From contig CP129480.1 in NCBI GenBank assembly GCA_030583885.1, positions 2,418,714 through 2,482,713 of the forward strand: 64,000 bases of DNA, in the 5' to 3' direction. Below are positions 1 to 64,000 of this stretch, piece after piece. Made by a program: the position numbers and the translations under genes. Each line of letters begins with the position of its first letter. Position 1 is the stretch's first letter. Origin of the DNA: Anaerolineales bacterium. Its GTDB lineage: Bacteria; Chloroflexota; Anaerolineae; Anaerolineales; Villigracilaceae. Under the pieces are notes generated by a model. That model was not told where the DNA came from, searched no databases, and saw nothing but the letters and a program-made list of their open reading frames with translations.

Positions 1-1282
1 CTGTCCGCACAGGGTTGAGTGCGTTCATCGCCCCTTGAAAGACAATCGAAATCCCGCTCCAGCGAATGTCATTTAACTCATCTTCACCCACAGTCACAAG
101 GTCTTTTCCATTGAAGTAAACCTCACCGTTGACGATCTGCCCCGCAGAGGGGAGCAGGCGCAGCATGGCAAGCATGAGCGTCGTCTTGCCGCAACCGCTC
201 TCCCCCACCAGACCGATCAACTCGCCTTCCTTCAGGGAGAAACTGACGTTTTCAACCGCTCGCGCGGGAGGCTGTCCCTCGTTCACATAGTTAATCGAAA
301 GATTTCGGACTTCCAGCAGGTTTTTTCTGCTGACAGGCACCGTGCCCGCTTCATGCGTGATGGGAGGCCTGCCCGGCATCAAGTGATGTGTCTCGACCCT
401 CGGGTTTAGTACCTGTTCAAACCCCTGCCCAAGCAGGGTTAAACCAAGCACCACCCAAACAATCCCAATGCCCGGAGCCACCAGGGCCCACCAGGCCCCC
501 GTGGACATGGCCCCCCGCCCAAATGCATAATTGAGCATTTGGCCCCACGAGAGGACGGTTGGGTCACCAAGCCCCAGGAAGGACAGGGCGCTTTCATTCA
601 GGATCGCAAGGGAAATAACCAGCACAGCCTGCACAACAAGGATGGGCATTACCATCGGCAGGATGTGGCGGGAAATGATGTGTCCCTTTCCCGCGCCAAT
701 TGCACGTGCGCGCAGGACGAATTTACGTGATTTCACCGCCAGTGTTTGTGAACGGACAACACGTGCGGTTGTCGTCCAGCCCAGCAGGCCGATCACAAAA
801 ATAATATTGAGCAGCGATGGCTTTGTCAGCGCGACAATGACGACCAGCAATGGCAGGTCCGGGATGACAAGCATGATGTCGGTAAAGCGCATGACGAAAT
901 TTTCCCAGCGTCCGCCAAAAAAACCTGCAACGAGTCCAAGGGTTCCGCCAATGACAATGGAGATGAATGCGGCGAAGAAACCAACAGTCAGTGAGACGCG
1001 TGCGCCGAAAACAAAATTGGAAAAAACATCCTGCCCGGCATCGTCCGTTCCAAACCAATGGTTTGCACTTGGCGGTTTATACACATCGCCAATACTTACC
1101 GAGGTTGAATATTCCCTGTCATATGGTGCGATGACTGGTGCGAAAATCGCCACCAGGATTATCGCGATAAGCATTCCCAGACCAACAATGCCTATGCGGT
1201 TCTTCTTGAAAATCTTCCAAAACCCCCGTAATCGCGCGGCGAACTGGCTTTGCGGTTCAGCTGTTTGTAATGCGTTTTGCAT
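1..1282 (-). CDS. Peptide/nickel ABC transporter permease (DppC/OppC-like) fused in-frame to ATP-binding subunit (DppD/OppD-like); runs off window edge
   Basis: Manual translation from ATG at 1282 (MQNALQTAEPQ...FGTDDAGQDV...SFLGLGDPTVLSWGQML) continues without a stop into NLLEVRNLSINY...GESGCGKT (Walker A)...FQGAMNALNPV; absent from the ORF track because it is open at the edge. Confidence 0.88.
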   Translation of the reverse strand, partial: MQNALQTAEPQSQFAARLRGFWKIFKKNRIGIVGLGMLIAIILVAIFAPVIAPYDREYSTSVSIGDVYKPPSANHWFGTDDAGQDVFSNFVFGARVSLTVGFFAAFISIVIGGTLGLVAGFFGGRWENFVMRFTDIMLVIPDLPLLVVIVALTKPSLLNIIFVIGLLGWTTTARVVRSQTLAVKSRKFVLRARAIGAGKGHIISRHILPMVMPILVVQAVLVISLAILNESALSFLGLGDPTVLSWGQMLNYAFGRGAMSTGAWWALVAPGIGIVWVVLGLTLLGQGFEQVLNPRVETHHLMPGRPPITHEAGTVPVSRKNLLEVRNLSINYVNEGQPPARAVENVSFSLKEGELIGLVGESGCGKTTLMLAMLRLLPSAGQIVNGEVYFNGKDLVTVGEDELNDIRWSGISIVFQGAMNALNPVRT

Positions 1283-1285
1283 TAG

Positions 1286-2314
1286 TTACTCCGTTTGCAC
1301 GCGCGGGTCAAGATACGTATAGGTCAGGTCGGCGACAAGATTGGCGAGGATAACCGCCACTGCGATCAGCAGGAAAGCACCCTGCAATACCGGGAAATCA
1401 CGCCGTCCAACCGCCTCGAAAATGGCACTGCCCAATCCCGGCCAGGAGAAGACCGCTTCAATTTGAATGGCGCCGGCAACGGTAAACCCCAAATTGATCG
1501 CAATGACCGTCACCAACGGAAGCATTGCGTTCTTAAGGGCATGGTCCTTGAGTATCTGAAACATACTCAACCCTTTGGCCTTGGCAGTCAGAATATAATC
1601 CTCCGACAGCACATCGATCAGGCTCGAGCGCATGATCAGCGTGTATTCACCCATGTACACGATGGTATAGGTCAAGGTGGGCAGGAACATATGACGGGCA
1701 ATATCGCCCCATTGCTGCAGGAGCGGCAGGGAGCTTGCGCCCGGGGTCGCCTTGCCTGCCAGCGGGAAGCCGTTTGCGCTTCCCCAAAAGAGAAGAATGA
1801 TTCCTAGCCAGAACGTCGGCAGACTCCACGCGATCAAGCTTGCCATGACCGCGCCATAATCAATGGCAGTCCGCGCCTTCCACGCGGCGAGAATTCCGAA
1901 GATCATGCCGAAAATAATGGAAAGTATCTGCCCGGCGCCAATCAAGAGCACCGTGTTCCACAACCGCTGGGCTAATAGCTCCGCCACCGGGCGGTTGCTG
2001 TGGTAACTGAACCCCAACTCGCCCTGCACCAGGTTGCGGACATAGATAAAGAATTGCGTTTCCATTGGGTTTACGGCGCAGCTTCCAAACTCGATTGGGT
2101 TCAAAGAGTCGAAGCAATTGATGACCGGTTTATCCAACCCAAATCGGACGCGCAGCATCTCAACCGCCTCCTTTTTCAAACGAGGATCGCGGACGCCAGC
2201 CCGCGCCGGGTCGCCGGGCAGGACGCGGAACAAAAAGAAGTTCAGCACAATGACAAACAGGATCGTAAAAATGGACCAGGCTATTTTTCGAAGAAGGATG
2301 CGGGTTCGATTCAA
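1286..2314 (-). CDS. Peptide ABC transporter permease (DppB/OppB-like)
   Basis: LPGDPA N-terminal motif, EDYILTAKAKGL EAA motif, IEAVFSWPGLG. Confidence 0.93.
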   Translation of the reverse strand: MNRTRILLRKIAWSIFTILFVIVLNFFLFRVLPGDPARAGVRDPRLKKEAVEMLRVRFGLDKPVINCFDSLNPIEFGSCAVNPMETQFFIYVRNLVQGELGFSYHSNRPVAELLAQRLWNTVLLIGAGQILSIIFGMIFGILAAWKARTAIDYGAVMASLIAWSLPTFWLGIILLFWGSANGFPLAGKATPGASSLPLLQQWGDIARHMFLPTLTYTIVYMGEYTLIMRSSLIDVLSEDYILTAKAKGLSMFQILKDHALKNAMLPLVTVIAINLGFTVAGAIQIEAVFSWPGLGSAIFEAVGRRDFPVLQGAFLLIAVAVILANLVADLTYTYLDPRVQTE

Positions 2315-2339
2315 GGCATTCTCCCGGATTGGGGATTGC

Positions 2340-2369
2340 GTCGGGTGCGGGAATCTTCCCGCACCCGAC
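2340..2369 (-). terminator. Perfect hairpin between the substrate-binding and permease genes (terminator or mRNA-stabilising stem)
   Basis: GTCGGGTGCGGGAA-TC-TTCCCGCACCCGAC, 14-bp perfect inverted repeat. Confidence 0.65.
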
Positions 2370-2378
2370 CCTTACGAC

Positions 2379-4013
2379 TTATTTGACTGGTTCAATAACC
2401 ACCAGTGAGGTTACATCCTCAAGTGCCACCTTGGCCTCGTTTGTGATCCAGCCGGTGAAACGGTCTGTGCGGAATGCCTGAACATTGGCATCGTAGAACG
2501 GGATTATATATACAACATCATCGTGCACGATCCGCTGCATTTCCCAAACAATGTCCTTGCGGGCATCAAAATCCAATGTGACCTGTTGCTTTGCATACAA
2601 TTCGTCGTATACAGGGTTGGAATAACCGGTCTCACTGGATCCGGTGGGGATGCTTTCGGTGGTGTAAACGTACAACAAGGCGCTTGGGTCAGGATCGGAT
2701 GCCCAACCCCAAATGATGATGTCAAAGTCAAAAGCGGGACAGCATTGAGCGGTTAACGCATCCGGGTCCACTGCCTGAAGTTCCAGTTCGATCCCGATCT
2801 CCCCCCACATCTGACTTAAGAGTTCCGCCATGCGGGGTGCATTGATGCTGTCACTGGGCCAGTTCATGCGGAAGCTAAGCGGAAGCGAGCCGTCCGGCAT
2901 TTCGCGTACACCATCGTTGTTTGTATCTGCGTACCCGCCATTGTCAAGGATTTCTTTCGCCTTGGCAACATCATACTCAAAGTCCTCAATCGAATCGTTG
3001 TACCACACGCCCAGTCCGTCGGGGATGAGCGTTAGGCCGGGCTCGCCAAGGCCGAGCAGGACCAGATCGATCAAACGCTGCTTGTCCGTGGCGTGTGACA
3101 TGGCAAGGCGTACATCGCGGTCGCGCAGGGCCGGATGGCCGGAACAGATGCCGCCCTCGTCGACCGGGCAATTCTCAGGGTCCATCTGATTGAAGATGAT
3201 GTCGGTGACGCCCGGCGCAAGAGGTGCGCCGACCACCAGTTCGATGTTCGGGTCTTCGTCCAGCGCTGCCGCCGCCGTATTTGGCATTTCGGTGATCATA
3301 TCCACCTGACCGGTCTTGATCGCCTGCACAAGCGCATCCTGGTTGGCAAAGGTCTGGAAGATCACTTCGTCCACCTTGGGAGGCGTGTAGAAATGCTCCT
3401 TGTTCGCCTGCAGACGGACAAATTCATTCTGCACATACTCCGCCATCTTGAACGGGCCGGAGCCGATCATTTCAAAATTCTCGTATTCGAGCTTGTCCTC
3501 GTTCTCCCAGATATGTTTCGGAAGAACGTACAGGAACACCAGCTGGCTTTCGATGTTGGGGATCGCCTCCGTCAGCGTAAGAATGACCTCATTGTTTTCC
3601 GTGGCCTCGATCGAGTCAAAGTACGGCGTGTAATATCCATTCATATAGGGATATTCAGGCGTATCCTTGTATAGATTGTAGGAAAATGCGACGTCCTCGG
3701 CGGTCAGGGGCTGGCCGTCATGCCACATGACCCCGTCGCGGATCTTAAATGTGTAGACGATGCCGTCATCCGAGACATCCACACTCTCTGCAAGGCTGAG
3801 GGTGAAGGACCCATCCAGGTTGAGTTCGTACATGGAGTCATATACCTGTTCGAAGATCGTATATGCCTCCACCAGGATCGCCATGCCCGGATTCAGCGTA
3901 TCCGGACTGCCGGCCCAGCCGATGCGTACAACAGCCGCCTGTCCGCCCCCGCCTCCGCATGCGGAAAGCACCAGCGCAACAAGCACGATCACATACAGCA
4001 CTTTCTGTTTCAT
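2379..4013 (-). CDS. Peptide ABC transporter substrate-binding lipoprotein (family 5)
   Basis: Start MKQKVLYV, lipobox LSAC, WHDGQPLTAEDVAFS, GSGPF motifs. Confidence 0.93.
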   Translation of the reverse strand: MKQKVLYVIVLVALVLSACGGGGGQAAVVRIGWAGSPDTLNPGMAILVEAYTIFEQVYDSMYELNLDGSFTLSLAESVDVSDDGIVYTFKIRDGVMWHDGQPLTAEDVAFSYNLYKDTPEYPYMNGYYTPYFDSIEATENNEVILTLTEAIPNIESQLVFLYVLPKHIWENEDKLEYENFEMIGSGPFKMAEYVQNEFVRLQANKEHFYTPPKVDEVIFQTFANQDALVQAIKTGQVDMITEMPNTAAAALDEDPNIELVVGAPLAPGVTDIIFNQMDPENCPVDEGGICSGHPALRDRDVRLAMSHATDKQRLIDLVLLGLGEPGLTLIPDGLGVWYNDSIEDFEYDVAKAKEILDNGGYADTNNDGVREMPDGSLPLSFRMNWPSDSINAPRMAELLSQMWGEIGIELELQAVDPDALTAQCCPAFDFDIIIWGWASDPDPSALLYVYTTESIPTGSSETGYSNPVYDELYAKQQVTLDFDARKDIVWEMQRIVHDDVVYIIPFYDANVQAFRTDRFTGWITNEAKVALEDVTSLVVIEPVK

Positions 4014-4235
4014 ATCTTCTCCTCTCAAGAGTTGAACAGATTTCGGTTTCCCTGAAAATAATATACGCCACGGCAGAATCAGCTGCCGTGGCGCCGGAGC
4101 GTTGGGATTGTTTGCATTCACCGAAGGGAAACACATCAGGCTTAAATTTTACTGTAAATTCCAATTTCGGGATAGCGTGGATTTTCCCGTGATTTTCCGG
4201 AGCATCATCTGTTTATTGGTAAAATCTACGAAAGG

Positions 4236-6098
4236 ATGATCAACATGGAAAATCCCATCAAGCTGACTGAAAAATACGAACGCAACGGATGGCCCGCACT
4301 CAAGCGGACAGACCTTAAACCTCCCCCTGGATTAACCCTCCCGCTTCTGACTTCCCTCGAGCGGGTTCGGTCGCACATGCTTTCATCTCAGGGACGGATC
4401 GCCTGCATCAAGGATGGCGAAACCTCCTCGGATGTGTTCAGCATACCCGCAAGTGGCGGCTGGCTGGCGCGCCTCTCCACCGACCGCAGTCTCGCCCCGT
4501 TTTGGGATGATGAAATCCCGCAATGGTCTCCCGACGGAAGCTGGCTGGCATTCGGCTTAAACGGACATGTCCACATCGTCCCGCATGATGGCGGCTTGCC
4601 GAAAAAGATCACAGACTTCGCCTCCGCCGCGAGCGGTCCGCGCTGGATGCCAGACTCGCACGCGTTGATCGTCACCGTGGAGCGGGAGGATACCGACCAA
4701 CTCCTGCTGACAGACCGTGAAGGCTCCTGGCCCCGCGCATTGACGACTGATACCATCGGCGACCATTGGGATGCACGCCCGTCACCTGATGGGAAATTCA
4801 TCGTCTACAACCTGCGGCGCTTCGATGACTTGAACCGACTCGATATTGTCCTGCTGGAAATTGCGACGGGCAAACAAACCACGCTGTACGGCAAGCCGTC
4901 CACGCGGGCGACGACGCCGAAATGGTCTCCCGACGGCAGGTGGATATCGTTCATCGCGCAGGAAGGTCAATTCGAGGAACTGTATCTCATCAAGCCCGAC
5001 GGCGAAGGCTTGCATCAACTCACCAAGGCTGAACAGGATATCTTCCAGTACGAATGGTCGCCTTCGGGCAGGCAAATCCTTGCAGTGGCGAACAAGCAAG
5101 GCTCGATTGAGTTGAGGCTTGTTGAAACAGAATCAAGCTCAACGTCTGACCTGCGAAGCGAGGTTGGTATCCATTCCAATCCGTATTGGTCGCAGGATGA
5201 GTCCTTCATCACCTTTGAATTCGAAGGTCCTGCGCTACCGCCTGAGATCTATCGCATGGATCTGAAAACAAAGCAGGTTACACAATTGACCTTTTCAAAT
5301 CCACCTGCAATGATGAAAAATAAATTTGTCGTGCCTGAGATGGTTTCATACAAAAGCCACGACGGTTTGGACATTCCCGCGTTTTTGTATCGCCCCAAAA
5401 AATCGAATGGCGCAGCCATCCTGTATCCGCATGGCGGACCAAAAGACCAGTATATTTTTGGCTGGGATGAAGTGGCGCAGTATTTCACTGCGAAAGGCTA
5501 CACCTATCTTGCGCCGAATTACCGCGGCTCAACAGGCTACGGAAAAGATTTCGAGCGTGCAAATTACAACGACTGGGGCGTGGGCGACATGAAGGACTGC
5601 CTGCACGGTGCGAAGTACCTGCGGACATTGAAAGGCGTGAAACCAGACCGCATTGGAATTGCGGGCGGAAGTTATGGGGGCTACATGACCATCAACACGC
5701 TTTCACGCGACCCGGAATATTTATTTGCCTGTGGCATTACCAAATACGGCGACTCAAATTTGATCAGTTCCTGGGCGCAATGCGAGAAACGCCTGCGGCT
5801 GTATACTGAGATCTTTTTGGGGCATCCCGCCGACAACATGGAAATTTATTTGAAAGGATCACCCATCACCGAGGCGAAGAACATCCAAAAACCTGTGCTG
5901 ATCCTGCATGGACTGCTTGATACGATTGTCCCGCCCGAAGCCAGCGAGGAATGGGCTGAAACCCTGCGCCGCGAGAACAAGGTCTTCGAGTACAAGACGT
6001 ATGCCACCGAGCCGCACGGCTTTTTAAAGCGCAAAAACCTGCTGGATGTATACGAACGCATGGAACGCTTTTTGGATTGGTATTTGTTACCGAGGTAA
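4236..6098 (+). CDS. S9 family peptidase (acylaminoacyl/dipeptidyl peptidase) with beta-propeller (WSPDG repeats)
   Basis: Multiple WSPDG repeats; HGGP, NYRGSTGYG, GGSYGG nucleophile motif, LHGLLD, EPHGF. Confidence 0.92.
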   Translation: MINMENPIKLTEKYERNGWPALKRTDLKPPPGLTLPLLTSLERVRSHMLSSQGRIACIKDGETSSDVFSIPASGGWLARLSTDRSLAPFWDDEIPQWSPDGSWLAFGLNGHVHIVPHDGGLPKKITDFASAASGPRWMPDSHALIVTVEREDTDQLLLTDREGSWPRALTTDTIGDHWDARPSPDGKFIVYNLRRFDDLNRLDIVLLEIATGKQTTLYGKPSTRATTPKWSPDGRWISFIAQEGQFEELYLIKPDGEGLHQLTKAEQDIFQYEWSPSGRQILAVANKQGSIELRLVETESSSTSDLRSEVGIHSNPYWSQDESFITFEFEGPALPPEIYRMDLKTKQVTQLTFSNPPAMMKNKFVVPEMVSYKSHDGLDIPAFLYRPKKSNGAAILYPHGGPKDQYIFGWDEVAQYFTAKGYTYLAPNYRGSTGYGKDFERANYNDWGVGDMKDCLHGAKYLRTLKGVKPDRIGIAGGSYGGYMTINTLSRDPEYLFACGITKYGDSNLISSWAQCEKRLRLYTEIFLGHPADNMEIYLKGSPITEAKNIQKPVLILHGLLDTIVPPEASEEWAETLRRENKVFEYKTYATEPHGFLKRKNLLDVYERMERFLDWYLLPR

Positions 6099-6101
6099 TC
6101 C

Positions 6102-6585
6102 ATGAATATTGTCATCCGTTCCGAATTTCCTGAAGATCATTCGCATGTCGAAACAATTCACACATCCGCCTTCCGCACGGATGCCGAGAGCAAGGTTGTG
6201 AATGCCATCCGTGCAAACGGCAACGCAACGATCTCTCTCGTGGCTGTTATAGACGAGAACGTGGTCGGTCATATTCTTTTCAGCCCTGTCACAACTCACC
6301 CACCAACTCCCGAAAAGGGATTGGGTCTCGCGCCCGTTGCAATTCATCCCGATTTTCAAGCGCAAGGCGCCGGCTCGCAGTTGATCCGCGCAGGATTGGA
6401 GCGATGCAGAGAACTCGGTTACGACTACGCGGTTGTGCTTGGCGGTCCCAAATATTACATGCACTTCGGGTTCGAGAAGGCAAGCGCGTTTGGTCTGCAA
6501 AATGAGTACGGCGATGAAGTTTAAAGCCTTGCCTGCGGGTGGACTTGTGAAATACACATCTGAATTTTCCGTGTTTTTTGTTTGA
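6102..6585 (+). pseudogene. YhbS-like GNAT acetyltransferase with C-terminus shifted out of frame (ORF stops at 6524)
   Basis: VGHILFSPV...LGLAPVAIHPDFQAQGAGSQLI GNAT motifs; family-like tail ALPAGGLVKYTSEF is in the +1 frame at 6526-6585; may still be functional as a 140-aa protein. Confidence 0.6.
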
Positions 6586-6619
6586 GTGAAGTTTGAAGGA
6601 AATAAAGAGAGGCGATGAA

Positions 6620-7801
6620 TTGGCTACGCGCAAAACTGAGTTTTTCTATTACGACGGATTGACTTGGGATGTCGTTGCGGAATTACCGCGGGATACGCCG
6701 CTAATTCTTCCGCTTGGCGCGGGCTATGATATGGGCATGCTCGCCGATCAACTCAGCCGCCCTGCTCAAATCGGCTTGCTTCCAGCCTTTCCCTTCGGTT
6801 GGCGTGGCAGCGGGCTGGAAGTGCCAGATCAATTCTTCTGGCACTACATTACAAACCTGCTGGACAGCCTGCGTGATGACGGCTTTACCCGTGTCTATTG
6901 TCTTACGCCGCAGGGAATTGACCCGCAATCGAGCTTTCTCGGAGCCCATTCTCCCATCATTCTGCGGCAGTTTCATCCATCGCAAAATGCGCCAAAGCCG
7001 TTTCTCCCGCCCGATAGGGAACGCGGCAAAGTGATTCTGATTCCCATCGGTCACACCGAACAGCACGGCTATCACCTGCCCCTCTCGGTGGACACGATTA
7101 TTATTGAAGCCATCGCGAAGGGCACAGCAAATTTAAAACTGGCTACACGCAGTTATACATTACCCGTCATGCCTTATGGCGTGAGTACGCATCGCTCGTC
7201 CTTTGCGGCGACGATGAACGCAGGCGGGCGCGTCTTCGAAGATTTCTGGCTGGCGGTGGTGGATGTGCTCGTCGCGCGCGGGTTCGACCGCTTCTATTTG
7301 ATGAGCGGACATGGCGGCAACTCGTCGTTCTTGGTCAACATCGTGAAGTATGCCGGGGAACGGCATCGCCGCATCTTCTGCGCCACAGCCTGGCTGCACA
7401 CTTCCGGCAGGATTGGCGCTGAAGCATTGGAGAAATACCGCACTTCTCCCATTGGCGGCATGGGACATGCGGGCGAGTTGGAGACCTCCTACATGCTGCA
7501 CCTGCGCCCCGACCTGTGCAAAATGGAGCGCGTAGTGGACGAGACAGATTTCATCGCCACGCCCGACTATTACATGGACTGGATCGAGGGCGGCTCCCTC
7601 GTCGCGAATCCGCCCTGGGGTGACGATACAGCTACCGGTGCGTATGGGGCGGGAAGTCACGCCACCGCAGAAAAAGGCAAGCTATGGCTGGAAGCCGCGA
7701 TCAAAGAAAAAGCCGACCATGTTGAACAGATCCATGAACAACACGAACGGCGCGAAAAAAGGCGAAATGAAGGTTATGGCTTGTGGGGAAAGGTCATATA
7801 G
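6620..7801 (+). CDS. Creatininase/creatinine amidohydrolase family protein with extra N-terminal domain
   Basis: GHTEQHGYHLPLSVD, GHGGN, HAGELETS metal-binding motifs; TTG start after AGAGAGG. Confidence 0.85.
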   Translation: MATRKTEFFYYDGLTWDVVAELPRDTPLILPLGAGYDMGMLADQLSRPAQIGLLPAFPFGWRGSGLEVPDQFFWHYITNLLDSLRDDGFTRVYCLTPQGIDPQSSFLGAHSPIILRQFHPSQNAPKPFLPPDRERGKVILIPIGHTEQHGYHLPLSVDTIIIEAIAKGTANLKLATRSYTLPVMPYGVSTHRSSFAATMNAGGRVFEDFWLAVVDVLVARGFDRFYLMSGHGGNSSFLVNIVKYAGERHRRIFCATAWLHTSGRIGAEALEKYRTSPIGGMGHAGELETSYMLHLRPDLCKMERVVDETDFIATPDYYMDWIEGGSLVANPPWGDDTATGAYGAGSHATAEKGKLWLEAAIKEKADHVEQIHEQHERREKRRNEGYGLWGKVI

Positions 7802-7802
7802 C

Positions 7803-8504
7803 TTACTTCCTGACCTCAAAAGTCACGCGCATCTCACAGAATGAAAAATTCCCGACCCGCAACATCCAGTTTGCGGCATATTCCCCCGGCACCTTGGGGG
7901 CTTTAAACAATACCCGCAAATTGATTTTGCCCCCGGACGGTACGTTTTTCGCAAGATCCTGGATCGACTTGCCCTCATGGCGATATCCGCTTTTGTAAAT
8001 GAAGTCAATCGTTGTGGTCGTCCAGTTCTTTGTGCCGGTGTTCAGCACGGTCCAGGTCACATAAAATTCCTTGTCGGCCTGAACCACCCATCCTCTAGGC
8101 GGATTTACTCCTCGAACCGTGCAGGTCCACGGCCTGCCGGTAAATTTGATCTCATCGCCCGAGCCGCCGGAACCGCTCACCGACCCTGGAATTCCCGCTG
8201 CTGCGTATGTCGGATCTACGGTTTCAACCGGCACAGTGACTGTAATTATGAAAAAAGGGGTTGCGGTGGACGGCTCTGCAATCAACGTCGATGCCGGTTC
8301 GCGCGTGAGGGTGGGCGTAAAGGTCGGAGGTTGGGCGGCCGAAGTTTGAGTCTGGGCAATGGAAACAGTTTCGACGATGATCGTTTGTAATAAGGCCTGA
8401 TCCGCAGGATTCGCAACCTGGGTGGGCGAAGGTGTGATCATGCCGGGAAGCATACATGTCAGCGCAATTGGCAGCAAAACCAATAGAGGAGTTAATTTAC
8501 GCAC
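7803..8504 (-). CDS. Secreted/lipoprotein with Pro/Thr-rich linker and C-terminal NBR1-Ig-like domain
   Basis: Signal-like N-terminus with Cys, PTFTPTLT linker, FYVTWTVLNTGTKNW...APKVPGEYAANW. Confidence 0.7.
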   Translation of the reverse strand: MRKLTPLLVLLPIALTCMLPGMITPSPTQVANPADQALLQTIIVETVSIAQTQTSAAQPPTFTPTLTREPASTLIAEPSTATPFFIITVTVPVETVDPTYAAAGIPGSVSGSGGSGDEIKFTGRPWTCTVRGVNPPRGWVVQADKEFYVTWTVLNTGTKNWTTTTIDFIYKSGYRHEGKSIQDLAKNVPSGGKINLRVLFKAPKVPGEYAANWMLRVGNFSFCEMRVTFEVRK

Positions 8505-8540
8505 ACAGGCTCCATAAAATCAAGATAAGTATAACATGCG

Positions 8541-9959
8541 TCACCCTTCGAATTTTTTGATGAACGACTCTCCTTTTGCAATAAAATCATCATGGTCATC
8601 CGGTGCTGGTGCGGACGCCATCATCTCCCGGGTTTTTTCACGAAGGACCTGACGTGCGGGCGGAGCACCTGCCTCCTGCCATTTTTCCATGCTGTAGCGC
8701 GGATACACGCCGCTGACATAATAGCCGCTTTTGTAGTTTCGCAGCGTGGATGGTTGGTTGAGAAAACTTTTACCCGGTCCCACCTTGAAGATTTCATCCA
8801 CCGCCGAGTTCATATCGTCCAGTTGAAAGCCATCGTGGATGCGGAGAGCCTGGTCAATGATCTCATGGCAGTGAACGATGGTGGTTGGCGAGATGGACTT
8901 CGAGCCAAGGGAATCTCCTATGAACGGCGCCAGATGTCCGTGTGAGAGAAGAAGCGCAAGGGTGTTCATCCAGTAGGTATCGGCGGCGATCAAATCCATG
9001 CCCCAGCCGGTCCCGCTTCCTGAAGTGGAACAATGCGGGAGGCCGTACTGCTTCATCATTTCCGAGCAGGCAACGCTGATGAGGATGCTCTGCGGGTCGT
9101 AGAAGTTGAGCATGGTGCGCATGTCGAAATACACGGGCAACATACCAAGCAGGATCGGCGCGCCTTTCTTGATGGTCTGGCTGACAACCAGCCCTGCGAG
9201 CAGTTCCGCCATGAGCAGGGTCAGTGTGCCCGCAGGCGTGAGCGGCGTGGACGCGCCAGCCATGCTGTAATTGGAAAAGATGACCGGCAATCCGCGTTCG
9301 ATGGCGACTTTCATTTTGTCCACGGTGCCGGCGTTCATAACCAGCGGGCTGACGGGATTGAAATACGGGATGACGAAGGGTTTGTCGCCGAGGGCTCTGT
9401 CGTGCAGTAACTCGAACATCTCCAGCACATCGGCGAATTTGTTTTCGTCTGAGACAAGCAGGACAAGCGGTTTGGTTGTATTGGCAATGTGTTCGAGCGA
9501 ACCATACAGGTCACCGAGTTCTTCGGAGACATCGCGTACGATACCCACGGTAGAGATGACATCGTAATATTTCAGACTCGAGCCCAAGCGGACCAGGTCG
9601 CGGAAGTTTTGGCGTTTGAAAATGTCGAGCGTTTCATCCACAGGGTTTTGATAGAACAGCGCGGTCACCCCCACCCCAAACCGCAGGCGGTCTTCGCCCA
9701 GTTTCAGCTTGTGTTCGCCGCGGCGGTCGTAGACATCGATCGTCTTCGGCGTGGACTTGATCGCCTCTTCCACAATTTCCGGCGGGAATTTGATCAGGCG
9801 GTCTTCTGCTTTCAACCCCAACTTCCATTCGAGTAAATGCAAAATCTCAGGCGAATCGACACGCACGCCTGTTTCACTCAAGACCTTCAATACATTCCGG
9901 TGTGCTTCCTGTATTTGTTCGTCATTCATTAAAGTCAATCGCGGGCGGACGTTGTTCAT
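8541..9959 (-). CDS. Trimethylamine methyltransferase (MttB/MtgB) superfamily protein, no pyrrolysine
   Basis: LKVLSETGVRV, IKFPPEIVEEAIKSTP, FNPVSPL, AGASTPLTPAGTL, SPTTIVHCHEII...GPGKSFL; GAGGAG RBS before ATG 9959. Confidence 0.85.
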   Translation of the reverse strand: MNNVRPRLTLMNDEQIQEAHRNVLKVLSETGVRVDSPEILHLLEWKLGLKAEDRLIKFPPEIVEEAIKSTPKTIDVYDRRGEHKLKLGEDRLRFGVGVTALFYQNPVDETLDIFKRQNFRDLVRLGSSLKYYDVISTVGIVRDVSEELGDLYGSLEHIANTTKPLVLLVSDENKFADVLEMFELLHDRALGDKPFVIPYFNPVSPLVMNAGTVDKMKVAIERGLPVIFSNYSMAGASTPLTPAGTLTLLMAELLAGLVVSQTIKKGAPILLGMLPVYFDMRTMLNFYDPQSILISVACSEMMKQYGLPHCSTSGSGTGWGMDLIAADTYWMNTLALLLSHGHLAPFIGDSLGSKSISPTTIVHCHEIIDQALRIHDGFQLDDMNSAVDEIFKVGPGKSFLNQPSTLRNYKSGYYVSGVYPRYSMEKWQEAGAPPARQVLREKTREMMASAPAPDDHDDFIAKGESFIKKFEG

Positions 9960-10002
9960 AAAGTCATTCTCCTCGCCTGCAATTTTATCCCATGATGTGC
10001 CT

Positions 10003-10080
10003 GTCATTGCGAGCCGACAGACGAAGCAATCTCCTACTGTTGCCTGGTCATTGCTTCACCGCGACGCGTCTCGCAATGAC
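10003..10080. repeat. REP-like palindromic element (GTCATTGCGAG...CTCGCAATGAC)
   Basis: 11-bp perfect terminal inverted repeat with inner GAAGCAAT/ATTGCTTC arms. Confidence 0.75.
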
Positions 10081-10085
10081 AGGCT

Positions 10086-11111
10086 CTACTTCTCTTTCTC
10101 CCAACGCTGACGGTCTTCCGGCTTGTCGGGGTCGAGATATTTGGGATGCACCTTCTCGAAGACACGATGCCCATGAGCCGTCCACAAATCGGCGGCGAGT
10201 TTCTTCGCATCTGTACGGATACCCTGCGCCGCAAAATACTGACAGATACGGAGCACATCGCGCTGGAAGATGCCCCACGAAGACGGATTCGACTCGGGGA
10301 TGACCACCTGCGGGAAGTCGATTAACTTGATGTCGCCGTCCCAATACAGGATGTTATACGCCGAGAGGTCGCCGTGGATGCGGTCGTTCGCAAGCATGAT
10401 ATCCATGTTGCGGACGACGCGCCCGAAGAGAGGCTGGGCTTCATCAGGGTCGAGTCCAATGTGACTGAGCGGCGGCGCGGCGGTCCCTGCATCGCCGATG
10501 AACTCCATCAGGATGGCATTCTTCTCCTTCGCGTACGGTTTGGGTACATCCGCACCCGCCGCGAACAGTTTCTCCATCGTGACGAATTCATACGCGATCC
10601 ACGAGTGATGACGGACTTCCTCGCCGTAGCGCGTGCGTTTGACGATGGCATTGATATCAGCCTCTTTCCACAGGGCAACGCCGTCTTCGTCCAGATCCGT
10701 GCGACCAACGCGGTATTGCTGGTCATTCTTGAGATTACGCAGAGAGCGCGGACGATAGACCTTGGCAGCCAGAAGCGGCGCATCCACCTCGACGCCGGGC
10801 CTGCACAGATAGACTGAAGCCTCTTTTCCTCCCTTGACGCGGCGCAGGACATCCGAAATCCACTTGTGATCATGGAATGCGGCCAGCGAATCCAACAGCC
10901 ACCACTCCTCGAAACGCGCAGCTTTGTAGGTGAATTGGAATTCCTTCGAGGCTTCCTGCGCGCGGATGAAGAGTTTCGCCTCCATTTCGCGCTTCTTTGA
11001 TTCGCGCTTCTGCGTGACGCGCCTACTGGACGGCTTGGTTCCGTCGCTGGCGAGGTCATCGAGTTCTTCATACAGTTCGTACATGTCTTGCAGATTGTTC
11101 TTTGTATTCAT
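10086..11111 (-). CDS. RIO1-family serine/threonine kinase
   Basis: VKGGKEASVYLC, AAKVYR, VPKPY...ILMEFIG, IHGDLSAYNIL, IDFPQ. Confidence 0.92.
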   Translation of the reverse strand: MNTKNNLQDMYELYEELDDLASDGTKPSSRRVTQKRESKKREMEAKLFIRAQEASKEFQFTYKAARFEEWWLLDSLAAFHDHKWISDVLRRVKGGKEASVYLCRPGVEVDAPLLAAKVYRPRSLRNLKNDQQYRVGRTDLDEDGVALWKEADINAIVKRTRYGEEVRHHSWIAYEFVTMEKLFAAGADVPKPYAKEKNAILMEFIGDAGTAAPPLSHIGLDPDEAQPLFGRVVRNMDIMLANDRIHGDLSAYNILYWDGDIKLIDFPQVVIPESNPSSWGIFQRDVLRICQYFAAQGIRTDAKKLAADLWTAHGHRVFEKVHPKYLDPDKPEDRQRWEKEK

Positions 11112-11132
11112 TGCTGTTGAGTACCTTAAAAC

Positions 11133-11160
11133 AAAAACCACAGGATACGACACCCTGCGG
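11133..11160 (-). terminator. Second leader terminator just upstream of the RIO1 kinase start
   Basis: Minus strand CCGCAGG-GTGTCGTAT-CCTGTGG followed by TTTTTG. Confidence 0.6.
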
Positions 11161-11218
11161 CTGAGTAACGCGAGATAAATCCTTCGATGAACCCAGGACA
11201 AATCTTGCGATACGGGAT

Positions 11219-11248
11219 AAAAAACCGCAGGCGGAGCACGCCTGCGGT
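11219..11248 (-). terminator. First leader terminator downstream of the leader peptide
   Basis: Minus strand ACCGCAGGCG-TGCTC-CGCCTGCGGT followed by a T run. Confidence 0.8.
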
Positions 11249-11269
11249 CGATGGGTCACTTATTGGGAA

Positions 11270-11335
11270 TTACAGCAACTCACGCACAGGAGGCGCGCTG
11301 AACGAATGGACAGTGGTTGACAAGATGGCTTGCAT
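11270..11335 (-). CDS. Putative 21-aa leader peptide MQAILSTTVHSFSAPPVRELL
   Basis: Strong SD AAAGGAGG upstream of ATG; -10-like TATCTT further upstream; followed by terminator hairpins. Confidence 0.55.
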   Translation of the reverse strand: MQAILSTTVHSFSAPPVRELL

Positions 11336-11433
11336 GTTTTCGAGCCTCCTTTCGGTGAAGTAAGATAGTGCAGGGATTTTATGCCAACAATAATTCCACG
11401 TCAAGCCCCAATTTCGCCGTACAATACTCCCTT

Positions 11434-12531
11434 CTATTTGACGTGCAAATCAAAAAACTTTTGAGTTCGCGCCATGAACACAAACCAGGGATCGCCGATG
11501 AAGGAATGTTTCTCGCCTTCATACGCGAAGAGTTCTGCATCCAGCCCAGCTTCGATGAGGGCATTATATATTTTCAATGACCAGACGGGCGGCGCACCCG
11601 AGGAGACCTTTCCATCTTCAGTGCCATACACGATCTGAACCGGTGCGGTGATATGGTCCAAATGATAGAGCGGGGAAAAAGCCCTCAGCATGACAGGATC
11701 CATTGACGCTTTAAAGTAGGCCGCGGTCAGGTCGGGGGGCAGATCCAGAGGAAGAACATCCGAGGAATTACATCCAAAGGCAAGCTCACCGGCGTAGACA
11801 TCCCCAAAACAGCCAGGGCCCCAGCGCTCGATCAGGTCGGCAAAATCACCGCTGACGGAATTATACAGGACCGCCGCCTTTACGCGGGAATCAACCGTCA
11901 GTACCTTGAGCGTCACTCCCCCTCCCATGCTGTGACCCCACATGCCGATGCGTTCGGGGTCAGCCTGCGGGATGGAGGGGATGGCGTTCAGTAAATTGAT
12001 GACGTCAATTGCGAGCCCGGAGTAAAACAGACTTTCACCCGTATCGGAGTCACCCCAACTGCGGTAATCGGAGGAGATCGTCAGATAACCACGGCGGTTA
12101 AGGAACTCAGCGGCACGATCTGTACCGTCGCCCGAAACATAGACCGTGCGCGAGAAGAAGCCGTGGTTCATAACCACAACCGGATACGGCGGCTCGCCAC
12201 TGGTGGGGATTTGTAAAATGCCGCTGATAGTCAATCCGTCGCTCGGGTATTCGATCAAATAGCGGGTGAAGTTATGTGATTCCAGAAGCGTCTCACGGAT
12301 GACGATCTCCCCGCTTTTATAATCATGTTCACGCAATCCAGCGATCGTGTAGGGCCGAATCGCATCTTCAGTGGTTCGCGTGGCAGTCGGGACCGGCGTG
12401 TATGTTGGGATCAACGTGGCAGGGATAATGGTCACATTGGGAGGCGGCAGCGTCCCTGCTGCCGGCGAGGCGGGCACGGAGGTACACGCCGCAATAAAAA
12501 CAAAAAGGAACAGGCGGAGGCACTGTTTCAT
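11434..12531 (-). CDS. Alpha/beta-hydrolase lipoprotein (S9/dienelactone hydrolase-like)
   Basis: Lipobox IAAC, NHGF, GMWGHSMGG nucleophile, VYGTED, EKHSF. Confidence 0.85.
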   Translation of the reverse strand: MKQCLRLFLFVFIAACTSVPASPAAGTLPPPNVTIIPATLIPTYTPVPTATRTTEDAIRPYTIAGLREHDYKSGEIVIRETLLESHNFTRYLIEYPSDGLTISGILQIPTSGEPPYPVVVMNHGFFSRTVYVSGDGTDRAAEFLNRRGYLTISSDYRSWGDSDTGESLFYSGLAIDVINLLNAIPSIPQADPERIGMWGHSMGGGVTLKVLTVDSRVKAAVLYNSVSGDFADLIERWGPGCFGDVYAGELAFGCNSSDVLPLDLPPDLTAAYFKASMDPVMLRAFSPLYHLDHITAPVQIVYGTEDGKVSSGAPPVWSLKIYNALIEAGLDAELFAYEGEKHSFIGDPWFVFMARTQKFFDLHVK

Positions 12532-12543
12532 GTCCTGATTGTA

Positions 12544-12774
12544 TCAACAATTTCCGTCATACTCCCGGACTTGCCCCCACAGCCCCTCCGCGGAAGCAGC
12601 CTCCGCCGTGTTCAACAAATGAATGGTGGCGGACTCGGCCACGAACGCCTCTCCGCACTGAGGACAAATCTGTGCGGGCACGTGATGCACGGTAAAGTTC
12701 ATCTCTCCACGTTCAAAAGAAATGGAGGTAAGGCCGTCCACAAGGACGGCTTGTCTGCAAATTAAACAGTTCAT
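12544..12774 (-). CDS. YgiT-type zinc-finger protein (MqsA-like N-terminal domain); start uncertain
   Basis: MNCLIC...VHHVPAQICPQCGEAF two CxxC pairs; no HTH domain. Confidence 0.75.
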   Translation of the reverse strand: MNCLICRQAVLVDGLTSISFERGEMNFTVHHVPAQICPQCGEAFVAESATIHLLNTAEAASAEGLWGQVREYDGNC

Positions 12775-12827
12775 CGGCTTATTAGGGAGGCCTTGGCGCA
12801 CTCCGGGCCCCTGGCGTTTAACAGCCA

Positions 12828-13109
12828 TCACCTGCGGCTCCGAAAATCTTTTTTCCATTTATGCGGGTCAGGTATGTAAACCGTGATGATCGTGATCACA
12901 TTCGTTTGGATATTCTCGGATGTCACGACATGAAACGGGCGTCTGCCCTGATAGCCCATTACCAAACCGCCCGGCTGCGGCATTTCGGCCGAATAATCTT
13001 CGAGCACATCCCCTGCACCCAGTGCCCTGCGCACCTTGCTGACGGAAATTTCACGTTCAAACATTCGCTGGACAGCATGGGCACGAAACAGGAGGACGGG
13101 GATTGTCAC
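12828..13109 (-). CDS. DUF4258-type protein (putative RelE-like toxin partner)
   Basis: FRAHAVQRMFEREIS...EDY...GRRPFHVV...ITVYIPDPHKW pattern; directly upstream of YgiT finger. Confidence 0.7.
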   Translation of the reverse strand: MTIPVLLFRAHAVQRMFEREISVSKVRRALGAGDVLEDYSAEMPQPGGLVMGYQGRRPFHVVTSENIQTNVITIITVYIPDPHKWKKDFRSRR

Positions 13110-13274
13110 GACTAGGATTATAAGCGTAAATGACGAGGTTCATATCAACCTATTTGGCTACGCGCAAGAAAGAGGGGCAGACAGGCATTTAAACTTATGT
13201 AGATTGTTATGACTTTCGTCAATTGCACGCCGTCTTCTTTCAGACCTATACTGAAAACAAAAGAAGGAGATGAA

Positions 13275-14144
13275 ATGTCCGAACCTCGCAAGAAAATCGC
13301 CCTGCCCTATCTCTTCGAAAAGGTAAAAAAAGGCGAGCCGATCACCTGGCTGACCTGCTACGATTACCCGACCGCCTATTTGCAGGAACAGGCGGGCATC
13401 GAGATGATTCTGGTCGGCGACAGCCTCGGCATGACCATGCTCGGCTACGACTCCACCCTGCCCGTCAAAATGGACGACATGATCCGCCACACGCAAGCCG
13501 TCCGCCGCGGCGCGCCCACCGCCTTCCTCGTCGGCGACATGCCCTATATGACCTATCAGACTTCCGTGCAGGACGCCATCCGTAACGCTGGCAGGTTCAT
13601 GTCTGAGGCGGGTTGCGACGCCATTAAACTGGAGGGCGGCGTGGCCATGGCGGACCGCATGAAAGGGATCGTGGACGCGGGCATCCCTGCCATCGGTCAC
13701 CTTGGTTTGACGCCTCAATCTGTCTCCGCCCTAGGCGGATTCCGGTTGCAAGGAAAATCCGCCTCGCTAGCAAAAAAGATCATGGACGACGCCAAAGCCC
13801 TAGAGCAGGCGGGTGCCTTCTGCATCCTACTCGAACTCGTCCCCGACCGTCTTTGCCAATTGATCACCGAGCTTGCCGAGAACTGCATCATCATGGGGCT
13901 CGGTTCAGGCCCGCATGCGCACGGCCAGCTGCTCATCTATCACGATATGTTTGGGTTGTACCCCAAGTTCAAGCCAAAGATGGCAAAGGTCTATGGCAAT
14001 GCAGGCGAGGTCATCCTCAATGGGCTGAAGGCGTATCATGATGAGGTCATTGCCCAAAAATTCCCGCAAGCAGAAAACTGGTTTGGCATGCCGGATGAGG
14101 AATTTGAAGAATTAAAGGGAATGCTCCACCAAATCAAGTCTTGA
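13275..14144 (+). CDS. panB: 3-methyl-2-oxobutanoate hydroxymethyltransferase
   Basis: LTCYDY, ILVGDSLGM, VGDMPY, AIKLEGG, GHLGLTPQ, GQLLIYHDMFG. Confidence 0.92.
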   Translation: MSEPRKKIALPYLFEKVKKGEPITWLTCYDYPTAYLQEQAGIEMILVGDSLGMTMLGYDSTLPVKMDDMIRHTQAVRRGAPTAFLVGDMPYMTYQTSVQDAIRNAGRFMSEAGCDAIKLEGGVAMADRMKGIVDAGIPAIGHLGLTPQSVSALGGFRLQGKSASLAKKIMDDAKALEQAGAFCILLELVPDRLCQLITELAENCIIMGLGSGPHAHGQLLIYHDMFGLYPKFKPKMAKVYGNAGEVILNGLKAYHDEVIAQKFPQAENWFGMPDEEFEELKGMLHQIKS

Positions 14145-14164
14145 GCAGACCCAGAGGAGAAATC

Positions 14165-15427
14165 ATGAACGAACTGCAAAAGTTGCTTAAAATCTCACCC
14201 GACAAACTCAAAGCCTTCAACTCCGTTCTGCTTGACCCTGATTCGCAGGTCATGAAGGATTTCTTCGCCGTGGTCGCAAAGTACGGCACACCGCAGGAGA
14301 TCAACCGCAAGCACCGCACCGCGCGTAAAATGGAAAACCTTTTCAAGCTGGTTGAAGAGAAAAACCCCGACGCACTTCAGGATTTGAAATGGCTGATCGA
14401 ACAGCGCGACCGGAGCGCCTTCATTTCGGTGGCTGAATACCGGCGCAATACATTGGGTGCCGCCGCGGACACAATGAAGTTCAAGGATAAATATGCGGTC
14501 ACACTCGAAGTCTCCGCCCTGCAATACTTCCCGTGGGTGCGCATCATGGCGGAACAAGCCATTGCCAATAAAACGCTTGTTCCCGGACGTTTCATCGCTG
14601 TCCGCAAGATGAAGGAATCGGAGGCCGATGGCGACCTGCCTGCCATTGTTGCCGCCATGGATATCATCGGTGCGTCCTTTGTCGAAACGCTGGACACAAA
14701 AGGTACAGACGGATCCAACCCACATCTCGGCGGCCCGGCCACCATCACCGGCTACTTCGGCGGCATTGGTCAGCCCAATGAACATGCGCTCATGTGGCTC
14801 GACGAGTTTCTGTACTATTACACAAACTACGGCGTCCAGCATGTGCTGAACTTCAATGCCGGCACTATCCTGCTCGGCTTCCTGCTCCACCGTATTGGCG
14901 TTAATATTCAGTTTAAGATCTCGGTCTTCTTCGGTTCGGACAACCCATATCACGCGTTGTGGATCATGACCATGGCCAAACTGTTCAGCCGTGATGATGG
15001 GACGAGTCCGCTGATCGGCTTCAACTGGTCGAACTCGATCAACAACCAGACCATGGAATTGACAGCCGAATTCCGCAAAGCCCTTGGCTTTGAAAAGGTT
15101 GTCCGCTTCGAGCACCACATCACCGAGACGTGGAAGAGCATCGTCATCCAACCGTATAACCGCCGTGATGAACTGGTGCAGATCGCCGGCCATGTGGCGA
15201 ACATTGCCGCCAAGCACGAAGGCGGAGACCCTGAAGTGGAGCAAACCCTTGAACACCCGTCCGATATCCTTGACTACTTCCGTGAGAAGAAGGAAGTCAT
15301 CGAAAGCGGCGATTGGGGTCACCTGCAACGCAACTTCATGGAAAAAGTGCGTGCAACGAATCACTCCGCCAGCGATCTGACTCGGGCGGGGTTGAGCTTC
15401 ATCGCGGCCAATAATCTTCACAAGTAA
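14165..15427 (+). CDS. Hypothetical 421-aa soluble protein coupled to panB
   Basis: Long ORF with host-like codon usage, GAGGAGA RBS overlapping the panB stop; no family recognised. Confidence 0.8.
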   Translation: MNELQKLLKISPDKLKAFNSVLLDPDSQVMKDFFAVVAKYGTPQEINRKHRTARKMENLFKLVEEKNPDALQDLKWLIEQRDRSAFISVAEYRRNTLGAAADTMKFKDKYAVTLEVSALQYFPWVRIMAEQAIANKTLVPGRFIAVRKMKESEADGDLPAIVAAMDIIGASFVETLDTKGTDGSNPHLGGPATITGYFGGIGQPNEHALMWLDEFLYYYTNYGVQHVLNFNAGTILLGFLLHRIGVNIQFKISVFFGSDNPYHALWIMTMAKLFSRDDGTSPLIGFNWSNSINNQTMELTAEFRKALGFEKVVRFEHHITETWKSIVIQPYNRRDELVQIAGHVANIAAKHEGGDPEVEQTLEHPSDILDYFREKKEVIESGDWGHLQRNFMEKVRATNHSASDLTRAGLSFIAANNLHK

Positions 15428-15442
15428 GTACGCAAATAAAAT

Positions 15443-15480
15443 AACAAGCCCGACGCAGTGCTTGTCGGGCTTGTTTGCTT
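15443..15480 (+). terminator. Intrinsic terminator after the panB operon
   Basis: AACAAGCCCGAC-GCAGTGCTT-GTCGGGCTTGTT then T-rich. Confidence 0.7.
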
Positions 15481-15583
15481 TTCAATCTGTAGAGTCAAAC
15501 CATTACAAACGTGGCGCTTTCCATTTCCGGATGACCTCATCGAAGGAGGACCGATCTTCTTCCCGTGTCACTCCAGCTGGCAC

Positions 15584-16261
15584 TCATACCGGTATCGTAA
15601 AGAAGAACGAACTCCCGCGATCTTCCACACTCTCGAACCAGGTCTCGCCGTCGTGCAGGTCAATGATATGCTCGACGATCTTCAACCCGATGCCAAATCC
15701 AAGGCGCGGGTCGTCCTTGTCGTCCAGAATCGTCTCGAATGGCTCGAAAACCAGTTCCTGTTTTTCCTCAGGGATTCCTGCCCCCGTGTCGCTGACCTCG
15801 AACAGAATATTTTGCGACTCCCGTGTCACACGGATGGTGATCGTGCCGCCCTCGGTGAATTTGACCGCATTATGGATGTAATGCAACAACGCCTGCGAGA
15901 GCCGTTCTGCATCCGCCTCGATGGACGGCAGGTTCCCTGCAATCTCATCCTCCAAACGCAAGCCAGGCTTGCTGTCCGTCAACCGGCCGGCAATGGTCAA
16001 CACGCCATCCATCACGGCATATATATCCACTTCCTCCAGGTTTAATTCCATTCTGCCTGTCACGGCCTGGGCGTAATCATGGAAATCGTTTACCTGCACA
16101 ACCATCGGCATCAGCGCGGCAAGGATATGCTCTATGGGAGAGTCGTACCCTTCAAGTTCCTCGATTCTATACAGCTCATTGACGTTCTTCCTAATATCCC
16201 CAAGTCCGTCACGGAAGTAAGTGGACATGCGATGCAAGAATTCCTTTTGTTTTTCACCCAT
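15584..16261 (-). CDS. Histidine-kinase-like protein (HATPase_c) with degenerate dimerisation/phosphoacceptor region
   Basis: N box IHNAVKFT, G1 VSDTGAGI, F box VFEPF, G2 GFGIGL; no H-box His recognised. Confidence 0.8.
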   Translation of the reverse strand: MGEKQKEFLHRMSTYFRDGLGDIRKNVNELYRIEELEGYDSPIEHILAALMPMVVQVNDFHDYAQAVTGRMELNLEEVDIYAVMDGVLTIAGRLTDSKPGLRLEDEIAGNLPSIEADAERLSQALLHYIHNAVKFTEGGTITIRVTRESQNILFEVSDTGAGIPEEKQELVFEPFETILDDKDDPRLGFGIGLKIVEHIIDLHDGETWFESVEDRGSSFFFTIPV

Positions 16262-16298
16262 ATATGCCCATCCCTGAGATACGGTCTTGTACAACTGC

Positions 16299-17789
16299 CT
16301 ACTTTAAAGCAGGCCTTAATGACGGTAACCATAAGAGCTTGAAAACGAACCTGACAAACAAGGACAAGCTCAACACGATGGCCCAGTCAATTGCAAAGAC
16401 GCTGCGCGGAAAATTTTCAATCAGTCCAAGGGAGTAAATCGAGTACACAACGCCTGCCACCGCCAGCGAAGCAGTGGTGACCGAAACAAGAACTGGTTTT
16501 GCCGCCTGTAAAAATGTCCCCTGCAGGACTGCCGGATTAAGACTGTTAAAGTACGTGGAAAAGATCGTCCGCAGGAGAAAGGCAGACCAGAACATAATCT
16601 GCGCTGTGGACCAATATTGGTTGAACTGCCTGCCATCGCCAAAACGAAAACGGAACGTTATATAAACGGAAAGTGCAATGATGGCAAGATCAATTATAAG
16701 AAGCCGCATGCTCACGCGTTGAAGCGTTTTCCTTAACCACCGCCGCAGGGGTGAGTCAACGTAAAAATGGGAGACCAGCCCAATCGAAATTATCAATGGT
16801 AAAAACGTTACTTCAAAGACGGCACGCGGGTTCGCAAGGGATGATCCCTCCAATGCGCGCTCATACAGCCAGGCAATTGGGACGTGCAGAATGTACACTG
16901 CATAGGATATTTCCCCCAAGTTGACCAGCACAGGACGATTGAGGAAATTTGAAAGGCGCGACTTGTCCATTGCAAGGGAAACGATAATAAGAACCAAGAC
17001 GGGGGCGAGTAATCCAGCCATAGGCTGAAGGTCATGAGGCAAGGCAGGATAGTAGACCGTGCTTGCAACGGTATATGATGCGGCGAGAAAAATGCTGCCC
17101 CCCAGCACCAAAAGAATGATGACGGGCTTTATCTCCTGCTGGCGGCCCTCGCGCAGATACCAAATGCCGCCCACCACACCCATAATGAATGAATTGAGGT
17201 GAAAAATGGGAGAGTAGACGATAAAGCCGAGATGCTCCGGAATGTAGCCGATCCACAATATGTCATAAATCACCTGGCTGAAAACCCAGAGAATAACCGC
17301 AGTCCACACCAATTTCCGGGTGGATTGACGATATGCCCACAAGACGAAAAATGGAAAAATAGTGTAAAAGAAAAATTCAACCGTCAGGGACCACGACGCG
17401 TAATTAAAGGATTGAGACCAGGCGGGGAACCAGGCTTGCAGGACGAAAATATTCGCAAGAATCTTTTGAGGTTTGATCGCGAAAACACCGTCAATATAGT
17501 AATAACAGATCAGTAGAAAGGCGATGATGTAAAGGGGATAGATACGGATAAAACGAGCGCGCCAATACCCGCCGATGTCAAATTTCTCATTCGGGCGGAA
17601 ATACACCAGCGACATGACAAACCCGGAAAGCACATACAAATATCCCACACCTGTCGGCGCCGCCCGCAGCAGGGCGGAGATTGCCGGGCTGTTTACGAAG
17701 GATATATAAAAACCTGCCGTGCCGTGATAGAACAGCACCAACAGAATGATGGCAAAACGCGTAAAAGTTAATTGATCGAGCCTTTTCAT
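16299..17789 (-). CDS. Acyltransferase-3 (OafA-like) membrane O-acyltransferase with C-terminal PglF/CapD-like membrane domain
   Basis: LTFTRF, GVGYLYVLSGFV, RARFIRIYPL, WSLTVEFFFY, LGEISYAVYILH; tail with FPRSVFAIDW. Confidence 0.8.
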   Translation of the reverse strand: MKRLDQLTFTRFAIILLVLFYHGTAGFYISFVNSPAISALLRAAPTGVGYLYVLSGFVMSLVYFRPNEKFDIGGYWRARFIRIYPLYIIAFLLICYYYIDGVFAIKPQKILANIFVLQAWFPAWSQSFNYASWSLTVEFFFYTIFPFFVLWAYRQSTRKLVWTAVILWVFSQVIYDILWIGYIPEHLGFIVYSPIFHLNSFIMGVVGGIWYLREGRQQEIKPVIILLVLGGSIFLAASYTVASTVYYPALPHDLQPMAGLLAPVLVLIIVSLAMDKSRLSNFLNRPVLVNLGEISYAVYILHVPIAWLYERALEGSSLANPRAVFEVTFLPLIISIGLVSHFYVDSPLRRWLRKTLQRVSMRLLIIDLAIIALSVYITFRFRFGDGRQFNQYWSTAQIMFWSAFLLRTIFSTYFNSLNPAVLQGTFLQAAKPVLVSVTTASLAVAGVVYSIYSLGLIENFPRSVFAIDWAIVLSLSLFVRFVFKLLWLPSLRPALK

Positions 17790-17825
17790 ATATCCTCGGA
17801 AGGAAATCCACCCTATTCTACTAGA

Positions 17826-17856
17826 AAAAGCCGGGCTGATTCTTATCAGCCCGGCT
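17826..17856 (-). terminator. Intrinsic terminator after the focA-lrp pair
   Basis: AGCCGGGCTGAT-TCTT-ATCAGCCCGGCT with a U-tract on the minus strand. Confidence 0.75.
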
Positions 17857-17873
17857 GTCCGTGATTTATCTTT

Positions 17874-18104
17874 TTACACGTCCACGGCGAGGCAGGTCAG
17901 CGTCTGTTCGACGCCGGGGATGGGCTGGATCTCCAACGCGGTAATCCTGCCAAGTTTGGCAATGTCGGATGTCTCCACAACGGCAACCGCATCATACGGG
18001 CCAAAGGTCATGTGCGCTTCAATCACGCCATCTATATTGCGGAGATGGGCAACCACGTCTTTTACATCACCAGCTCGGATCTTGATCAGGACATATGCTT
18101 TCAT
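17874..18104 (-). CDS. Stand-alone Lrp/AsnC ligand-binding (RAM) domain protein
   Basis: MKAYVLI...TFGPYDAVAVVE...IPGVEQTLT. Confidence 0.85.
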   Translation of the reverse strand: MKAYVLIKIRAGDVKDVVAHLRNIDGVIEAHMTFGPYDAVAVVETSDIAKLGRITALEIQPIPGVEQTLTCLAVDV

Positions 18105-18119
18105 GGCAACTCCTTTTGT

Positions 18120-19007
18120 TTAATCTTTCTTTATGCGCAGGAACACAACCCAGTAGATGGCAGCCACAAATACCACGCCGCCAATAATATTTCCAATGGT
18201 AACAGGAAACAGGTTGTTGATAAAGAATGCATTCCACGTAAGCGCATCGAGGTTTGGGATCTTGTCTCCAACCTTCGCCATATAGTCCGGGTCAAATCCT
18301 TTGACAATCAGGGCATATGGGATGAAATACATGTTGGCGATGCTGTGCTCGAACCCGGCCGCCACAAATGCGGTAATGGGAAAAACGATGGAGACGATCT
18401 TGTCTATCGTGGTGCGCGCACTGTACGTCAGCCAGACGGCAAGGCAGACCAGCGCATTGCACAGGATTCCCAGGGCAATTGCTTGGAAAAAACCAAGGTC
18501 ACATTTTGCGGCGGCAGTACGCAACGCCGCAATGCCAACCGAATCCGCGCCAAATGTGTACTGCCTGGTAAAAAACATTACAGCCGCAGTAGCAACAGAG
18601 CCAAAGAAATTGCCAACATAAACAATACCCCAATTCCGCAGGAGGGCGCGGCCGGTCACTTTGCCACTCGCCCAGGCCATGACAATCAGGTTATTGCCTG
18701 TGAACAATTCCGCGCCACCCACGACGACCAGGATGAGACCGAGACAAAATACCAGCCCGGTCAGCAGACGCGTGATGCCGTATGGCAGGCCGGTGGAGAA
18801 TGCCACCGTCCCATCTGCCCCAGTGATGGTCATTCCGCCTGCAGCAACCGTGGTGGCAAATATCGCACCAAGGGCAATAAATGCCCCCGCCAAAATGGAA
18901 AGCATCAACATGGTGAAGGCTGGCATTTCCGCCTTGCGAACGCCAAGATACTCGGCACGTGTCGCCATTTCGGCGGGCAACAATGAGTCAATTCTTACTT
19001 CAGTCAC
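18120..19007 (-). CDS. focA: Formate/nitrite transporter (FNT family)
   Basis: AGAFIALG, GGAELFTGN, ILCNALVCLAVW, FVAAGFEHSIANMY, VTIGNIIGG. Confidence 0.92.
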   Translation of the reverse strand: MTEVRIDSLLPAEMATRAEYLGVRKAEMPAFTMLMLSILAGAFIALGAIFATTVAAGGMTITGADGTVAFSTGLPYGITRLLTGLVFCLGLILVVVGGAELFTGNNLIVMAWASGKVTGRALLRNWGIVYVGNFFGSVATAAVMFFTRQYTFGADSVGIAALRTAAAKCDLGFFQAIALGILCNALVCLAVWLTYSARTTIDKIVSIVFPITAFVAAGFEHSIANMYFIPYALIVKGFDPDYMAKVGDKIPNLDALTWNAFFINNLFPVTIGNIIGGVVFVAAIYWVVFLRIKKD

Positions 19008-19027
19008 AGGCTGTTCCTTTCATTTGT

Positions 19028-19045
19028 TCGTGATATATTTCACAA
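19028..19045 (-). promoter_or_regulatory. Rex-like operator upstream of focA
   Basis: TCGTGAT-ATAT-TTCACAA versus the Rex consensus TTGTGAA-N4-TTCACAA (12 of 14 positions). Confidence 0.55.
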
Positions 19046-19106
19046 CTCGAGTATATCAGACGTGGAGAAAAGAGGCCAGTTAGTATGTAATGGAAAGCGA
19101 GTGATG

Positions 19107-20117
19107 TTAATCCATAGCTTTATCGGCTCTTTTTCTGCCAAGCAAAGAGCCGATTCCCGCCGCCAGCAATGCTGCAAGGACAATGACACCAACTGTCGTT
19201 CCTCCACTTCGCAGGGACGCAGGGGCAGCGGGGACCGGCGTCGATGTCGGCGTGATGGTTGGCCCGGCCGGTACTGTGTTGGTTGAGGTTGGGATGCCCA
19301 GCGTGGCTGTGCCCGCCGGAGACGCTGTTGGTATTGGGGTTTCCGTCGCTGCGCGCTGGACGAGAAGAGTCTGGCCCTCAAAGATCTGGTCGGCGACAAG
19401 CCCATTCAGACTTTTCAGCTCTTCAACAGAAAGCCCGTATGCAAGGGCGATGCTCCACAAGGCTTCATTTTTTTTTATGACGTGGAACACCTCTCCATTC
19501 GGAAGTGGTGTATTAACTATGACAATAACCGCCTCCGTACCTCGTGCGCCGGCCGTGGAGACAATAAATTGACCGGGCACGTCGGGCGTCGAAGTGGCAA
19601 GCGGGGTGCTGCTTTCCGCGCCTACATCCAAAACATAGTATGTTATTCCATCGGCAACGGACATCCCCGCGCCAGCATCCCTGAAGTCTGACGAGAGCAT
19701 GGCCTTTAATTGGTCCGGGTTTCCCCGCCAGAACGCAACCACATTGGCGGGCACAAGGGTTGAACCGGAATGAATAAGTTCGCCAAAAAGTCCGCCAAGT
19801 GACAGATCCCCTGCAACCGAATAGCCCGCATCCAATGCGCGTTGATACGGGCGCCTCCCCTCCGCACTAAATTGCGTCAGCACACCCGTGGCGGCGATGT
19901 AGTCTGCATGGGCCTGGGCGATCTGCATCAATTTGGGATTGGGCTGAAGCGGCTGCAAATCATTCGTAGCACGCAGGACGTTGACTTCAACGATTAAATC
20001 CTGGGCGGAGACGCTTCGCGAAAAATGCCCGGGCTGGGCAATCGCTTTTTCGGACGGAAACAGGTTCACGGTCAGGGTAAGAAGCGAGAGCAGTATCCAA
20101 ATGGATAATCTATTCAT
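19107..20117 (-). CDS. CAP (SCP) domain plus LysM domain membrane-anchored protein
   Basis: VNVLRATNDL...LMQIAQAHADY (CAP); HVIKKNEALWSIALAYGLSVEELKSLNGL (LysM); C-terminal TM. Confidence 0.85.
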   Translation of the reverse strand: MNRLSIWILLSLLTLTVNLFPSEKAIAQPGHFSRSVSAQDLIVEVNVLRATNDLQPLQPNPKLMQIAQAHADYIAATGVLTQFSAEGRRPYQRALDAGYSVAGDLSLGGLFGELIHSGSTLVPANVVAFWRGNPDQLKAMLSSDFRDAGAGMSVADGITYYVLDVGAESSTPLATSTPDVPGQFIVSTAGARGTEAVIVIVNTPLPNGEVFHVIKKNEALWSIALAYGLSVEELKSLNGLVADQIFEGQTLLVQRAATETPIPTASPAGTATLGIPTSTNTVPAGPTITPTSTPVPAAPASLRSGGTTVGVIVLAALLAAGIGSLLGRKRADKAMD

Positions 20118-20213
20118 CGTGCCGATTATACCCTTCGGGCGGTTTGTACCTTTCCAAAAATCCAGACTCTGGGTAAAATTATATATAATATATAATTTCC
20201 AGGAGCAAGTCCC

Positions 20214-21701
20214 ATGCCCGGTTTTACCCCAGGTCGCCGCTATCAGCCCCCCTTCATGCCGTTCAAGCGCCAGCCGTTCAAAAAGCGCGCGCTTGCAACG
20301 CTCGAACTGGCCGTCAAAGGTCCACTTTTCGGATGCCGAATGTGCGGTAACTGCCTCCTGCAGGAAACCGCCTTCATCTGCCCGATGGAATGCCCAAAGG
20401 GGCTGCGCAACGGACCATGTGGCGGATCGACTCCTGAAAAATGCTATGTCGATGAATCGCGCCCTTGCATTTGGTATAAGATTTACGAACGATCATTTAA
20501 ACTTGGACGGGAAGCCCTGCTGCTCGAAGTCCTTCCACCAATGGATTGGGAAAAAGCGGGGACGGATGCCTGGAGTGATGTATTTGAACAGGCGGGCAAA
20601 ATTGGATTGAAAACCATCGCCTCGAGCCTGACTTCGCGTGAGGCTGGCTCTGTTACCCGAACAATGGATGCCATCTTCAAGCCAGTTCGCCAGCCGGACT
20701 GGTGGCAGGGGGACGCGGAATACCATGCACCGCAATATGATGAACCCGCCTCTGAACTGGAACGCAGACTGAGGGCCGGCGAGTTCGTGGTCGCTGCAGA
20801 AGTCACCCCGCCCATCTCGATCAACACCGATAAACTCAAACAAAGCATTGAACTGCTCAAGCCATATGTGGCAGCGATCAATTTTACAGACAGCCCCTCT
20901 GCCATTCCACGCATGTCTTCATGGGCATGCAGTAAAGTGGCGCTGGAACTGGGCGTCGACCCCGTCATGCAGATCACCGGGCGTGACCATACGCGCGTTA
21001 GCCTGCAATCCAGCGCGATTGGGGCGTCGGCGCTGGGAGTGCGCAATATTCTGTGCCTGACGGGCGACAGCATGGTGCTTGGACCCGGCCCGCAGGGGCG
21101 CATGGACATCGTTGATCTGGACGGGATCCAAATGTTGTGGATCCTGCGCCGGATGCGGGATGAAGCGAAGTATCTGGATGGCCGCGAGATCAAAACGCCT
21201 CCGCAGTATTTCATCGGTGCGGCGGCCTCGCCATTTGCGTCCAACATGAAATTCCAGGCACTGCGCGAACAGAAGAAGGTCAACGCCGGGGCGCAGTTCT
21301 TCCAGACCAATGTCGTCTTTGACGCGGATGCATTGGACGAATGGCTGAACGAAATTGCCAAACGGGATATTCTGGATAAAGTCCATATCATGATCGGAAT
21401 CACACCACTGAAAAGTTACAAGACGGCTGTGTATATGAACAAAAGAATCCCCGGCGTGTTCATACCTGAAAAAATCCTAAAACGGATGGAAGCCGCCAGG
21501 GAAAAAGGCAACGAGCAGGAGGAGGGTGTACAGATTGCGCTGGAGTTGATCGATAAGGTCAAAACCAAGCAGGGCGTGAGCGGAATTCACCTGATGGCGG
21601 TCGGATGGGAGGAAATCGTGCCGCGCATTGTCATGGATGCGCTTGGCAAGCCGGCAGAACACATGCTGGAAACGGACTCGAACGTCCCTGCAACTGCGTA
21701 A
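20214..21701 (+). CDS. metF: Methylenetetrahydrofolate reductase with N-terminal MetV-like Cys-rich domain (MetV-MetF fusion)
   Basis: GCRMCGNCLL...CPMECPKGLRNGPCGG...CYVDESRPCIW, followed by EVTPP, NFTDSP, QITGRD, LCLTGD, AQFFQTN. Confidence 0.88.
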   Translation: MPGFTPGRRYQPPFMPFKRQPFKKRALATLELAVKGPLFGCRMCGNCLLQETAFICPMECPKGLRNGPCGGSTPEKCYVDESRPCIWYKIYERSFKLGREALLLEVLPPMDWEKAGTDAWSDVFEQAGKIGLKTIASSLTSREAGSVTRTMDAIFKPVRQPDWWQGDAEYHAPQYDEPASELERRLRAGEFVVAAEVTPPISINTDKLKQSIELLKPYVAAINFTDSPSAIPRMSSWACSKVALELGVDPVMQITGRDHTRVSLQSSAIGASALGVRNILCLTGDSMVLGPGPQGRMDIVDLDGIQMLWILRRMRDEAKYLDGREIKTPPQYFIGAAASPFASNMKFQALREQKKVNAGAQFFQTNVVFDADALDEWLNEIAKRDILDKVHIMIGITPLKSYKTAVYMNKRIPGVFIPEKILKRMEAAREKGNEQEEGVQIALELIDKVKTKQGVSGIHLMAVGWEEIVPRIVMDALGKPAEHMLETDSNVPATA

Positions 21702-21818
21702 AGATGCTTCCCATCAGGTTTCCTGCACATAAAGGGAAAGCCTGATATATGTTTAACGGCGGGATTGGTATATACTTAACATATTCAGACACAAAAAATA
21801 AATGCAGGAGTTTTTCTT

Positions 21819-22493
21819 ATGCTTAAACGCATCATGGAATCTTCACGACTGGAAATTTTTATCGCAGTGACGATTGCGCTTGCATCCGCTACAACCGCCC
21901 TTGTCACCTGGCGCGCCAGCATGGCAAATTCCGCAGCAGGTGATGCCATCCGCCAAGGGTTGATTGACGCAGTGAAGAAGCAGGCCTCGTCCAACGAAAA
22001 CTGGCGGCAGACGTATGAAGAGGCAGGATATACCCAGGTATACGCGGCCACACTGGCGCAGGTGGAAGCCTACGAGGCAAGCCGGGACGCCATAGGGGAA
22101 GCGCAGGCAAAAAACCTGCGGCAATATCTCCTGCCCAATTTACAATTACTTTCCCAACCGCTCGGTACCGACGCAAAATACCTCATGAGCGACGGGAGGT
22201 ACGATCTTGATTTGCGTTTTGCCGATCTGCAAACCCAGGCAGCAGACATATCCACGCTCGATCCCGAGGCGTCCTTCAAACTGTCCGATGGCTATGCGGC
22301 TGAACAGCGCTGGTTGACAGTCGATATCATCCTGCTGGCGATCACACTATTCTGGCTGGCACTTGCGGAATTGAATACGGGGCGTTCGCGGCTCATTATG
22401 CTAGGCATCGGGTTGGGACTGTACCTCGTTAGCATCGCATGGTTCGGCGCGGTAGAGATCGTCTTTCTCATCACACGCGGAGGTGCACTATGA
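21819..22493 (+). CDS. Hypothetical membrane protein (N-terminal TM, soluble region, two C-terminal TMs)
   Basis: ORF with hydrophobic segments; similar layout to the downstream gene. Confidence 0.7.
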   Translation: MLKRIMESSRLEIFIAVTIALASATTALVTWRASMANSAAGDAIRQGLIDAVKKQASSNENWRQTYEEAGYTQVYAATLAQVEAYEASRDAIGEAQAKNLRQYLLPNLQLLSQPLGTDAKYLMSDGRYDLDLRFADLQTQAADISTLDPEASFKLSDGYAAEQRWLTVDIILLAITLFWLALAELNTGRSRLIMLGIGLGLYLVSIAWFGAVEIVFLITRGGAL

Positions 22494-23221
22494 CCGAAAA
22501 TGCGCTTCAAATTCCGCCTGAACCTGCAGCGCCACCAAACGGGCAGAGCGCGCGTCATGAGCAAACTGACCGCTACAAAACAATGATCATCGTGTTAACG
22601 TTGATCACAACCATCGTCACCGCCATCGTGGCAAGCCTGCAGGCGGATGCCAACATCCGCGCGAACACCGCCAACCGCAATTCACAGTACTACGCCCTGC
22701 TGGTCTCCGGCGAGATACACCGCCAGGGACTGCAAAACAGCTACGATTTTGACATTTTGACCGAGCATACGCGGCTTACCCAGGAGGCCTTGGTTTTGCA
22801 GATCACCGCCCTTGAGCTGGAGGGGAAAAACGACAGGACCGGAGCATCCGCAAGCAGTTTGAGCGCACTTGGAGCGCAGGCGCGCGCAGACAAGATCAAG
22901 TCTTTCTCCATCTTTTATACAGATCCGCGCTACGCGCCAATAACCGCGGATGGAACCCCGAATTTTGACGCCTACCTTGCGAATGTCAGCGCACAAGCAA
23001 ATGAACTGACCGGGAAACAAAACTCTGCAGCAGATGAATACCACCGATGGAACGGAAAGGCCGATTCCTACGTCAGCGTGTTGACTGTGCTGGCAGTCGC
23101 GTTCTTTCTCCTCGGTCTCGCGCAGGCACTCAAAAGTCGCATGAGGCTGACTTTCGCGATCTTCGGCGGCATCGCCCTGGGCGGGGCAGGCGCATGGGCC
23201 GTATTGATTTTAATACTATAA
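22490..23221 (+). CDS. Hypothetical membrane protein, probable paralogue of the upstream gene
   Basis: ATGA overlap with the upstream stop; GGAGG RBS; same TM layout. Confidence 0.7.
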   Translation: MTENALQIPPEPAAPPNGQSARHEQTDRYKTMIIVLTLITTIVTAIVASLQADANIRANTANRNSQYYALLVSGEIHRQGLQNSYDFDILTEHTRLTQEALVLQITALELEGKNDRTGASASSLSALGAQARADKIKSFSIFYTDPRYAPITADGTPNFDAYLANVSAQANELTGKQNSAADEYHRWNGKADSYVSVLTVLAVAFFLLGLAQALKSRMRLTFAIFGGIALGGAGAWAVLILIL

Positions 23222-23225
23222 GACA

Positions 23226-23894
23226 ATGGATGATGCCTGCGGCAGACCGCATACTGACGGCATGAACACAAAACAAGGCTACCTGCTCGTTGTGGAGGAT
23301 ATTCCAGACATTCTCCACTTGTTGAATACAACCCTGACGTTCAAAGGATATCGCGTGGAAACGGCGTGCGACGGGCAGGAGGCACTGGAACTGATCAAAA
23401 GGGAACCTGCAGACCTCATCGTTACCGATATCCTGATGCCCAGGATGGATGGCTTTATACTTGTTCACAGCCTGCGGACACACCCAGAGACCCGTGACAT
23501 TCCCGTGATCTTTCTTTCAGCCACCTATATTGACCCCGAAGATAAAGCCTTTGCGCTTACCATTGGCGTAACCCACTTTATCGAAAAGCCTGTTAATTTT
23601 GACGAATTCCTGCCAACCATTGCAGAACTCCTTAAGAGGGGCAAAACCGCCCCAAGCGGGAATATCAATGAAATAGAATTCTATCAAGGGTACTTAAAAC
23701 GGTTAAAAATAAAGCTGGATCACAAAACCAAACAAATAGCGCGCGACCAAAGATTGATGGAGACTCCAACCGCGGGCGACAAATTGCATCTGGAAGCGTC
23801 CTTACAGACGGCAATCCGTGAGCGGCAGGAAATCCAGCATCTGCTTGAAGAGACCCGTGAAAAACTCATCACATTCACAATATCGGAAGAATGA
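23226..23894 (+). CDS. Response regulator (receiver domain plus C-terminal helical/coiled region); start may be 23262
   Basis: LLVVEDIP, LIVTDILMPRMDG, IPVIFLSA, FIEKP. Confidence 0.88.
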   Translation: MDDACGRPHTDGMNTKQGYLLVVEDIPDILHLLNTTLTFKGYRVETACDGQEALELIKREPADLIVTDILMPRMDGFILVHSLRTHPETRDIPVIFLSATYIDPEDKAFALTIGVTHFIEKPVNFDEFLPTIAELLKRGKTAPSGNINEIEFYQGYLKRLKIKLDHKTKQIARDQRLMETPTAGDKLHLEASLQTAIRERQEIQHLLEETREKLITFTISEE

Positions 23895-23906
23895 AGATAA
23901 GCCCGT

Positions 23907-24557
23907 TTGGCTGCACAACCAATGCATCCCGAATCATTTGAGATCCGTGTCTGTTTATCCTGCGGCTTGCGTTACCCACGCACCGAGGGCAGCACGTTCG
24001 GCTTTCGCTGTCCGCACTGCCTGGGAGAGACACGAGCGGTCTCAAGGCAGGTTCTGGGCGGCGAAAGAATCTCACAAAAAAAAGAAATCGAAGCGAAAGA
24101 GACGCCCATCCTTGCGGTGCTGGCGGACAACCTCCGTTCGGCATGGAACGTCGGCTCAATCTTGCGAAGCGCAGATGGATTTGGGTTCGCCCATGCCTAT
24201 TTATGCGGGATCACACCAACCCCGGAGAAGGAGGCGGTGGCAAAAACATCACTCGGCGCGGAGGATTTTGTCAGCTGGTCACATCACAAAGACGCGCTTA
24301 TGTTGGTTAATGGATTAAAGAAGGCGGGGTGGAAAGTTCTGGCGCTGGAGGAAGACAAGCGTGCGGTAAAAGCAGGTGATATTAAAAAGCCCGACCGGAA
24401 TACGGTTTTGATCGTTGGCAATGAAGTAACCGGTATAGACCCCGGGCTGCTTGATCTCGCGGATGAGATCATTCATATTCCCATGCGCGGGGGGAAGCGC
24501 TCCTTAAACGTTGCAATTGCCTTCAGTGTCACTGCATTCACGTTGACGGATCATTAA
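23907..24557 (+). CDS. TrmH/SpoU family RNA methyltransferase with N-terminal Zn-ribbon
   Basis: CLSC...CPHC; DNLRSAWNVGSILRSA, GNEVTGID, IPMRGGKRSLNVA. Confidence 0.88.
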   Translation: MAAQPMHPESFEIRVCLSCGLRYPRTEGSTFGFRCPHCLGETRAVSRQVLGGERISQKKEIEAKETPILAVLADNLRSAWNVGSILRSADGFGFAHAYLCGITPTPEKEAVAKTSLGAEDFVSWSHHKDALMLVNGLKKAGWKVLALEEDKRAVKAGDIKKPDRNTVLIVGNEVTGIDPGLLDLADEIIHIPMRGGKRSLNVAIAFSVTAFTLTDH

Positions 24558-24571
24558 GCTTCCACCTACAC

Positions 24572-25144
24572 CTACAGACCAGCCTGCCATTTTATTAAAT
24601 ATGGTGCCGCATTCTCAGGGACATGTTGATAGGCATCCTCCAGCGGGATTTGATTTGCCAGGCAAATAACAGAAGCCAGGGTTAGTCCATGCGAGACGAT
24701 CACCACCGGACCGTGCGGTTGATGCCGTGAAATATCCATTAACGCCGCCCGGGCACGTTCCGCCACCTCTGCGAGGGACTCCCCCTGCGGAGGGCGCGCA
24801 TGAAGCGGATTCTCCTCCCTCTGTTTAAGCTCATTTGAATAGCCGGAAATGACATCCTCCGAGAGCAGCCCCTCCCACTCGCCAAGATTCACTTCACGCA
24901 AACGCGCATCCAGAAGAACCGGCAGACCATGTTGTTTCGCCACCGTCTCCGCAGTCTGCCGAGCACGCAACAGGTCGCTTGAATAAACCGCGGCAAAATG
25001 AATATGGGAAAGTTCGGTTGCAAGCGCACGCGCCTGGGCAAACCCCGTTTCATTCAAGCCCGGTGCAAAGGAGGCCTGTCCCTGCCACCTGCCATGTAAA
25101 TTCCAATCCGTCTGTCCGTGGCGGATGAGCCAAAATTCCGTCAT
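24572..25144 (-). CDS. Histidine phosphatase (PGM superfamily)
   Basis: LIRHGQTDWN, YSSDLLRARQTA, LREVNLGEWEG, VIVSHG; ATGA overlap with the GT4 stop. Confidence 0.9.
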   Translation of the reverse strand: MTEFWLIRHGQTDWNLHGRWQGQASFAPGLNETGFAQARALATELSHIHFAAVYSSDLLRARQTAETVAKQHGLPVLLDARLREVNLGEWEGLLSEDVISGYSNELKQREENPLHARPPQGESLAEVAERARAALMDISRHQPHGPVVIVSHGLTLASVICLANQIPLEDAYQHVPENAAPYLIKWQAGL

Positions 25145-26479
25145 ACCTGCTGGCCAAAACAATCCGCGAGGATGGATTGCAAACGCCTTTCTAATACAGA
25201 AAAGGAGAAATGCTGTCTGGCAAGCTCGTAATTCATATCCGCCCACTCACGGGCTTCGTCGGGGAATTGTAAAATATGACAGGTCTCTTTAATCGTAGCC
25301 GAGCTGATATACCCATCGAACCAGACCACACGGAAACCTTTGGGCTTGATATCCACTTCGTAAATGGAGTAGTTATTAACCAGGATCGGGCGGTGGAAAT
25401 AAACCGCCTCCAGGAACGCATTGCCAAACCCTTCAATTGCAGAGGGATAAGTCACCAGATCTGCGTATGGATACACGTCACCCAATGTGTACACCTTTCG
25501 GCCGTCCCTTGTGACGCCGCGCTGCTCATTGACCTGTTCGTCTTCAAAACGAACGGTCACATTCAGCAAATCAGCATATTCATGCACGCGCTGCTCATAG
25601 TCCGTGCCTTCATCACCAGCCGCATGGGAAATGACCAGTTTGGCGGGTAATCCCAACCTGCGGACAAGTTCCACTGCGTGTTCGATACCCTTGCGCTGAA
25701 TCACGCGCGTTGGCTGCAGAAAAAAGTACTCGCCTTCTTCGATGCCAAGATCGACGCGGACCGATTGAGTGTAGTCATCGGGAGGAGACGGCGGGGAGTC
25801 GAAGTCCATCACATTGGGGATCACGCGCGCAGTCACACCGCAGCGCAATGCGATCTGCTGTGCCTGTATCGAGTTAATGACCACATGGCGGATGGAAGGC
25901 AAATTGGGAGGAAATGCGGCGGCAAGATAATCCCCCACGCAATTGACCTGGAAGCGCTGGCGCTCCCAGTGAAAGTCGTGATGATGCGCGATGGTGGGAA
26001 AGCCTGTCTCCGCAACAAATTCTGTGAGCGCAAGCCCCAGCGGAAGGTTGAGTGGAATTGTGAGAGCATTTTCGATGATGAGCAACTCCAAATTGAAGCG
26101 ATGTGCAAATTTATATAACTCCCCCTTGAGATATTCCTTCAATTCGTTCACATCGTTGAGTCATCTGCGGCGGGCGGATGTAAATTGAAAAGAAGGGCTT
26201 CTGCAGTGCGCCAATTTCGGGGTGGGCAGCACGCGCCTCCTCGGTGACCGTCCAACTGCCTGAATATGCCTGCTGGTTTATCTTGGCAATTTCAGGGTGA
26301 CGATAGAACACTTCAGGCACAACATAACTGACATCCTCCGGACGGTCGCTTTCACCAGCGAAGTAAAAGCACTTGTGCCCCATGCGCTCAAGGACAGTTG
26401 CCCACTTGGTCACTTCCAGCGAGACGCCGTCCGTGCCGGCAAAGCGGGTGGAGATAAAACCGATGTTTCGAGGTGTCAT
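25141..26479 (-). pseudogene. GT4 glycosyltransferase (mannosylglucosylglycerate-synthase-like) split by a frameshift near 26152
   Basis: N-part TRFAGTDGVSLE (26111-26479) and C-part ENALTIPLN...PTRVIQRKGIE...YPSAIEGFGNAFLE (25141-26151) lie in different frames. Confidence 0.8.
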
Positions 26480-26521
26480 AATCTATTCCAATTCTTTAGA
26501 ACCTAAAAGTTTTGAAAACCC

Positions 26522-28240
26522 TTAGGTTCTTGTAACCCAAAGAATTTGATAAGGGTTGAGCGACAAGGATGTTCCGTTCACGATGTTTCCAGTCAGTAAA
26601 TCTTTCGCGCTTTCAAATGGCGTAGTGGGCGTTATTGTATCCGCGCTGACGTTGTGCAGGCAAATAGCGCGAGACGTTCCGTCGGGCGAAGTCCGCGCTA
26701 CGGCAAAGACTGACTTGTGCAGGTCAAGCACGTTTTGTCCGCCATGCGGATGAAACGCGGGCGAACGTCTCCGCGCCCGGAGCAGGTCACGATAGCGGGA
26801 AAAGACTTGCGAACGCAGGGATGACGGGTTGGCAAGATTGCGCTGCAGGGAATCAAAATCGCACTTCTGGCGGTTGATGGTGCGGTTGCGACCTGTCTGC
26901 TTCACACCCTCCGACCAATTGCGCAAGCCAAACAGACTGTGGAAGTAAATCCCAGGCACGCCGACCAGAGAAAGCATGATGGCCTGCGCCGCAATAAAAC
27001 GGTCTATTTGCAAACTCAGCGGTTCGTCACCATGTGGGTTTGAAAGCGCATCGAAGAAGTTGATGTTCATTTCATACGGGCTTTGCGAGCCGTCGGGATT
27101 CTGTTTGTACGAGATCAAGCCGCCGTGCGCGAGAGTCATTTGCACGAGCGAGTCGCTGTCAGCGGTGGATAAAATTCCACGAGCAGGATTCAAGCCCACC
27201 CCGTCGTGTGAGGCGAGAAAGTTGAAGAAGGTCGTCTTATCGGAAGGCAGGGTCAGCGAGTCTGCCCAATCCGAAAGAATGTGTGCATCGCCCATGTGGA
27301 AGGTATGCAGCGTCAGCGGCGGCAGGGCAAAGTTGTAGACCATCTGCGCTTCGTTCGCGCCGTCGCCGAAATAGGAGATGTTATCGGCGTGCGGCACATT
27401 GGTCTCGGTGATCAATTGCACATGCGGCGCAATCTCATCGAGCACCGCGCGCATGAGTTGAATGATGCGGTGCGTTTGCGGCAGGTGAATGCAGGGCGTG
27501 CCGGTCTGCTTCCACAGATACGCGATCGCATCGAGGCGGATAAAGTCCGCGCCGCGTTCGGCATACATCAGAAGGATGTCGATGATCTCCAACAACACAG
27601 CGGGGTTTTTGAAATCGAGATCAATCTGGTCGTCACTGAAAGTCGTCCAAACCTTCTTCTCCCCCGAAGGTGTTTGAAACGAGGTCAGTAATGGCAGCGC
27701 GCGCGGACGGACGACCTGCGAAAGATTCGGCTCGCCGCCGTCCATCACGATAAAGTAATCTTTGTACTGCGGGTCGTCCTGTAAAAACTTTTGAAACCAC
27801 TCGCTCTGCGATGAAATATGATTGACGACTGCGTCGAACATCAAGCGGAAATCGTCCCGCATCGCCGCGACATCATCCCAATCCCCCAGCGCAGGATCAA
27901 TCGCGCGGTAATCCACGACCGAAAAACCATCATCCGAAGTCCAGGGATAGAACGGCAGGATGTGAATCCCGCTGACAACATCCCGTAGGTGATGGCGGCA
28001 AAATGTGCCCAGCGTTCGCAGCGGCGCCTCGCCCGGCCTTTTAACCTGATCGCCATACGTGATCAGGATCGCATCCCGTTCTGTGACTCCCCCCTCCCGC
28101 GCGGACAGGCGCGTGCGGTACCCTGCCATGATCTCCTGTAGACGGATATCTACTTCGGGCGCTTTCCCGGAACCATAAAGATAAGCCAGATCATCCAATA
28201 CATCTTCAATCATGGGTGTGATTTTACCTTTAAGTCGCAA
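26522..28240 (-). CDS. GH13_18 sucrose-phosphorylase-family enzyme, probably glucosylglycerate phosphorylase
   Basis: LITYGD, HILPFYP.TSDDGF, DAVVNH, RLDAIAYLWK, ITETN, FLASHDG, SPYEMN. Confidence 0.85.
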   Translation of the reverse strand: MRLKGKITPMIEDVLDDLAYLYGSGKAPEVDIRLQEIMAGYRTRLSAREGGVTERDAILITYGDQVKRPGEAPLRTLGTFCRHHLRDVVSGIHILPFYPWTSDDGFSVVDYRAIDPALGDWDDVAAMRDDFRLMFDAVVNHISSQSEWFQKFLQDDPQYKDYFIVMDGGEPNLSQVVRPRALPLLTSFQTPSGEKKVWTTFSDDQIDLDFKNPAVLLEIIDILLMYAERGADFIRLDAIAYLWKQTGTPCIHLPQTHRIIQLMRAVLDEIAPHVQLITETNVPHADNISYFGDGANEAQMVYNFALPPLTLHTFHMGDAHILSDWADSLTLPSDKTTFFNFLASHDGVGLNPARGILSTADSDSLVQMTLAHGGLISYKQNPDGSQSPYEMNINFFDALSNPHGDEPLSLQIDRFIAAQAIMLSLVGVPGIYFHSLFGLRNWSEGVKQTGRNRTINRQKCDFDSLQRNLANPSSLRSQVFSRYRDLLRARRRSPAFHPHGGQNVLDLHKSVFAVARTSPDGTSRAICLHNVSADTITPTTPFESAKDLLTGNIVNGTSLSLNPYQILWVTRT

Positions 28241-28344
28241 GCAGGGGAATAAATATATTTAGGAAGCGTTAATTTTAGGGGAGGGAACCGCAACTTTTTA
28301 GAATTTTCGGCGTATAGTAATTCGAATAACGAAAGGAGATAGCA

Positions 28345-28539
28345 ATGACCGTTCAACGACATCCCCTGCGCAGATCGAAACGCAACCGCATTGTGGCCGG
28401 CGTGTGCGGGGGACTCGCCGAATTCTTCGGGATCAGTTCCTTCTGGTTCCGCCTCGCGCTGGTGATCGCACTGATCCCGGGCGGCGTGCCGGGGATACTG
28501 ATCTACCTGATCGCGATGATCATGATCCCCTCGGAATAA
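28345..28539 (+). CDS. PspC domain protein
   Basis: LRRSKRNRIVAGVCGGLAEFFG...IYLIAMIMIP. Confidence 0.9.
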   Translation: MTVQRHPLRRSKRNRIVAGVCGGLAEFFGISSFWFRLALVIALIPGGVPGILIYLIAMIMIPSE

Positions 28540-28555
28540 GCACCCTTTGAAATAT

Positions 28556-28589
28556 AAAAAGAAGACCCGCGCATGCGGGTCTTCTTTTT
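28556..28589. terminator. Bidirectional intrinsic terminator between pspC-like and carD-like genes
   Basis: AAAAA-GAAGACCCGC-GCAT-GCGGGTCTTC-TTTTT. Confidence 0.85.
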
Positions 28590-28628
28590 ATATTCTTATC
28601 AGTTTTTTTCTTTATCCTGTCGATCCAT

Positions 28629-29105
28629 TTAACGCAACAACAACCGCTGAAGTTCCTTCTCCGCTTCGAGCGGCGTGATCGAGAAAACAAAACTCCATTC
28701 CCCGATCAGCGCCTTCTGGGCGCGCCGCATTAATGCGTTATCCGATTCGCTCCAGGAGCGGGATTGACGGTTGGCGGAAAGGTCACGAATCGCCTTGCAA
28801 AGGGACTCTGCCTTGCCGTCCTCCAGCATCTCGGACACCTGCAGGTTGCGCTGACGGCGGTCATCCGGGAGCGGTTCCGCGGGACTCGACAGGATGGAAA
28901 GCAGCTTCCGGAAACCGGCCGTGTTGTTCGGAAAACGCAGGCGGCGTTTCAACTTATCATCGGCAGGGACCCAGATGGTCAGGTCCGCCATTTGGACCAT
29001 GTAGTAGGAGGTGATCTTGTCGAAGAAGACGCGTTCCTCGATCGCAAGCACCCGCCCGAGCCCATGGGTGCAGTGGACGACATTATCACCCGTCTGGAAT
29101 TCCAT
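28629..29105 (-). CDS. carD: CarD family transcriptional regulator
   Basis: FQTGDNVVHCTHGLGRV, LTIWVP, ESLCKAIRDL, RAQKALIGEW; GGAGG RBS. Confidence 0.8.
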   Translation of the reverse strand: MEFQTGDNVVHCTHGLGRVLAIEERVFFDKITSYYMVQMADLTIWVPADDKLKRRLRFPNNTAGFRKLLSILSSPAEPLPDDRRQRNLQVSEMLEDGKAESLCKAIRDLSANRQSRSWSESDNALMRRAQKALIGEWSFVFSITPLEAEKELQRLLLR

Positions 29106-29266
29106 CGTAGCCTCCTTGTCTGGTCTTGAAAAAAAGAAAACCGCCACCCCTTTTAAAGGACTGGCAGTTGGAACCCGTCGATCCTGTGAGTTATATCGAT
29201 GATTATATCACGCATCACGGGCGGAGACGCATCTTCGTCCAGGGGAGTGGCTAATTTCGTGGGCTA

Positions 29267-29336
29267 ACCACGAAGGCGCTAAAACACAAAGCCGTCAAGA
29301 AACCTTTGAGTCTTCGAGCCTTTGTGGCTTCGTGGT
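29267..29336. repeat. REP-like palindromic element (ACCACGAAG...CTTCGTGGT)
   Basis: Terminal 9-bp inverted repeat with inner CACAAAG/CTTTGTG arms. Confidence 0.65.
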
Positions 29337-29378
29337 CTATGAAAGCCCATCCTTTTCGTCACTCCCCGTCCAGGGCGC

Positions 29379-30041
29379 TTATTTTGGGATTCGATACCCC
29401 ATCAACTCGGATTTTGGATAATATTTTTCACTTACTTCAAATATCTTCGTCTGCGGATTGTGCTGATTGCCGCCCAGCACTTTGATGTGAGTCTCTGTCT
29501 CTCCAAGATAGAAGCCGACATGACCATAGATCCTCTCGCGCCGAAAGATGACAATACAGCCTCTGCGAGGCGTTTCGACCTCCTGCCCCCAATACAACCA
29601 GGATCTGGCAAGCGCGTTTTTCGTAGGTTCATAGCCCGCCTGCTGAAGGCACCAATTCACAAATGCGGAGCACCAGGGCGTTTCGTCACGGGAGAGGGCG
29701 TGCGTGCCCAGGTTCTCTGTGGAACGCAGGTACTCCAGCACACGAGGATTGTTCCCGCGCCCGGGGATCTCGCTGATTCCCTGCTCCGCCTCCGCGATTG
29801 CCATCCAGGGAAAATCCTCGCCCGGCGGCGGGATGTAGGGGACTTTCGCGAGGAACTTCGCCGACGACCATGCCTCCGCGTCTTTGAAGCGAAATTGAAT
29901 CCACTGACCGTCCTCCGATTCGCCGATCTTCTCGATGACCTCGTCAACCACCAGCCTGCCCAACGCCTTGGAGGAGGCACTGGGCGCTTCACGCACATTC
30001 AGGGTTGCAATCGAGCGGTATTTTCCGGTTTCCTCTGCCAT
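29379..30041 (-). CDS. SH3b domain plus TIGR02594-type (NlpC/P60/CHAP-like) peptidoglycan amidase
   Basis: LNVREAPS...GQWIQF (SH3b); PWMAIAEAE.G.SE, DETPWCSAFVNWCL, GHVGFY, VLGGNQ. Confidence 0.8.
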   Translation of the reverse strand: MAEETGKYRSIATLNVREAPSASSKALGRLVVDEVIEKIGESEDGQWIQFRFKDAEAWSSAKFLAKVPYIPPPGEDFPWMAIAEAEQGISEIPGRGNNPRVLEYLRSTENLGTHALSRDETPWCSAFVNWCLQQAGYEPTKNALARSWLYWGQEVETPRRGCIVIFRRERIYGHVGFYLGETETHIKVLGGNQHNPQTKIFEVSEKYYPKSELMGYRIPK

Positions 30042-30156
30042 ACAGCCTCCATCGGGTACTCCGGCACAGGTTCGATTCTACACTGCCGCGCCCGCATATC
30101 AAGGGTTTGGACCATCAAGGACAGGGAATAGTGTGCTAATGCCTCAACAGCGGCAT

Positions 30157-30543
30157 TTATTCCTCTTCCACTTCGAGCAGCATGCGGACCACGCGCACGC
30201 GCCGACCGGAGGCAATTGGGGCCTGGCTGACGGCATCCCATTCTCCGTTCGAGACCAGAACCTTTCCATCCCGGAAAACGGTCGTGAGTGTTTCGCCCAC
30301 CGCTCCAACCGGGCGGTCGCTCGGTTCTTTTTCCAAGCCACCCAGTTTTTTAAATTCTCCCTTATCGATAAACGGGATGAGCAGCACAAGCCCAGGGCCC
30401 CTGTCGCCGATATTCCGCCCGAGACGATAGACGGTCAGGCGTGTATCCTCGCGCACAATGCGAATGGCAGTAGCAAGCGAGATGAACATTACAATGAATA
30501 TTGCAGCAATGAGGCAAAAAAAGGAACCGTAGATACTTTCCAT
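30157..30543 (-). CDS. Small membrane protein: SPFH-like N-terminal segment plus NfeD-like C-terminal OB fold
   Basis: IRIVRE..R..VYRLGR...GPGLVLLIPFIDK; VGAVGET.T....GKVLV..GEWDAVS..PIASGRRVRVV. Confidence 0.7.
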   Translation of the reverse strand: MESIYGSFFCLIAAIFIVMFISLATAIRIVREDTRLTVYRLGRNIGDRGPGLVLLIPFIDKGEFKKLGGLEKEPSDRPVGAVGETLTTVFRDGKVLVSNGEWDAVSQAPIASGRRVRVVRMLLEVEEE

Positions 30544-30732
30544 GTGTACTCCTTACAAGTAGTTGTCAGCCGATTTGTTAGAATGGCCTATCGTCCATTT
30601 TACACAAAAGTCAGCAGCAAACCTTTTCACGCAAAGCAGGGTGACTCGCCAGGGATTGACCCTCATCCCGTCTGGCAAGACTTTTCTGCTTGATATGACG
30701 ACGGACGGCATGGAAGAGTCGCCCTGCCCATT

Positions 30733-30822
30733 GAACGCCTCCGCCAGCAGACTCTCAAACAACCCGTCGACCTGTCTCTCACTCTCCCCCATCCGCCCCC
30801 GCAGGGACTCAACATGCGCAAA
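30733..30822 (-). pseudogene. Orphan duplicate of the hsdS 3' conserved region
   Basis: Encodes VESLRGRMGESERQVDGLFESLLAEAF versus hsdS VESLRGRMGESTRQVEGLFESLLAESF; 27-bp identity 30739-30765 = 30918-30944. Confidence 0.85.
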
Positions 30823-30830
30823 GGAAATCA

Positions 30831-30899
30831 TCCACGAATGGAACCACGAATACTCGAACCGCGAGTCATCCATTCGTGCATTCGTGAAAAATTCGTGGA
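30831..30899. repeat. REP-like palindromic element (CCACGAAT x2 ... ATTCGTG x3)
   Basis: TCCACGAAT/ATTCGTGGA terminal inverted repeat with internal copies. Confidence 0.7.
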
Positions 30900-30905
30900 C
30901 GGTCT

Positions 30906-32024
30906 TCACCCAAAACTCTCCGCCAGCAGACTCTCAAACAACCCCTCCACCTGCCGCGTGGACTCGCCCATCCGCCCACGCAGGGACTCGACCCGCGCCA
31001 CCACGCCCGCAAACTCTTCTTGCAGGCTCAGCGGTGGGACAGGGATTGCCAATTCTTTCAGTTTTTCACCAGTCAAATGTGCAAACGTAACTTGTGAAGT
31101 TGAATCAACCAAGCCACCACTTTGCGCCATCCACCAAAGTAAATGAACAATGTATTCTGGATTTGCTAATTTTGAATTAGGGCGTGCCCGATGTAATGCC
31201 TTTTGAAAATAACATTCTTCCATTTCATTACGCCAAATTGCGGCTCGACCAACTTCTCCGCCTTCGCAAATCAAAACATCGCCATATTGAAGTCGAAATT
31301 CTTTTCGGTCCTTTTCATCAAAATCCATTTCGGCAATATCAGATAAATCGAGACTATGCCATCGAACATTGAAGTTTCGCAAATAAGGACGCTTGTTTTT
31401 GCCAGTTTGTTTTTTGTCGTCCAACATTTTGCCTAACCGAGTTTCGCAAACATCTTCAAATCTCGCCAATTCCCATTTTTTATCATTTACTCTTACGTGA
31501 CCAAACATCTCCAAAAACACGGACTGGAGCAGGGCATCGCCGAGATCGTGCGCAGTACGCCGCAGTTGACGCAGATGGTCAGCGCGCCTCAGCAGGGACG
31601 CAATTCGCTTTTGCTCATCCATCGAAGGATATTGAAACTTATAGTCTTTCAGAAATTTGAAATGACGACTGTAACCAGCAGAAGGAATATCAAAACTCAA
31701 TAATTGATAGTAAGCAAATAATGGAAGAATATCTTTGTTTGGCTTAAGTACTTTCGTTCCGTCTGCTCCAAGAACAAATGGGAAATCAACGTATTTCAAA
31801 ATTCTTGTGTGGTCGCCAAAAATAACAACTGGTAAATTATCTCCCCAAACTAATTCTTCATCGTCTGTGTAACCTGCAATAAAATTTTGACCTTGATCGA
31901 CAATTGGATATTTACCAGAGTGCAAAAACTCACTTTGGTCTACTTTTGTGGCTTTCGCTGTAATATCGGTGAAAGCATCTTCAAAAGTTACTTTTTGCCA
32001 ATCAGCCAAATTACTACTTACCAT
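30906..32024 (-). CDS. hsdS: Type I restriction-modification specificity subunit
   Basis: Two TRDs separated by PSMDEQKRIASLL...LLQSVFLEMFG and ending IPVPPLSLQEEFA...FESLL. Confidence 0.93.
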   Translation of the reverse strand: MVSSNLADWQKVTFEDAFTDITAKATKVDQSEFLHSGKYPIVDQGQNFIAGYTDDEELVWGDNLPVVIFGDHTRILKYVDFPFVLGADGTKVLKPNKDILPLFAYYQLLSFDIPSAGYSRHFKFLKDYKFQYPSMDEQKRIASLLRRADHLRQLRRTAHDLGDALLQSVFLEMFGHVRVNDKKWELARFEDVCETRLGKMLDDKKQTGKNKRPYLRNFNVRWHSLDLSDIAEMDFDEKDRKEFRLQYGDVLICEGGEVGRAAIWRNEMEECYFQKALHRARPNSKLANPEYIVHLLWWMAQSGGLVDSTSQVTFAHLTGEKLKELAIPVPPLSLQEEFAGVVARVESLRGRMGESTRQVEGLFESLLAESFG

Positions 32025-33822
32025 TTACCAATTTTCCAAGTTCTTTTATTTCATCAAGCATCACACTTTCCAACTTTGCCAACCGTTCCAGCGTCACAGA
32101 CGGCTTCTCGTGATAAACGGCGTCCGCATCCACTTGACGGTAGCGGCTGGCAGAGAGATCGTACTTGTTTGCCTTCACCTGCTCCTTCGTCACCCAGAAC
32201 TGGCGGGTCAGACGATCCAATTCAGATTGGGGAGCAGAGATTTGAGATTCGATATTCGACAGGCGCGTTTGCGCGGCAGATAAATCAGCCCCCACCCGTC
32301 CTCCCCCAAATACGACAGTTTTATCTTGGTTGTCATCCAAAGTTTCCATGTCGGATTTGGGGGAGGTGCCGAAGGCGGAGGGGGTTGAAATGCCACTCGA
32401 AGCAGAACCAATCACATGGTCGAAGGTGAGGCGATTAATCTCCGCCTGCATCTTTCGTCTTTCCTCTTTCAACGGCGCAAGCAAAGTCCGCAATTCATCC
32501 ACGCGCAACTTTCTACTTTCCACGAACTTCTTATTCGTCCGCTTCTCCCAACAATTCACCACATCGGGAATATCATTCTCATCAATCGCCACCCGCTTAT
32601 CGTCCAGCGAAAAACCATCGTGCGCCATATCATAGAACCAAATATCTTTCGTCTGCGCGCCGCGCGTGAAGAACAGAACCGCCGTGCTCACCCCCGCGTA
32701 CGGCTTGAACACACCCGAAGGCATCGACACCACCCCGTCCAGCCGATTCTCCTCTATGATCCTGCGACGCACCTCCACATGCGCGCGGCTCGACCCGAAC
32801 AGCACCCCATCGGGCACGATCACCGCCGCCCGTCCGCCCATATCCAGCGCCCGCAAAATCAAATGCAGAAAAAGCAACTCGCTCTTCGTCGTGTCCGCTG
32901 GCAGCGTGGGATGAACGCCGCCCTTATCCACCGCGCCCTTGAACGGCGGATTCATCAGGATCACGTCATACTCGCGCTCATCATCGAACGACTTCGACAG
33001 CGAATCCATGTAATAGAACTGCGGCGACTCGATCCCGTGCAGCATTAGATTCATCGACCCGATCCGCAGGATGGTCATCCCCGAATCATTATCGAAACCC
33101 CGCAAATATTTCTTCGTCGACATGAACGATCTTTCCGCCGCCGACAACTGGTCGCCAATCAGATGGTGTGCCTGCCCCTCGGCATCGTACTCCAAAATCC
33201 CCGCCGATGTATGCTTCTCCAAAATATACTGGTGCGCGTTGACGAGAAACCCGCCCGTCCCGCCCGCCAGATCGCCAATGCGCTCGCGCGGCTTCGGATC
33301 CACCATCTGCACCATCATGCGGATAATATGCCGCGGCGTGCGGAACTGTCCACCGCGCCCCGCAAACTGCATGTGACCCAGCATATACTCATACAGATCG
33401 CCCTGCACATCCTGATTCTGCTCCGCGATCTTCATCTGATCGATCAAATTACACGCCTCGATCAACAACCCCGCCTTATTGATCTTACACTGCGCCCCTT
33501 TCATATACTCCCCAAACGACGACTTCACATCAGCCAACTCGACCAACCCTGGGAACACTACATTCTTCAGATGACTCAACGCCTCCTCCGCCTTCATCTG
33601 CGTCCAATACCCCCAACGCATCTCCCTCTTAACCGACGGCTGATACGTCGTCCCCTTGCGTTTTGCCTGCCTCTCAGCCGCGTTCTCGCGGTCATCCAGC
33701 CGCTTCAAGAACAACAAATACGAAAACTGCTCGATCGCATCGAGCGGGTTAGAGAGTCCCCCCGTCCAGAACTTATCCCAGAGGGCATCTACTTGCGAGC
33801 GAAGTTTAGGGTCGGTTAGCAT
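32014..33822 (-). CDS. hsdM: Type I restriction-modification N6-adenine methyltransferase
   Basis: GQFRTPRHI, DLAGGTGGFL (motif I), NPPF (motif IV), GVFKPYAGVST. Confidence 0.95.
   Translation of the reverse strand: MLTDPKLRSQVDALWDKFWTGGLSNPLDAIEQFSYLLFLKRLDDRENAAERQAKRKGTTYQPSVKREMRWGYWTQMKAEEALSHLKNVVFPGLVELADVKSSFGEYMKGAQCKINKAGLLIEACNLIDQMKIAEQNQDVQGDLYEYMLGHMQFAGRGGQFRTPRHIIRMMVQMVDPKPRERIGDLAGGTGGFLVNAHQYILEKHTSAGILEYDAEGQAHHLIGDQLSAAERSFMSTKKYLRGFDNDSGMTILRIGSMNLMLHGIESPQFYYMDSLSKSFDDEREYDVILMNPPFKGAVDKGGVHPTLPADTTKSELLFLHLILRALDMGGRAAVIVPDGVLFGSSRAHVEVRRRIIEENRLDGVVSMPSGVFKPYAGVSTAVLFFTRGAQTKDIWFYDMAHDGFSLDDKRVAIDENDIPDVVNCWEKRTNKKFVESRKLRVDELRTLLAPLKEERRKMQAEINRLTFDHVIGSASSGISTPSAFGTSPKSDMETLDDNQDKTVVFGGGRVGADLSAAQTRLSNIESQISAPQSELDRLTRQFWVTKEQVKANKYDLSASRYRQVDADAVYHEKPSVTLERLAKLESVMLDEIKELGKLVNGK
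32288..32386. repeat. Palindromic miniature element inserted in-frame in hsdM
   Basis: CTCCCCCAAATACGACA / TGTCGGATTTGGGGGAG inverted arms plus outer CCCCC/GGGGG arms; about 33 codons. Confidence 0.75.
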
Positions 33823-33829
33823 GAGGGGT

Positions 33830-36202
33830 TTAAGCTTTCAGATTTTGGTTGTGAACAATTTCCAGCAATTCTTTTACCGAAGACACTAATTGTTCCATTT
33901 CGTATAAAGACAAAGTTCTTGAATGAGCAATACTGTTTCTAGCCTTGACTATTAAAGACGATTTTGCCAACAAAGCATTTCTATCACCAAATATTTCATT
34001 GAAGAAACGATCCCAATTATCGCTTGACAAGATAATCTTAAACAATTCACCTAAAGAAAACACACTCAACCTTTCCCCCACATTTTCCATATTTCCTATC
34101 CTATATTTCGCCTTAAAATAAAGATCCTGAGGAACTCCTTGCTGCCACCAATCTTTCTTATTAAATTGGTTTGAAATCAAATGCCGAAGTTCGTTTTCAA
34201 ACAAGAACAAAAGTCTAAACGCTTCGCCATGATCGTAATCTGTCGTAGGCAAAGAAATGATCCTTTCATATTCTTGAGCAAAATCCTCGATTGTTGTTTC
34301 GCTTATGTTTATAGCTAGATTAGCCATCTGCATTGGTGACTTATCTGTGTATCGGAGTTCCCTCCCGCAAACGATCACAGTAATTTTTGGGTTCGTTGAA
34401 AAAACAGGGTCAAAAACCTGAATAAACTGGTCATCGAAAATATCGCGTGCGCTACTTGGCATAGCATCATACTCGTCAAGCATTATTAACAGTTGCCTAT
34501 TCTTAATCGCAAAGGTAGCTTCACTCAAGAATTTAATGAAATTTAATATACTAAAGTTGTTTTCATCAAATTGAAAACGCACTTGAAATCCCTTTTGACT
34601 TAATTCCTGCGAAATTCTCCGACCTAATTCAATCATCCAGTTAACAAGCTCTGGAGCAACATATTTCAATATTCCATCCATCCTTACGTACACTGCAACA
34701 AAATCCCCAGACTCAGTATTCTCCAAAACTCGAAGTAAGGTAGTCTTTCCTGATCCTGGCATTCCCTTTATAGAGATAAGGAACTCATTTTGCCTAATCG
34801 CTTTAATAACATTACTCAATATCGCTTTTTGCTTATCACTAATTACAATGTCGCCTATCTCTGAAGACGACAATCCTCTTGTGGTTGCTTTTGACTGTGC
34901 ATCATCTGTAAATGATGATTTGAAAGAACCTAGGGATGTAGCTGTAGACAAGAAAATATATTCATGCAAATCTGCATCTGTAACTGAAGGCGCAGTGCGG
35001 AGTAACTCTTGTAGGCGATTGTCAATATGGAAAATCTTCTCGAACTCGATGTCGTCAGGGGATTTCTCAACCCCTTTTTCTGACATTGCTATATTCTGAG
35101 CGCGAGTGAACACGGTCACGTCTTTAAGCGTTGCCTGCCAAAACTCTTTCCATGCCAATGCTATGCAAGACATTTTTACAAGGTTTTCGGGTTTTAGTAA
35201 TAATTTTCTGGTTTTTACTAATTGCGTTTTTATTGTTAAATCGCTCAAAAACCTCTTGAGTTTTCTTGGGTTTCGTTCAATAGTTGTTGCAATTAGCCGA
35301 CGTATTTCCAGAGAATCAACACTCAACCCAAAATTTTTTATGAACTTTTCTGCATCTTCGACTCTTATTGGCGGGATAGCAAACGAGAATTGAACTATCT
35401 TTGCTAAGTATTCGTCGACGTGAATTCCGCTCTTATTATCATATTTTTCCAAAAGTCCCTGATTTATTAATCGAGTATCACAAGCGACAACATAAACACA
35501 TCCTGTTGCATCCAAAAAAGATTTTAGCGCTTCAAGCACGTCTAATGAACGAACTGGTACGCATCTATCTAAATCGTCAATAAGAATAACAATTCGCTCA
35601 TCACCACTAATATGTTTACTCACAAGTTGCTTGTAATATTCTTCAAATTGCTCAATTGATGAAATTCTTTCTCGGCTTTGTTGTATTTTTCTGCGGGTAA
35701 AAGCATCAGACACTTGATCGAGAAAACTTGCATTTGCAAACGCATTGGCGATTCCAGGTATCAAAAATAAAGGCGCAACTAAGAACGCAGCGCCTTTCAT
35801 CAGTGTTTTTCCAATTTCAATCCAATCAATTTGAACTTGTCCAAGTTTTTCTGTTGACACAGCCTCATACAATTTCAAAGTCGTATCGTCTATTTCTTTT
35901 TGTCCAGTGTTTAGTCCGCGAACAATGCTCAGAATCAATGCTCTCCAAAGTGCTTCTTCTTTGTCGTATTTCCAAGCATTAAACCAAATTGTCTTGATTC
36001 CCTTCTTCTGGAGAAGTTCTTCAATCATAAGCATAAGACTTGTTTTGCCGCTGCCCCATTCGCCAAAAATTCCAATGGTTGAAGGTGTCTCACTATTCGT
36101 GATGACATTTGCCAGCAAATTGGAATAGTCCTTAAAATTCAACAAGTCTTTGCGCGCGGGCTTGTCAGAAAAAATAGCAAGTAAATCTTTTTTCTTTGCC
36201 AT
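33830..36202 (-). CDS. KAP-family P-loop NTPase plus second P-loop NTPase plus C-terminal HEPN (Swt1-like) domain protein
   Basis: GEWGSGKT, ILIDDLDRC, YLAKIVQ, NPRKLKRF (KAP); GMPGSGKT, LIMLDEYD (second NTPase); FENELRHLI...RNSIAH (HEPN RxxxxH). Confidence 0.85.
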   Translation of the reverse strand: MAKKKDLLAIFSDKPARKDLLNFKDYSNLLANVITNSETPSTIGIFGEWGSGKTSLMLMIEELLQKKGIKTIWFNAWKYDKEEALWRALILSIVRGLNTGQKEIDDTTLKLYEAVSTEKLGQVQIDWIEIGKTLMKGAAFLVAPLFLIPGIANAFANASFLDQVSDAFTRRKIQQSRERISSIEQFEEYYKQLVSKHISGDERIVILIDDLDRCVPVRSLDVLEALKSFLDATGCVYVVACDTRLINQGLLEKYDNKSGIHVDEYLAKIVQFSFAIPPIRVEDAEKFIKNFGLSVDSLEIRRLIATTIERNPRKLKRFLSDLTIKTQLVKTRKLLLKPENLVKMSCIALAWKEFWQATLKDVTVFTRAQNIAMSEKGVEKSPDDIEFEKIFHIDNRLQELLRTAPSVTDADLHEYIFLSTATSLGSFKSSFTDDAQSKATTRGLSSSEIGDIVISDKQKAILSNVIKAIRQNEFLISIKGMPGSGKTTLLRVLENTESGDFVAVYVRMDGILKYVAPELVNWMIELGRRISQELSQKGFQVRFQFDENNFSILNFIKFLSEATFAIKNRQLLIMLDEYDAMPSSARDIFDDQFIQVFDPVFSTNPKITVIVCGRELRYTDKSPMQMANLAINISETTIEDFAQEYERIISLPTTDYDHGEAFRLLFLFENELRHLISNQFNKKDWWQQGVPQDLYFKAKYRIGNMENVGERLSVFSLGELFKIILSSDNWDRFFNEIFGDRNALLAKSSLIVKARNSIAHSRTLSLYEMEQLVSSVKELLEIVHNQNLKA

Positions 36203-36217
36203 AAAAACCTTCCCGAA

Positions 36218-38962
36218 TTAGACTTCCAACCGATTTGCAAAGGCAACGATCTCACTAACTTCATTTTCTGTAAACCAGCGTTCCACTGCATCTTGACCAA
36301 ATCCAACTATAGCAGGCGCATCATATAGGTCAGCGGTTTCGAGATGGCGCTTCTGCAAGAATACACTTTGCACGGCACGCAAAAAGCGAATTTGGTCGGC
36401 GTTGTACGCTGGCGAGTGCTGGGTCACGTAGGCTTCAAACTGCCGCGCCACCAAATCCTTGTAATCGGGCAGGTACTGCATGTCCAGCACCTGGCGCACC
36501 AAGCCGAGAAAACTATCGGCGGTATGAGCAAAGACCTTCTTCAAGTTTTCGGGCGTCACTTCCAGATCGCCTTCGCCTAGTTCCTTGGTCAGCGTGCGCT
36601 CCAGTTCGAGCAGTTGCCAGTCGTCAATCTTTTGTCCCTGCTGAATGGCTTTAATTGTCGGGTGGTTGGTAACCAGTTCCAAAATGCGGGCTTCCACCAA
36701 GCGACGGTATTCCGCCACGTACATTTTCTCTCCGCTTTTGGTGAGCAAAATGTAGCCACTGATGGCGATGGAATCCAGTAAATCGAGTTCAAGGAAAGAG
36801 TCATAACGCATTTTGTTTTTCATACACGGTGAAAGAACATCTCGAAGCAAATTCAATTCGTTGTTCGAGAATTCAACCAGTTTTTCAGGGACACACATGC
36901 TCTTTGCTTTGATTTCACCGTCAGACAAAATTGTGTCGCGTAAACTCTGCGCATCTTCCACAATGGATTGAATGGTTCCACTGGCTTCCTTGCCCGTGCG
37001 CTTGAGCAGCTTCAAGCGTTCCACTTTACTGATGAAGGTCGCCGCGGCAACGTCCACGCCAGGGACGAGCCTCAGGTGCGGGGCGACTTTCAATTTCAGG
37101 AATTCGATCTTGCTGGGAATTAAATAGTCCCAGAAGGCATCTGTCCATGCTTCTTCGATCTCTGGCATGTGCTTGCGAATGGTAAAAGAGTCAGTTGGGA
37201 TTTGTTGAATCTGATCGCGCAGGTCTGCAATCACTTGTTTGCAATCGGGGTCTTTCTGGTCTTTGAAATAGGTCTCTAGCAGTTTCAAGCGTGTATTGAA
37301 GATTGTCACCAACACAGGCGTGGATACATCAACAACTTCCTTGGCGTCTCGGCTGAAGTTATTCTCCCAAAAATCAATGATGAGAAAATCCTTCTTCTCG
37401 AAGTTCGGCAGTAAAGCCAAGTTACGACACGCCGCCTGAACCCGCGTCCCACGCCCAATCATCTGCTGTAACTTGATCGGCGATTGCACAGGCTTCATGA
37501 ACACGAGATTGACCACTTCGGGAACGTCAATACCCGTATCGAGCATGTCCACAGAAATGGCAAGGCGCGGCTCGTCCTTCTTCTTGAACGCATCCACCAG
37601 CGTGCCGCGATATTCTGATTTATGCGTGATGACCTTAGTCAAATTCGGGAACTGCGGATACATCTCATCAAAGGCAGCCTGCAAGCGCAGGGCATGCGGT
37701 TGTGTCATTGCAAAGACAATCGTCTTGCCAGGCAACTGCCCCGAAGAGTCTTTCTTGCACACTTCCCAAATTTCTTCCCATTGTTTGCGCAGCGTGTCGC
37801 GGTTGCTGACTTCCCTTTCCAGCTCCGTGCCTTCGTAGTTAATGTCGTCGGGGTCAAGTCCCTTTTCGATCAGGGCGTTGCGCTCTTCCTCGGTCAAGTC
37901 CACGCCATGAATGCCCTGCCGCTGGAACTTGGTCCGCGCCGCGTAGAGTTCATAGTCCACGAGATATTTGTCTTCGATGGCTTGTTCGTAGGTGTAGAGA
38001 TAGGTCGGCTTGCCTTCCGTGCAATCGAAGGCAAGGAAGGTATCGCGGTTGATGTAATTGGCGGGCGTGGCGGTCAGTCCCACCTGACGGGCGTCGAAAT
38101 ACTCAAGTACTTCGTTGAACTTGTTGTAGATCGAGCGATGGACTTCATCGAAGACGATCAAGTCAAAGAAGGCGGGAGAGAACTGCTCGAAGATATTGCT
38201 CAGCGTTTGGAGTGTTACCGCGTACAAGCGCTGCGTGCGCGCATTCGGGTCGTCCCAACTATGTAGGCGGGTACAGGGTTCATTGGGAATGAATTTCTCG
38301 AAGCCATCATCCTTTGCCTGCTCAACGAGTGCATCGCGGTCAGCCACGAATAAAATCCGCCGTGCCTGATTGGAGCGCATGAACACATCGATCAAGCCCA
38401 TCGTGGTGCGCGTCTTGCCTGTCCCTGTTGCCATGACGATCAAGGCTTTGCGTTTTCCGTTTGTGAATGCCTCTCCCACGCGGCGGATGGCTTCGTGCTG
38501 GTAGGAACGGTCAACGATCTTGTTGTTAATTTCAACAGAACTGAGCGGCTTTGCATTCTGGCGAATGTATAGCAGGTTTTCCAGATCTTCCCGCGTGAAG
38601 AAGCCGAACACTTCACGCTTTGCTGAAATGCCGACATCTACAAAATAGATTTCCAATCCATTAACCAGAAAGCCAAATGGACGGAAACTTTGATGCTTCT
38701 CGATCTCGGTCACGTAATAGGTGAGTTGTGCTTCCGCCAGGCGAACATCAATAACTGTTTTCTTGGCTTCCACGACCGCCAACACTTCCCCATTTTCGCG
38801 GTACAAGCAGTAATCTGAAACCCCGTTCCACGGCTCTTTATCATAACCATCCACAGGGATTTCGATCTTCACCTTGGAATGATCGCGTAGATACCAACCC
38901 GCCTGTTCCAGCTGCGGGTCGATCATTTCCTTGCGGGTGCGATCTTCGGAAATCTTTCGCAA
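36218..38962 (-). CDS. hsdR: Type I restriction endonuclease subunit R (EcoEI-like C-terminus)
   Basis: SDYCL...VVEAKK nuclease motif, MATGTGKT, DEVHRS, GLTATP, VDMLDTGIDVP, QMIGRGTR. Confidence 0.95.
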   Translation of the reverse strand: MRKISEDRTRKEMIDPQLEQAGWYLRDHSKVKIEIPVDGYDKEPWNGVSDYCLYRENGEVLAVVEAKKTVIDVRLAEAQLTYYVTEIEKHQSFRPFGFLVNGLEIYFVDVGISAKREVFGFFTREDLENLLYIRQNAKPLSSVEINNKIVDRSYQHEAIRRVGEAFTNGKRKALIVMATGTGKTRTTMGLIDVFMRSNQARRILFVADRDALVEQAKDDGFEKFIPNEPCTRLHSWDDPNARTQRLYAVTLQTLSNIFEQFSPAFFDLIVFDEVHRSIYNKFNEVLEYFDARQVGLTATPANYINRDTFLAFDCTEGKPTYLYTYEQAIEDKYLVDYELYAARTKFQRQGIHGVDLTEEERNALIEKGLDPDDINYEGTELEREVSNRDTLRKQWEEIWEVCKKDSSGQLPGKTIVFAMTQPHALRLQAAFDEMYPQFPNLTKVITHKSEYRGTLVDAFKKKDEPRLAISVDMLDTGIDVPEVVNLVFMKPVQSPIKLQQMIGRGTRVQAACRNLALLPNFEKKDFLIIDFWENNFSRDAKEVVDVSTPVLVTIFNTRLKLLETYFKDQKDPDCKQVIADLRDQIQQIPTDSFTIRKHMPEIEEAWTDAFWDYLIPSKIEFLKLKVAPHLRLVPGVDVAAATFISKVERLKLLKRTGKEASGTIQSIVEDAQSLRDTILSDGEIKAKSMCVPEKLVEFSNNELNLLRDVLSPCMKNKMRYDSFLELDLLDSIAISGYILLTKSGEKMYVAEYRRLVEARILELVTNHPTIKAIQQGQKIDDWQLLELERTLTKELGEGDLEVTPENLKKVFAHTADSFLGLVRQVLDMQYLPDYKDLVARQFEAYVTQHSPAYNADQIRFLRAVQSVFLQKRHLETADLYDAPAIVGFGQDAVERWFTENEVSEIVAFANRLEV

Positions 38963-39006
38963 AGTCCCACCTCATGTTTGGGATTTTCCAATTATACGGT
39001 GAAAAT

Positions 39007-41949
39007 TTATATTTTAAGAGTTGCATTGCCCTTTCGCATCACGTCCCTCACCACCAGCAGCGGATGCCGCGCCTCGACTCCCGCGCCATGTTGAATCTGC
39101 AACCGGCACGCCGCGCCGCTGGATACCAATCCACTATTCACTATTCCCTGCTCTCTTATTTTCGGAAACACGCCCAGCTCCCCCACCCGCATCGAAAGCT
39201 CGTAATGTTCGGCGTCGTATCCGAACGTGCCGGCCATGCCGCAGCAACCGGCATCGATCACCTCCACATCGAAGCCGAATACTTTGAGCATTTCAACGGT
39301 GGCGGAAACGCCGGAAGGCAAGCCGTCGTCCGCAGGTCCCTCTGCGCGTTGGTGGCAGTGCGGATGGAAGGTCAGTTTTTGGGCAACATTACTTGCTTTT
39401 GGAATATCTAAACCTGATCTGGCTACACGCAAGACAAATTCGTCCAATAACCAAACCCGCTGTGCGATGGATTGGATTTCTTCGCGGCGACCCGGCAGCA
39501 GGGATTTGTACTCGTGCTTGAGGCAATACACCTCGGGCGGTTCGCATCCGACTACGGGGATGCCGGCTTCGCCACCCAATCTTTTTATTTCGCCCAACAC
39601 GTTTTCCGCATGCCGCTGCGCGGCTGGGATGAATCCCTTCGAGAGCAATGACGCCCCCGCCCCGATCACGGGCAGGATCATCACTTCATAACCGAGTTTG
39701 TTCAAGATGAAAACGGCGGCTTCTTCCACTTCGGATTCGATGTAATGAGAAAAAACGTCCGAGAGAAAAATGACCGATTTTGAGTGACCAGTTTGCAGGT
39801 CGGGCTTGAGGCGCGATCCCGCAAATCGGGGAAACGGTCTTTGTTCCGCGAGTCCCAAAGTCCGCGCGATCAACGTCCGCGACCAACCCATCCGCATAAA
39901 CCAATTCGCCAGCGGGGCAATGGGACTCAGCCACTTCGCCACGATGTGAAAATATCCGAACAGATAATCGCGCAGCGGACGGCGATGCGTTTTGAAATAC
40001 TCATTCATGAATTCATATTTCAACTTCGGCATATCCACGCCGCTCGGACATTCCGACGTGCAGCCTTTGCAGGCGAGGCAGAGATCGAGCGTTTGAAATA
40101 CAGCGGGTTCAAGTTCATTCGATGTCATCAAGCCACGAAGTAAATTCGCCCGCCCCCGTGTACTCAATCCTTCCTCCCGCGTTGCCTGAAAGGACGGACA
40201 CATCACACCTGTGGATTTCCTGCAAACACCCTGTCCATTGCAGGACTCGATCGCACCGGCAAGTCCGCGTTCGTGCTCAAAATGTAAAACTGGCTTCCAA
40301 ACTTGCGGTTTGAAATGTGGATCATAGCGCAAATGCGTGTCCATCGGTGGGGCATCGAACATCTTTTTCGGGTTCAAAATGTTATGCGGGTCGGCGGCAC
40401 GTTTCAGAAGACGCATGGCTCCGGACACTTCATTTCCATACGTGCGCTCAATGTATTCGCCGCGCGCCAAACCGTCACCGTGCTCGCTGCTCATCGAGCC
40501 GCCCAGACTCATGGTCAGCGCAAAGACCTGCCCGCTGATACTCCGCATGGCGCGCACACCTTCACTGCGCTGTACGTCCAACACAGGGCGGATGTGCAAA
40601 CAGCCCGCCGACGCGTGCGCGTACATCCCGCCATAGGTGCCGTGCGCATCCAAAATCCGCTCCACTTCACGGACGAAATCGCCCAGCTTCTCAACAGGAA
40701 TCGCGCAATCTTCGATGAACGCCAGCGGCCGCGCAGACTGCGGACGCGAATCCAAAATTCCCAATCCCACCTTGCGGATGTTCCAAATGCGGGCCTGCTC
40801 TTCGGGGAATTCTGCAATGGTCAATAATCTACTGGTGGTCGAGATTTCGTCGAGACCACGTACTTGTTCCTTCAATTTCTGCGGTTCGCTCCCGCTGAAT
40901 TCGACCACCAACACCGCGGCGGGATCCCCGGCCACCCAGCCCATCTGACGCGCATACGCGGGGATACTGCGCGCCAGGTGCAGAATCATCTGCGGGATCA
41001 ACTCCACTGCACTGGGGTTGAACTCCAGCAAACGTGGCACATCATCGCAGGCTTCAGCGATGGAGTCGTAGGAAAGCACGCCCAACATAGTCTGCTTCAG
41101 CCTGGGAACGAGATTCACTTTCATGCGGCGGCTGACAGCCAGCGTGCCTTCACTGCCTGCAAGCAGGGGTGCCAGGTTCCAGCTATCAGGCTTGCCCTGA
41201 GCAGCGTCGAAGGGTGCCAGGTTGGCCGGGTAATTCTCTCCAATCCACTGCGGCGGCATGGAGGGACTCCACGGCAAAAGATAATTGATGCGATACCCCG
41301 CCGAGTTGCGCCAGGATCTGGGGTAGTTCCGTTTGATGGCTTGGGCGTAGTTTTCGCGAATTCGGTGAATGGTTTCATGGATCATGGTCAAGCGTTCATT
41401 ACCATTTTCCATTTTCCATTCACCAAATACCGCCAGACTCCCATCTCCAAGAATCACATCCGCTTCGAGCAAATGATCCGCGGACATGCCATAGAGGATC
41501 GAGTGCGCGCCTGTGGCATTGTTGCCGATCACACCGCCCATTGTGGCACGTTCCGCGGAAGCTGGGTCGGGACCGAAGGTCAGTCCATGCTTGGCGGCGG
41601 CGCGGTTCAAATTCGAAAGAATCACGCCAGGCTCTACAACCGCGTAATGTTCTTCGGGATTAATTTCGACGATGGAATCAAGCCATCGCGAGCAATCCAG
41701 GATCAACGCTTCGCCGATGGCTTGCCCCGCAAGCGATGATCCCGACCCGCGTGGGAGAATCGGGATCTTGTATTTGGCGGCAAGTTCAACCGCAGCGTGT
41801 AAGTCCTCTTGCGTTTTGGGGATGGCAACTCCCAGCGGCTCGATCTGGTAGATCGAAGCATCCGTGGCGTATAGAACTTTTGAAGCAGAGTCAAGCCGAA
41901 GATCGCCAGTGAAGCGTTTTTTTAGTTCATTTAGAAAATCAGGATTCAT
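39007..41949 (-). CDS. FAD-linked oxidoreductase with Fe-S and CCG domains (GlcD/GlcF/YdiJ-like)
   Basis: YATDASIY, PRGSGSSLAGQ, GSEGTL, EHGDG, CNGQG.CR...MCPS, CLACKGC..ECPSGVD, CCGMAG. Confidence 0.92.
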   Translation of the reverse strand: MNPDFLNELKKRFTGDLRLDSASKVLYATDASIYQIEPLGVAIPKTQEDLHAAVELAAKYKIPILPRGSGSSLAGQAIGEALILDCSRWLDSIVEINPEEHYAVVEPGVILSNLNRAAAKHGLTFGPDPASAERATMGGVIGNNATGAHSILYGMSADHLLEADVILGDGSLAVFGEWKMENGNERLTMIHETIHRIRENYAQAIKRNYPRSWRNSAGYRINYLLPWSPSMPPQWIGENYPANLAPFDAAQGKPDSWNLAPLLAGSEGTLAVSRRMKVNLVPRLKQTMLGVLSYDSIAEACDDVPRLLEFNPSAVELIPQMILHLARSIPAYARQMGWVAGDPAAVLVVEFSGSEPQKLKEQVRGLDEISTTSRLLTIAEFPEEQARIWNIRKVGLGILDSRPQSARPLAFIEDCAIPVEKLGDFVREVERILDAHGTYGGMYAHASAGCLHIRPVLDVQRSEGVRAMRSISGQVFALTMSLGGSMSSEHGDGLARGEYIERTYGNEVSGAMRLLKRAADPHNILNPKKMFDAPPMDTHLRYDPHFKPQVWKPVLHFEHERGLAGAIESCNGQGVCRKSTGVMCPSFQATREEGLSTRGRANLLRGLMTSNELEPAVFQTLDLCLACKGCTSECPSGVDMPKLKYEFMNEYFKTHRRPLRDYLFGYFHIVAKWLSPIAPLANWFMRMGWSRTLIARTLGLAEQRPFPRFAGSRLKPDLQTGHSKSVIFLSDVFSHYIESEVEEAAVFILNKLGYEVMILPVIGAGASLLSKGFIPAAQRHAENVLGEIKRLGGEAGIPVVGCEPPEVYCLKHEYKSLLPGRREEIQSIAQRVWLLDEFVLRVARSGLDIPKASNVAQKLTFHPHCHQRAEGPADDGLPSGVSATVEMLKVFGFDVEVIDAGCCGMAGTFGYDAEHYELSMRVGELGVFPKIREQGIVNSGLVSSGAACRLQIQHGAGVEARHPLLVVRDVMRKGNATLKI

Positions 41950-41972
41950 GCCGAGATTCTACTCTTTAAATG

Positions 41973-42008
41973 ACAAAGGACACGAGAGAAAACCTTCGTG
42001 CCCTTTGT
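41973..42008. repeat. Short palindromic element/terminator between gpmA and the oxidoreductase
   Basis: ACAAAGGACACGA...TCGTGCCCTTTGT imperfect inverted repeat. Confidence 0.5.
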
Positions 42009-42027
42009 GTCCGTCGTGTTTGAAAAC

Positions 42028-42774
42028 TTACTTCACCTTTGCCTGATTCGCCACCGCCGCGGCTTTCTTTGCGGCTTCTTCGGGGTCGCCGAGATAATAT
42101 TTCCGAATCGGTTTCAGATTTTTATCCAGTTCATAAACGAGCGGCAAACCAGTTGGGATGTTCAACTCGACAATATCGGCTTCGGACATGTCATCGAGAA
42201 ACTTGACCAGCGCGCGGATGGAATTGCCATGCGCCACGATCATTATGCGCCTGCCTGATTTGATATCAGGTGCAAGCGTGGAATGCCAGTATGGCAAAAC
42301 CCGCTCCAGCGTGATCTTCAGCGACTCGGTGGCCGGCAATTGTTCGGGAGTCAGCGAAGCGTAGCGGCGGTCGAATTTGGGATGACGTTCATCGGTCAAT
42401 TCCAGCGCGGGCGGCGGAACGTCATAACTGCGCCGCCAGATCTTCACCTGCTCGTCGCCGTATTCCTTGGCGGTCTCGGCTTTGTTCAAGCCCTGTAACG
42501 CGCCGTAATGACGTTCGTTCAACTGCCAGGCACGTACGACAGGCAGCCAGTCCCGATCCATCCCATCCTGAATGATGTTCAGGGTTTTGATGGCGCGCTT
42601 CAACACCGAGGTGTATGCGATGTCAAAATCATATCCACCATCTTTCAGTAGCTTCCCCGCTTCGGCAGCTTCGACTCTGCCGAGATCGGTCAGGTCGACA
42701 TCCGTCCAGCCGGTGAAGCGGTTTTCGAGATTCCATGTGCTTTGTCCATGTCGGACGAGAACGAGTTTATACAT
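42028..42774 (-). CDS. gpmA: 2,3-bisphosphoglycerate-dependent phosphoglycerate mutase
   Basis: [50 protein letters not shown]. Confidence 0.96.
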
Positions 42775-42787
42775 CGTATGCTCCTAT

Positions 42788-42893
42788 GTCACTGCGAGCG
42801 TTCGTAGCAAAGCAGTCTCCAATTAACATGAGATTGCTTCGGCGGAAACTCACCGCCTCGCAACATTTGCGCCGCACGCCAGTGCGGTCTGAC
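42788..42893. repeat. REP-like element of the GTCA...TGAC family with a 26-nt insertion in its right arm
   Basis: GTCACTGCGAG...AAGCAGTCTC/GAGATTGCTT...CTCGCAA[26 nt]TGAC. Confidence 0.65.
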
Positions 42894-42938
42894 ATGAGAT
42901 TATAGCCCAAGTCATTCGGTCGTAGTAAAATCACCCCT

Positions 42939-45482
42939 ATGCCCAATGATGATGTCACCCCCGTCCGCCAGCAGTATCTCGATATCAAAAAGGAATATCC
43001 CGACAGCGTTCTGTTCTTCCGCCTCGGCGATTTCTATGAAACCTTCGATGAAGACGCCGAGATCACCGCCCGCGAACTCGACATCGTGCTCACCTCGCGC
43101 CCCGTCGGCGGCGGCACGCGTGTGCCGCTTGCGGGCATCCCCTATCACGCCGTCGAAAATTATCTCGCGCGACTGATCGAAAAAGGTTATCACGTCGCCA
43201 TCTGCGAACAGGTCGGCGACCAGCCCGCGAAGGGGATCTTTCCGCGCAAGGTGGTGCGCGTCGTCACGCCTGGGACCGTGACCGAGCCGAGCCTTTTGCC
43301 CGGGGATGCGAACAACTATCTCGCCTCGCTTTTTCTCGACGGGCAAACTGCTTCTGTTTCTTATACCGACGTCACCACTGGAGAATTCGCCGTCACCGAG
43401 CTTCCGCTCGAAGCCCTGCGCGCCGAGTTGACGCGACTCCATCCCGCTGAAATCCTTTACCCCGATAATCAAACCCTGCCCGACGGCGTCACTGGTCACA
43501 CCACCGCGTTACCTTCATGGAAGTTCGAAGCTGGCAAATGCCGCGACACGTTATTGACACAATTCAAAGCCTCCACTTTGGATGGGTTTGGACTGAAAGC
43601 CAACAGTCTCTCCGTCCGTGCGGCGGGGGCGATCGTGCAATATCTCAAAGAGACCCAGCCCGACGCGCTCAACCTGCTCAACTCCCTGCGCTCGTACAGC
43701 CTGAACGAGTTCATGACGCTGGACGCCTCCACTCGCCGCAATTTGGAATTGGATGAAACGCTTCGGGGTGAAAGAAAAGGCTCTCTGCTCGGCACGCTTG
43801 ATCTGACCATCACCCCGATGGGAAAACGCCTCATCCAGCAATGGGTCAGCCAGCCGCTTTTGCATGTGGAAAAAATCCAACAGCGCCAGAACGGCGTGGA
43901 ACACTTCGTCCAGCAAGGCATGATCCGCGCGGAATTGCGCAGCGCGCTCAAGCCGCTCGCGGACTTGGAACGCCTGGTCAACCGCGTCATCGCAGGGCAG
44001 GCACAGCCGCGCGACCTAATCGCAATGCGAAGCACGCTGGCGCAACTCCCCACCGTGAAGGAAACCGTCACTCGCCAGGCATCCAAAATCAACGGGAAAT
44101 GGTCAGTCTGCGCAGAACAATTGTCTCTAATACAGAACGCCATTGACGATGATCCGCCTGCGACCCTGCAAAACACGGGCATCATCCGCGCGGGCTATTC
44201 GGCGGAACTCGATGGCGTAATCGACGCGTCCAAACATGCGCGGGATTGGATCGCCAACCTTGAATCCGTTGAAAGGCAAAAAACGGGAATCAAGACTCTC
44301 AAGGTTGGATACAACAAGGTCTTCGGCTATTACATCGAAATCTCGCGCGGCGCGGCGGAAAAGGCTCCCGCGCACTACATCCGCAAGCAGACATTGGTCA
44401 ATGCCGAACGCTTCATCACGCCGGAGATGAAGGAATACGAAACGCTGGTATTGAACGCGGAAGAGCGCGTCCGCGAAATTGAATTGCGATTGTTCAAGGA
44501 AATCTGTGCTGAACTGGCTAAAGCGGCGCATCAGTTGCTGTCCACTGCGCGGGCTGTCGCAGAGTTGGATGTGCTGTCCGCTCTGGGCGAAGTATCCGCT
44601 TTGAATGGTTACACCAGGCCCGAGGTCCATGAAGGAAGCGGATTGGACATCCATGATGGACGGCATCCCGTTGTGGAACAATTATTGAAGTCAGACAGAT
44701 ACATACCGAACGACGTCATCTTCGAAAAAGGCGAGATCGTGCGCATCATCACGGGACCGAACATGAGCGGCAAGTCCACGTACCTGCGGCAGACCGCCTT
44801 GATCGTGTTGATGGCGCAGATGGGATCGTTCGTCCCTGCGGCTTCGGCGAAGATCGGCCTCGTTGACCGCATCTTCACCCGCATCGGCGCGCAGGATGAA
44901 ATTCACGCGGGGCAGTCCACGTTCATGGTGGAGATGGTGGAGGCGGCGAACATTCTACATCACGCCACGTCGCGCAGCTTGTTGATACTCGATGAGATTG
45001 GGCGCGGTACTTCGACGTATGACGGCTTGTCAATTGCATGGGGAATCATCGAATACATTCACAACCATCCGCACTTGCGCGCAAAGACCCTGTTCGCCAC
45101 GCATTACCACGAACTGACTCAACTCGCTGACCTTCTGCCCGGCATTCGCAACTACAATGTCGCTGTAAGCGAAGCGGATAACAAAGTGGTCTTCCTGCAC
45201 AAGATCATCCCCGGCGGCGCGGACCGCTCGTACGGCATTCACGTCGCACAACTGGCGGGCCTGCCCGCGCCCGTCATCGGACGTGCGAACGAGATCATGG
45301 CGGAGTTGGAAAAGTCCGCAGCGCGTGGCGTGAGAATCAACCCACAGGCGGCGCAACAGGCGGCATTGTTCCCCGAAACAAATCCATTGCTCGATGAGAT
45401 CAAGGAACTGGACATCAACGCCCTATCGCCAATTCAAGCGTTAAACAAGTTGTTCGAATGGCAGAAGAGGTTTACGAAATAG
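42939..45482 (+). CDS. mutS: DNA mismatch repair protein MutS
   Basis: FFRLGDFYETF, GPNMSGKSTYLRQ, STFMVEM, DEIGRGT, FATHYHEL, SYGIHVA. Confidence 0.97.
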   Translation: MPNDDVTPVRQQYLDIKKEYPDSVLFFRLGDFYETFDEDAEITARELDIVLTSRPVGGGTRVPLAGIPYHAVENYLARLIEKGYHVAICEQVGDQPAKGIFPRKVVRVVTPGTVTEPSLLPGDANNYLASLFLDGQTASVSYTDVTTGEFAVTELPLEALRAELTRLHPAEILYPDNQTLPDGVTGHTTALPSWKFEAGKCRDTLLTQFKASTLDGFGLKANSLSVRAAGAIVQYLKETQPDALNLLNSLRSYSLNEFMTLDASTRRNLELDETLRGERKGSLLGTLDLTITPMGKRLIQQWVSQPLLHVEKIQQRQNGVEHFVQQGMIRAELRSALKPLADLERLVNRVIAGQAQPRDLIAMRSTLAQLPTVKETVTRQASKINGKWSVCAEQLSLIQNAIDDDPPATLQNTGIIRAGYSAELDGVIDASKHARDWIANLESVERQKTGIKTLKVGYNKVFGYYIEISRGAAEKAPAHYIRKQTLVNAERFITPEMKEYETLVLNAEERVREIELRLFKEICAELAKAAHQLLSTARAVAELDVLSALGEVSALNGYTRPEVHEGSGLDIHDGRHPVVEQLLKSDRYIPNDVIFEKGEIVRIITGPNMSGKSTYLRQTALIVLMAQMGSFVPAASAKIGLVDRIFTRIGAQDEIHAGQSTFMVEMVEAANILHHATSRSLLILDEIGRGTSTYDGLSIAWGIIEYIHNHPHLRAKTLFATHYHELTQLADLLPGIRNYNVAVSEADNKVVFLHKIIPGGADRSYGIHVAQLAGLPAPVIGRANEIMAELEKSAARGVRINPQAAQQAALFPETNPLLDEIKELDINALSPIQALNKLFEWQKRFTK

Positions 45483-45534
45483 ACGGGAACCTTCCGGCCT
45501 GCAAGGGCGTCATTGCTCCTATCATGGAGACCCA

Positions 45535-46260
45535 ATGACAAAAAACCTGATTCCTTTCCTTTTAACTATGGCAGTATCGGTGACAGCGTGTGCGACTCAC
45601 AGGGATACTGCCCCCGTACTCCTGCCGGACGGCGCAACGACGCTTCCTTCCCCGACTGATACACCAGTTCCTCTTCCTCAAGCAGGCCCTGCCGCTGAAA
45701 CACCCTCCGCTGCATGGAGGGAAGTCCGCGATGCCCGCTACGGCTTCGGACTGGCAATCCCCTGCTGGTGGATCGTAAGCCCCATCCCCCCGCAGGGAGT
45801 GGGCGGTGTGATGACCATTAGCAATTATGACGAAGCGTACTTCATGGCAAATTCCCAAAAAGGCTTTTGGGATTGGCCCAACGGCGCACTCAAGATCGAG
45901 ATCGTGGTAATCGAAGATGCGAATCCGCAACTTTCCGATACGGATGCCTATATGGAACTGGTGGATACGAATATGCAAGCTCTTATATCTTCTGAAACAC
46001 GGCAAACTGGCGCGCATCCTGCCGCCGTACTGACCCTGCAAAATTTGGTCAACCAGAATGACCCGCCTATTCGCGTCTTCATCCACCGGCTTGCTCCTGA
46101 CAAATTGATCCTGATCAACCCCATACCCCAGGGCATCCTCGATACACCCGATTTTCAGACGCTCCTTTCCACCATGGTACTGACCCCGCAGGAGGCAATC
46201 ACGATTCCATCAACGCCGCCCGCTGAAACACCGCTAATCAATGCAGTTTGCATGCAATAG
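45535..46260 (+). CDS. Hypothetical lipoprotein
   Basis: Lipobox VTAC, Pro/Thr linker, YGFGLAIPCWW. Confidence 0.65.
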   Translation: MTKNLIPFLLTMAVSVTACATHRDTAPVLLPDGATTLPSPTDTPVPLPQAGPAAETPSAAWREVRDARYGFGLAIPCWWIVSPIPPQGVGGVMTISNYDEAYFMANSQKGFWDWPNGALKIEIVVIEDANPQLSDTDAYMELVDTNMQALISSETRQTGAHPAAVLTLQNLVNQNDPPIRVFIHRLAPDKLILINPIPQGILDTPDFQTLLSTMVLTPQEAITIPSTPPAETPLINAVCMQ

Positions 46261-46303
46261 ACAGAAGCAGAACTCCGGGAGAACAAGCCTCGGAGTTCTG
46301 CTT

Positions 46304-46841
46304 TTAGGTAATCTTCTCGTATGACAGTATCATTGTCAACATGGACGTCTCGCAATGATAGATACGGTACGACGCCTCATCCCGAAATATCCTGCTGATA
46401 TCCTCTCCAAAGGTGAAACTCGTTTTCCCTACAATGACATAATACGCCGCACCAACGCTGGAATGGCTTGTGTCCAATTCAACCACCCCTTCCGCTTTCA
46501 AATCCCCGGGGTTGGACAACCGGTCCGCGTGCCGGTCGGCAAAATAAATACTCGCGGCAAAGATCAAAACAATAAGGGGACAATGCAAATAAGAACCGCC
46601 AAATTCACCCGGCTGGAAAAGAAGGCGGCTCGCGCATCCGCATTTGAAAGAGCTGTTGCCAAAATAATGCAAAGACCAAGGAACGGGAAGATGCCGCCGC
46701 TCTGACACTTCCCCGCTGTGTGCTGCGAATTCCGCTCCCAAAATTATCAAGCCATTCCCTCTGCCCGCCGCTGACAAACCCGTTCTTATTTGATTTCAAA
46801 TCCGATTCCGTAAACTCATACATCGGTAAACTCATACATCG
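46304..46841 (-). pseudogene. Degraded membrane-protein gene with two apparent frameshifts and a 16-bp tandem duplication over the start
   Basis: Protein-like text passes through three frames (MYEFTESDLKSNK... / IFPFLGLCIILA... / LIVLIFAASIYFA...ILSYEKIT); GTAAACTCATACATCG x2 at 46810-46841. Confidence 0.6.
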
Positions 46842-46852
46842 GTAATTAATTC

Positions 46853-47440
46853 CTATTTCACTACAAAAACGAACGGGCAAAGTCCGTGCAGCACAACTTC
46901 GCTTTTCACCAGCCGGGCTACCGAACGCTCAAGAGCCTCCTCCAGCATGGCTGCATCCATTTTACACAGTTCAGGATGTCCCTCAATCACCTTTGAGTAC
47001 GGGCAGCGCCCAAGGAACACCCGCGGCCCATCCGCCCCCGCCTCCCAATGCGCCTGATAATGCATTTCGTTCAGTTTCAATACAAGCCCAGCCAACCTCC
47101 TTGTCATCGGTTGGTTTGCCGCAGGGTCAGCCTGCGCATGAGACTGTGCAATTCGCTTCCCGATTTTTACCGCATCGAACTTTTCCTTCAAAAGGGCGTC
47201 CGTCAAAACGGACAGATTGTCCTGCAACGCAGTTTGCGACACCGAATATAGCTTTTCAGGCCTGCCGCGTCCTTCGCGGTTGTGTAGCGCCGTCATCTCG
47301 ACCCGTCCATCCGAACACAGGATGGACAGGTGATGCCGCACATTCGGAGCAGACATCCTCAATGCGCGCGCAATCTCACGCGCCGAAGCAGAGCGTTTTT
47401 TTTTGAGATGGTTCAATACTTTTTGGCGGGAGGTATACAT
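46853..47440 (-). CDS. SufR-like HTH transcriptional regulator with C-terminal Cys motif
   Basis: REIARALRMSAPNVRHHL...GRGRPEKLY; CPY...HPELC...CPF. Confidence 0.75.
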   Translation of the reverse strand: MYTSRQKVLNHLKKKRSASAREIARALRMSAPNVRHHLSILCSDGRVEMTALHNREGRGRPEKLYSVSQTALQDNLSVLTDALLKEKFDAVKIGKRIAQSHAQADPAANQPMTRRLAGLVLKLNEMHYQAHWEAGADGPRVFLGRCPYSKVIEGHPELCKMDAAMLEEALERSVARLVKSEVVLHGLCPFVFVVK

Positions 47441-47600
47441 GTTGCTCTTGGTTTTTTGGTCGAGGTGGAAAATGCTCATTAAACACGCCCGGCTGTCAGT
47501 CAAGGACGAAGCAGGCTTGTCATCCATTCGCCATGATTATACTCACTTCTTTATTTTTGCAAATATATTTTTTCATAATTAAATCGAGTTTTACTTTCCC

Positions 47601-47610
47601 ATGCTATAAT
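47601..47610 (+). promoter_or_regulatory. Extended -10 promoter for the iscX-nuo operon
   Basis: TGCTATAAT about 40 nt upstream of the iscX ATG, in the AT-rich divergent intergenic region. Confidence 0.6.
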
Positions 47611-47645
47611 CCGCCAATTGTGAAGGAAAACACCACCAATACCCG

Positions 47646-47855
47646 ATGACTCTTATTTGGGAATCCACCTACGCCATTGCATTGGAATTGCGCAGGCAGC
47701 ACAAGGATGTAAAACTCGAAGAAGTGAGCCTGCAACAAATCTACATATGGACGCTTGAACTTTCGGAATTTGAGGATGATCCCGCACTCGCAAACGACGA
47801 CATCCTGTATGCAATCTATCAAGACTGGTTCGAGGAGAACATTCATGGAAAATGA
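47646..47855 (+). CDS. iscX: Fe-S cluster assembly protein IscX (YfhJ)
   Basis: W....IALEL...H......V....IY.W...L.EFEDDP...NDDIL.AI...WFEE pattern matches IscX. Confidence 0.8.
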
Positions 47856-48483
47856 AAAGCTGAGTTTACCGAACTACAACATTCCAGAGGATATTGAAAA
47901 TGCTGTAGCCATCACCACGCTTGACAGGCTGTATAACTGGGGACGCCGCTCGTCGGTCTGGCCCCTGATGTTTGGCCTGGCATGCTGCGCCATTGAGATG
48001 ATCGCCGCGCAAGCCTCACGCTACGACATGGCGCGCTTCGGGATGGAGGTCATGCGCCCCACCCCGCGCCAGGCGGACATGATGCTGGTCTCCGGCACCG
48101 TCACAAAAAAAATGCTCCCATCCATCATCCGTTTATATAACCAGATGCCCGAACCAAAATACGTGGTGGCAATGGGTGCATGCGCCACGAGCGGCGGACC
48201 CTTCAAGGAAGGCTACAATGTCGTCGCAGGCATTGATAAATTCCTGCCCGTTGATGTATACATCCCCGGCTGCCCTCCCACCCCACAGGCGTTGATCGCA
48301 GGTCTTATCAAGCTGCAGGAAAAGATCGACAGGCAATCCATCAAGAAGGTCCGCTGGTATCAAAAGGGCAGGGTGGACGCAAACTATGTGCCCATGCCAA
48401 TTTTGGGACCCGACCTGATCGACGTGCGCCGCAACGCGGAATACAAACAAGCCGCCGCAGCCAAACAGGAAGGTGCGTCATGA
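47845..48483 (+). CDS. nuoB: NADH-quinone oxidoreductase subunit B
   Basis: [36 protein letters not shown]. Confidence 0.95.
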
Positions 48484-50225
48484 GCGCTCCCGCCTCAACC
48501 CTGACCGTTGACCTGGCTGGCCGTTTCCCGAACTTCGTCACTGCTGATGAACGCCCTGGTTTTACAGGCTTCATCGTCAATAAAGACAACCTCATGGAAG
48601 TGGCAACCGCCGTTCGCGACGAATTCGGCTACGACCTGCTCACGTCTGTCACCGGCGTGGACTATATTGCCGAAAACAAAATGGAAGTGGTCTATCATGC
48701 CTACAAAACCAGCGGCGGGCCGGGCCTGGTCTTCAAAGTCCAGGTCGACCGTGTTGACCCGGTCGAAGTCCCCTCGCTCATCAATATTTGGGCGGGTGTG
48801 GATTTCCAGGAGCGTGAAGCCTGGGACTTGATGGGCATCCGCTTCACAGGCCACCCGGACCTGCGCCGCATTTTGATGTGGGAAGGTTACGACGGCCACC
48901 CGCTCCGCAAGGATTGGAAGGAGCCTTTCTTCGAAGAGGAGACAAAGCCTTTCAAGAGCCGCTGGCCTGAGGGCAATCATGTCTTCTCCGAGGACAAGAA
49001 TCCGTTCCGCGATAACCTCAGGTTCCCGGAAGGTTTCGACCCCGAAAATTACGCACCTGAAAATGAGGACGACCTGTACGCCTCGCTTGAACGATTCAGA
49101 TCCAAAGGCGATGACGACAGGCTGAAGACCGACCACCTCGTGGTCAACATGGGTCCACACCATCCATCCATGCACGGCGTGCTGCGCGTGGCGGTGACAT
49201 TGGAAGGCGAGACCATCACCGGGCTCAAACCCGTAGTGGGCTACCTGCACCGCAACCACGACAAGATTGGCGAACGCAACACCTATCTCCAGATCATCCC
49301 CTATACCGACCGCCTCGATTACTTCAACTCGATGATGAACAACTTTGGGTATGTGACCACGGTTGAAAAATTGATGAAGATCCCCGTCGCGGAACGCGCG
49401 GAGTACATCCGCGTGATCATGGCGGAGTTGAGCCGCATACAAAACCACTTGATCTTCATCGGCATGTTGATCAACGATCTTGGCTCCATGTACACGCCCT
49501 CGCTGTATGCCTTTGAAGAACGGGAATTGATCCTCGATATCTTCGAAGCCGTCTCCGGGGCGCGCATGATGTGCAACTACTTCCGCTTTGGGGGCGTGGT
49601 GCGCGATGTCCCTGATGACGTTTTGCTAAAGATAAAGGATTTGGTCTACGACCGCCTCCCCGCCAAGACCGATGAAATGGAACGCCTGCTGAGCGAGAAC
49701 GAGATCCTGGTTGCACGCCTGAAGGGCGTACGGGTTTTGAATGCGGAAGATGCCATCCGCTACTCGGTCACCGGACCTGTCCTGCGTGCCGCCGGCGTAC
49801 CTTATGACCTGCGCCGTGCAGACCCGTACTCCGTCTATGACCGTTTCGATTTCGATGTGGCGGTCCGATACAGCGGCGACATGATGGATAATTACCTCAT
49901 CCGCTTCGATGAGATACGGCAGTCCCTGCAGATATTGGAACAGGCCCTCAAGCAATTGCCCGGGGGACCGATCAACTCGCAGAAACCACAATACCAGGTT
50001 CGGGTTCCGGCAGGCGAGGCGTATGGCCGCATCGAGTCGCCCAAAGGCGAACTGGCGTTCTACGTTGTGTCGAACGGCAAGCCAAATCCATACCGTTACC
50101 ACGTGCGCCCGCCCTCGTTCGTCAACCTGACCGCCATTGAAACGATGTGTGTCGGCACAAAGATCGCAGACTTCGTTGCCCTGCTTGCCATGCTCGACAT
50201 CGTGATGGGCGAACTGGACCGCTAA
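48480..50225 (+). CDS. nuoCD: NADH-quinone oxidoreductase fused subunit C/D
   Basis: [21 protein letters not shown]...HPLRKD (C); [32 protein letters not shown] (D). Confidence 0.93.
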
Positions 50226-50241
50226 TACAGGAGAGTAAATT

Positions 50242-50859
50242 ATGTATGGAAAAGGCATTCTTAAAGGATTAAGTGTCACCTGGAAGCGGTTCTGGAATAC
50301 ATATCTCGAGGATATTTCGTGGATGCTGCGCGGAAAGAAACGCTACAACACAGCCGAGGGCGTGGCACATCGGTCCAGCGCAAAAACCCGCGGCATCTTC
50401 ACGGTGCAATACCCGGAAGAACAGCTCCTGGCACCCGAAGAGTTCCGCTACATTCCGTTTTTGGTGTACGATGAAGGTGTGGACGGAAAAAAAGAAGTGC
50501 GCTGCACTTCGTGCGGGATCTGCGCAAAGGTTTGTCCGCCGCAATGTATCTGGATCGTGCGGACAAACGATCCATCCACCGGCAGACCCGTTCCGGTCCC
50601 GACCGATTTCTATATTGACATGGATATCTGCATGAACTGCGGTTTCTGCGCAGAGTACTGTCCGTTCGATGCGATCAAGATGGATCATGAATTCGACATC
50701 GCCTCGTTTGACCGCAACGTATACAACCTTGAGAAACTACTCAAGTCCGCGTCGTACTATGCCGGCATCCGCCCGCAGAATTACGCCCGCGAAGAGGAAG
50801 CCCGCAAGGAAAAGGAAGCGGCAAAGGCCGCCAAAGCCGAAGCAAAGTCTGCGGCATGA
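50242..50859 (+). CDS. nuoI: NADH-quinone oxidoreductase subunit I
   Basis: TVQYPEE, CTSCGICAKVCP, CMNCGFCAEYCP. Confidence 0.93.
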   Translation: MYGKGILKGLSVTWKRFWNTYLEDISWMLRGKKRYNTAEGVAHRSSAKTRGIFTVQYPEEQLLAPEEFRYIPFLVYDEGVDGKKEVRCTSCGICAKVCPPQCIWIVRTNDPSTGRPVPVPTDFYIDMDICMNCGFCAEYCPFDAIKMDHEFDIASFDRNVYNLEKLLKSASYYAGIRPQNYAREEEARKEKEAAKAAKAEAKSAA

Positions 50860-50942
50860 CTAAGGAGACACGAAGAGCCTGCAGCCTGCAAGGGTTTAAT
50901 GGCCTTCCGCTTCGTGTGAAAAGGTTTTAATTGGTACAGCAA

Positions 50943-52022
50943 ATGACAACTCGTATTACAAAAGAAGCGGTACTATCCGCACTGGGAACCGTGCAGGAAC
51001 CCGATCTCGGTCAGGACCTGGTTACGCTCAACATGATCCGAAACCTCGAAATCCAGGGAGATCAAGTCTCCTTTAGCGTAATGCTCACCACCCCTGCCTG
51101 TCCGCTAAAAGGAAAGATCGAAGCAGACTGCCGCAATGCCCTAAAGACCGTCGAGGGCATAAAAACGGTCGAAATCAAAATGGACTCGGATGTTCCGAAC
51201 GATGGGCGCATGCGCGGACTGGTCAATATGCCCATCCGCAACGCGATTGCAATCGGTTCAGGGAAAGGCGGCGTCGGCAAGTCCACGGTCTCTGTCAATG
51301 TGGCGGTGGCGCTGGCACTGACGGGCGCACGGGTCGGATTGCTGGACGCGGACATATACGGTCCCAACACACCCACCATGCTTGGCGTGGAAAAACTCCC
51401 GCCTCCCGACGGGCAAAAGCTTATCCCTGCGCAGGCGTACGGCTTGAAAATGGTCTCCATGGGTTTGCTGGTCAAGCCTGGTCAGCCGTTGATCTGGCGC
51501 GGACCCATGCTTAATTCCGCCATCCGCCAGTTTTTGGGCGATGTTGAATGGGGTGAATTAGATTACCTCATTGTAGATCTGCCCCCAGGGACGGGCGATG
51601 CGGCTCTTTCCCTAGCCCAGGCACTGCCGCTCAGCGGAGCGGTCATCGTTACGCTTCCACAGCTGGTCTCACTCGAAGACGCAGCACGCGGACTCAACAT
51701 GTTCAAACAGCTGGAAGTGCCCATCCTGGGGATCATCGAGAATATGTCTCACCTTGAATTGCCCGATGGGACGCGCATGGACATCTTCGGTTCAGGCGGC
51801 GGTGAGCAGTTGGCGCAGGCAACGGAGACGACCTTCCTGGGCAAATTACCAATTGACCAGAATGTCCGCATCGGCGGGGACAGTGGCAAGCCGATCGTCG
51901 TCAGTTTCCCCGACTCACCCGTGGCGCAAGCCTTTACGGAGATTTCACAGAAGATCGCCCAGCAAGTATCCGTTGCAGCGCTTGGTGCGAACAACACCCT
52001 GCCGATCAATATTGTGGAATAG
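50943..52022 (+). CDS. mrp: Mrp/ApbC (NBP35) Fe-S cluster carrier ATPase
   Basis: V.EPDLGQDLV...TTPACP, SGKGGVGKST, WRGPM, DLPPGTGD, IIENMS. Confidence 0.93.
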   Translation: MTTRITKEAVLSALGTVQEPDLGQDLVTLNMIRNLEIQGDQVSFSVMLTTPACPLKGKIEADCRNALKTVEGIKTVEIKMDSDVPNDGRMRGLVNMPIRNAIAIGSGKGGVGKSTVSVNVAVALALTGARVGLLDADIYGPNTPTMLGVEKLPPPDGQKLIPAQAYGLKMVSMGLLVKPGQPLIWRGPMLNSAIRQFLGDVEWGELDYLIVDLPPGTGDAALSLAQALPLSGAVIVTLPQLVSLEDAARGLNMFKQLEVPILGIIENMSHLELPDGTRMDIFGSGGGEQLAQATETTFLGKLPIDQNVRIGGDSGKPIVVSFPDSPVAQAFTEISQKIAQQVSVAALGANNTLPINIVE

Positions 52023-52887
52023 ACCTCTTGCATAAGTGTGCCATAATAGGCACATGAACTATAAGACAATCGCACATCTCAAAGGTAGTGACTTCAAACG
52101 GCTAACTGGCGTCCAGCGCGAAACCTTCGAGCAGATGCTCACAGTCATTGAGAAAGGGCTGCGAGACTTCGGGAGACCGCCAAAACTGAGCCGAGCCGAT
52201 CAGTTGTTGATGACCTTGATGTACTGGCGAGAATATCGCACAGAATTTCATATTGCGCAATCCTATGGTGTCAGTGAAGCAACCGTTTGCCGCACCATTC
52301 GCAAGGTAGAGGAGGCCTTAGTCCGTTCAAAAAAGTTTCGTTTGCCTGGCAAAAAGGCACTCCAAGCCAGTGACACGGTGTTCGAGGTAGTGCTGGTTGA
52401 TGTCAGCGAACAGCCAGTGGAACGTCCAAAAAAAGCCAAAAACGGCATTACAGTGGCAAAAAGAAGCGTCACACCCAAAAAGCGCAGGTGATGGCTGATC
52501 GAAAAAGTACCCAAATCATAACCACCGCCTTTAGTCATGGAAGCAAACACGACTTCCAACTGTTCAAAGACGATGCCTGTGAGTTCTCTGAACATCTGCG
52601 TATTCTGGCAGATGCGGGCTATCAAGGATTGATGGAGTTTCATCAGAACAGTCAAACACCCTTCAAGAAATCCAAATACCATGCTCTGACGAAACGAGAG
52701 AAACAGAGCAATCGAAGCTTGGCACGGAAACGGATTGTGATTGAGCATATATTCCGTAAGTTGAAAGTGTTTCGCATTTTGAGCGAGAGGTATCGCAATC
52801 GTAGAAAGAGATTTGCTTTGCGCTTCAACCTGATTGCTGCTATTTACAACCTTGAACTCAACTCAATTTGACTTTTGCAAGAGGTCT
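52021..52887 (+). mobile_element. IS5-family (ISL2/IS702-like) insertion sequence
   Basis: Terminal IRs AGACCTCTTGCATAAGT / ACTTTTGCAAGAGGTCT (1 mismatch); AAT (or TA) target duplication; split transposase. Confidence 0.92.
52054..52871 (+). CDS. IS5-family transposase, two ORFs joined by a probable -1 frameshift at A7G (52428-52435)
   Basis: ORF1 FKRLTGV...GRPPKLS...D.SEQPVERPKK; -1 frame KSQKRHYSGKKKRHT.KAQ...HDFQLF...ADAGYQG...RIVIEH. Confidence 0.88.
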
Positions 52888-52907
52888 AATAAGCAACTCA
52901 ACCCATT

Positions 52908-52947
52908 CAACAAACCTGATCCGTTTATGCGATCAGGTTTGTTGTTT
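52908..52947 (+). terminator. Terminator of the nuo-mrp operon, now displaced downstream of the IS5
   Basis: CAACAAACCTGATC-CGTTTATGC-GATCAGGTTTGTTG then TTT. Confidence 0.7.
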
Positions 52948-53093
52948 AATAACCTGGTACAAAGGGGGCATATTCCATTATTAATTAACAAGCACCATCG
53001 GTGTTATCGCTTGGTCTCGAAGACCCTTTTTAGATCTACGGAGGCCGATATGAATACGTTAATGGGTATTGTTATCAAAGTATCATTTATTCT

Positions 53094-54338
53094 CAGTAGA
53101 TCACGAAAGCACAAAACATGATTGATGTTGAATGACCTCAGTCGCACCCCAGAAGCGTTCAATGGCACGACTGAGCAGGAAAGCGACACGGCGCAAAGAA
53201 AGCCAGAAGCGATTGAAAGATTCTAACGGTGTTTTAAGCGCGGAGGCCAGATTCTGGCGCAAGGCAATGTACAGATTGAACAAGACAAAAGCCAAACCAA
53301 CCAGCAGCAAGCGGATGACAGGATTACGGGTGGAAGTTCGAGCGCGCACCTGGTTCATTTGTCGGTAGCTCGACTCAATGCCGAAGCGTTGACGATAAAG
53401 TTCAAACACCTGGGCAGGCAAAATGCCAGAGGGCAATCCGGAGACGGCGTACGCAAACCACTTGCTCTTGTGTCGTCCATAGCGTCCTTTGGAATAGCGC
53501 TGGACGACCACCGCCTGCACTGTATATATGCCATATTTTGGGCTGTTAAAGGTGTAGGTGGTGACACGTGATTTACCTTGAAACAAAGTCCGCACACCGC
53601 CCGACTTGCCACGCACGGGAATGGGCGTTACGAAACTGACCTTGTGTTGGTCCAGAACCTTGAAAACCGGCTTGGAGCAGAAACCTTTGTCCAAAAACAC
53701 CCGTCGAATGCGAAATTTGAGTGTTTTCAGGCGTTTCAGCAGCCAGCGGACGATGTCGGCCATATCCTCGCCATGTTCGATGAAGCGCAACGCCACAACG
53801 TAGCGCCGATGGTCCCGCACAATCGAAACCGTGGCGTAACCATGAAAATGGGTTGTCCCAGACTTGGGTGCACTGCGTACGATCTCCTTTCTGTCTTCAT
53901 ACGGCTGACCATGATATGGGATCAGGGTCAGGTCAATCGCCACATTGAAATCGCGTTTGCACTTCCATACACTGGGATGGAGTTGCCGATGAAAGATGCG
54001 GTTCAATCGGTTCTGCAAACCGGCTCGGTCTGGCAGCGACTGGGCTAATACTTCTCGCAGACGATTACCCGAAGGCGCATTCTGCAACTCCAGACAAGCC
54101 GATTCAATGCTCAAACGATGCACATTGGCGTATGCCAACACATACAGGATATCTTCGGCAGTGATCCGGGTGTTTCGCAATTCCAGCGGCAGGTTCTTGC
54201 GAACCACCGTCATGAAAGCATTCAGCACTTGCTCGGAATGAATTGTTCGGGTAATCTTGATTGTGGGCTTGGACATGGTTATGGGTTTCCTTGGTCGGAG
54301 CCAAGTTAACCACGTTCAAGCCTTTTCGTGAACTACTG
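53094..54338 (-). mobile_element. ISH3-family insertion sequence
   Basis: IRs CAGTAGATCACGAAA / TTTCGTGAACTACTG; 5-bp direct repeat ATTCT at 53089-53093 and 54339-54343. Confidence 0.92.
53101..54276 (-). CDS. ISH3-family DDE transposase
   Basis: VAIDLTLIPYHG, KSGTTHFHGYAT, VFLDKGF, YRQRFGIESSYR. Confidence 0.88.
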   Translation of the reverse strand: MSKPTIKITRTIHSEQVLNAFMTVVRKNLPLELRNTRITAEDILYVLAYANVHRLSIESACLELQNAPSGNRLREVLAQSLPDRAGLQNRLNRIFHRQLHPSVWKCKRDFNVAIDLTLIPYHGQPYEDRKEIVRSAPKSGTTHFHGYATVSIVRDHRRYVVALRFIEHGEDMADIVRWLLKRLKTLKFRIRRVFLDKGFCSKPVFKVLDQHKVSFVTPIPVRGKSGGVRTLFQGKSRVTTYTFNSPKYGIYTVQAVVVQRYSKGRYGRHKSKWFAYAVSGLPSGILPAQVFELYRQRFGIESSYRQMNQVRARTSTRNPVIRLLLVGLAFVLFNLYIALRQNLASALKTPLESFNRFWLSLRRVAFLLSRAIERFWGATEVIQHQSCFVLS

Positions 54339-54444
54339 ATTCTTTCCATTTCCGCCCTGCCATCGGCATGCAATTTTCCCCACCCTCAACTCCCCAAGTA
54401 CACTGAACGCTTCCAGTTGCCTGCGATACAGTATAATTATATCC

Positions 54445-55374
54445 ATGCAAACTAACATTATCGGTGTACGCTTTACCAAAATAGGCAAGGTCTATCACTT
54501 CAATTCAAACGCCGTCCCGGATGTGGGGGTTGGCGAGCACGTCATCGTGGATACCTCACGCGGCAGGCACCTCGGAGAAGTAGTCCAGCTCGTGCGGGAA
54601 ACACCGGAAAGGCCCGAGGGCGGCTGGAAGTCTGTGGAGAGGCGCGCCACCCCGCGCGACCTGCTGCTTCAGCAATCCTGGCAGTCCAAACAGACCGAAG
54701 CCATGATCAACTGCCGCGCCCGCGCATCTGAACTCGGCTTGAAAGAGGTCAAAATCATCTCCGCGGAATACAACTACGACGGCTCGCGTCTCGCCTTTCT
54801 CTTCAGCACGGAAAGCGAAGAAAAAGTGGATTTGAAATCACTCAAGAAGGACATGCATGAGTTGTATTCGACCACGCATGTCGAAATGCGGCAGATCGGT
54901 CCGCGTGATGTGGCGAAGATACTCGGCGGCATGGGCGCATGCGGGATCGAAACCCGCTGTTGCTCCAAATTCCTGACCGATTTCTCCCCCATTTCGATCA
55001 AAATGGCAAAGGAACAGGGGATATCACTTACACCGAATGAAATCACCGGCATGTGTGGACGCCTGCGCTGTTGCCTCATTTACGAATATGAACAATACGT
55101 TGCCGCGCGCAAAACCCTGCCCAAACGAAACAAACGCGTGGTCACGCCCAAGGGCGAAGGCAAGGTGGTGGACATCATCCCCATGAGCGAAAAGGTTGTG
55201 GTGCTAATCGAAAGCGGCACAGACCGACCGCAGCAGATGACCTTTACGCGCGAAGAGATCGAGCCCCGGGATGAACTCGAGGCATTACGCCGCAAAGCTC
55301 AGGCTCCCTGTGACCGCCATGAGGGCGGCGGTTGCACCTGCGGAAAAGCGAAGAACGGCAGTCGGGAATCTTAA
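54445..55374 (+). CDS. ricT: PSP1-domain protein RicT/YaaT
   Basis: GVRF...GKVYHF, RQIGPRD.A...GG.G.CG...CC..FL, KLSG-like EITGMCGRLRCCL.YE. Confidence 0.85.
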   Translation: MQTNIIGVRFTKIGKVYHFNSNAVPDVGVGEHVIVDTSRGRHLGEVVQLVRETPERPEGGWKSVERRATPRDLLLQQSWQSKQTEAMINCRARASELGLKEVKIISAEYNYDGSRLAFLFSTESEEKVDLKSLKKDMHELYSTTHVEMRQIGPRDVAKILGGMGACGIETRCCSKFLTDFSPISIKMAKEQGISLTPNEITGMCGRLRCCLIYEYEQYVAARKTLPKRNKRVVTPKGEGKVVDIIPMSEKVVVLIESGTDRPQQMTFTREEIEPRDELEALRRKAQAPCDRHEGGGCTCGKAKNGSRES

Positions 55375-55409
55375 TTCGGTAACCGGCCCCGACTCTCAAA
55401 TAACGCCTC

Positions 55410-56132
55410 ATGGAAAAAGCCGACAACTGGTCTTCTCCCCAAAACATCCTTGTCATCCTCGCACATCCCGATGATCCCGAATTCTTCTGCGGCGGCAGCC
55501 TCGCTCATTGGGCGCGTGCGGGTCATGCAATGACCTACCTCCTGCTCACCTGCGGAGATAAAGGCTTCAATCTCATCACCCGCCCGGAAATGACACCTGA
55601 AAACCTGTGCGGGATCCGTCATGAGGAACAACAAAACGCAGCGAAGGTCATCGGCGCACAGGCAGTTAACTTCATGGACCTGCCGGATGGCTACCTGGCC
55701 CCAAGCCTGGACCTCCGCCGAGATGTTGTCCGCGAGATACGTAAACACAAGCCTGATATTCTCGTCACTTGCGACCCGCAGAATTTATTTGCCATGTATG
55801 GCATCAACCATCCCGACCACCGCGCTTGCGGACAGGTTGTTCTCGATGCCGTCTTTCCCGCCGCCGGCAACCCGGCCTACTTCCCTGAATTGCTTGCGGG
55901 CGGCTTCCAGCCGCACATGCCAAAGGAGGTATGGTGCGCCCTGACAAACCAGCCAAACACAACGGTTGACGTCACCGAGACATTGGACATAAAAATCCAG
56001 GCAATTCTCGAACACAAATCTCAAATGCAGGATGTGAATAAACTCATTGAGCGTATAAAATCCCGCCGCACCGAAGACAGCACGGATGAAAACCCGCGCT
56101 ACGAAGAACAATTTCGCGTTGTTAAATATTAA
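55410..56132 (+). CDS. PIG-L family deacetylase
   Basis: AHPDDPEF, TCGDKG, IRHEEQ, INHPDH, HKSQ. Confidence 0.9.
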   Translation: MEKADNWSSPQNILVILAHPDDPEFFCGGSLAHWARAGHAMTYLLLTCGDKGFNLITRPEMTPENLCGIRHEEQQNAAKVIGAQAVNFMDLPDGYLAPSLDLRRDVVREIRKHKPDILVTCDPQNLFAMYGINHPDHRACGQVVLDAVFPAAGNPAYFPELLAGGFQPHMPKEVWCALTNQPNTTVDVTETLDIKIQAILEHKSQMQDVNKLIERIKSRRTEDSTDENPRYEEQFRVVKY

Positions 56133-56133
56133 T

Positions 56134-56200
56134 GTCACTCCGAGCCTGGCGAGGGATCTCTTACACAATAACATAGCTACTCCGCCAGGCTCGGAGTGAC
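56134..56200. repeat. REP-like palindrome of the GTCA...TGAC family
   Basis: Perfect 18-bp inverted repeat GTCACTCCGAGCCTGGCG / CGCCAGGCTCGGAGTGAC. Confidence 0.8.
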
Positions 56201-56214
56201 ACATAGGAGCCCGC

Positions 56215-57405
56215 ATGCCCAACTTCCTCAAGCAAGCCCAGGATCTCTTCCCCTACACCCAGGCTCTCCGCCGTGATTTCCACAAGCATCCCGAACTTGG
56301 TTTCAATGAAATCCGTACCGGCGGCATCGTTGCCAGGGAACTCGAATCGCTCGGGCTTGAAGTCACCAAAGGGGTCGGCAAGACAGGCGTGGTCGGCTAT
56401 CTTGAAGGTGCAAAGCCAGGCCCCACCATCCTCCTGCGGTTCGACATGGACGCCCTGCCCATCACCGAAGACACCGGCGCGGAGTACGCATCCGCCAACC
56501 CTGGCGTCATGCACGCCTGCGGACATGACGGCCACACCGCCATCGGATTAACTGTCGCAAAGATCTTGACTGAATATAAAGACAATCTGGCCGGCAATAT
56601 CAAGTTCTGCTTCCAGCCATCCGAGGAAGGCACAAACGGCGAAGAGGTCGGCGGCGCGTTGATGATGATGCGCGACGGCGTGCTGGAAAACCCAAAAGTC
56701 GAAAAGACGCTCTCGCTGCATTTATGGAACGACAAACCCATCGGCTGGATTCACGTTGCAGAGGGCCCCGTCTTCGCGGGGGCGGAACTGTTCATCGTCA
56801 AGCTGACAGGCAAAGGCGGGCATGGCGCCGCTCCCGAAACCACCATTGACCCGGTCGTGTGCGCTGCACAGATCGTTACCGCCTTGCAGACCATCGTCTC
56901 GCGCAACATCGATGCACTCAAACCCGCCGTCATCAGCGTCACGTCCATTCATGCAGGTACAGCATTCAATATCATTCCCCAGACTGCCGAGTTAAACGGC
57001 ACGATCCGTACCTTCGATCCCGAGGTTCGTAAAACCGTACTGGAGCGTTTCGAGCAGATCACCCGCAACATTGCGCTCGCCATGAACTGCGAAGTCAAGA
57101 TCACCATCAAACAGGTCACCGCGCCTGTCATCAATGAAGGCAGGGTCTCGGCAAGCGTGTACGAAACCGCCAAAGGCATCTTCCCCGAAGAGGACATCCA
57201 GACCAATACCTACCTCACCATGGGTGCGGAGGACATGGGCTACATGCAGGAGAAAGCTAACGGATGCTATTTCATGATCGGCTCCTCCAACGCCGGGAAG
57301 AATTTGAACTACAATCACCATCATCCGAAATTTGACTTTGACGAAGGCGCGCTTGTCAACGGCGTGGCATTGATGGCTTCCGCCGCAGCTGATTTAATGA
57401 AGTAA
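56215..57405 (+). CDS. M20D family amidohydrolase
   Basis: RRDFHKHPELGF, LRFDMDALP, MHACGHDGH, FQPSEEG, GKGGHGA, AEDM, HHHPKF. Confidence 0.92.
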   Translation: MPNFLKQAQDLFPYTQALRRDFHKHPELGFNEIRTGGIVARELESLGLEVTKGVGKTGVVGYLEGAKPGPTILLRFDMDALPITEDTGAEYASANPGVMHACGHDGHTAIGLTVAKILTEYKDNLAGNIKFCFQPSEEGTNGEEVGGALMMMRDGVLENPKVEKTLSLHLWNDKPIGWIHVAEGPVFAGAELFIVKLTGKGGHGAAPETTIDPVVCAAQIVTALQTIVSRNIDALKPAVISVTSIHAGTAFNIIPQTAELNGTIRTFDPEVRKTVLERFEQITRNIALAMNCEVKITIKQVTAPVINEGRVSASVYETAKGIFPEEDIQTNTYLTMGAEDMGYMQEKANGCYFMIGSSNAGKNLNYNHHHPKFDFDEGALVNGVALMASAAADLMK

Positions 57406-57519
57406 GGCGCATCCCACCTGGCAGCGAGCCTGCGCACGCTCCCAAGCGGCATTTCACACGCCGGTGCTTCTATAAAAGAAGCCTTCGCCACTGAAGAAGT
57501 TTTGTAGTAAAGTTATCCT

Positions 57520-58098
57520 ATGAAACACAGACGCAACTGGATCATCGGCATCGTTCTGTCAGCCACGGCAGGGATGTTCGCATTGCAAAATATCGCCGCA
57601 CCCGTTAACGATGGAGCCATCCCCGACTTAAGTGTCTCGAAAACCGAATCAGTGACCGAAGGTGCCGAAACGTATGATGGTTGTTATTTCGTGTGGGCAT
57701 ACCGCGACGATATCGAATTGACAACACGGCTGGACGCGGCAGTCAAAGCCATTAATCCTGCTGCCACTGCGAATGCGACCCTGTTTGGAGAAGATTGTGT
57801 TTACGCGGACGGCCAATCCACATTTGGGGCAATGCAAACCGACTTCCACGTCCGCCTGCCCGTGGACGATTTGACAAATGAACCAGAAATGGGAAAATGG
57901 ATCGCAGGCGTGATGGAGATCATCCTCCAAATCCCCCGCGAGCAGATGCAGGGTCCGAATTACGGCTTTGTGGAGTTCAGGTTCGAGAAAAATAAAGGCG
58001 AGCATATCGCCTTTCGTGTACCGATCCAGAGGTATCAAAACGAAGCGCAGGGGACAACAGGCGCTGAATTGTTCCGACTGTTTTACAACCAGCCATAA
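57520..58098 (+). CDS. Hypothetical exported protein
   Basis: N-terminal signal/TM segment, plausible codon usage. Confidence 0.65.
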   Translation: MKHRRNWIIGIVLSATAGMFALQNIAAPVNDGAIPDLSVSKTESVTEGAETYDGCYFVWAYRDDIELTTRLDAAVKAINPAATANATLFGEDCVYADGQSTFGAMQTDFHVRLPVDDLTNEPEMGKWIAGVMEIILQIPREQMQGPNYGFVEFRFEKNKGEHIAFRVPIQRYQNEAQGTTGAELFRLFYNQP

Positions 58099-58133
58099 AG
58101 GAGAGCAGCCGCCCCGGGGGGCTTTTTTTATCC

Positions 58134-58181
58134 TTGACAAACGGAATCACTTATCATATACTGTGTTTAGTAACTACTAAA
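58134..58181 (+). promoter_or_regulatory. Sigma70-type promoter with downstream palindromic operator
   Basis: TTGACA (58134-58139), 17-bp spacer, TATACT (58157-58162); TTTAGTA-AC-TACTAAA palindrome at 58166-58181. Confidence 0.8.
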
Positions 58182-58198
58182 TGTAGTAAAGGAACATT

Positions 58199-58729
58199 AT
58201 GACTGTCAAACTTCCTCGACTCAAACAGGACTTCACCGAGGGCTTAAGTCAGATCAGCCGTTTTTGGGGCTTCCCCAAGGGCATGGGCGCGATCTTCGCC
58301 GTGCTGTATCTCTCCCCCGCCCCGCTCTCGCTGGATGAGATCGTCGAACAAACAGGTTTGACCAAGGGGGGCATCAGTACCGAAGTGCGAACGCTGGCTC
58401 GCATGGGGCTTGTCCACCGTTCGTCCAAACTCGGCGACCGCAAGGATTATTATGAAGCAGAGAGCGATTTTTACGCGTCCATCCGCTCGATATTACGGGA
58501 ACGACAGAACAGTGAGTTCGAGCGGGCAGTTTTGTCGGTGAGGGAAACGCTCGAGAAACTGGAATCAGGCTCCGTGTCAGGGGATGAGGCGGAGATCGAA
58601 TTCGTCCGCAGACGGGTGCAAGCGTTACAGGATTTCTTTGACGCGATAGACAGTCTCGCGAAGGCGGTCATCAAACTGGAAACCCTCGGCTTTACGAATG
58701 TCAAATCCATCCTATCTGTTTTGAAATGA
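58199..58729 (+). CDS. GbsR/MarR family transcriptional regulator
   Basis: FWGFPKGMGAIFAVLY...LSLDEIVEQTGLTKGGIST..RTL...GDRKDYY. Confidence 0.88.
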   Translation: MTVKLPRLKQDFTEGLSQISRFWGFPKGMGAIFAVLYLSPAPLSLDEIVEQTGLTKGGISTEVRTLARMGLVHRSSKLGDRKDYYEAESDFYASIRSILRERQNSEFERAVLSVRETLEKLESGSVSGDEAEIEFVRRRVQALQDFFDAIDSLAKAVIKLETLGFTNVKSILSVLK

Positions 58730-58737
58730 GGTAAAAC

Positions 58738-59085
58738 ATGAATACCATTCTTTTCTTCCTGCTCGAAGTGACACTCACGCTCGTAATCTGCCTGCTGGTC
58801 TTTCGTTACCTGCGCCCATATCTCAACCGCATCCTGGTTGATTTATGCGGCACGGAGGAGCGCGCGCAATTTTGGACTGTATTCTCGAGCATCGTCCTGG
58901 TAGGTTTGCCGCTTTTGATCGCACTTACCTACCAGCCCGAAGCAGTCCATGCGGAGGGATTGTTCTTTGAGATCATCCGCCGCATCAGCGGAAACCTGAT
59001 GGGTTTTTTGGTTGCGTTGGTTGGTACTGGTATTATCGTGTCCTTCTTTGCATTGGTCGCCCCGCGCAAAAAGGAAACGCAATGA
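58738..59085 (+). CDS. Hypothetical membrane protein
   Basis: Three hydrophobic segments; LVDLCGTEERAQFW; in operon. Confidence 0.75.
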   Translation: MNTILFFLLEVTLTLVICLLVFRYLRPYLNRILVDLCGTEERAQFWTVFSSIVLVGLPLLIALTYQPEAVHAEGLFFEIIRRISGNLMGFLVALVGTGIIVSFFALVAPRKKETQ

Positions 59086-59987
59086 AGATCGCAGTTACCG
59101 GCGCATTCAGTTATTCAGGCAAGTACATCGCGCGGCGTCTGCTTGCGCGCGGCGAGGAAGTCATCACGCTGACGGGGCATCCGAACCGCCCCGACCCGTT
59201 CGATGGACAAGTGAAGGTTTATCCATTGGATTTCGACGAAGCGGGCATGAGCGAGTCGCTGCGCGGGGTGGAGGTGCTGGTCAACACGTATTGGGTGCGC
59301 TTTGACAAAGGCAAAAACACCCAGCCGCGTGCAGTGGAAAATACGCAGAAATTGGTGAACGCCGCTGTGAAGGCGGGCGTGAAACGGATTGTGCATATCA
59401 GCATCGCAAACCCGTTCGCGGAGTCACATTTGCCGTATTATTGGGGCAAGGCGGCGAACGAGAAAGCCGTGATCGAATCAGGATTGTCGTACGCGATCCT
59501 GCGCCCCACGGTGCTGGTCGGTGGCGGAGAGGACGTGCTTATTAACAACATCGCGTTTTTATTGAGGCGCTTCCCGTTCTTCTTCATCCCCGGCGATGGC
59601 TCGTACGGAATTCAGCCTGTGCATGTCGACGACCTGGCGGACCTTGCGGTGGAGGCTGTGCACAGCAAGGAAAATTATGTGATCGACGCCGTTGGTCCCG
59701 ATGCATACACCTTCAAGGAACTGGTGCAATTGATCGGTGAAACCATAGGTGCGAAGCGGCTGTTGATCTCCGTCCCGCCGCGGCTGGCGTTGCGCGCTGC
59801 GCAGTTTTTGAGTCTCTTCCTGAAGGATGTGCTTCTGACCCCCGATGAAGTGGACGGCTTGATGGCAAATCTGCTTGTTTCCAAAGGGTCCGCCCGAACC
59901 AAGACCGCCTTCAAGGCCTGGCTGAAAGAAAACCGGGATACCGTTGGCATACACTATGCTTCTGAATTGAAAAGGCATTACTCATGA
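59082..59987 (+). CDS. NAD(P)H-binding atypical SDR (NDUFA9/YbjT-like epimerase family)
   Basis: VTGAFSYSG, Y...K, ILRPT, QPVHVDDLA. Confidence 0.85.
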   Translation: MKIAVTGAFSYSGKYIARRLLARGEEVITLTGHPNRPDPFDGQVKVYPLDFDEAGMSESLRGVEVLVNTYWVRFDKGKNTQPRAVENTQKLVNAAVKAGVKRIVHISIANPFAESHLPYYWGKAANEKAVIESGLSYAILRPTVLVGGGEDVLINNIAFLLRRFPFFFIPGDGSYGIQPVHVDDLADLAVEAVHSKENYVIDAVGPDAYTFKELVQLIGETIGAKRLLISVPPRLALRAAQFLSLFLKDVLLTPDEVDGLMANLLVSKGSARTKTAFKAWLKENRDTVGIHYASELKRHYS

Positions 59988-60463
59988 AACCACAGACCTA
60001 TTTTCGGCTTGCTCTGTTTACCCCCTACATTCTTTGGGGAGTCGGCCTCCTGGCGGCACTCCCTCCATCCTTGATCGAGACAACGGAATCATGGAACATC
60101 GTGCTGGCACCCGTCATGTTCTACGTAATCGGGATTATTCTCTGGTTCGTCCCGTACACGATTTTGGCAATTGGATTGTGGATTTGGAGCAAAAATAGAA
60201 CGATAACCTCACTCCGCAATGCCGCACTGGTCTCACCCCTTTTGTTCCTTGCCCTCATACTCATCGAGACGGTGCTGATATCCCTGCCAGCGGATAGCGT
60301 CGGCGAATTCATGCAGGAACTGCTCGGGCAAACTTTAATGCTGGGAGTACTCAGCCTGGTCTTTGGTTATTTGTGCGTGGGAATTGCACTTGGAATATTC
60401 AAATTCCTGCAGGCAAAAAATCATATCTCGCAGGAAACTTCATTGCCGCTTTCAGCGGATTAA
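59984..60463 (+). CDS. Hypothetical membrane protein
   Basis: Four hydrophobic segments; ATGA overlap with the upstream gene. Confidence 0.7.
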   Translation: MKPQTYFRLALFTPYILWGVGLLAALPPSLIETTESWNIVLAPVMFYVIGIILWFVPYTILAIGLWIWSKNRTITSLRNAALVSPLLFLALILIETVLISLPADSVGEFMQELLGQTLMLGVLSLVFGYLCVGIALGIFKFLQAKNHISQETSLPLSAD

Positions 60464-61053
60464 TCGATCCCAACCACACCCGCACAGCGCGGGCTGTCCA
60501 TACAGCCGTAATATTTCTTTCCTGAATTTGATCCATTGCGATGGATGCGCAATACCATCATCTTCCCGCAGACCGGACAATTCGGCACGGTGTCTGTCGG
60601 ATGGTCAACACGCAGGGACGCTGTCCCACCGATCTTGGTCAAAGCCAGTTGGAACAAGGCGATGATGTCCGCCACGTCATATTTCTCCCTGGATGGGACG
60701 TGAACAAGGGGGATGCCCGCGTCCATGAACAACTCATCCATGAACCTGTCCGCTTCACGGGTTCCGCCTTTTTGATTGAGTCGGGTCATTTCCACACCGA
60801 AGGAGGGGGCAAACGATTTTGGGTCACACAATAAAAAATCCACGTGTTTGCGAAATATCTTATTGAAATAATGCACGTTTTCGTTTGGCCTCAGGATGTA
60901 AAACATATCGTTCAGAGCCACCTTCGGACAGATCACATACCGAGTCCCCATGATTTCAGTCAACACGCGAAAAAGAGCCAGTTCCGTTGTTGCGAGAAAC
61001 GGCTCCCGTAAGCGATAGGGAAACCGTGATTTATCCGCCTGTGTTTGCTTCAT
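60460..61053 (-). CDS. DUF2726 domain protein with C-terminal topoisomerase-type C4 zinc finger
   Basis: KHVDFLLCD, D.FMDELF..AGIPLVH; CPVCGKMMVLR...YYGCMDSPRC. Confidence 0.8.
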   Translation of the reverse strand: MKQTQADKSRFPYRLREPFLATTELALFRVLTEIMGTRYVICPKVALNDMFYILRPNENVHYFNKIFRKHVDFLLCDPKSFAPSFGVEMTRLNQKGGTREADRFMDELFMDAGIPLVHVPSREKYDVADIIALFQLALTKIGGTASLRVDHPTDTVPNCPVCGKMMVLRIHRNGSNSGKKYYGCMDSPRCAGVVGID

Positions 61054-61178
61054 GGAAACCATTATAAATAAGATGCAGACATGGCACAAGATAAAAAGCA
61101 GATCGATTTCCACGCCCTTTTCCAGGTCCTGAGCTGGGTGCAGGGGAACGGGAGAATTCCAGGCGATGACAAAACCAC

Positions 61179-62432
61179 TCACAGCATGGTATCCAATAGT
61201 TTATTTTCCTGCTCTGTGTTCTGCACATCCCCATCCAGCCATGCAGCACGGAGTTGCGAGAGTATCTCCCCAAACCGCGGTCCGGGCTGAAGCCCGCGCG
61301 CGTTCAAATCGTCACCGCTGGTATGTGGTTTAACATACCGCCATATGGAAAGATAATCCAAAAGCGCATTTTCGCGGGATATGAGATAGACCGCATAGAT
61401 CGAGAGCAGGGGTAGTTTCTCGAGCGCGAAGGTCCACACGCTTGGTTTGGAGTTCGAGAGAAACGGCAGGCTCCATTTCAATTGTGCGGCAGCCCAAACC
61501 GAATGCGTCAGATCGGAGGTGAAATCCAAGCGCCTGGCGATGGACAGGATATCAGTTTCCGATTCGTCCAGGAGCCAAAGCATGTACCCCATGGCGATAC
61601 GGCTCACGGGAAGATCCAACCCTGGATCCATATCGAGAAAGTCGGAATAAATAGGATTGAAGGGCGGCAGGGCAGGATGTACTGCTTTCAAGATGCCCAG
61701 ATTGGCTGTACGATAAATAATTTGAGCGGTATTTTCCTCTTCCAGGAACAGATCCAGTTCGTGACGGATACGCTCGCCGCTGAGTTGGGAGAGGATCAAA
61801 AGCGAGTCGGGGTTGACCAGGCTCGAGGTTGAAGTGTCGAGATTGAAGGAATACCTCCCCTCGTAGCGAACAGCGCGGAACATACGCGTCGGGTCGTCCG
61901 TGAAGGAGCGCGGGTGGAGAGCGCGGACAATCCCCTTCTCGAGGTCGGACTGCCCGTTGAGAGGGTCGAGCAGATCGCCAAGGTGATTGCCGTCCAGGCG
62001 GATCGCCATCGCGTTGATGGTAAAGTCCCGGCGGCGCAGGTCATCTTCGATGGTGGCGGGGGTTACGGTCGGAAGCGCGCCAGGTTTTTCATAGGCCTCC
62101 TTGCGGGCGGTGATAAGGTCCAAAGTGCCAGGTGTCAGGTTCCAGGTTTCAGGTAAATGCCAGATGGCGGTGTGGAATTTGTCGTGCGGGGTGAGTTTGC
62201 CGCCGTATTTTTTAATGAGTGCTTTGCCGAGCCGAATCGCATCACCTTCGACTATGATGTCCAGATCTTTGACGGGACGGAGAAGTAACAAGTCACGGAC
62301 AAAGCCGCCGACAACGCAGCAGGGAAAATCCAACGCTGCGGCTTGGGAGGCGATGTCCAAGAGAAGGTCCTGCTTTTCGGGCGGAATCAGATTCGGGTCA
62401 CGCAGGAGGCGGAGCAGGTCATCCTTTTGCAT
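61179..62432 (-). CDS. cca: CCA-adding tRNA nucleotidyltransferase/poly(A) polymerase family
   Basis: VGGFVRDLLL, DLDI, DLITAR.E.Y, EDDLRRRDFTINAMA, DDPTRMFRAVRY. Confidence 0.9.
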   Translation of the reverse strand: MQKDDLLRLLRDPNLIPPEKQDLLLDIASQAAALDFPCCVVGGFVRDLLLLRPVKDLDIIVEGDAIRLGKALIKKYGGKLTPHDKFHTAIWHLPETWNLTPGTLDLITARKEAYEKPGALPTVTPATIEDDLRRRDFTINAMAIRLDGNHLGDLLDPLNGQSDLEKGIVRALHPRSFTDDPTRMFRAVRYEGRYSFNLDTSTSSLVNPDSLLILSQLSGERIRHELDLFLEEENTAQIIYRTANLGILKAVHPALPPFNPIYSDFLDMDPGLDLPVSRIAMGYMLWLLDESETDILSIARRLDFTSDLTHSVWAAAQLKWSLPFLSNSKPSVWTFALEKLPLLSIYAVYLISRENALLDYLSIWRYVKPHTSGDDLNARGLQPGPRFGEILSQLRAAWLDGDVQNTEQENKLLDTML

Positions 62433-62591
62433 AAAATCAATTTTACCCTTATAATGTTGCGCATGTTAATGAACCCAAACCCGTCCCCTAGAATGTGTAA
62501 TTCCTCCAGGTCTGGCTAGGTTCGCTTTCGTGCGCCCAAACGGCTCCCAGACTTGGCGAGCCGTTTTTATTTAGTGGACATTGGACCATTG

Positions 62592-62914
62592 ATGATGAGT
62601 GATAAAAACCTGACGATCAAAGAATTAACCGAACGAATGCATACGCTGGTGAAGTCGAAGGGCTGGTACGAAACGGAGAGCAAGCGCCCGCAGACACCGC
62701 GCAACCTGGCGGTATCGCTCTCCATTGAGGCAGCGGAAATTTTGGAACACTTCCAATTTACCGATGAGATAAAAGACCGCAACGAACTCGGCGGCGAACT
62801 TGCGGACGTGATGTTGTATCTGCTGCAATTGGCTTCGACCTCAGGTATTGATCTGGAGGAAGCAGTTTTGAAGAAGATCGAAGTAAACAAGACGAGAATA
62901 TGGGATGTAGAACG

Positions 62915-62918
<4 letters not shown>
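62592..62918 (+). CDS. MazG-like nucleotide pyrophosphohydrolase (dCTP pyrophosphatase-like)
   Basis: PRNLAVSLSIEAAEILEHFQ...ELADVMLYLLQLA...IDLEEAV..K...N. Confidence 0.85.

Positions 62919-64000
<1,082 letters not shown>

Follow-up and report, generated by a model that had tools for sequence, protein, structure and literature searches.

Introduction

[quoted passage not shown] A ribosome arrested at the start of this uORF blocks the anti-antiterminator, so that the antiterminator forms and the terminator is bypassed (PMC9226507). In the bmrB-bmrCD leader of the same species, translation of the leader peptide decides between a terminator and an antiterminator ahead of an ABC exporter (PMC4191407). 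The mgtCBR and mgtA leaders of Salmonella (mgtP and mgtL) carry short ORFs with consecutive Pro codons in alternative stem-loops as well as tandem attenuators, and induction results from a stall at those codons (PMC3641672, PMC6460261). Attenuators of the trp/his type follow a four-segment logic (1:2, 2:3, and 3:4) within a translated leader.

Here, we describe the leader of a RIO-type kinase gene in a window of 64,000 nucleotides from an Anaerolineales bacterium (the window is the whole stretch of DNA analysed, and all positions refer to it). A preliminary description of this locus had proposed leader-peptide attenuation of the kinase, induced by ribosome stalling at a Pro-Pro motif. The attenuation part of that proposal is supported, and control of the kinase by a uORF-dependent attenuator is very probable; the Pro-Pro stall is not supported as the inducing step.

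With vmlR, the leader shares three mutually exclusive structures (anti-antiterminator, antiterminator, and terminator), a uORF that would have to be initiated, and an association with genes for responses to translation inhibitors. It differs in that the 5′ strand of the anti-antiterminator is the uORF's own Shine-Dalgarno sequence (SD), the 3′ strand, read as Ala-Pro-Pro, is located 13 codons into a uORF of 20–22 codons, and one further terminator, in some leaders two, repeats the stem of the first and is linked to it (pairing D:E below). Moreover, the host belongs to Chloroflexota, the target is a RIO kinase, and the two leaders have no sequence homology. As with bmrB, paralogous leaders of the Anaerolineales family also precede ABC exporters, but the BmrB leader peptide is far longer and is accompanied by neither an SD/anti-SD helix nor a relay of identical terminators. 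In contrast to mgtP and mgtL, the Pro codons here constitute the antiterminator strand and are dispensable in 16% of the leaders, so that a stall there should repress rather than favour read-through. The trp/his type has control codons as segment 1, whereas here segment 1 is the SD, there is no cognate codon run (just two Pro codons), and the gene downstream, a RIO kinase, is not biosynthetic.

The kinase matches Pfam RIO1 at 2.7e-32 (112 bits against a cut-off of 22) and Rio1 of A. fulgidus at 1.3e-19. It shares the RIO domain with archaeal and eukaryotic Rio1/Rio2, including the P-loop (GKEAxVY, present here as GGKEASVY), the catalytic loop (HGDLSxYN, here HGDLSAYN), and the metal-binding loop IDFPQ (PMC5815136, PMC3358306). 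Unlike these proteins, it is bacterial and has its own N-terminal region (FxFTYKAARFEE), and its RIO1-like NCBIfam matches fall below the equivalog cut-offs. Full-text literature searches returned no report on the function or regulation of bacterial RIO kinases.

Organization of the Leader

The leader and the gene that it precedes contain the following elements, in the order of transcription.

11376–11404, minus strand: sigma-70-type promoter, TTGACG (11404–11399), N17, TAAAAT (11381–11376); transcription start predicted near 11369
11352–11345, minus strand: SD of the uORF, AAAGGAGG
11341–11352, minus strand: region A, the SD and the next three bases, AAAGGAGGCUCG; 5′ strand of the anti-antiterminator helix A:B
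11270–11335, minus strand: uORF of 21 codons plus stop, ATG at 11335; peptide MQAILSTTVHSFSAPPVRELL
11288–11298, minus strand: region B, the switch strand, GCGCGCCUCCU; last base of the Ser codon, Ala (GCG), Pro (CCU), Pro (CCU)
11217–11249, minus strand: terminator 1 (T1), CCGCAGGCG-UGCUC-CGCCUGCGG followed by U6 (11224–11219)
11247–11236, minus strand: region C, T1 5′ arm and start of the loop, CCGCAGGCGUGC
11233–11225, minus strand: region D, T1 3′ arm, CGCCUGCGG
11165–11212, minus strand: spacer between T1 and T2, with its own imperfect hairpin in minimum free energy (MFE) structures
11128–11162, minus strand: terminator 2 (T2), from the terminator scan, CCGCAGG-N9-CCUGUGG followed by U5GU4
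11160–11154, minus strand: region E, T2 5′ arm, CCGCAGG
11144–11138, minus strand: region F, T2 3′ arm, CCUGUGG, with a conserved G·U
10086–11111, minus strand: RIO-type kinase/ATPase gene, 341 aa; ATG at 11111, 22 nt past the T2 U-run

In the promoter scan, TTGACG-N17-TAAAAT (10/12 matches) is the sole promoter-like site on the minus strand within 9500–13000, and TTGAC(A/G/T)-N17/18-TAnAAT is found in 63/64 related leaders, 23–33 nt upstream of the SD. The preliminary description had instead taken TATCTT (11367–11362) as the −10 box, which lies downstream of this far better and conserved promoter; all other elements that it named (SD, uORF, terminators, and kinase ATG) were recovered at their minus-strand coordinates. 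T1, which like T2 was found by the terminator scan, has 11 pairs, 8 of them G-C, a loop of 5, and a T-run. A separate promoter between T2 and the kinase, which had been named as evidence against attenuation, did not appear in the promoter scan: the only promoter-like site is the one upstream of the uORF, and the gap measures 22 nt. As in known attenuators, intrinsic terminators separate the uORF from the regulated gene, and the scan places no promoter after the uORF.

The arrangement goes beyond chance: relative to shuffled sequences, the fold of the leader has z = −3.4, its terminator hairpin is rare in the genome, and the layout recurs ahead of RIO kinase genes in many species (see below). 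Region D (CCUGCGG) is the exact complement of region E (CCGCAGG). The inter-terminator spacer is not conserved in sequence between species, but a hairpin is also present here in other species; in the read-through form, this hairpin would bring D and E together. Another helix present in the MFE, between the end of the uORF (GUUGCUGU) and the start of the kinase (ACAGCAAU), was taken as chance, because distances and sequences differ in close relatives. A genome-wide, REP-like repeated terminator was ruled out: a search of the 4.4-Mb genome for the CCGCAGG...CCUGYGG+U hairpin yielded just 3 loci, two of which are T1 and T2. Membership of a known RNA family was likewise rejected, since cmscan of 10900–11600 against Rfam, with E values up to 10, gave just two chance-level matches (13–14 bits).

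Conservation and Distribution

Within the genus Ca. Villigracilis, 64 of the 72 regions that precede RIO genes have the same arrangement of promoter, strong SD, uORF of 20–22 codons, and one to three terminators. At least 64 species carry the whole arrangement ahead of a RIO kinase gene, and 4/64 leaders belong to a RIO paralogue of 33–35% identity. The uORF, whose conservation before RIO homologues the preliminary description had named as a check, is conserved within the genus, and the stems show limited compensatory changes. Two stretches of leader DNA are conserved, one running from the promoter through T1 and the other from T2 up to the kinase ATG, while the upstream neighbour gene varies between species. 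AAAGGAG in region A is invariant across the 64 leaders, as are G66, G68, C69, C70, and T71 of region B in the alignment. T2 is present in 49/64 leaders, with region F mostly CCUGUGG and region D CCUGCGG, and the last hairpin ends at most 60 nt before the ATG in 40/64.

Relatives of the leader extend through the order. The covariance model R1 detected them in 68/301 genomes and 33/102 genera of Anaerolineales; outside the order, there was no match at E <= 1e-6 among 400 genomes sampled across the phylum. They precede two RIO paralogues, DrrA-like and MsbA-like ABC exporters, an MFS pump, GNAT acetyltransferases, and DUF4440/SnoaL-like proteins. This gene set is typical of antibiotic-responsive ribosome-mediated attenuation, such as that of vmlR (PMC9226507) and bmrCD (PMC4191407). 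In the second copy of the leader in the same genome, ahead of a DrrA-like ABC exporter, regions A, B, and C have changed together (GGAGGUA, GCGUACCU, and AGGUGCGC, respectively).

The uORF and Its Proline Codons

The uORF has 20–22 codons in 64/64 leaders, the distance from its ATG to region B varies by multiples of 3 only, and the other two frames hold stops in 39/64 and 49/64 leaders. Judged by this pattern, the uORF is coding and maintained as a reading frame. Ala-Pro-Pro occupies a fixed position in 54/64 leaders, and none of the 64 shows a synonymous change in the codons for Ala (GCG) and the first Pro (CCU), which indicates a constraint on the RNA. The residue before Ala is S, G, C, N, D, T, or V, the third base of its codon being C in 57/64 and U in 7. 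Pro-Pro is replaced in 10/64 leaders (by Pro-Leu, Pro-Ser, or Val-Pro-Leu) in several separate lineages, and all of these losses are C-to-U changes that preserve G·U pairs with the SD. Most likely, the Pro-Pro codons serve mainly as an RNA switching strand, and a ribosome paused on them would keep the kinase off.

The 3′ end of the 16S rRNA (GUGCGCCU...CCUCCU) resembles region B.

Two other roles for this part of the uORF were considered and rejected. Arrest peptides of the RAPP/RAGP class (ApdA, ApdP, and SecM) contain a conserved Arg-Ala-Pro-Pro/Gly motif and are encoded upstream of protein-localisation genes. In the present leaders, the residue before Ala-Pro-Pro is never R and is not conserved, and the downstream genes encode kinases and exporters. 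A second pairing register, between the codons after Pro-Pro (CCUGCNGG) and CCGCAGG, is not general, as it is present in some lineages only.

Alternative Pairings and the Ribosome-Position Model

Region B (GCGCGCCUCC, comprising the Ser-Ala-Pro-Pro codons) can pair either with the SD of the uORF (region A), as an anti-SD, or with the 5′ arm of T1 (region C), as an antiterminator strand. This three-way switch between SD, anti-SD, and T1 5′ arm, which the preliminary description missed, is central to the leader. In alignments A1 and A2, which were partly fitted to structure, the A:B helix is 94.6% paired across the 64 leaders, T1 96.6%, and the two together 95.7%. B:C is 93.9% paired, with C-G replaced by U-A at one pair in two clades, and when slid by 2 it is still 75–83% paired owing to a G+C repeat. 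The distant leaders have C-G (14), U-A (7), or U-G (4) at pair 18:137 of A:B; at T1 pair 208:241, 17 have G-C and 10 of 28 have A-U. In this set, B:C is 94.1% paired, with G-C replaced by A-U in 4 sequences. Since most pairs of A:B and B:C, like those of the outer terminator stems, show no variation at all, the covariation rests on few events. Truncated transcripts fold as A:B or B:C, the latter being the MFE in several. B:C thus fits an antiterminator that overlaps T1 and is mutually exclusive with it, with covariation that is limited.

The effect of ribosome position was modelled thermodynamically with masked footprints on the 64 leaders, ignoring sterics, polymerase pausing, and second ribosomes. 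With the P-site on codons 1–4, the occupancy of B:C is ~1.0, which predicts the ON state; with the P-site anywhere between the second codon before Ala and the fifth after it, the occupancy is 0, for a ribosome on the Pro codons in 64/64 leaders, and OFF is predicted for P-site codons ~11–19. Without a ribosome, A:B (0.46) and B:C (0.55) are nearly balanced at equilibrium, so that an OFF state without ribosomes would depend on kinetics, with A:B forming first. Region B is also free when the ribosome stands at the stop codon, and by an alternative logic completed translation might lead to read-through.

These results bear directly on the inducing stall that had been proposed. On such an account, a stall at Ala-Pro-Pro, caused by limitation of EF-P or prolyl-tRNA or by general ribosome stress, would shift the pairing, leave T1 and T2 unformed, and induce the kinase. 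Ribosomes are known to pause at consecutive Pro codons, and attenuation by leaders with Pro codons regulates mgtCBR and mgtA (PMC3641672, PMC6460261); EF-P also affects transcription-translation coupling (PMC5021804). The fixed position of Ala-Pro-Pro and the complementarity between the T1 3′ and T2 5′ arms, which is real, fit this account as well. However, a ribosome with Pro in its P-site or A-site hides region B, the sole conserved strand that could sequester the T1 5′ arm; it thereby covers the strand needed against T1, and stalling should favour termination. The stall site lies ~30 nt from T1, so that the ribosome cannot block the T1 hairpin directly, and no conserved alternative antiterminator was found downstream of the stall site. 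Furthermore, pairing with the SD is always kept where Pro-Pro itself has been replaced, and the synonymous sites of Ala and the first Pro are frozen. Overall, induction by a proline stall is improbable.

Terminator Stems and Their Proposed Relay

The complementarity of the T1 3′ arm to the T2 5′ arm, reported in the preliminary description, looks functional. The stems of T1 and T2 shift in concert across families (CCGCAGG to CCACAGG to CCGCGGG), and when region C is held, D:E forms in the MFE of 39/49 two-hairpin leaders. ABC leaders that have a single terminator likewise show no variation in the CCRCAGG outer stem, which the relay alone does not explain.

This invariance would suit a sequence-specific factor, either a protein or a trans-acting RNA and perhaps the kinase itself (autoregulation), that reads the CCRCAGG hairpins and sets termination, the uORF being accessory. 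The outer 7 bp of T1 do not vary in the 64 leaders and order-wide change only from G-C to A-U, which is unusual for intrinsic terminators and is explained in part by pairing with several partners, and the hairpin is not repeated genome-wide. However, no candidate binding protein is encoded beside the leaders, and autoregulation by the kinase cannot be general, as genes unrelated to it (ABC, MFS, and GNAT) also have this hairpin in their leaders. A purely protein-driven switch would also make superfluous the uORF, its frame, and the covariation of A, B, and C, all of which are maintained. The CCGCAGG/CCUGCGG hairpins resemble helix 45 (h45) of E. coli, but the idea that they copy 16S helix 45 failed: the genome's own h45 is GGUGUACC-GGAA-GGUGCGCC. 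Control by such a factor is accordingly judged unlikely.

It is very improbable that promoter, uORF, and T1 form a gene in its own right, encoding a 21-aa peptide or a CCUCC-seed small RNA, with T1 and T2 insulating a kinase that has its own promoter. The strong promoter, SD, and terminator and the conserved ORF length would lead one to expect an abundant ~150-nt transcript, and trans-acting attenuator RNAs and leader peptides occur in other bacteria (PMC7298713), but the peptide is poorly conserved beyond its RNA-constrained codons, the short gap between T2 and the ATG accommodates no promoter, the T1 loop is complementary to region B, and the unit always travels with the downstream rather than the upstream gene, preceding two RIO paralogues and other gene classes.

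Proposed Mechanism

The leader is probably a ribosome-dependent transcription attenuator of the vmlR/bmrB type (anti-antiterminator/antiterminator/terminator) that is turned ON by early arrest of translation and passes its decision on to a second terminator. The strong promoter at 11404–11376 would start a leader of ~260 nt with a well-initiated 21-codon uORF, in which region B would choose between A (the SD, AGGAGGC..CG) and C (the inner 5′ arm and loop of T1, AGGCGUGC). In the OFF state, A:B, C:D (T1), and E:F (T2) would all be formed, and transcription would end ahead of the kinase. Two situations may lead to this state: no ribosome is loaded and A:B forms first, or a ribosome on codons ~11–19 covers region B, a Pro-Pro pause lengthening the OFF period. 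In the ON state, a ribosome held at the SD, the start codon, or the first few codons would occupy A and leave B free to capture C as it leaves the polymerase, which would block T1. The freed region D could then pair perfectly with E, thereby blocking T2, whose own stem contains a G·U, and RNA polymerase would run on into the RIO kinase gene.

We infer from the model both the ribosome position that would give read-through and the natural inducer. The most likely signal would be an arrest of translation during initiation or soon after it, such as peptidyl-transferase inhibitors might cause, or a long lag of ribosomes behind the polymerase, rather than a proline stall. The specific assignment of early arrest to ON and of Pro-Pro to OFF has roughly an even chance of being correct.

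Biological Implications

The leader has two unusual features, the use of the uORF's own SD as the anti-antiterminator strand and a domino relay by which one decision would disable two or three terminators. Both could be used in annotating attenuators of poorly studied phyla and may offer an idea for design. The locus also advises caution in the reading of leader peptides: Pro-Pro may simply follow from an anti-SD (CCUCC) in the RNA, and its presence does not by itself imply that stalls are sensed.

As the switch precedes two RIO paralogues and is common to drug-exporter and acetyltransferase genes, it leads to the hypothesis that the kinase takes part in a response to blocked translation. A broader scheme, which we put forward tentatively and consider rather doubtful, is a translation-stress regulon throughout Anaerolineales. 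In this regulon, a portable relay attenuator (an SD anti-antiterminator, an in-ORF anti-SD antiterminator, and a chain of terminators with identical stems) would sense ribosomes blocked at initiation or close to it and switch on exporters, acetyltransferases, and the two RIO paralogues. If true, this would provide the first functional context for bacterial RIO kinases, which would answer damaged or drug-bound ribosomes and, like their archaeal and eukaryotic counterparts, have the small subunit as their target; another possibility is that they phosphorylate small molecules such as antibiotics.

The Leader Region and Its Elements

In the window, the gene for a RIO-type kinase (Pfam RIO1, 2.7e-32; A. 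fulgidus Rio1, 1.3e-19) is preceded by a leader with a short leader ORF (uORF) and two terminators (T1 and T2), whose elements are as follows:

11404-11376, minus strand: promoter-like site, TTGACG-N17-TAAAAT (consensus scan)
11352-11345, minus strand: Shine-Dalgarno sequence (SD), AAAGGAGG (sequence reading)
11335-11270, minus strand: uORF, peptide MQAILSTTVHSFSAPPVRELL (sequence reading and translation)
Minus strand: T1, CCGCAGGCG-UGCUC-CGCCUGCGG followed by U6 (sequence reading and consensus scan)
Minus strand: T2, CCGCAGG-N9-CCUGUGG followed by U5GU4 (sequence reading and consensus scan)
11111, minus strand: ATG of the RIO-type kinase (sequence reading)

On reading the minus strand, the SD, uORF, T1, T2, and kinase ATG all lie where the preliminary description had placed them, and the scan recovers both terminators. 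The TATCTT proposed there as a -10 box (11367-11362) falls inside the transcribed leader; the single promoter-like site detected on the minus strand by consensus scan is that at 11404-11376. TATCTT belongs to the 5' UTR segment separating the predicted start from the SD (11353-11370, CACUAUCUUAYUCCACG), which is fairly conserved across the genus and in this genome extends the helix between strands A and B described below (UCAC with GUGA). The leader fold is more stable than shuffles (z = -3.4), and no match to the leader was found in Rfam.

Between the RIO kinase stop (10086) and an mttB-like gene (8541-10007), a palindromic element (GTCATTGCGAG...GAAGCAATC...CTCGCAATGAC, window 10003-10080) appears to represent a REP/MITE-like repeat family in this genus. 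Each strand of the genome carries the half-site 35 times, with seven full palindromes within 20-120 nt. In other species (L034, L059, L070), copies also lie within the leader spacers.

Conservation in Candidatus Villigracilis

Leader DNA was matched in 18 genomes of the same genus, in conserved blocks that extend from promoter through T1 and again from T2 up to the kinase start, while the gene upstream is not the same from species to species. Of 95 genomes of Candidatus Villigracilis (order Anaerolineales), 71 have a RIO orthologue, and a common leader architecture was found in 64 of 72 fetched regions upstream of RIO genes (alignment A1), including four that precede a RIO paralogue (33-35% identical). 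The promoter, TTGAC(A/G/T)-N17/18-TAnAAT, is present in 63 of the 64; all continue with AAAGGAGGC(A/U)CG, a uORF of 20-22 codons, and T1, and a second hairpin with the same stem follows in 49 (a third in one). In 40 leaders, 60 nt at most separates the end of the final hairpin from the kinase ATG (22 nt in this genome), which leaves no space there for a promoter before the kinase. The hairpin CCGCAGG...CCUGYGG plus U was ruled out as a genome-wide repeat, being found at three loci in the 4.4-Mb genome.

Some lineages show additional features. In ten species of one sub-clade (L041, L047, L050, L054, L057, L059, L062, L065, L067, L070), a SnoaL/NTF2-like ORF of ~115-123 aa (MKAYNNKLIVRRYFDEVLL...) is inserted between leader and kinase, at oriented positions ~300-700. 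An extra small hairpin between the uORF stop and T1 (L035, L036, L041, L048, L061, L069, and others) has covarying stems (ACGAC-UUAA-GUCGU, AGCC-N-GGCU, AACC-UUUA-GGUU), and in other lineages the uORF stop codon lies in a hairpin loop (UGGCA-UAGUUU-UGCCA).

The uORF and Its Ala-Pro-Pro Codons

Judged from sequence, the uORF is a real predicted reading frame. It stays open up to codon 20-22 in all 64 leaders, stops interrupt the two alternative frames in 39 and 49, and the ATG lies 30, 33, 36, or 39 nt from a conserved block, so that indels are restricted to threes. This block, GCGCGCCUCC, is the switch strand B within the Ser-Ala-Pro-Pro codons and is nearly invariant in nucleotides in A1. GCG encodes Ala throughout, and CCU the first Pro; the residue preceding Ala may be S, G, C, N, D, T, or V, with a third codon base of C in 57 leaders and U in seven. 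Ala-Pro-Pro itself occurs in 54 and is replaced in the other ten, seven of which carry Pro-Leu (CCU-CUN; APL in six and VPL in one) and three Pro-Ser (CCU-UCU). These replacements are all C-to-U changes that retain a G·U pair with GGAGG (G-U in seven and three sequences at two positions). Such frozen codons and pairing-preserving changes argue for an RNA constraint, and the comparison indicates that the Ala-Pro-Pro codons act as a putative anti-SD.

The 16S rRNA 3' end of this genome (C1, ~1574300; GGUGCGCCUGGAUCACCUCCUUUCU) includes GUGCGCCU and CCUCCU, which are both halves of strand B (GCGCGCCUCCU; GUGCGCCUCCU in L075, L077, and L078). The likeness may be fortuitous, or strand B may mimic the 16S 3' end in condensed form.

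Alternative Pairings and Ribosome Position

Strand B is complementary both to A, the SD region of the uORF (AGGAGGC..CG), and to C, the inner 5' arm and loop of T1 (AGGCGUGC), and transcripts ending before the T1 3' arm (D) fold as A:B or B:C depending on the species. In A1, A:B together with T1 is 95.7% paired. The figure for B:C is 93.9%, and two separate clades have U-A in place of C-G at one of its pairs. Distant matches to R1, a covariance model built from A1, were aligned as A2, which is fitted to the model; here, A:B pair 18:137 is C-G in 14 sequences, U-A in seven, and U-G in four, 17 sequences have G-C and ten A-U at T1 pair 208:241, and pairing of B:C reaches 94.1%, four sequences showing A-U in place of G-C. 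Owing to a G+C repeat, B:C slid by two columns still pairs at 75-83%. The preliminary description looked to RIO homologues for a conserved uORF, borne out in 64 of 72 regions, and for covarying stems, where covariation is genuine but sparse, most positions being invariant.

Pair probabilities were modeled in the 64 leaders on transcripts ending before D, with a 30-nt ribosome footprint masked at each codon; the model leaves out sterics, pausing, and trailing ribosomes. With the P-site on codons 1-4, A:B is 0 and B:C about 1.0; from two codons before Ala to five after it, Pro-Pro included, both are 0; without a ribosome, A:B is 0.46 and B:C 0.55. B is likewise free with the ribosome at the stop codon. 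Kinetically, since C is transcribed after both A and B, A:B would be expected first without a ribosome, and T1 would terminate.

It had been proposed that stalling at Pro-Pro induces the kinase. The codons instead appear to be the switch strand: with B inside a ribosome over Pro-Pro, T1 would be free to form, and a ribosome stalled there could not directly block a hairpin ~30 nt away. The most economical logic, to which we give roughly even chances, is that a ribosome held at initiation or just past it would turn expression ON, and that expression would be OFF either when no ribosome is loaded (A:B first, T1 terminating) or when one occupies, or pauses over, the Pro-Pro codons. The same logic was shown experimentally in the vmlR leader, in which antibiotic-arrested initiating ribosomes prevent an anti-antiterminator (PMC9226507); here it is predicted from the model.

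Pairing between the Terminators

D (CCUGCGG) and the 5' arm of T2 (E, CCGCAGG) are indeed complementary, as noted earlier, and sequence comparison and folding suggest that this relay pairing is functional. The T2 3' arm (F) is mostly CCUGUGG, which leaves a conserved G·U in E:F, whereas D:E is perfect. With C sequestered by B, the minimum-energy fold contains D:E in 39 of the 49 two-hairpin leaders, and T2 forms in eight. Furthermore, the T1 and T2 stems change jointly between families (CCGCAGG, CCACAGG, and CCGCGGG types). A single B:C decision could therefore disable both terminators. Multi-partner pairing accounts only in part for the outer CCRCAGG stem, which is invariant even in single-terminator ABC leaders, and a sequence-specific factor recognizing these hairpins is possible. 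The idea that the hairpins are copies of 16S helix 45 failed on comparison.

Leader Family beyond the Window

A second R1 match in this genome (locus L094; C1:2686936-2687073, minus strand, 49 bits), outside the window, has the uORF MAIVMSNNLFVCVPPCGLDW and a single CCGCAGG terminator and precedes a DrrA-like ABC-2 exporter (ATPase and permease). Its A, B, and C strands are all changed together (GGAGGUA, GCGUACCU, and AGGUGCGC), as is predicted for a strand with two partners.

Within the Anaerolineales, 68 of 301 genomes carry an R1 match, spread over 33 of 102 genera; in a phylum-wide sample of 400 genomes, no match at E <= 1e-6 fell outside the order. The genes that follow encode RIO kinases of two paralogue families, DrrA-like ABC-2 ATPases, MsbA-like ABC exporters, an MFS transporter, two-domain GNAT acetyltransferases, and DUF4440/SnoaL-like proteins; in one other genome (L130), the DUF4440 protein directly follows the leader. 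This set resembles the targets of antibiotic-responsive ribosome-mediated attenuators in Firmicutes (PMC4191407, PMC9226507). A weak R1 match before a leucyl-tRNA synthetase gene (L146; G330:C17, ~16212-16404) has a 44-codon uORF with a Leu-rich end (ARLLLVLNIES) and may be a separate Leu-sensing leader outside the family.

Implications for Bacterial RIO Kinases

The proposal of an attenuator of the RIO kinase is thus partly supported: control through ribosome position and terminator-terminator pairing are favored by comparison and modeling, and induction by a Pro-Pro stall is not. The leader is a variant, uncatalogued in Rfam and from a little-studied phylum, of a kind of regulator already known in general. 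In the full-text literature, nothing was found on the function or regulation of bacterial RIO kinases, and the leader switch would provide the first regulatory context for these proteins.
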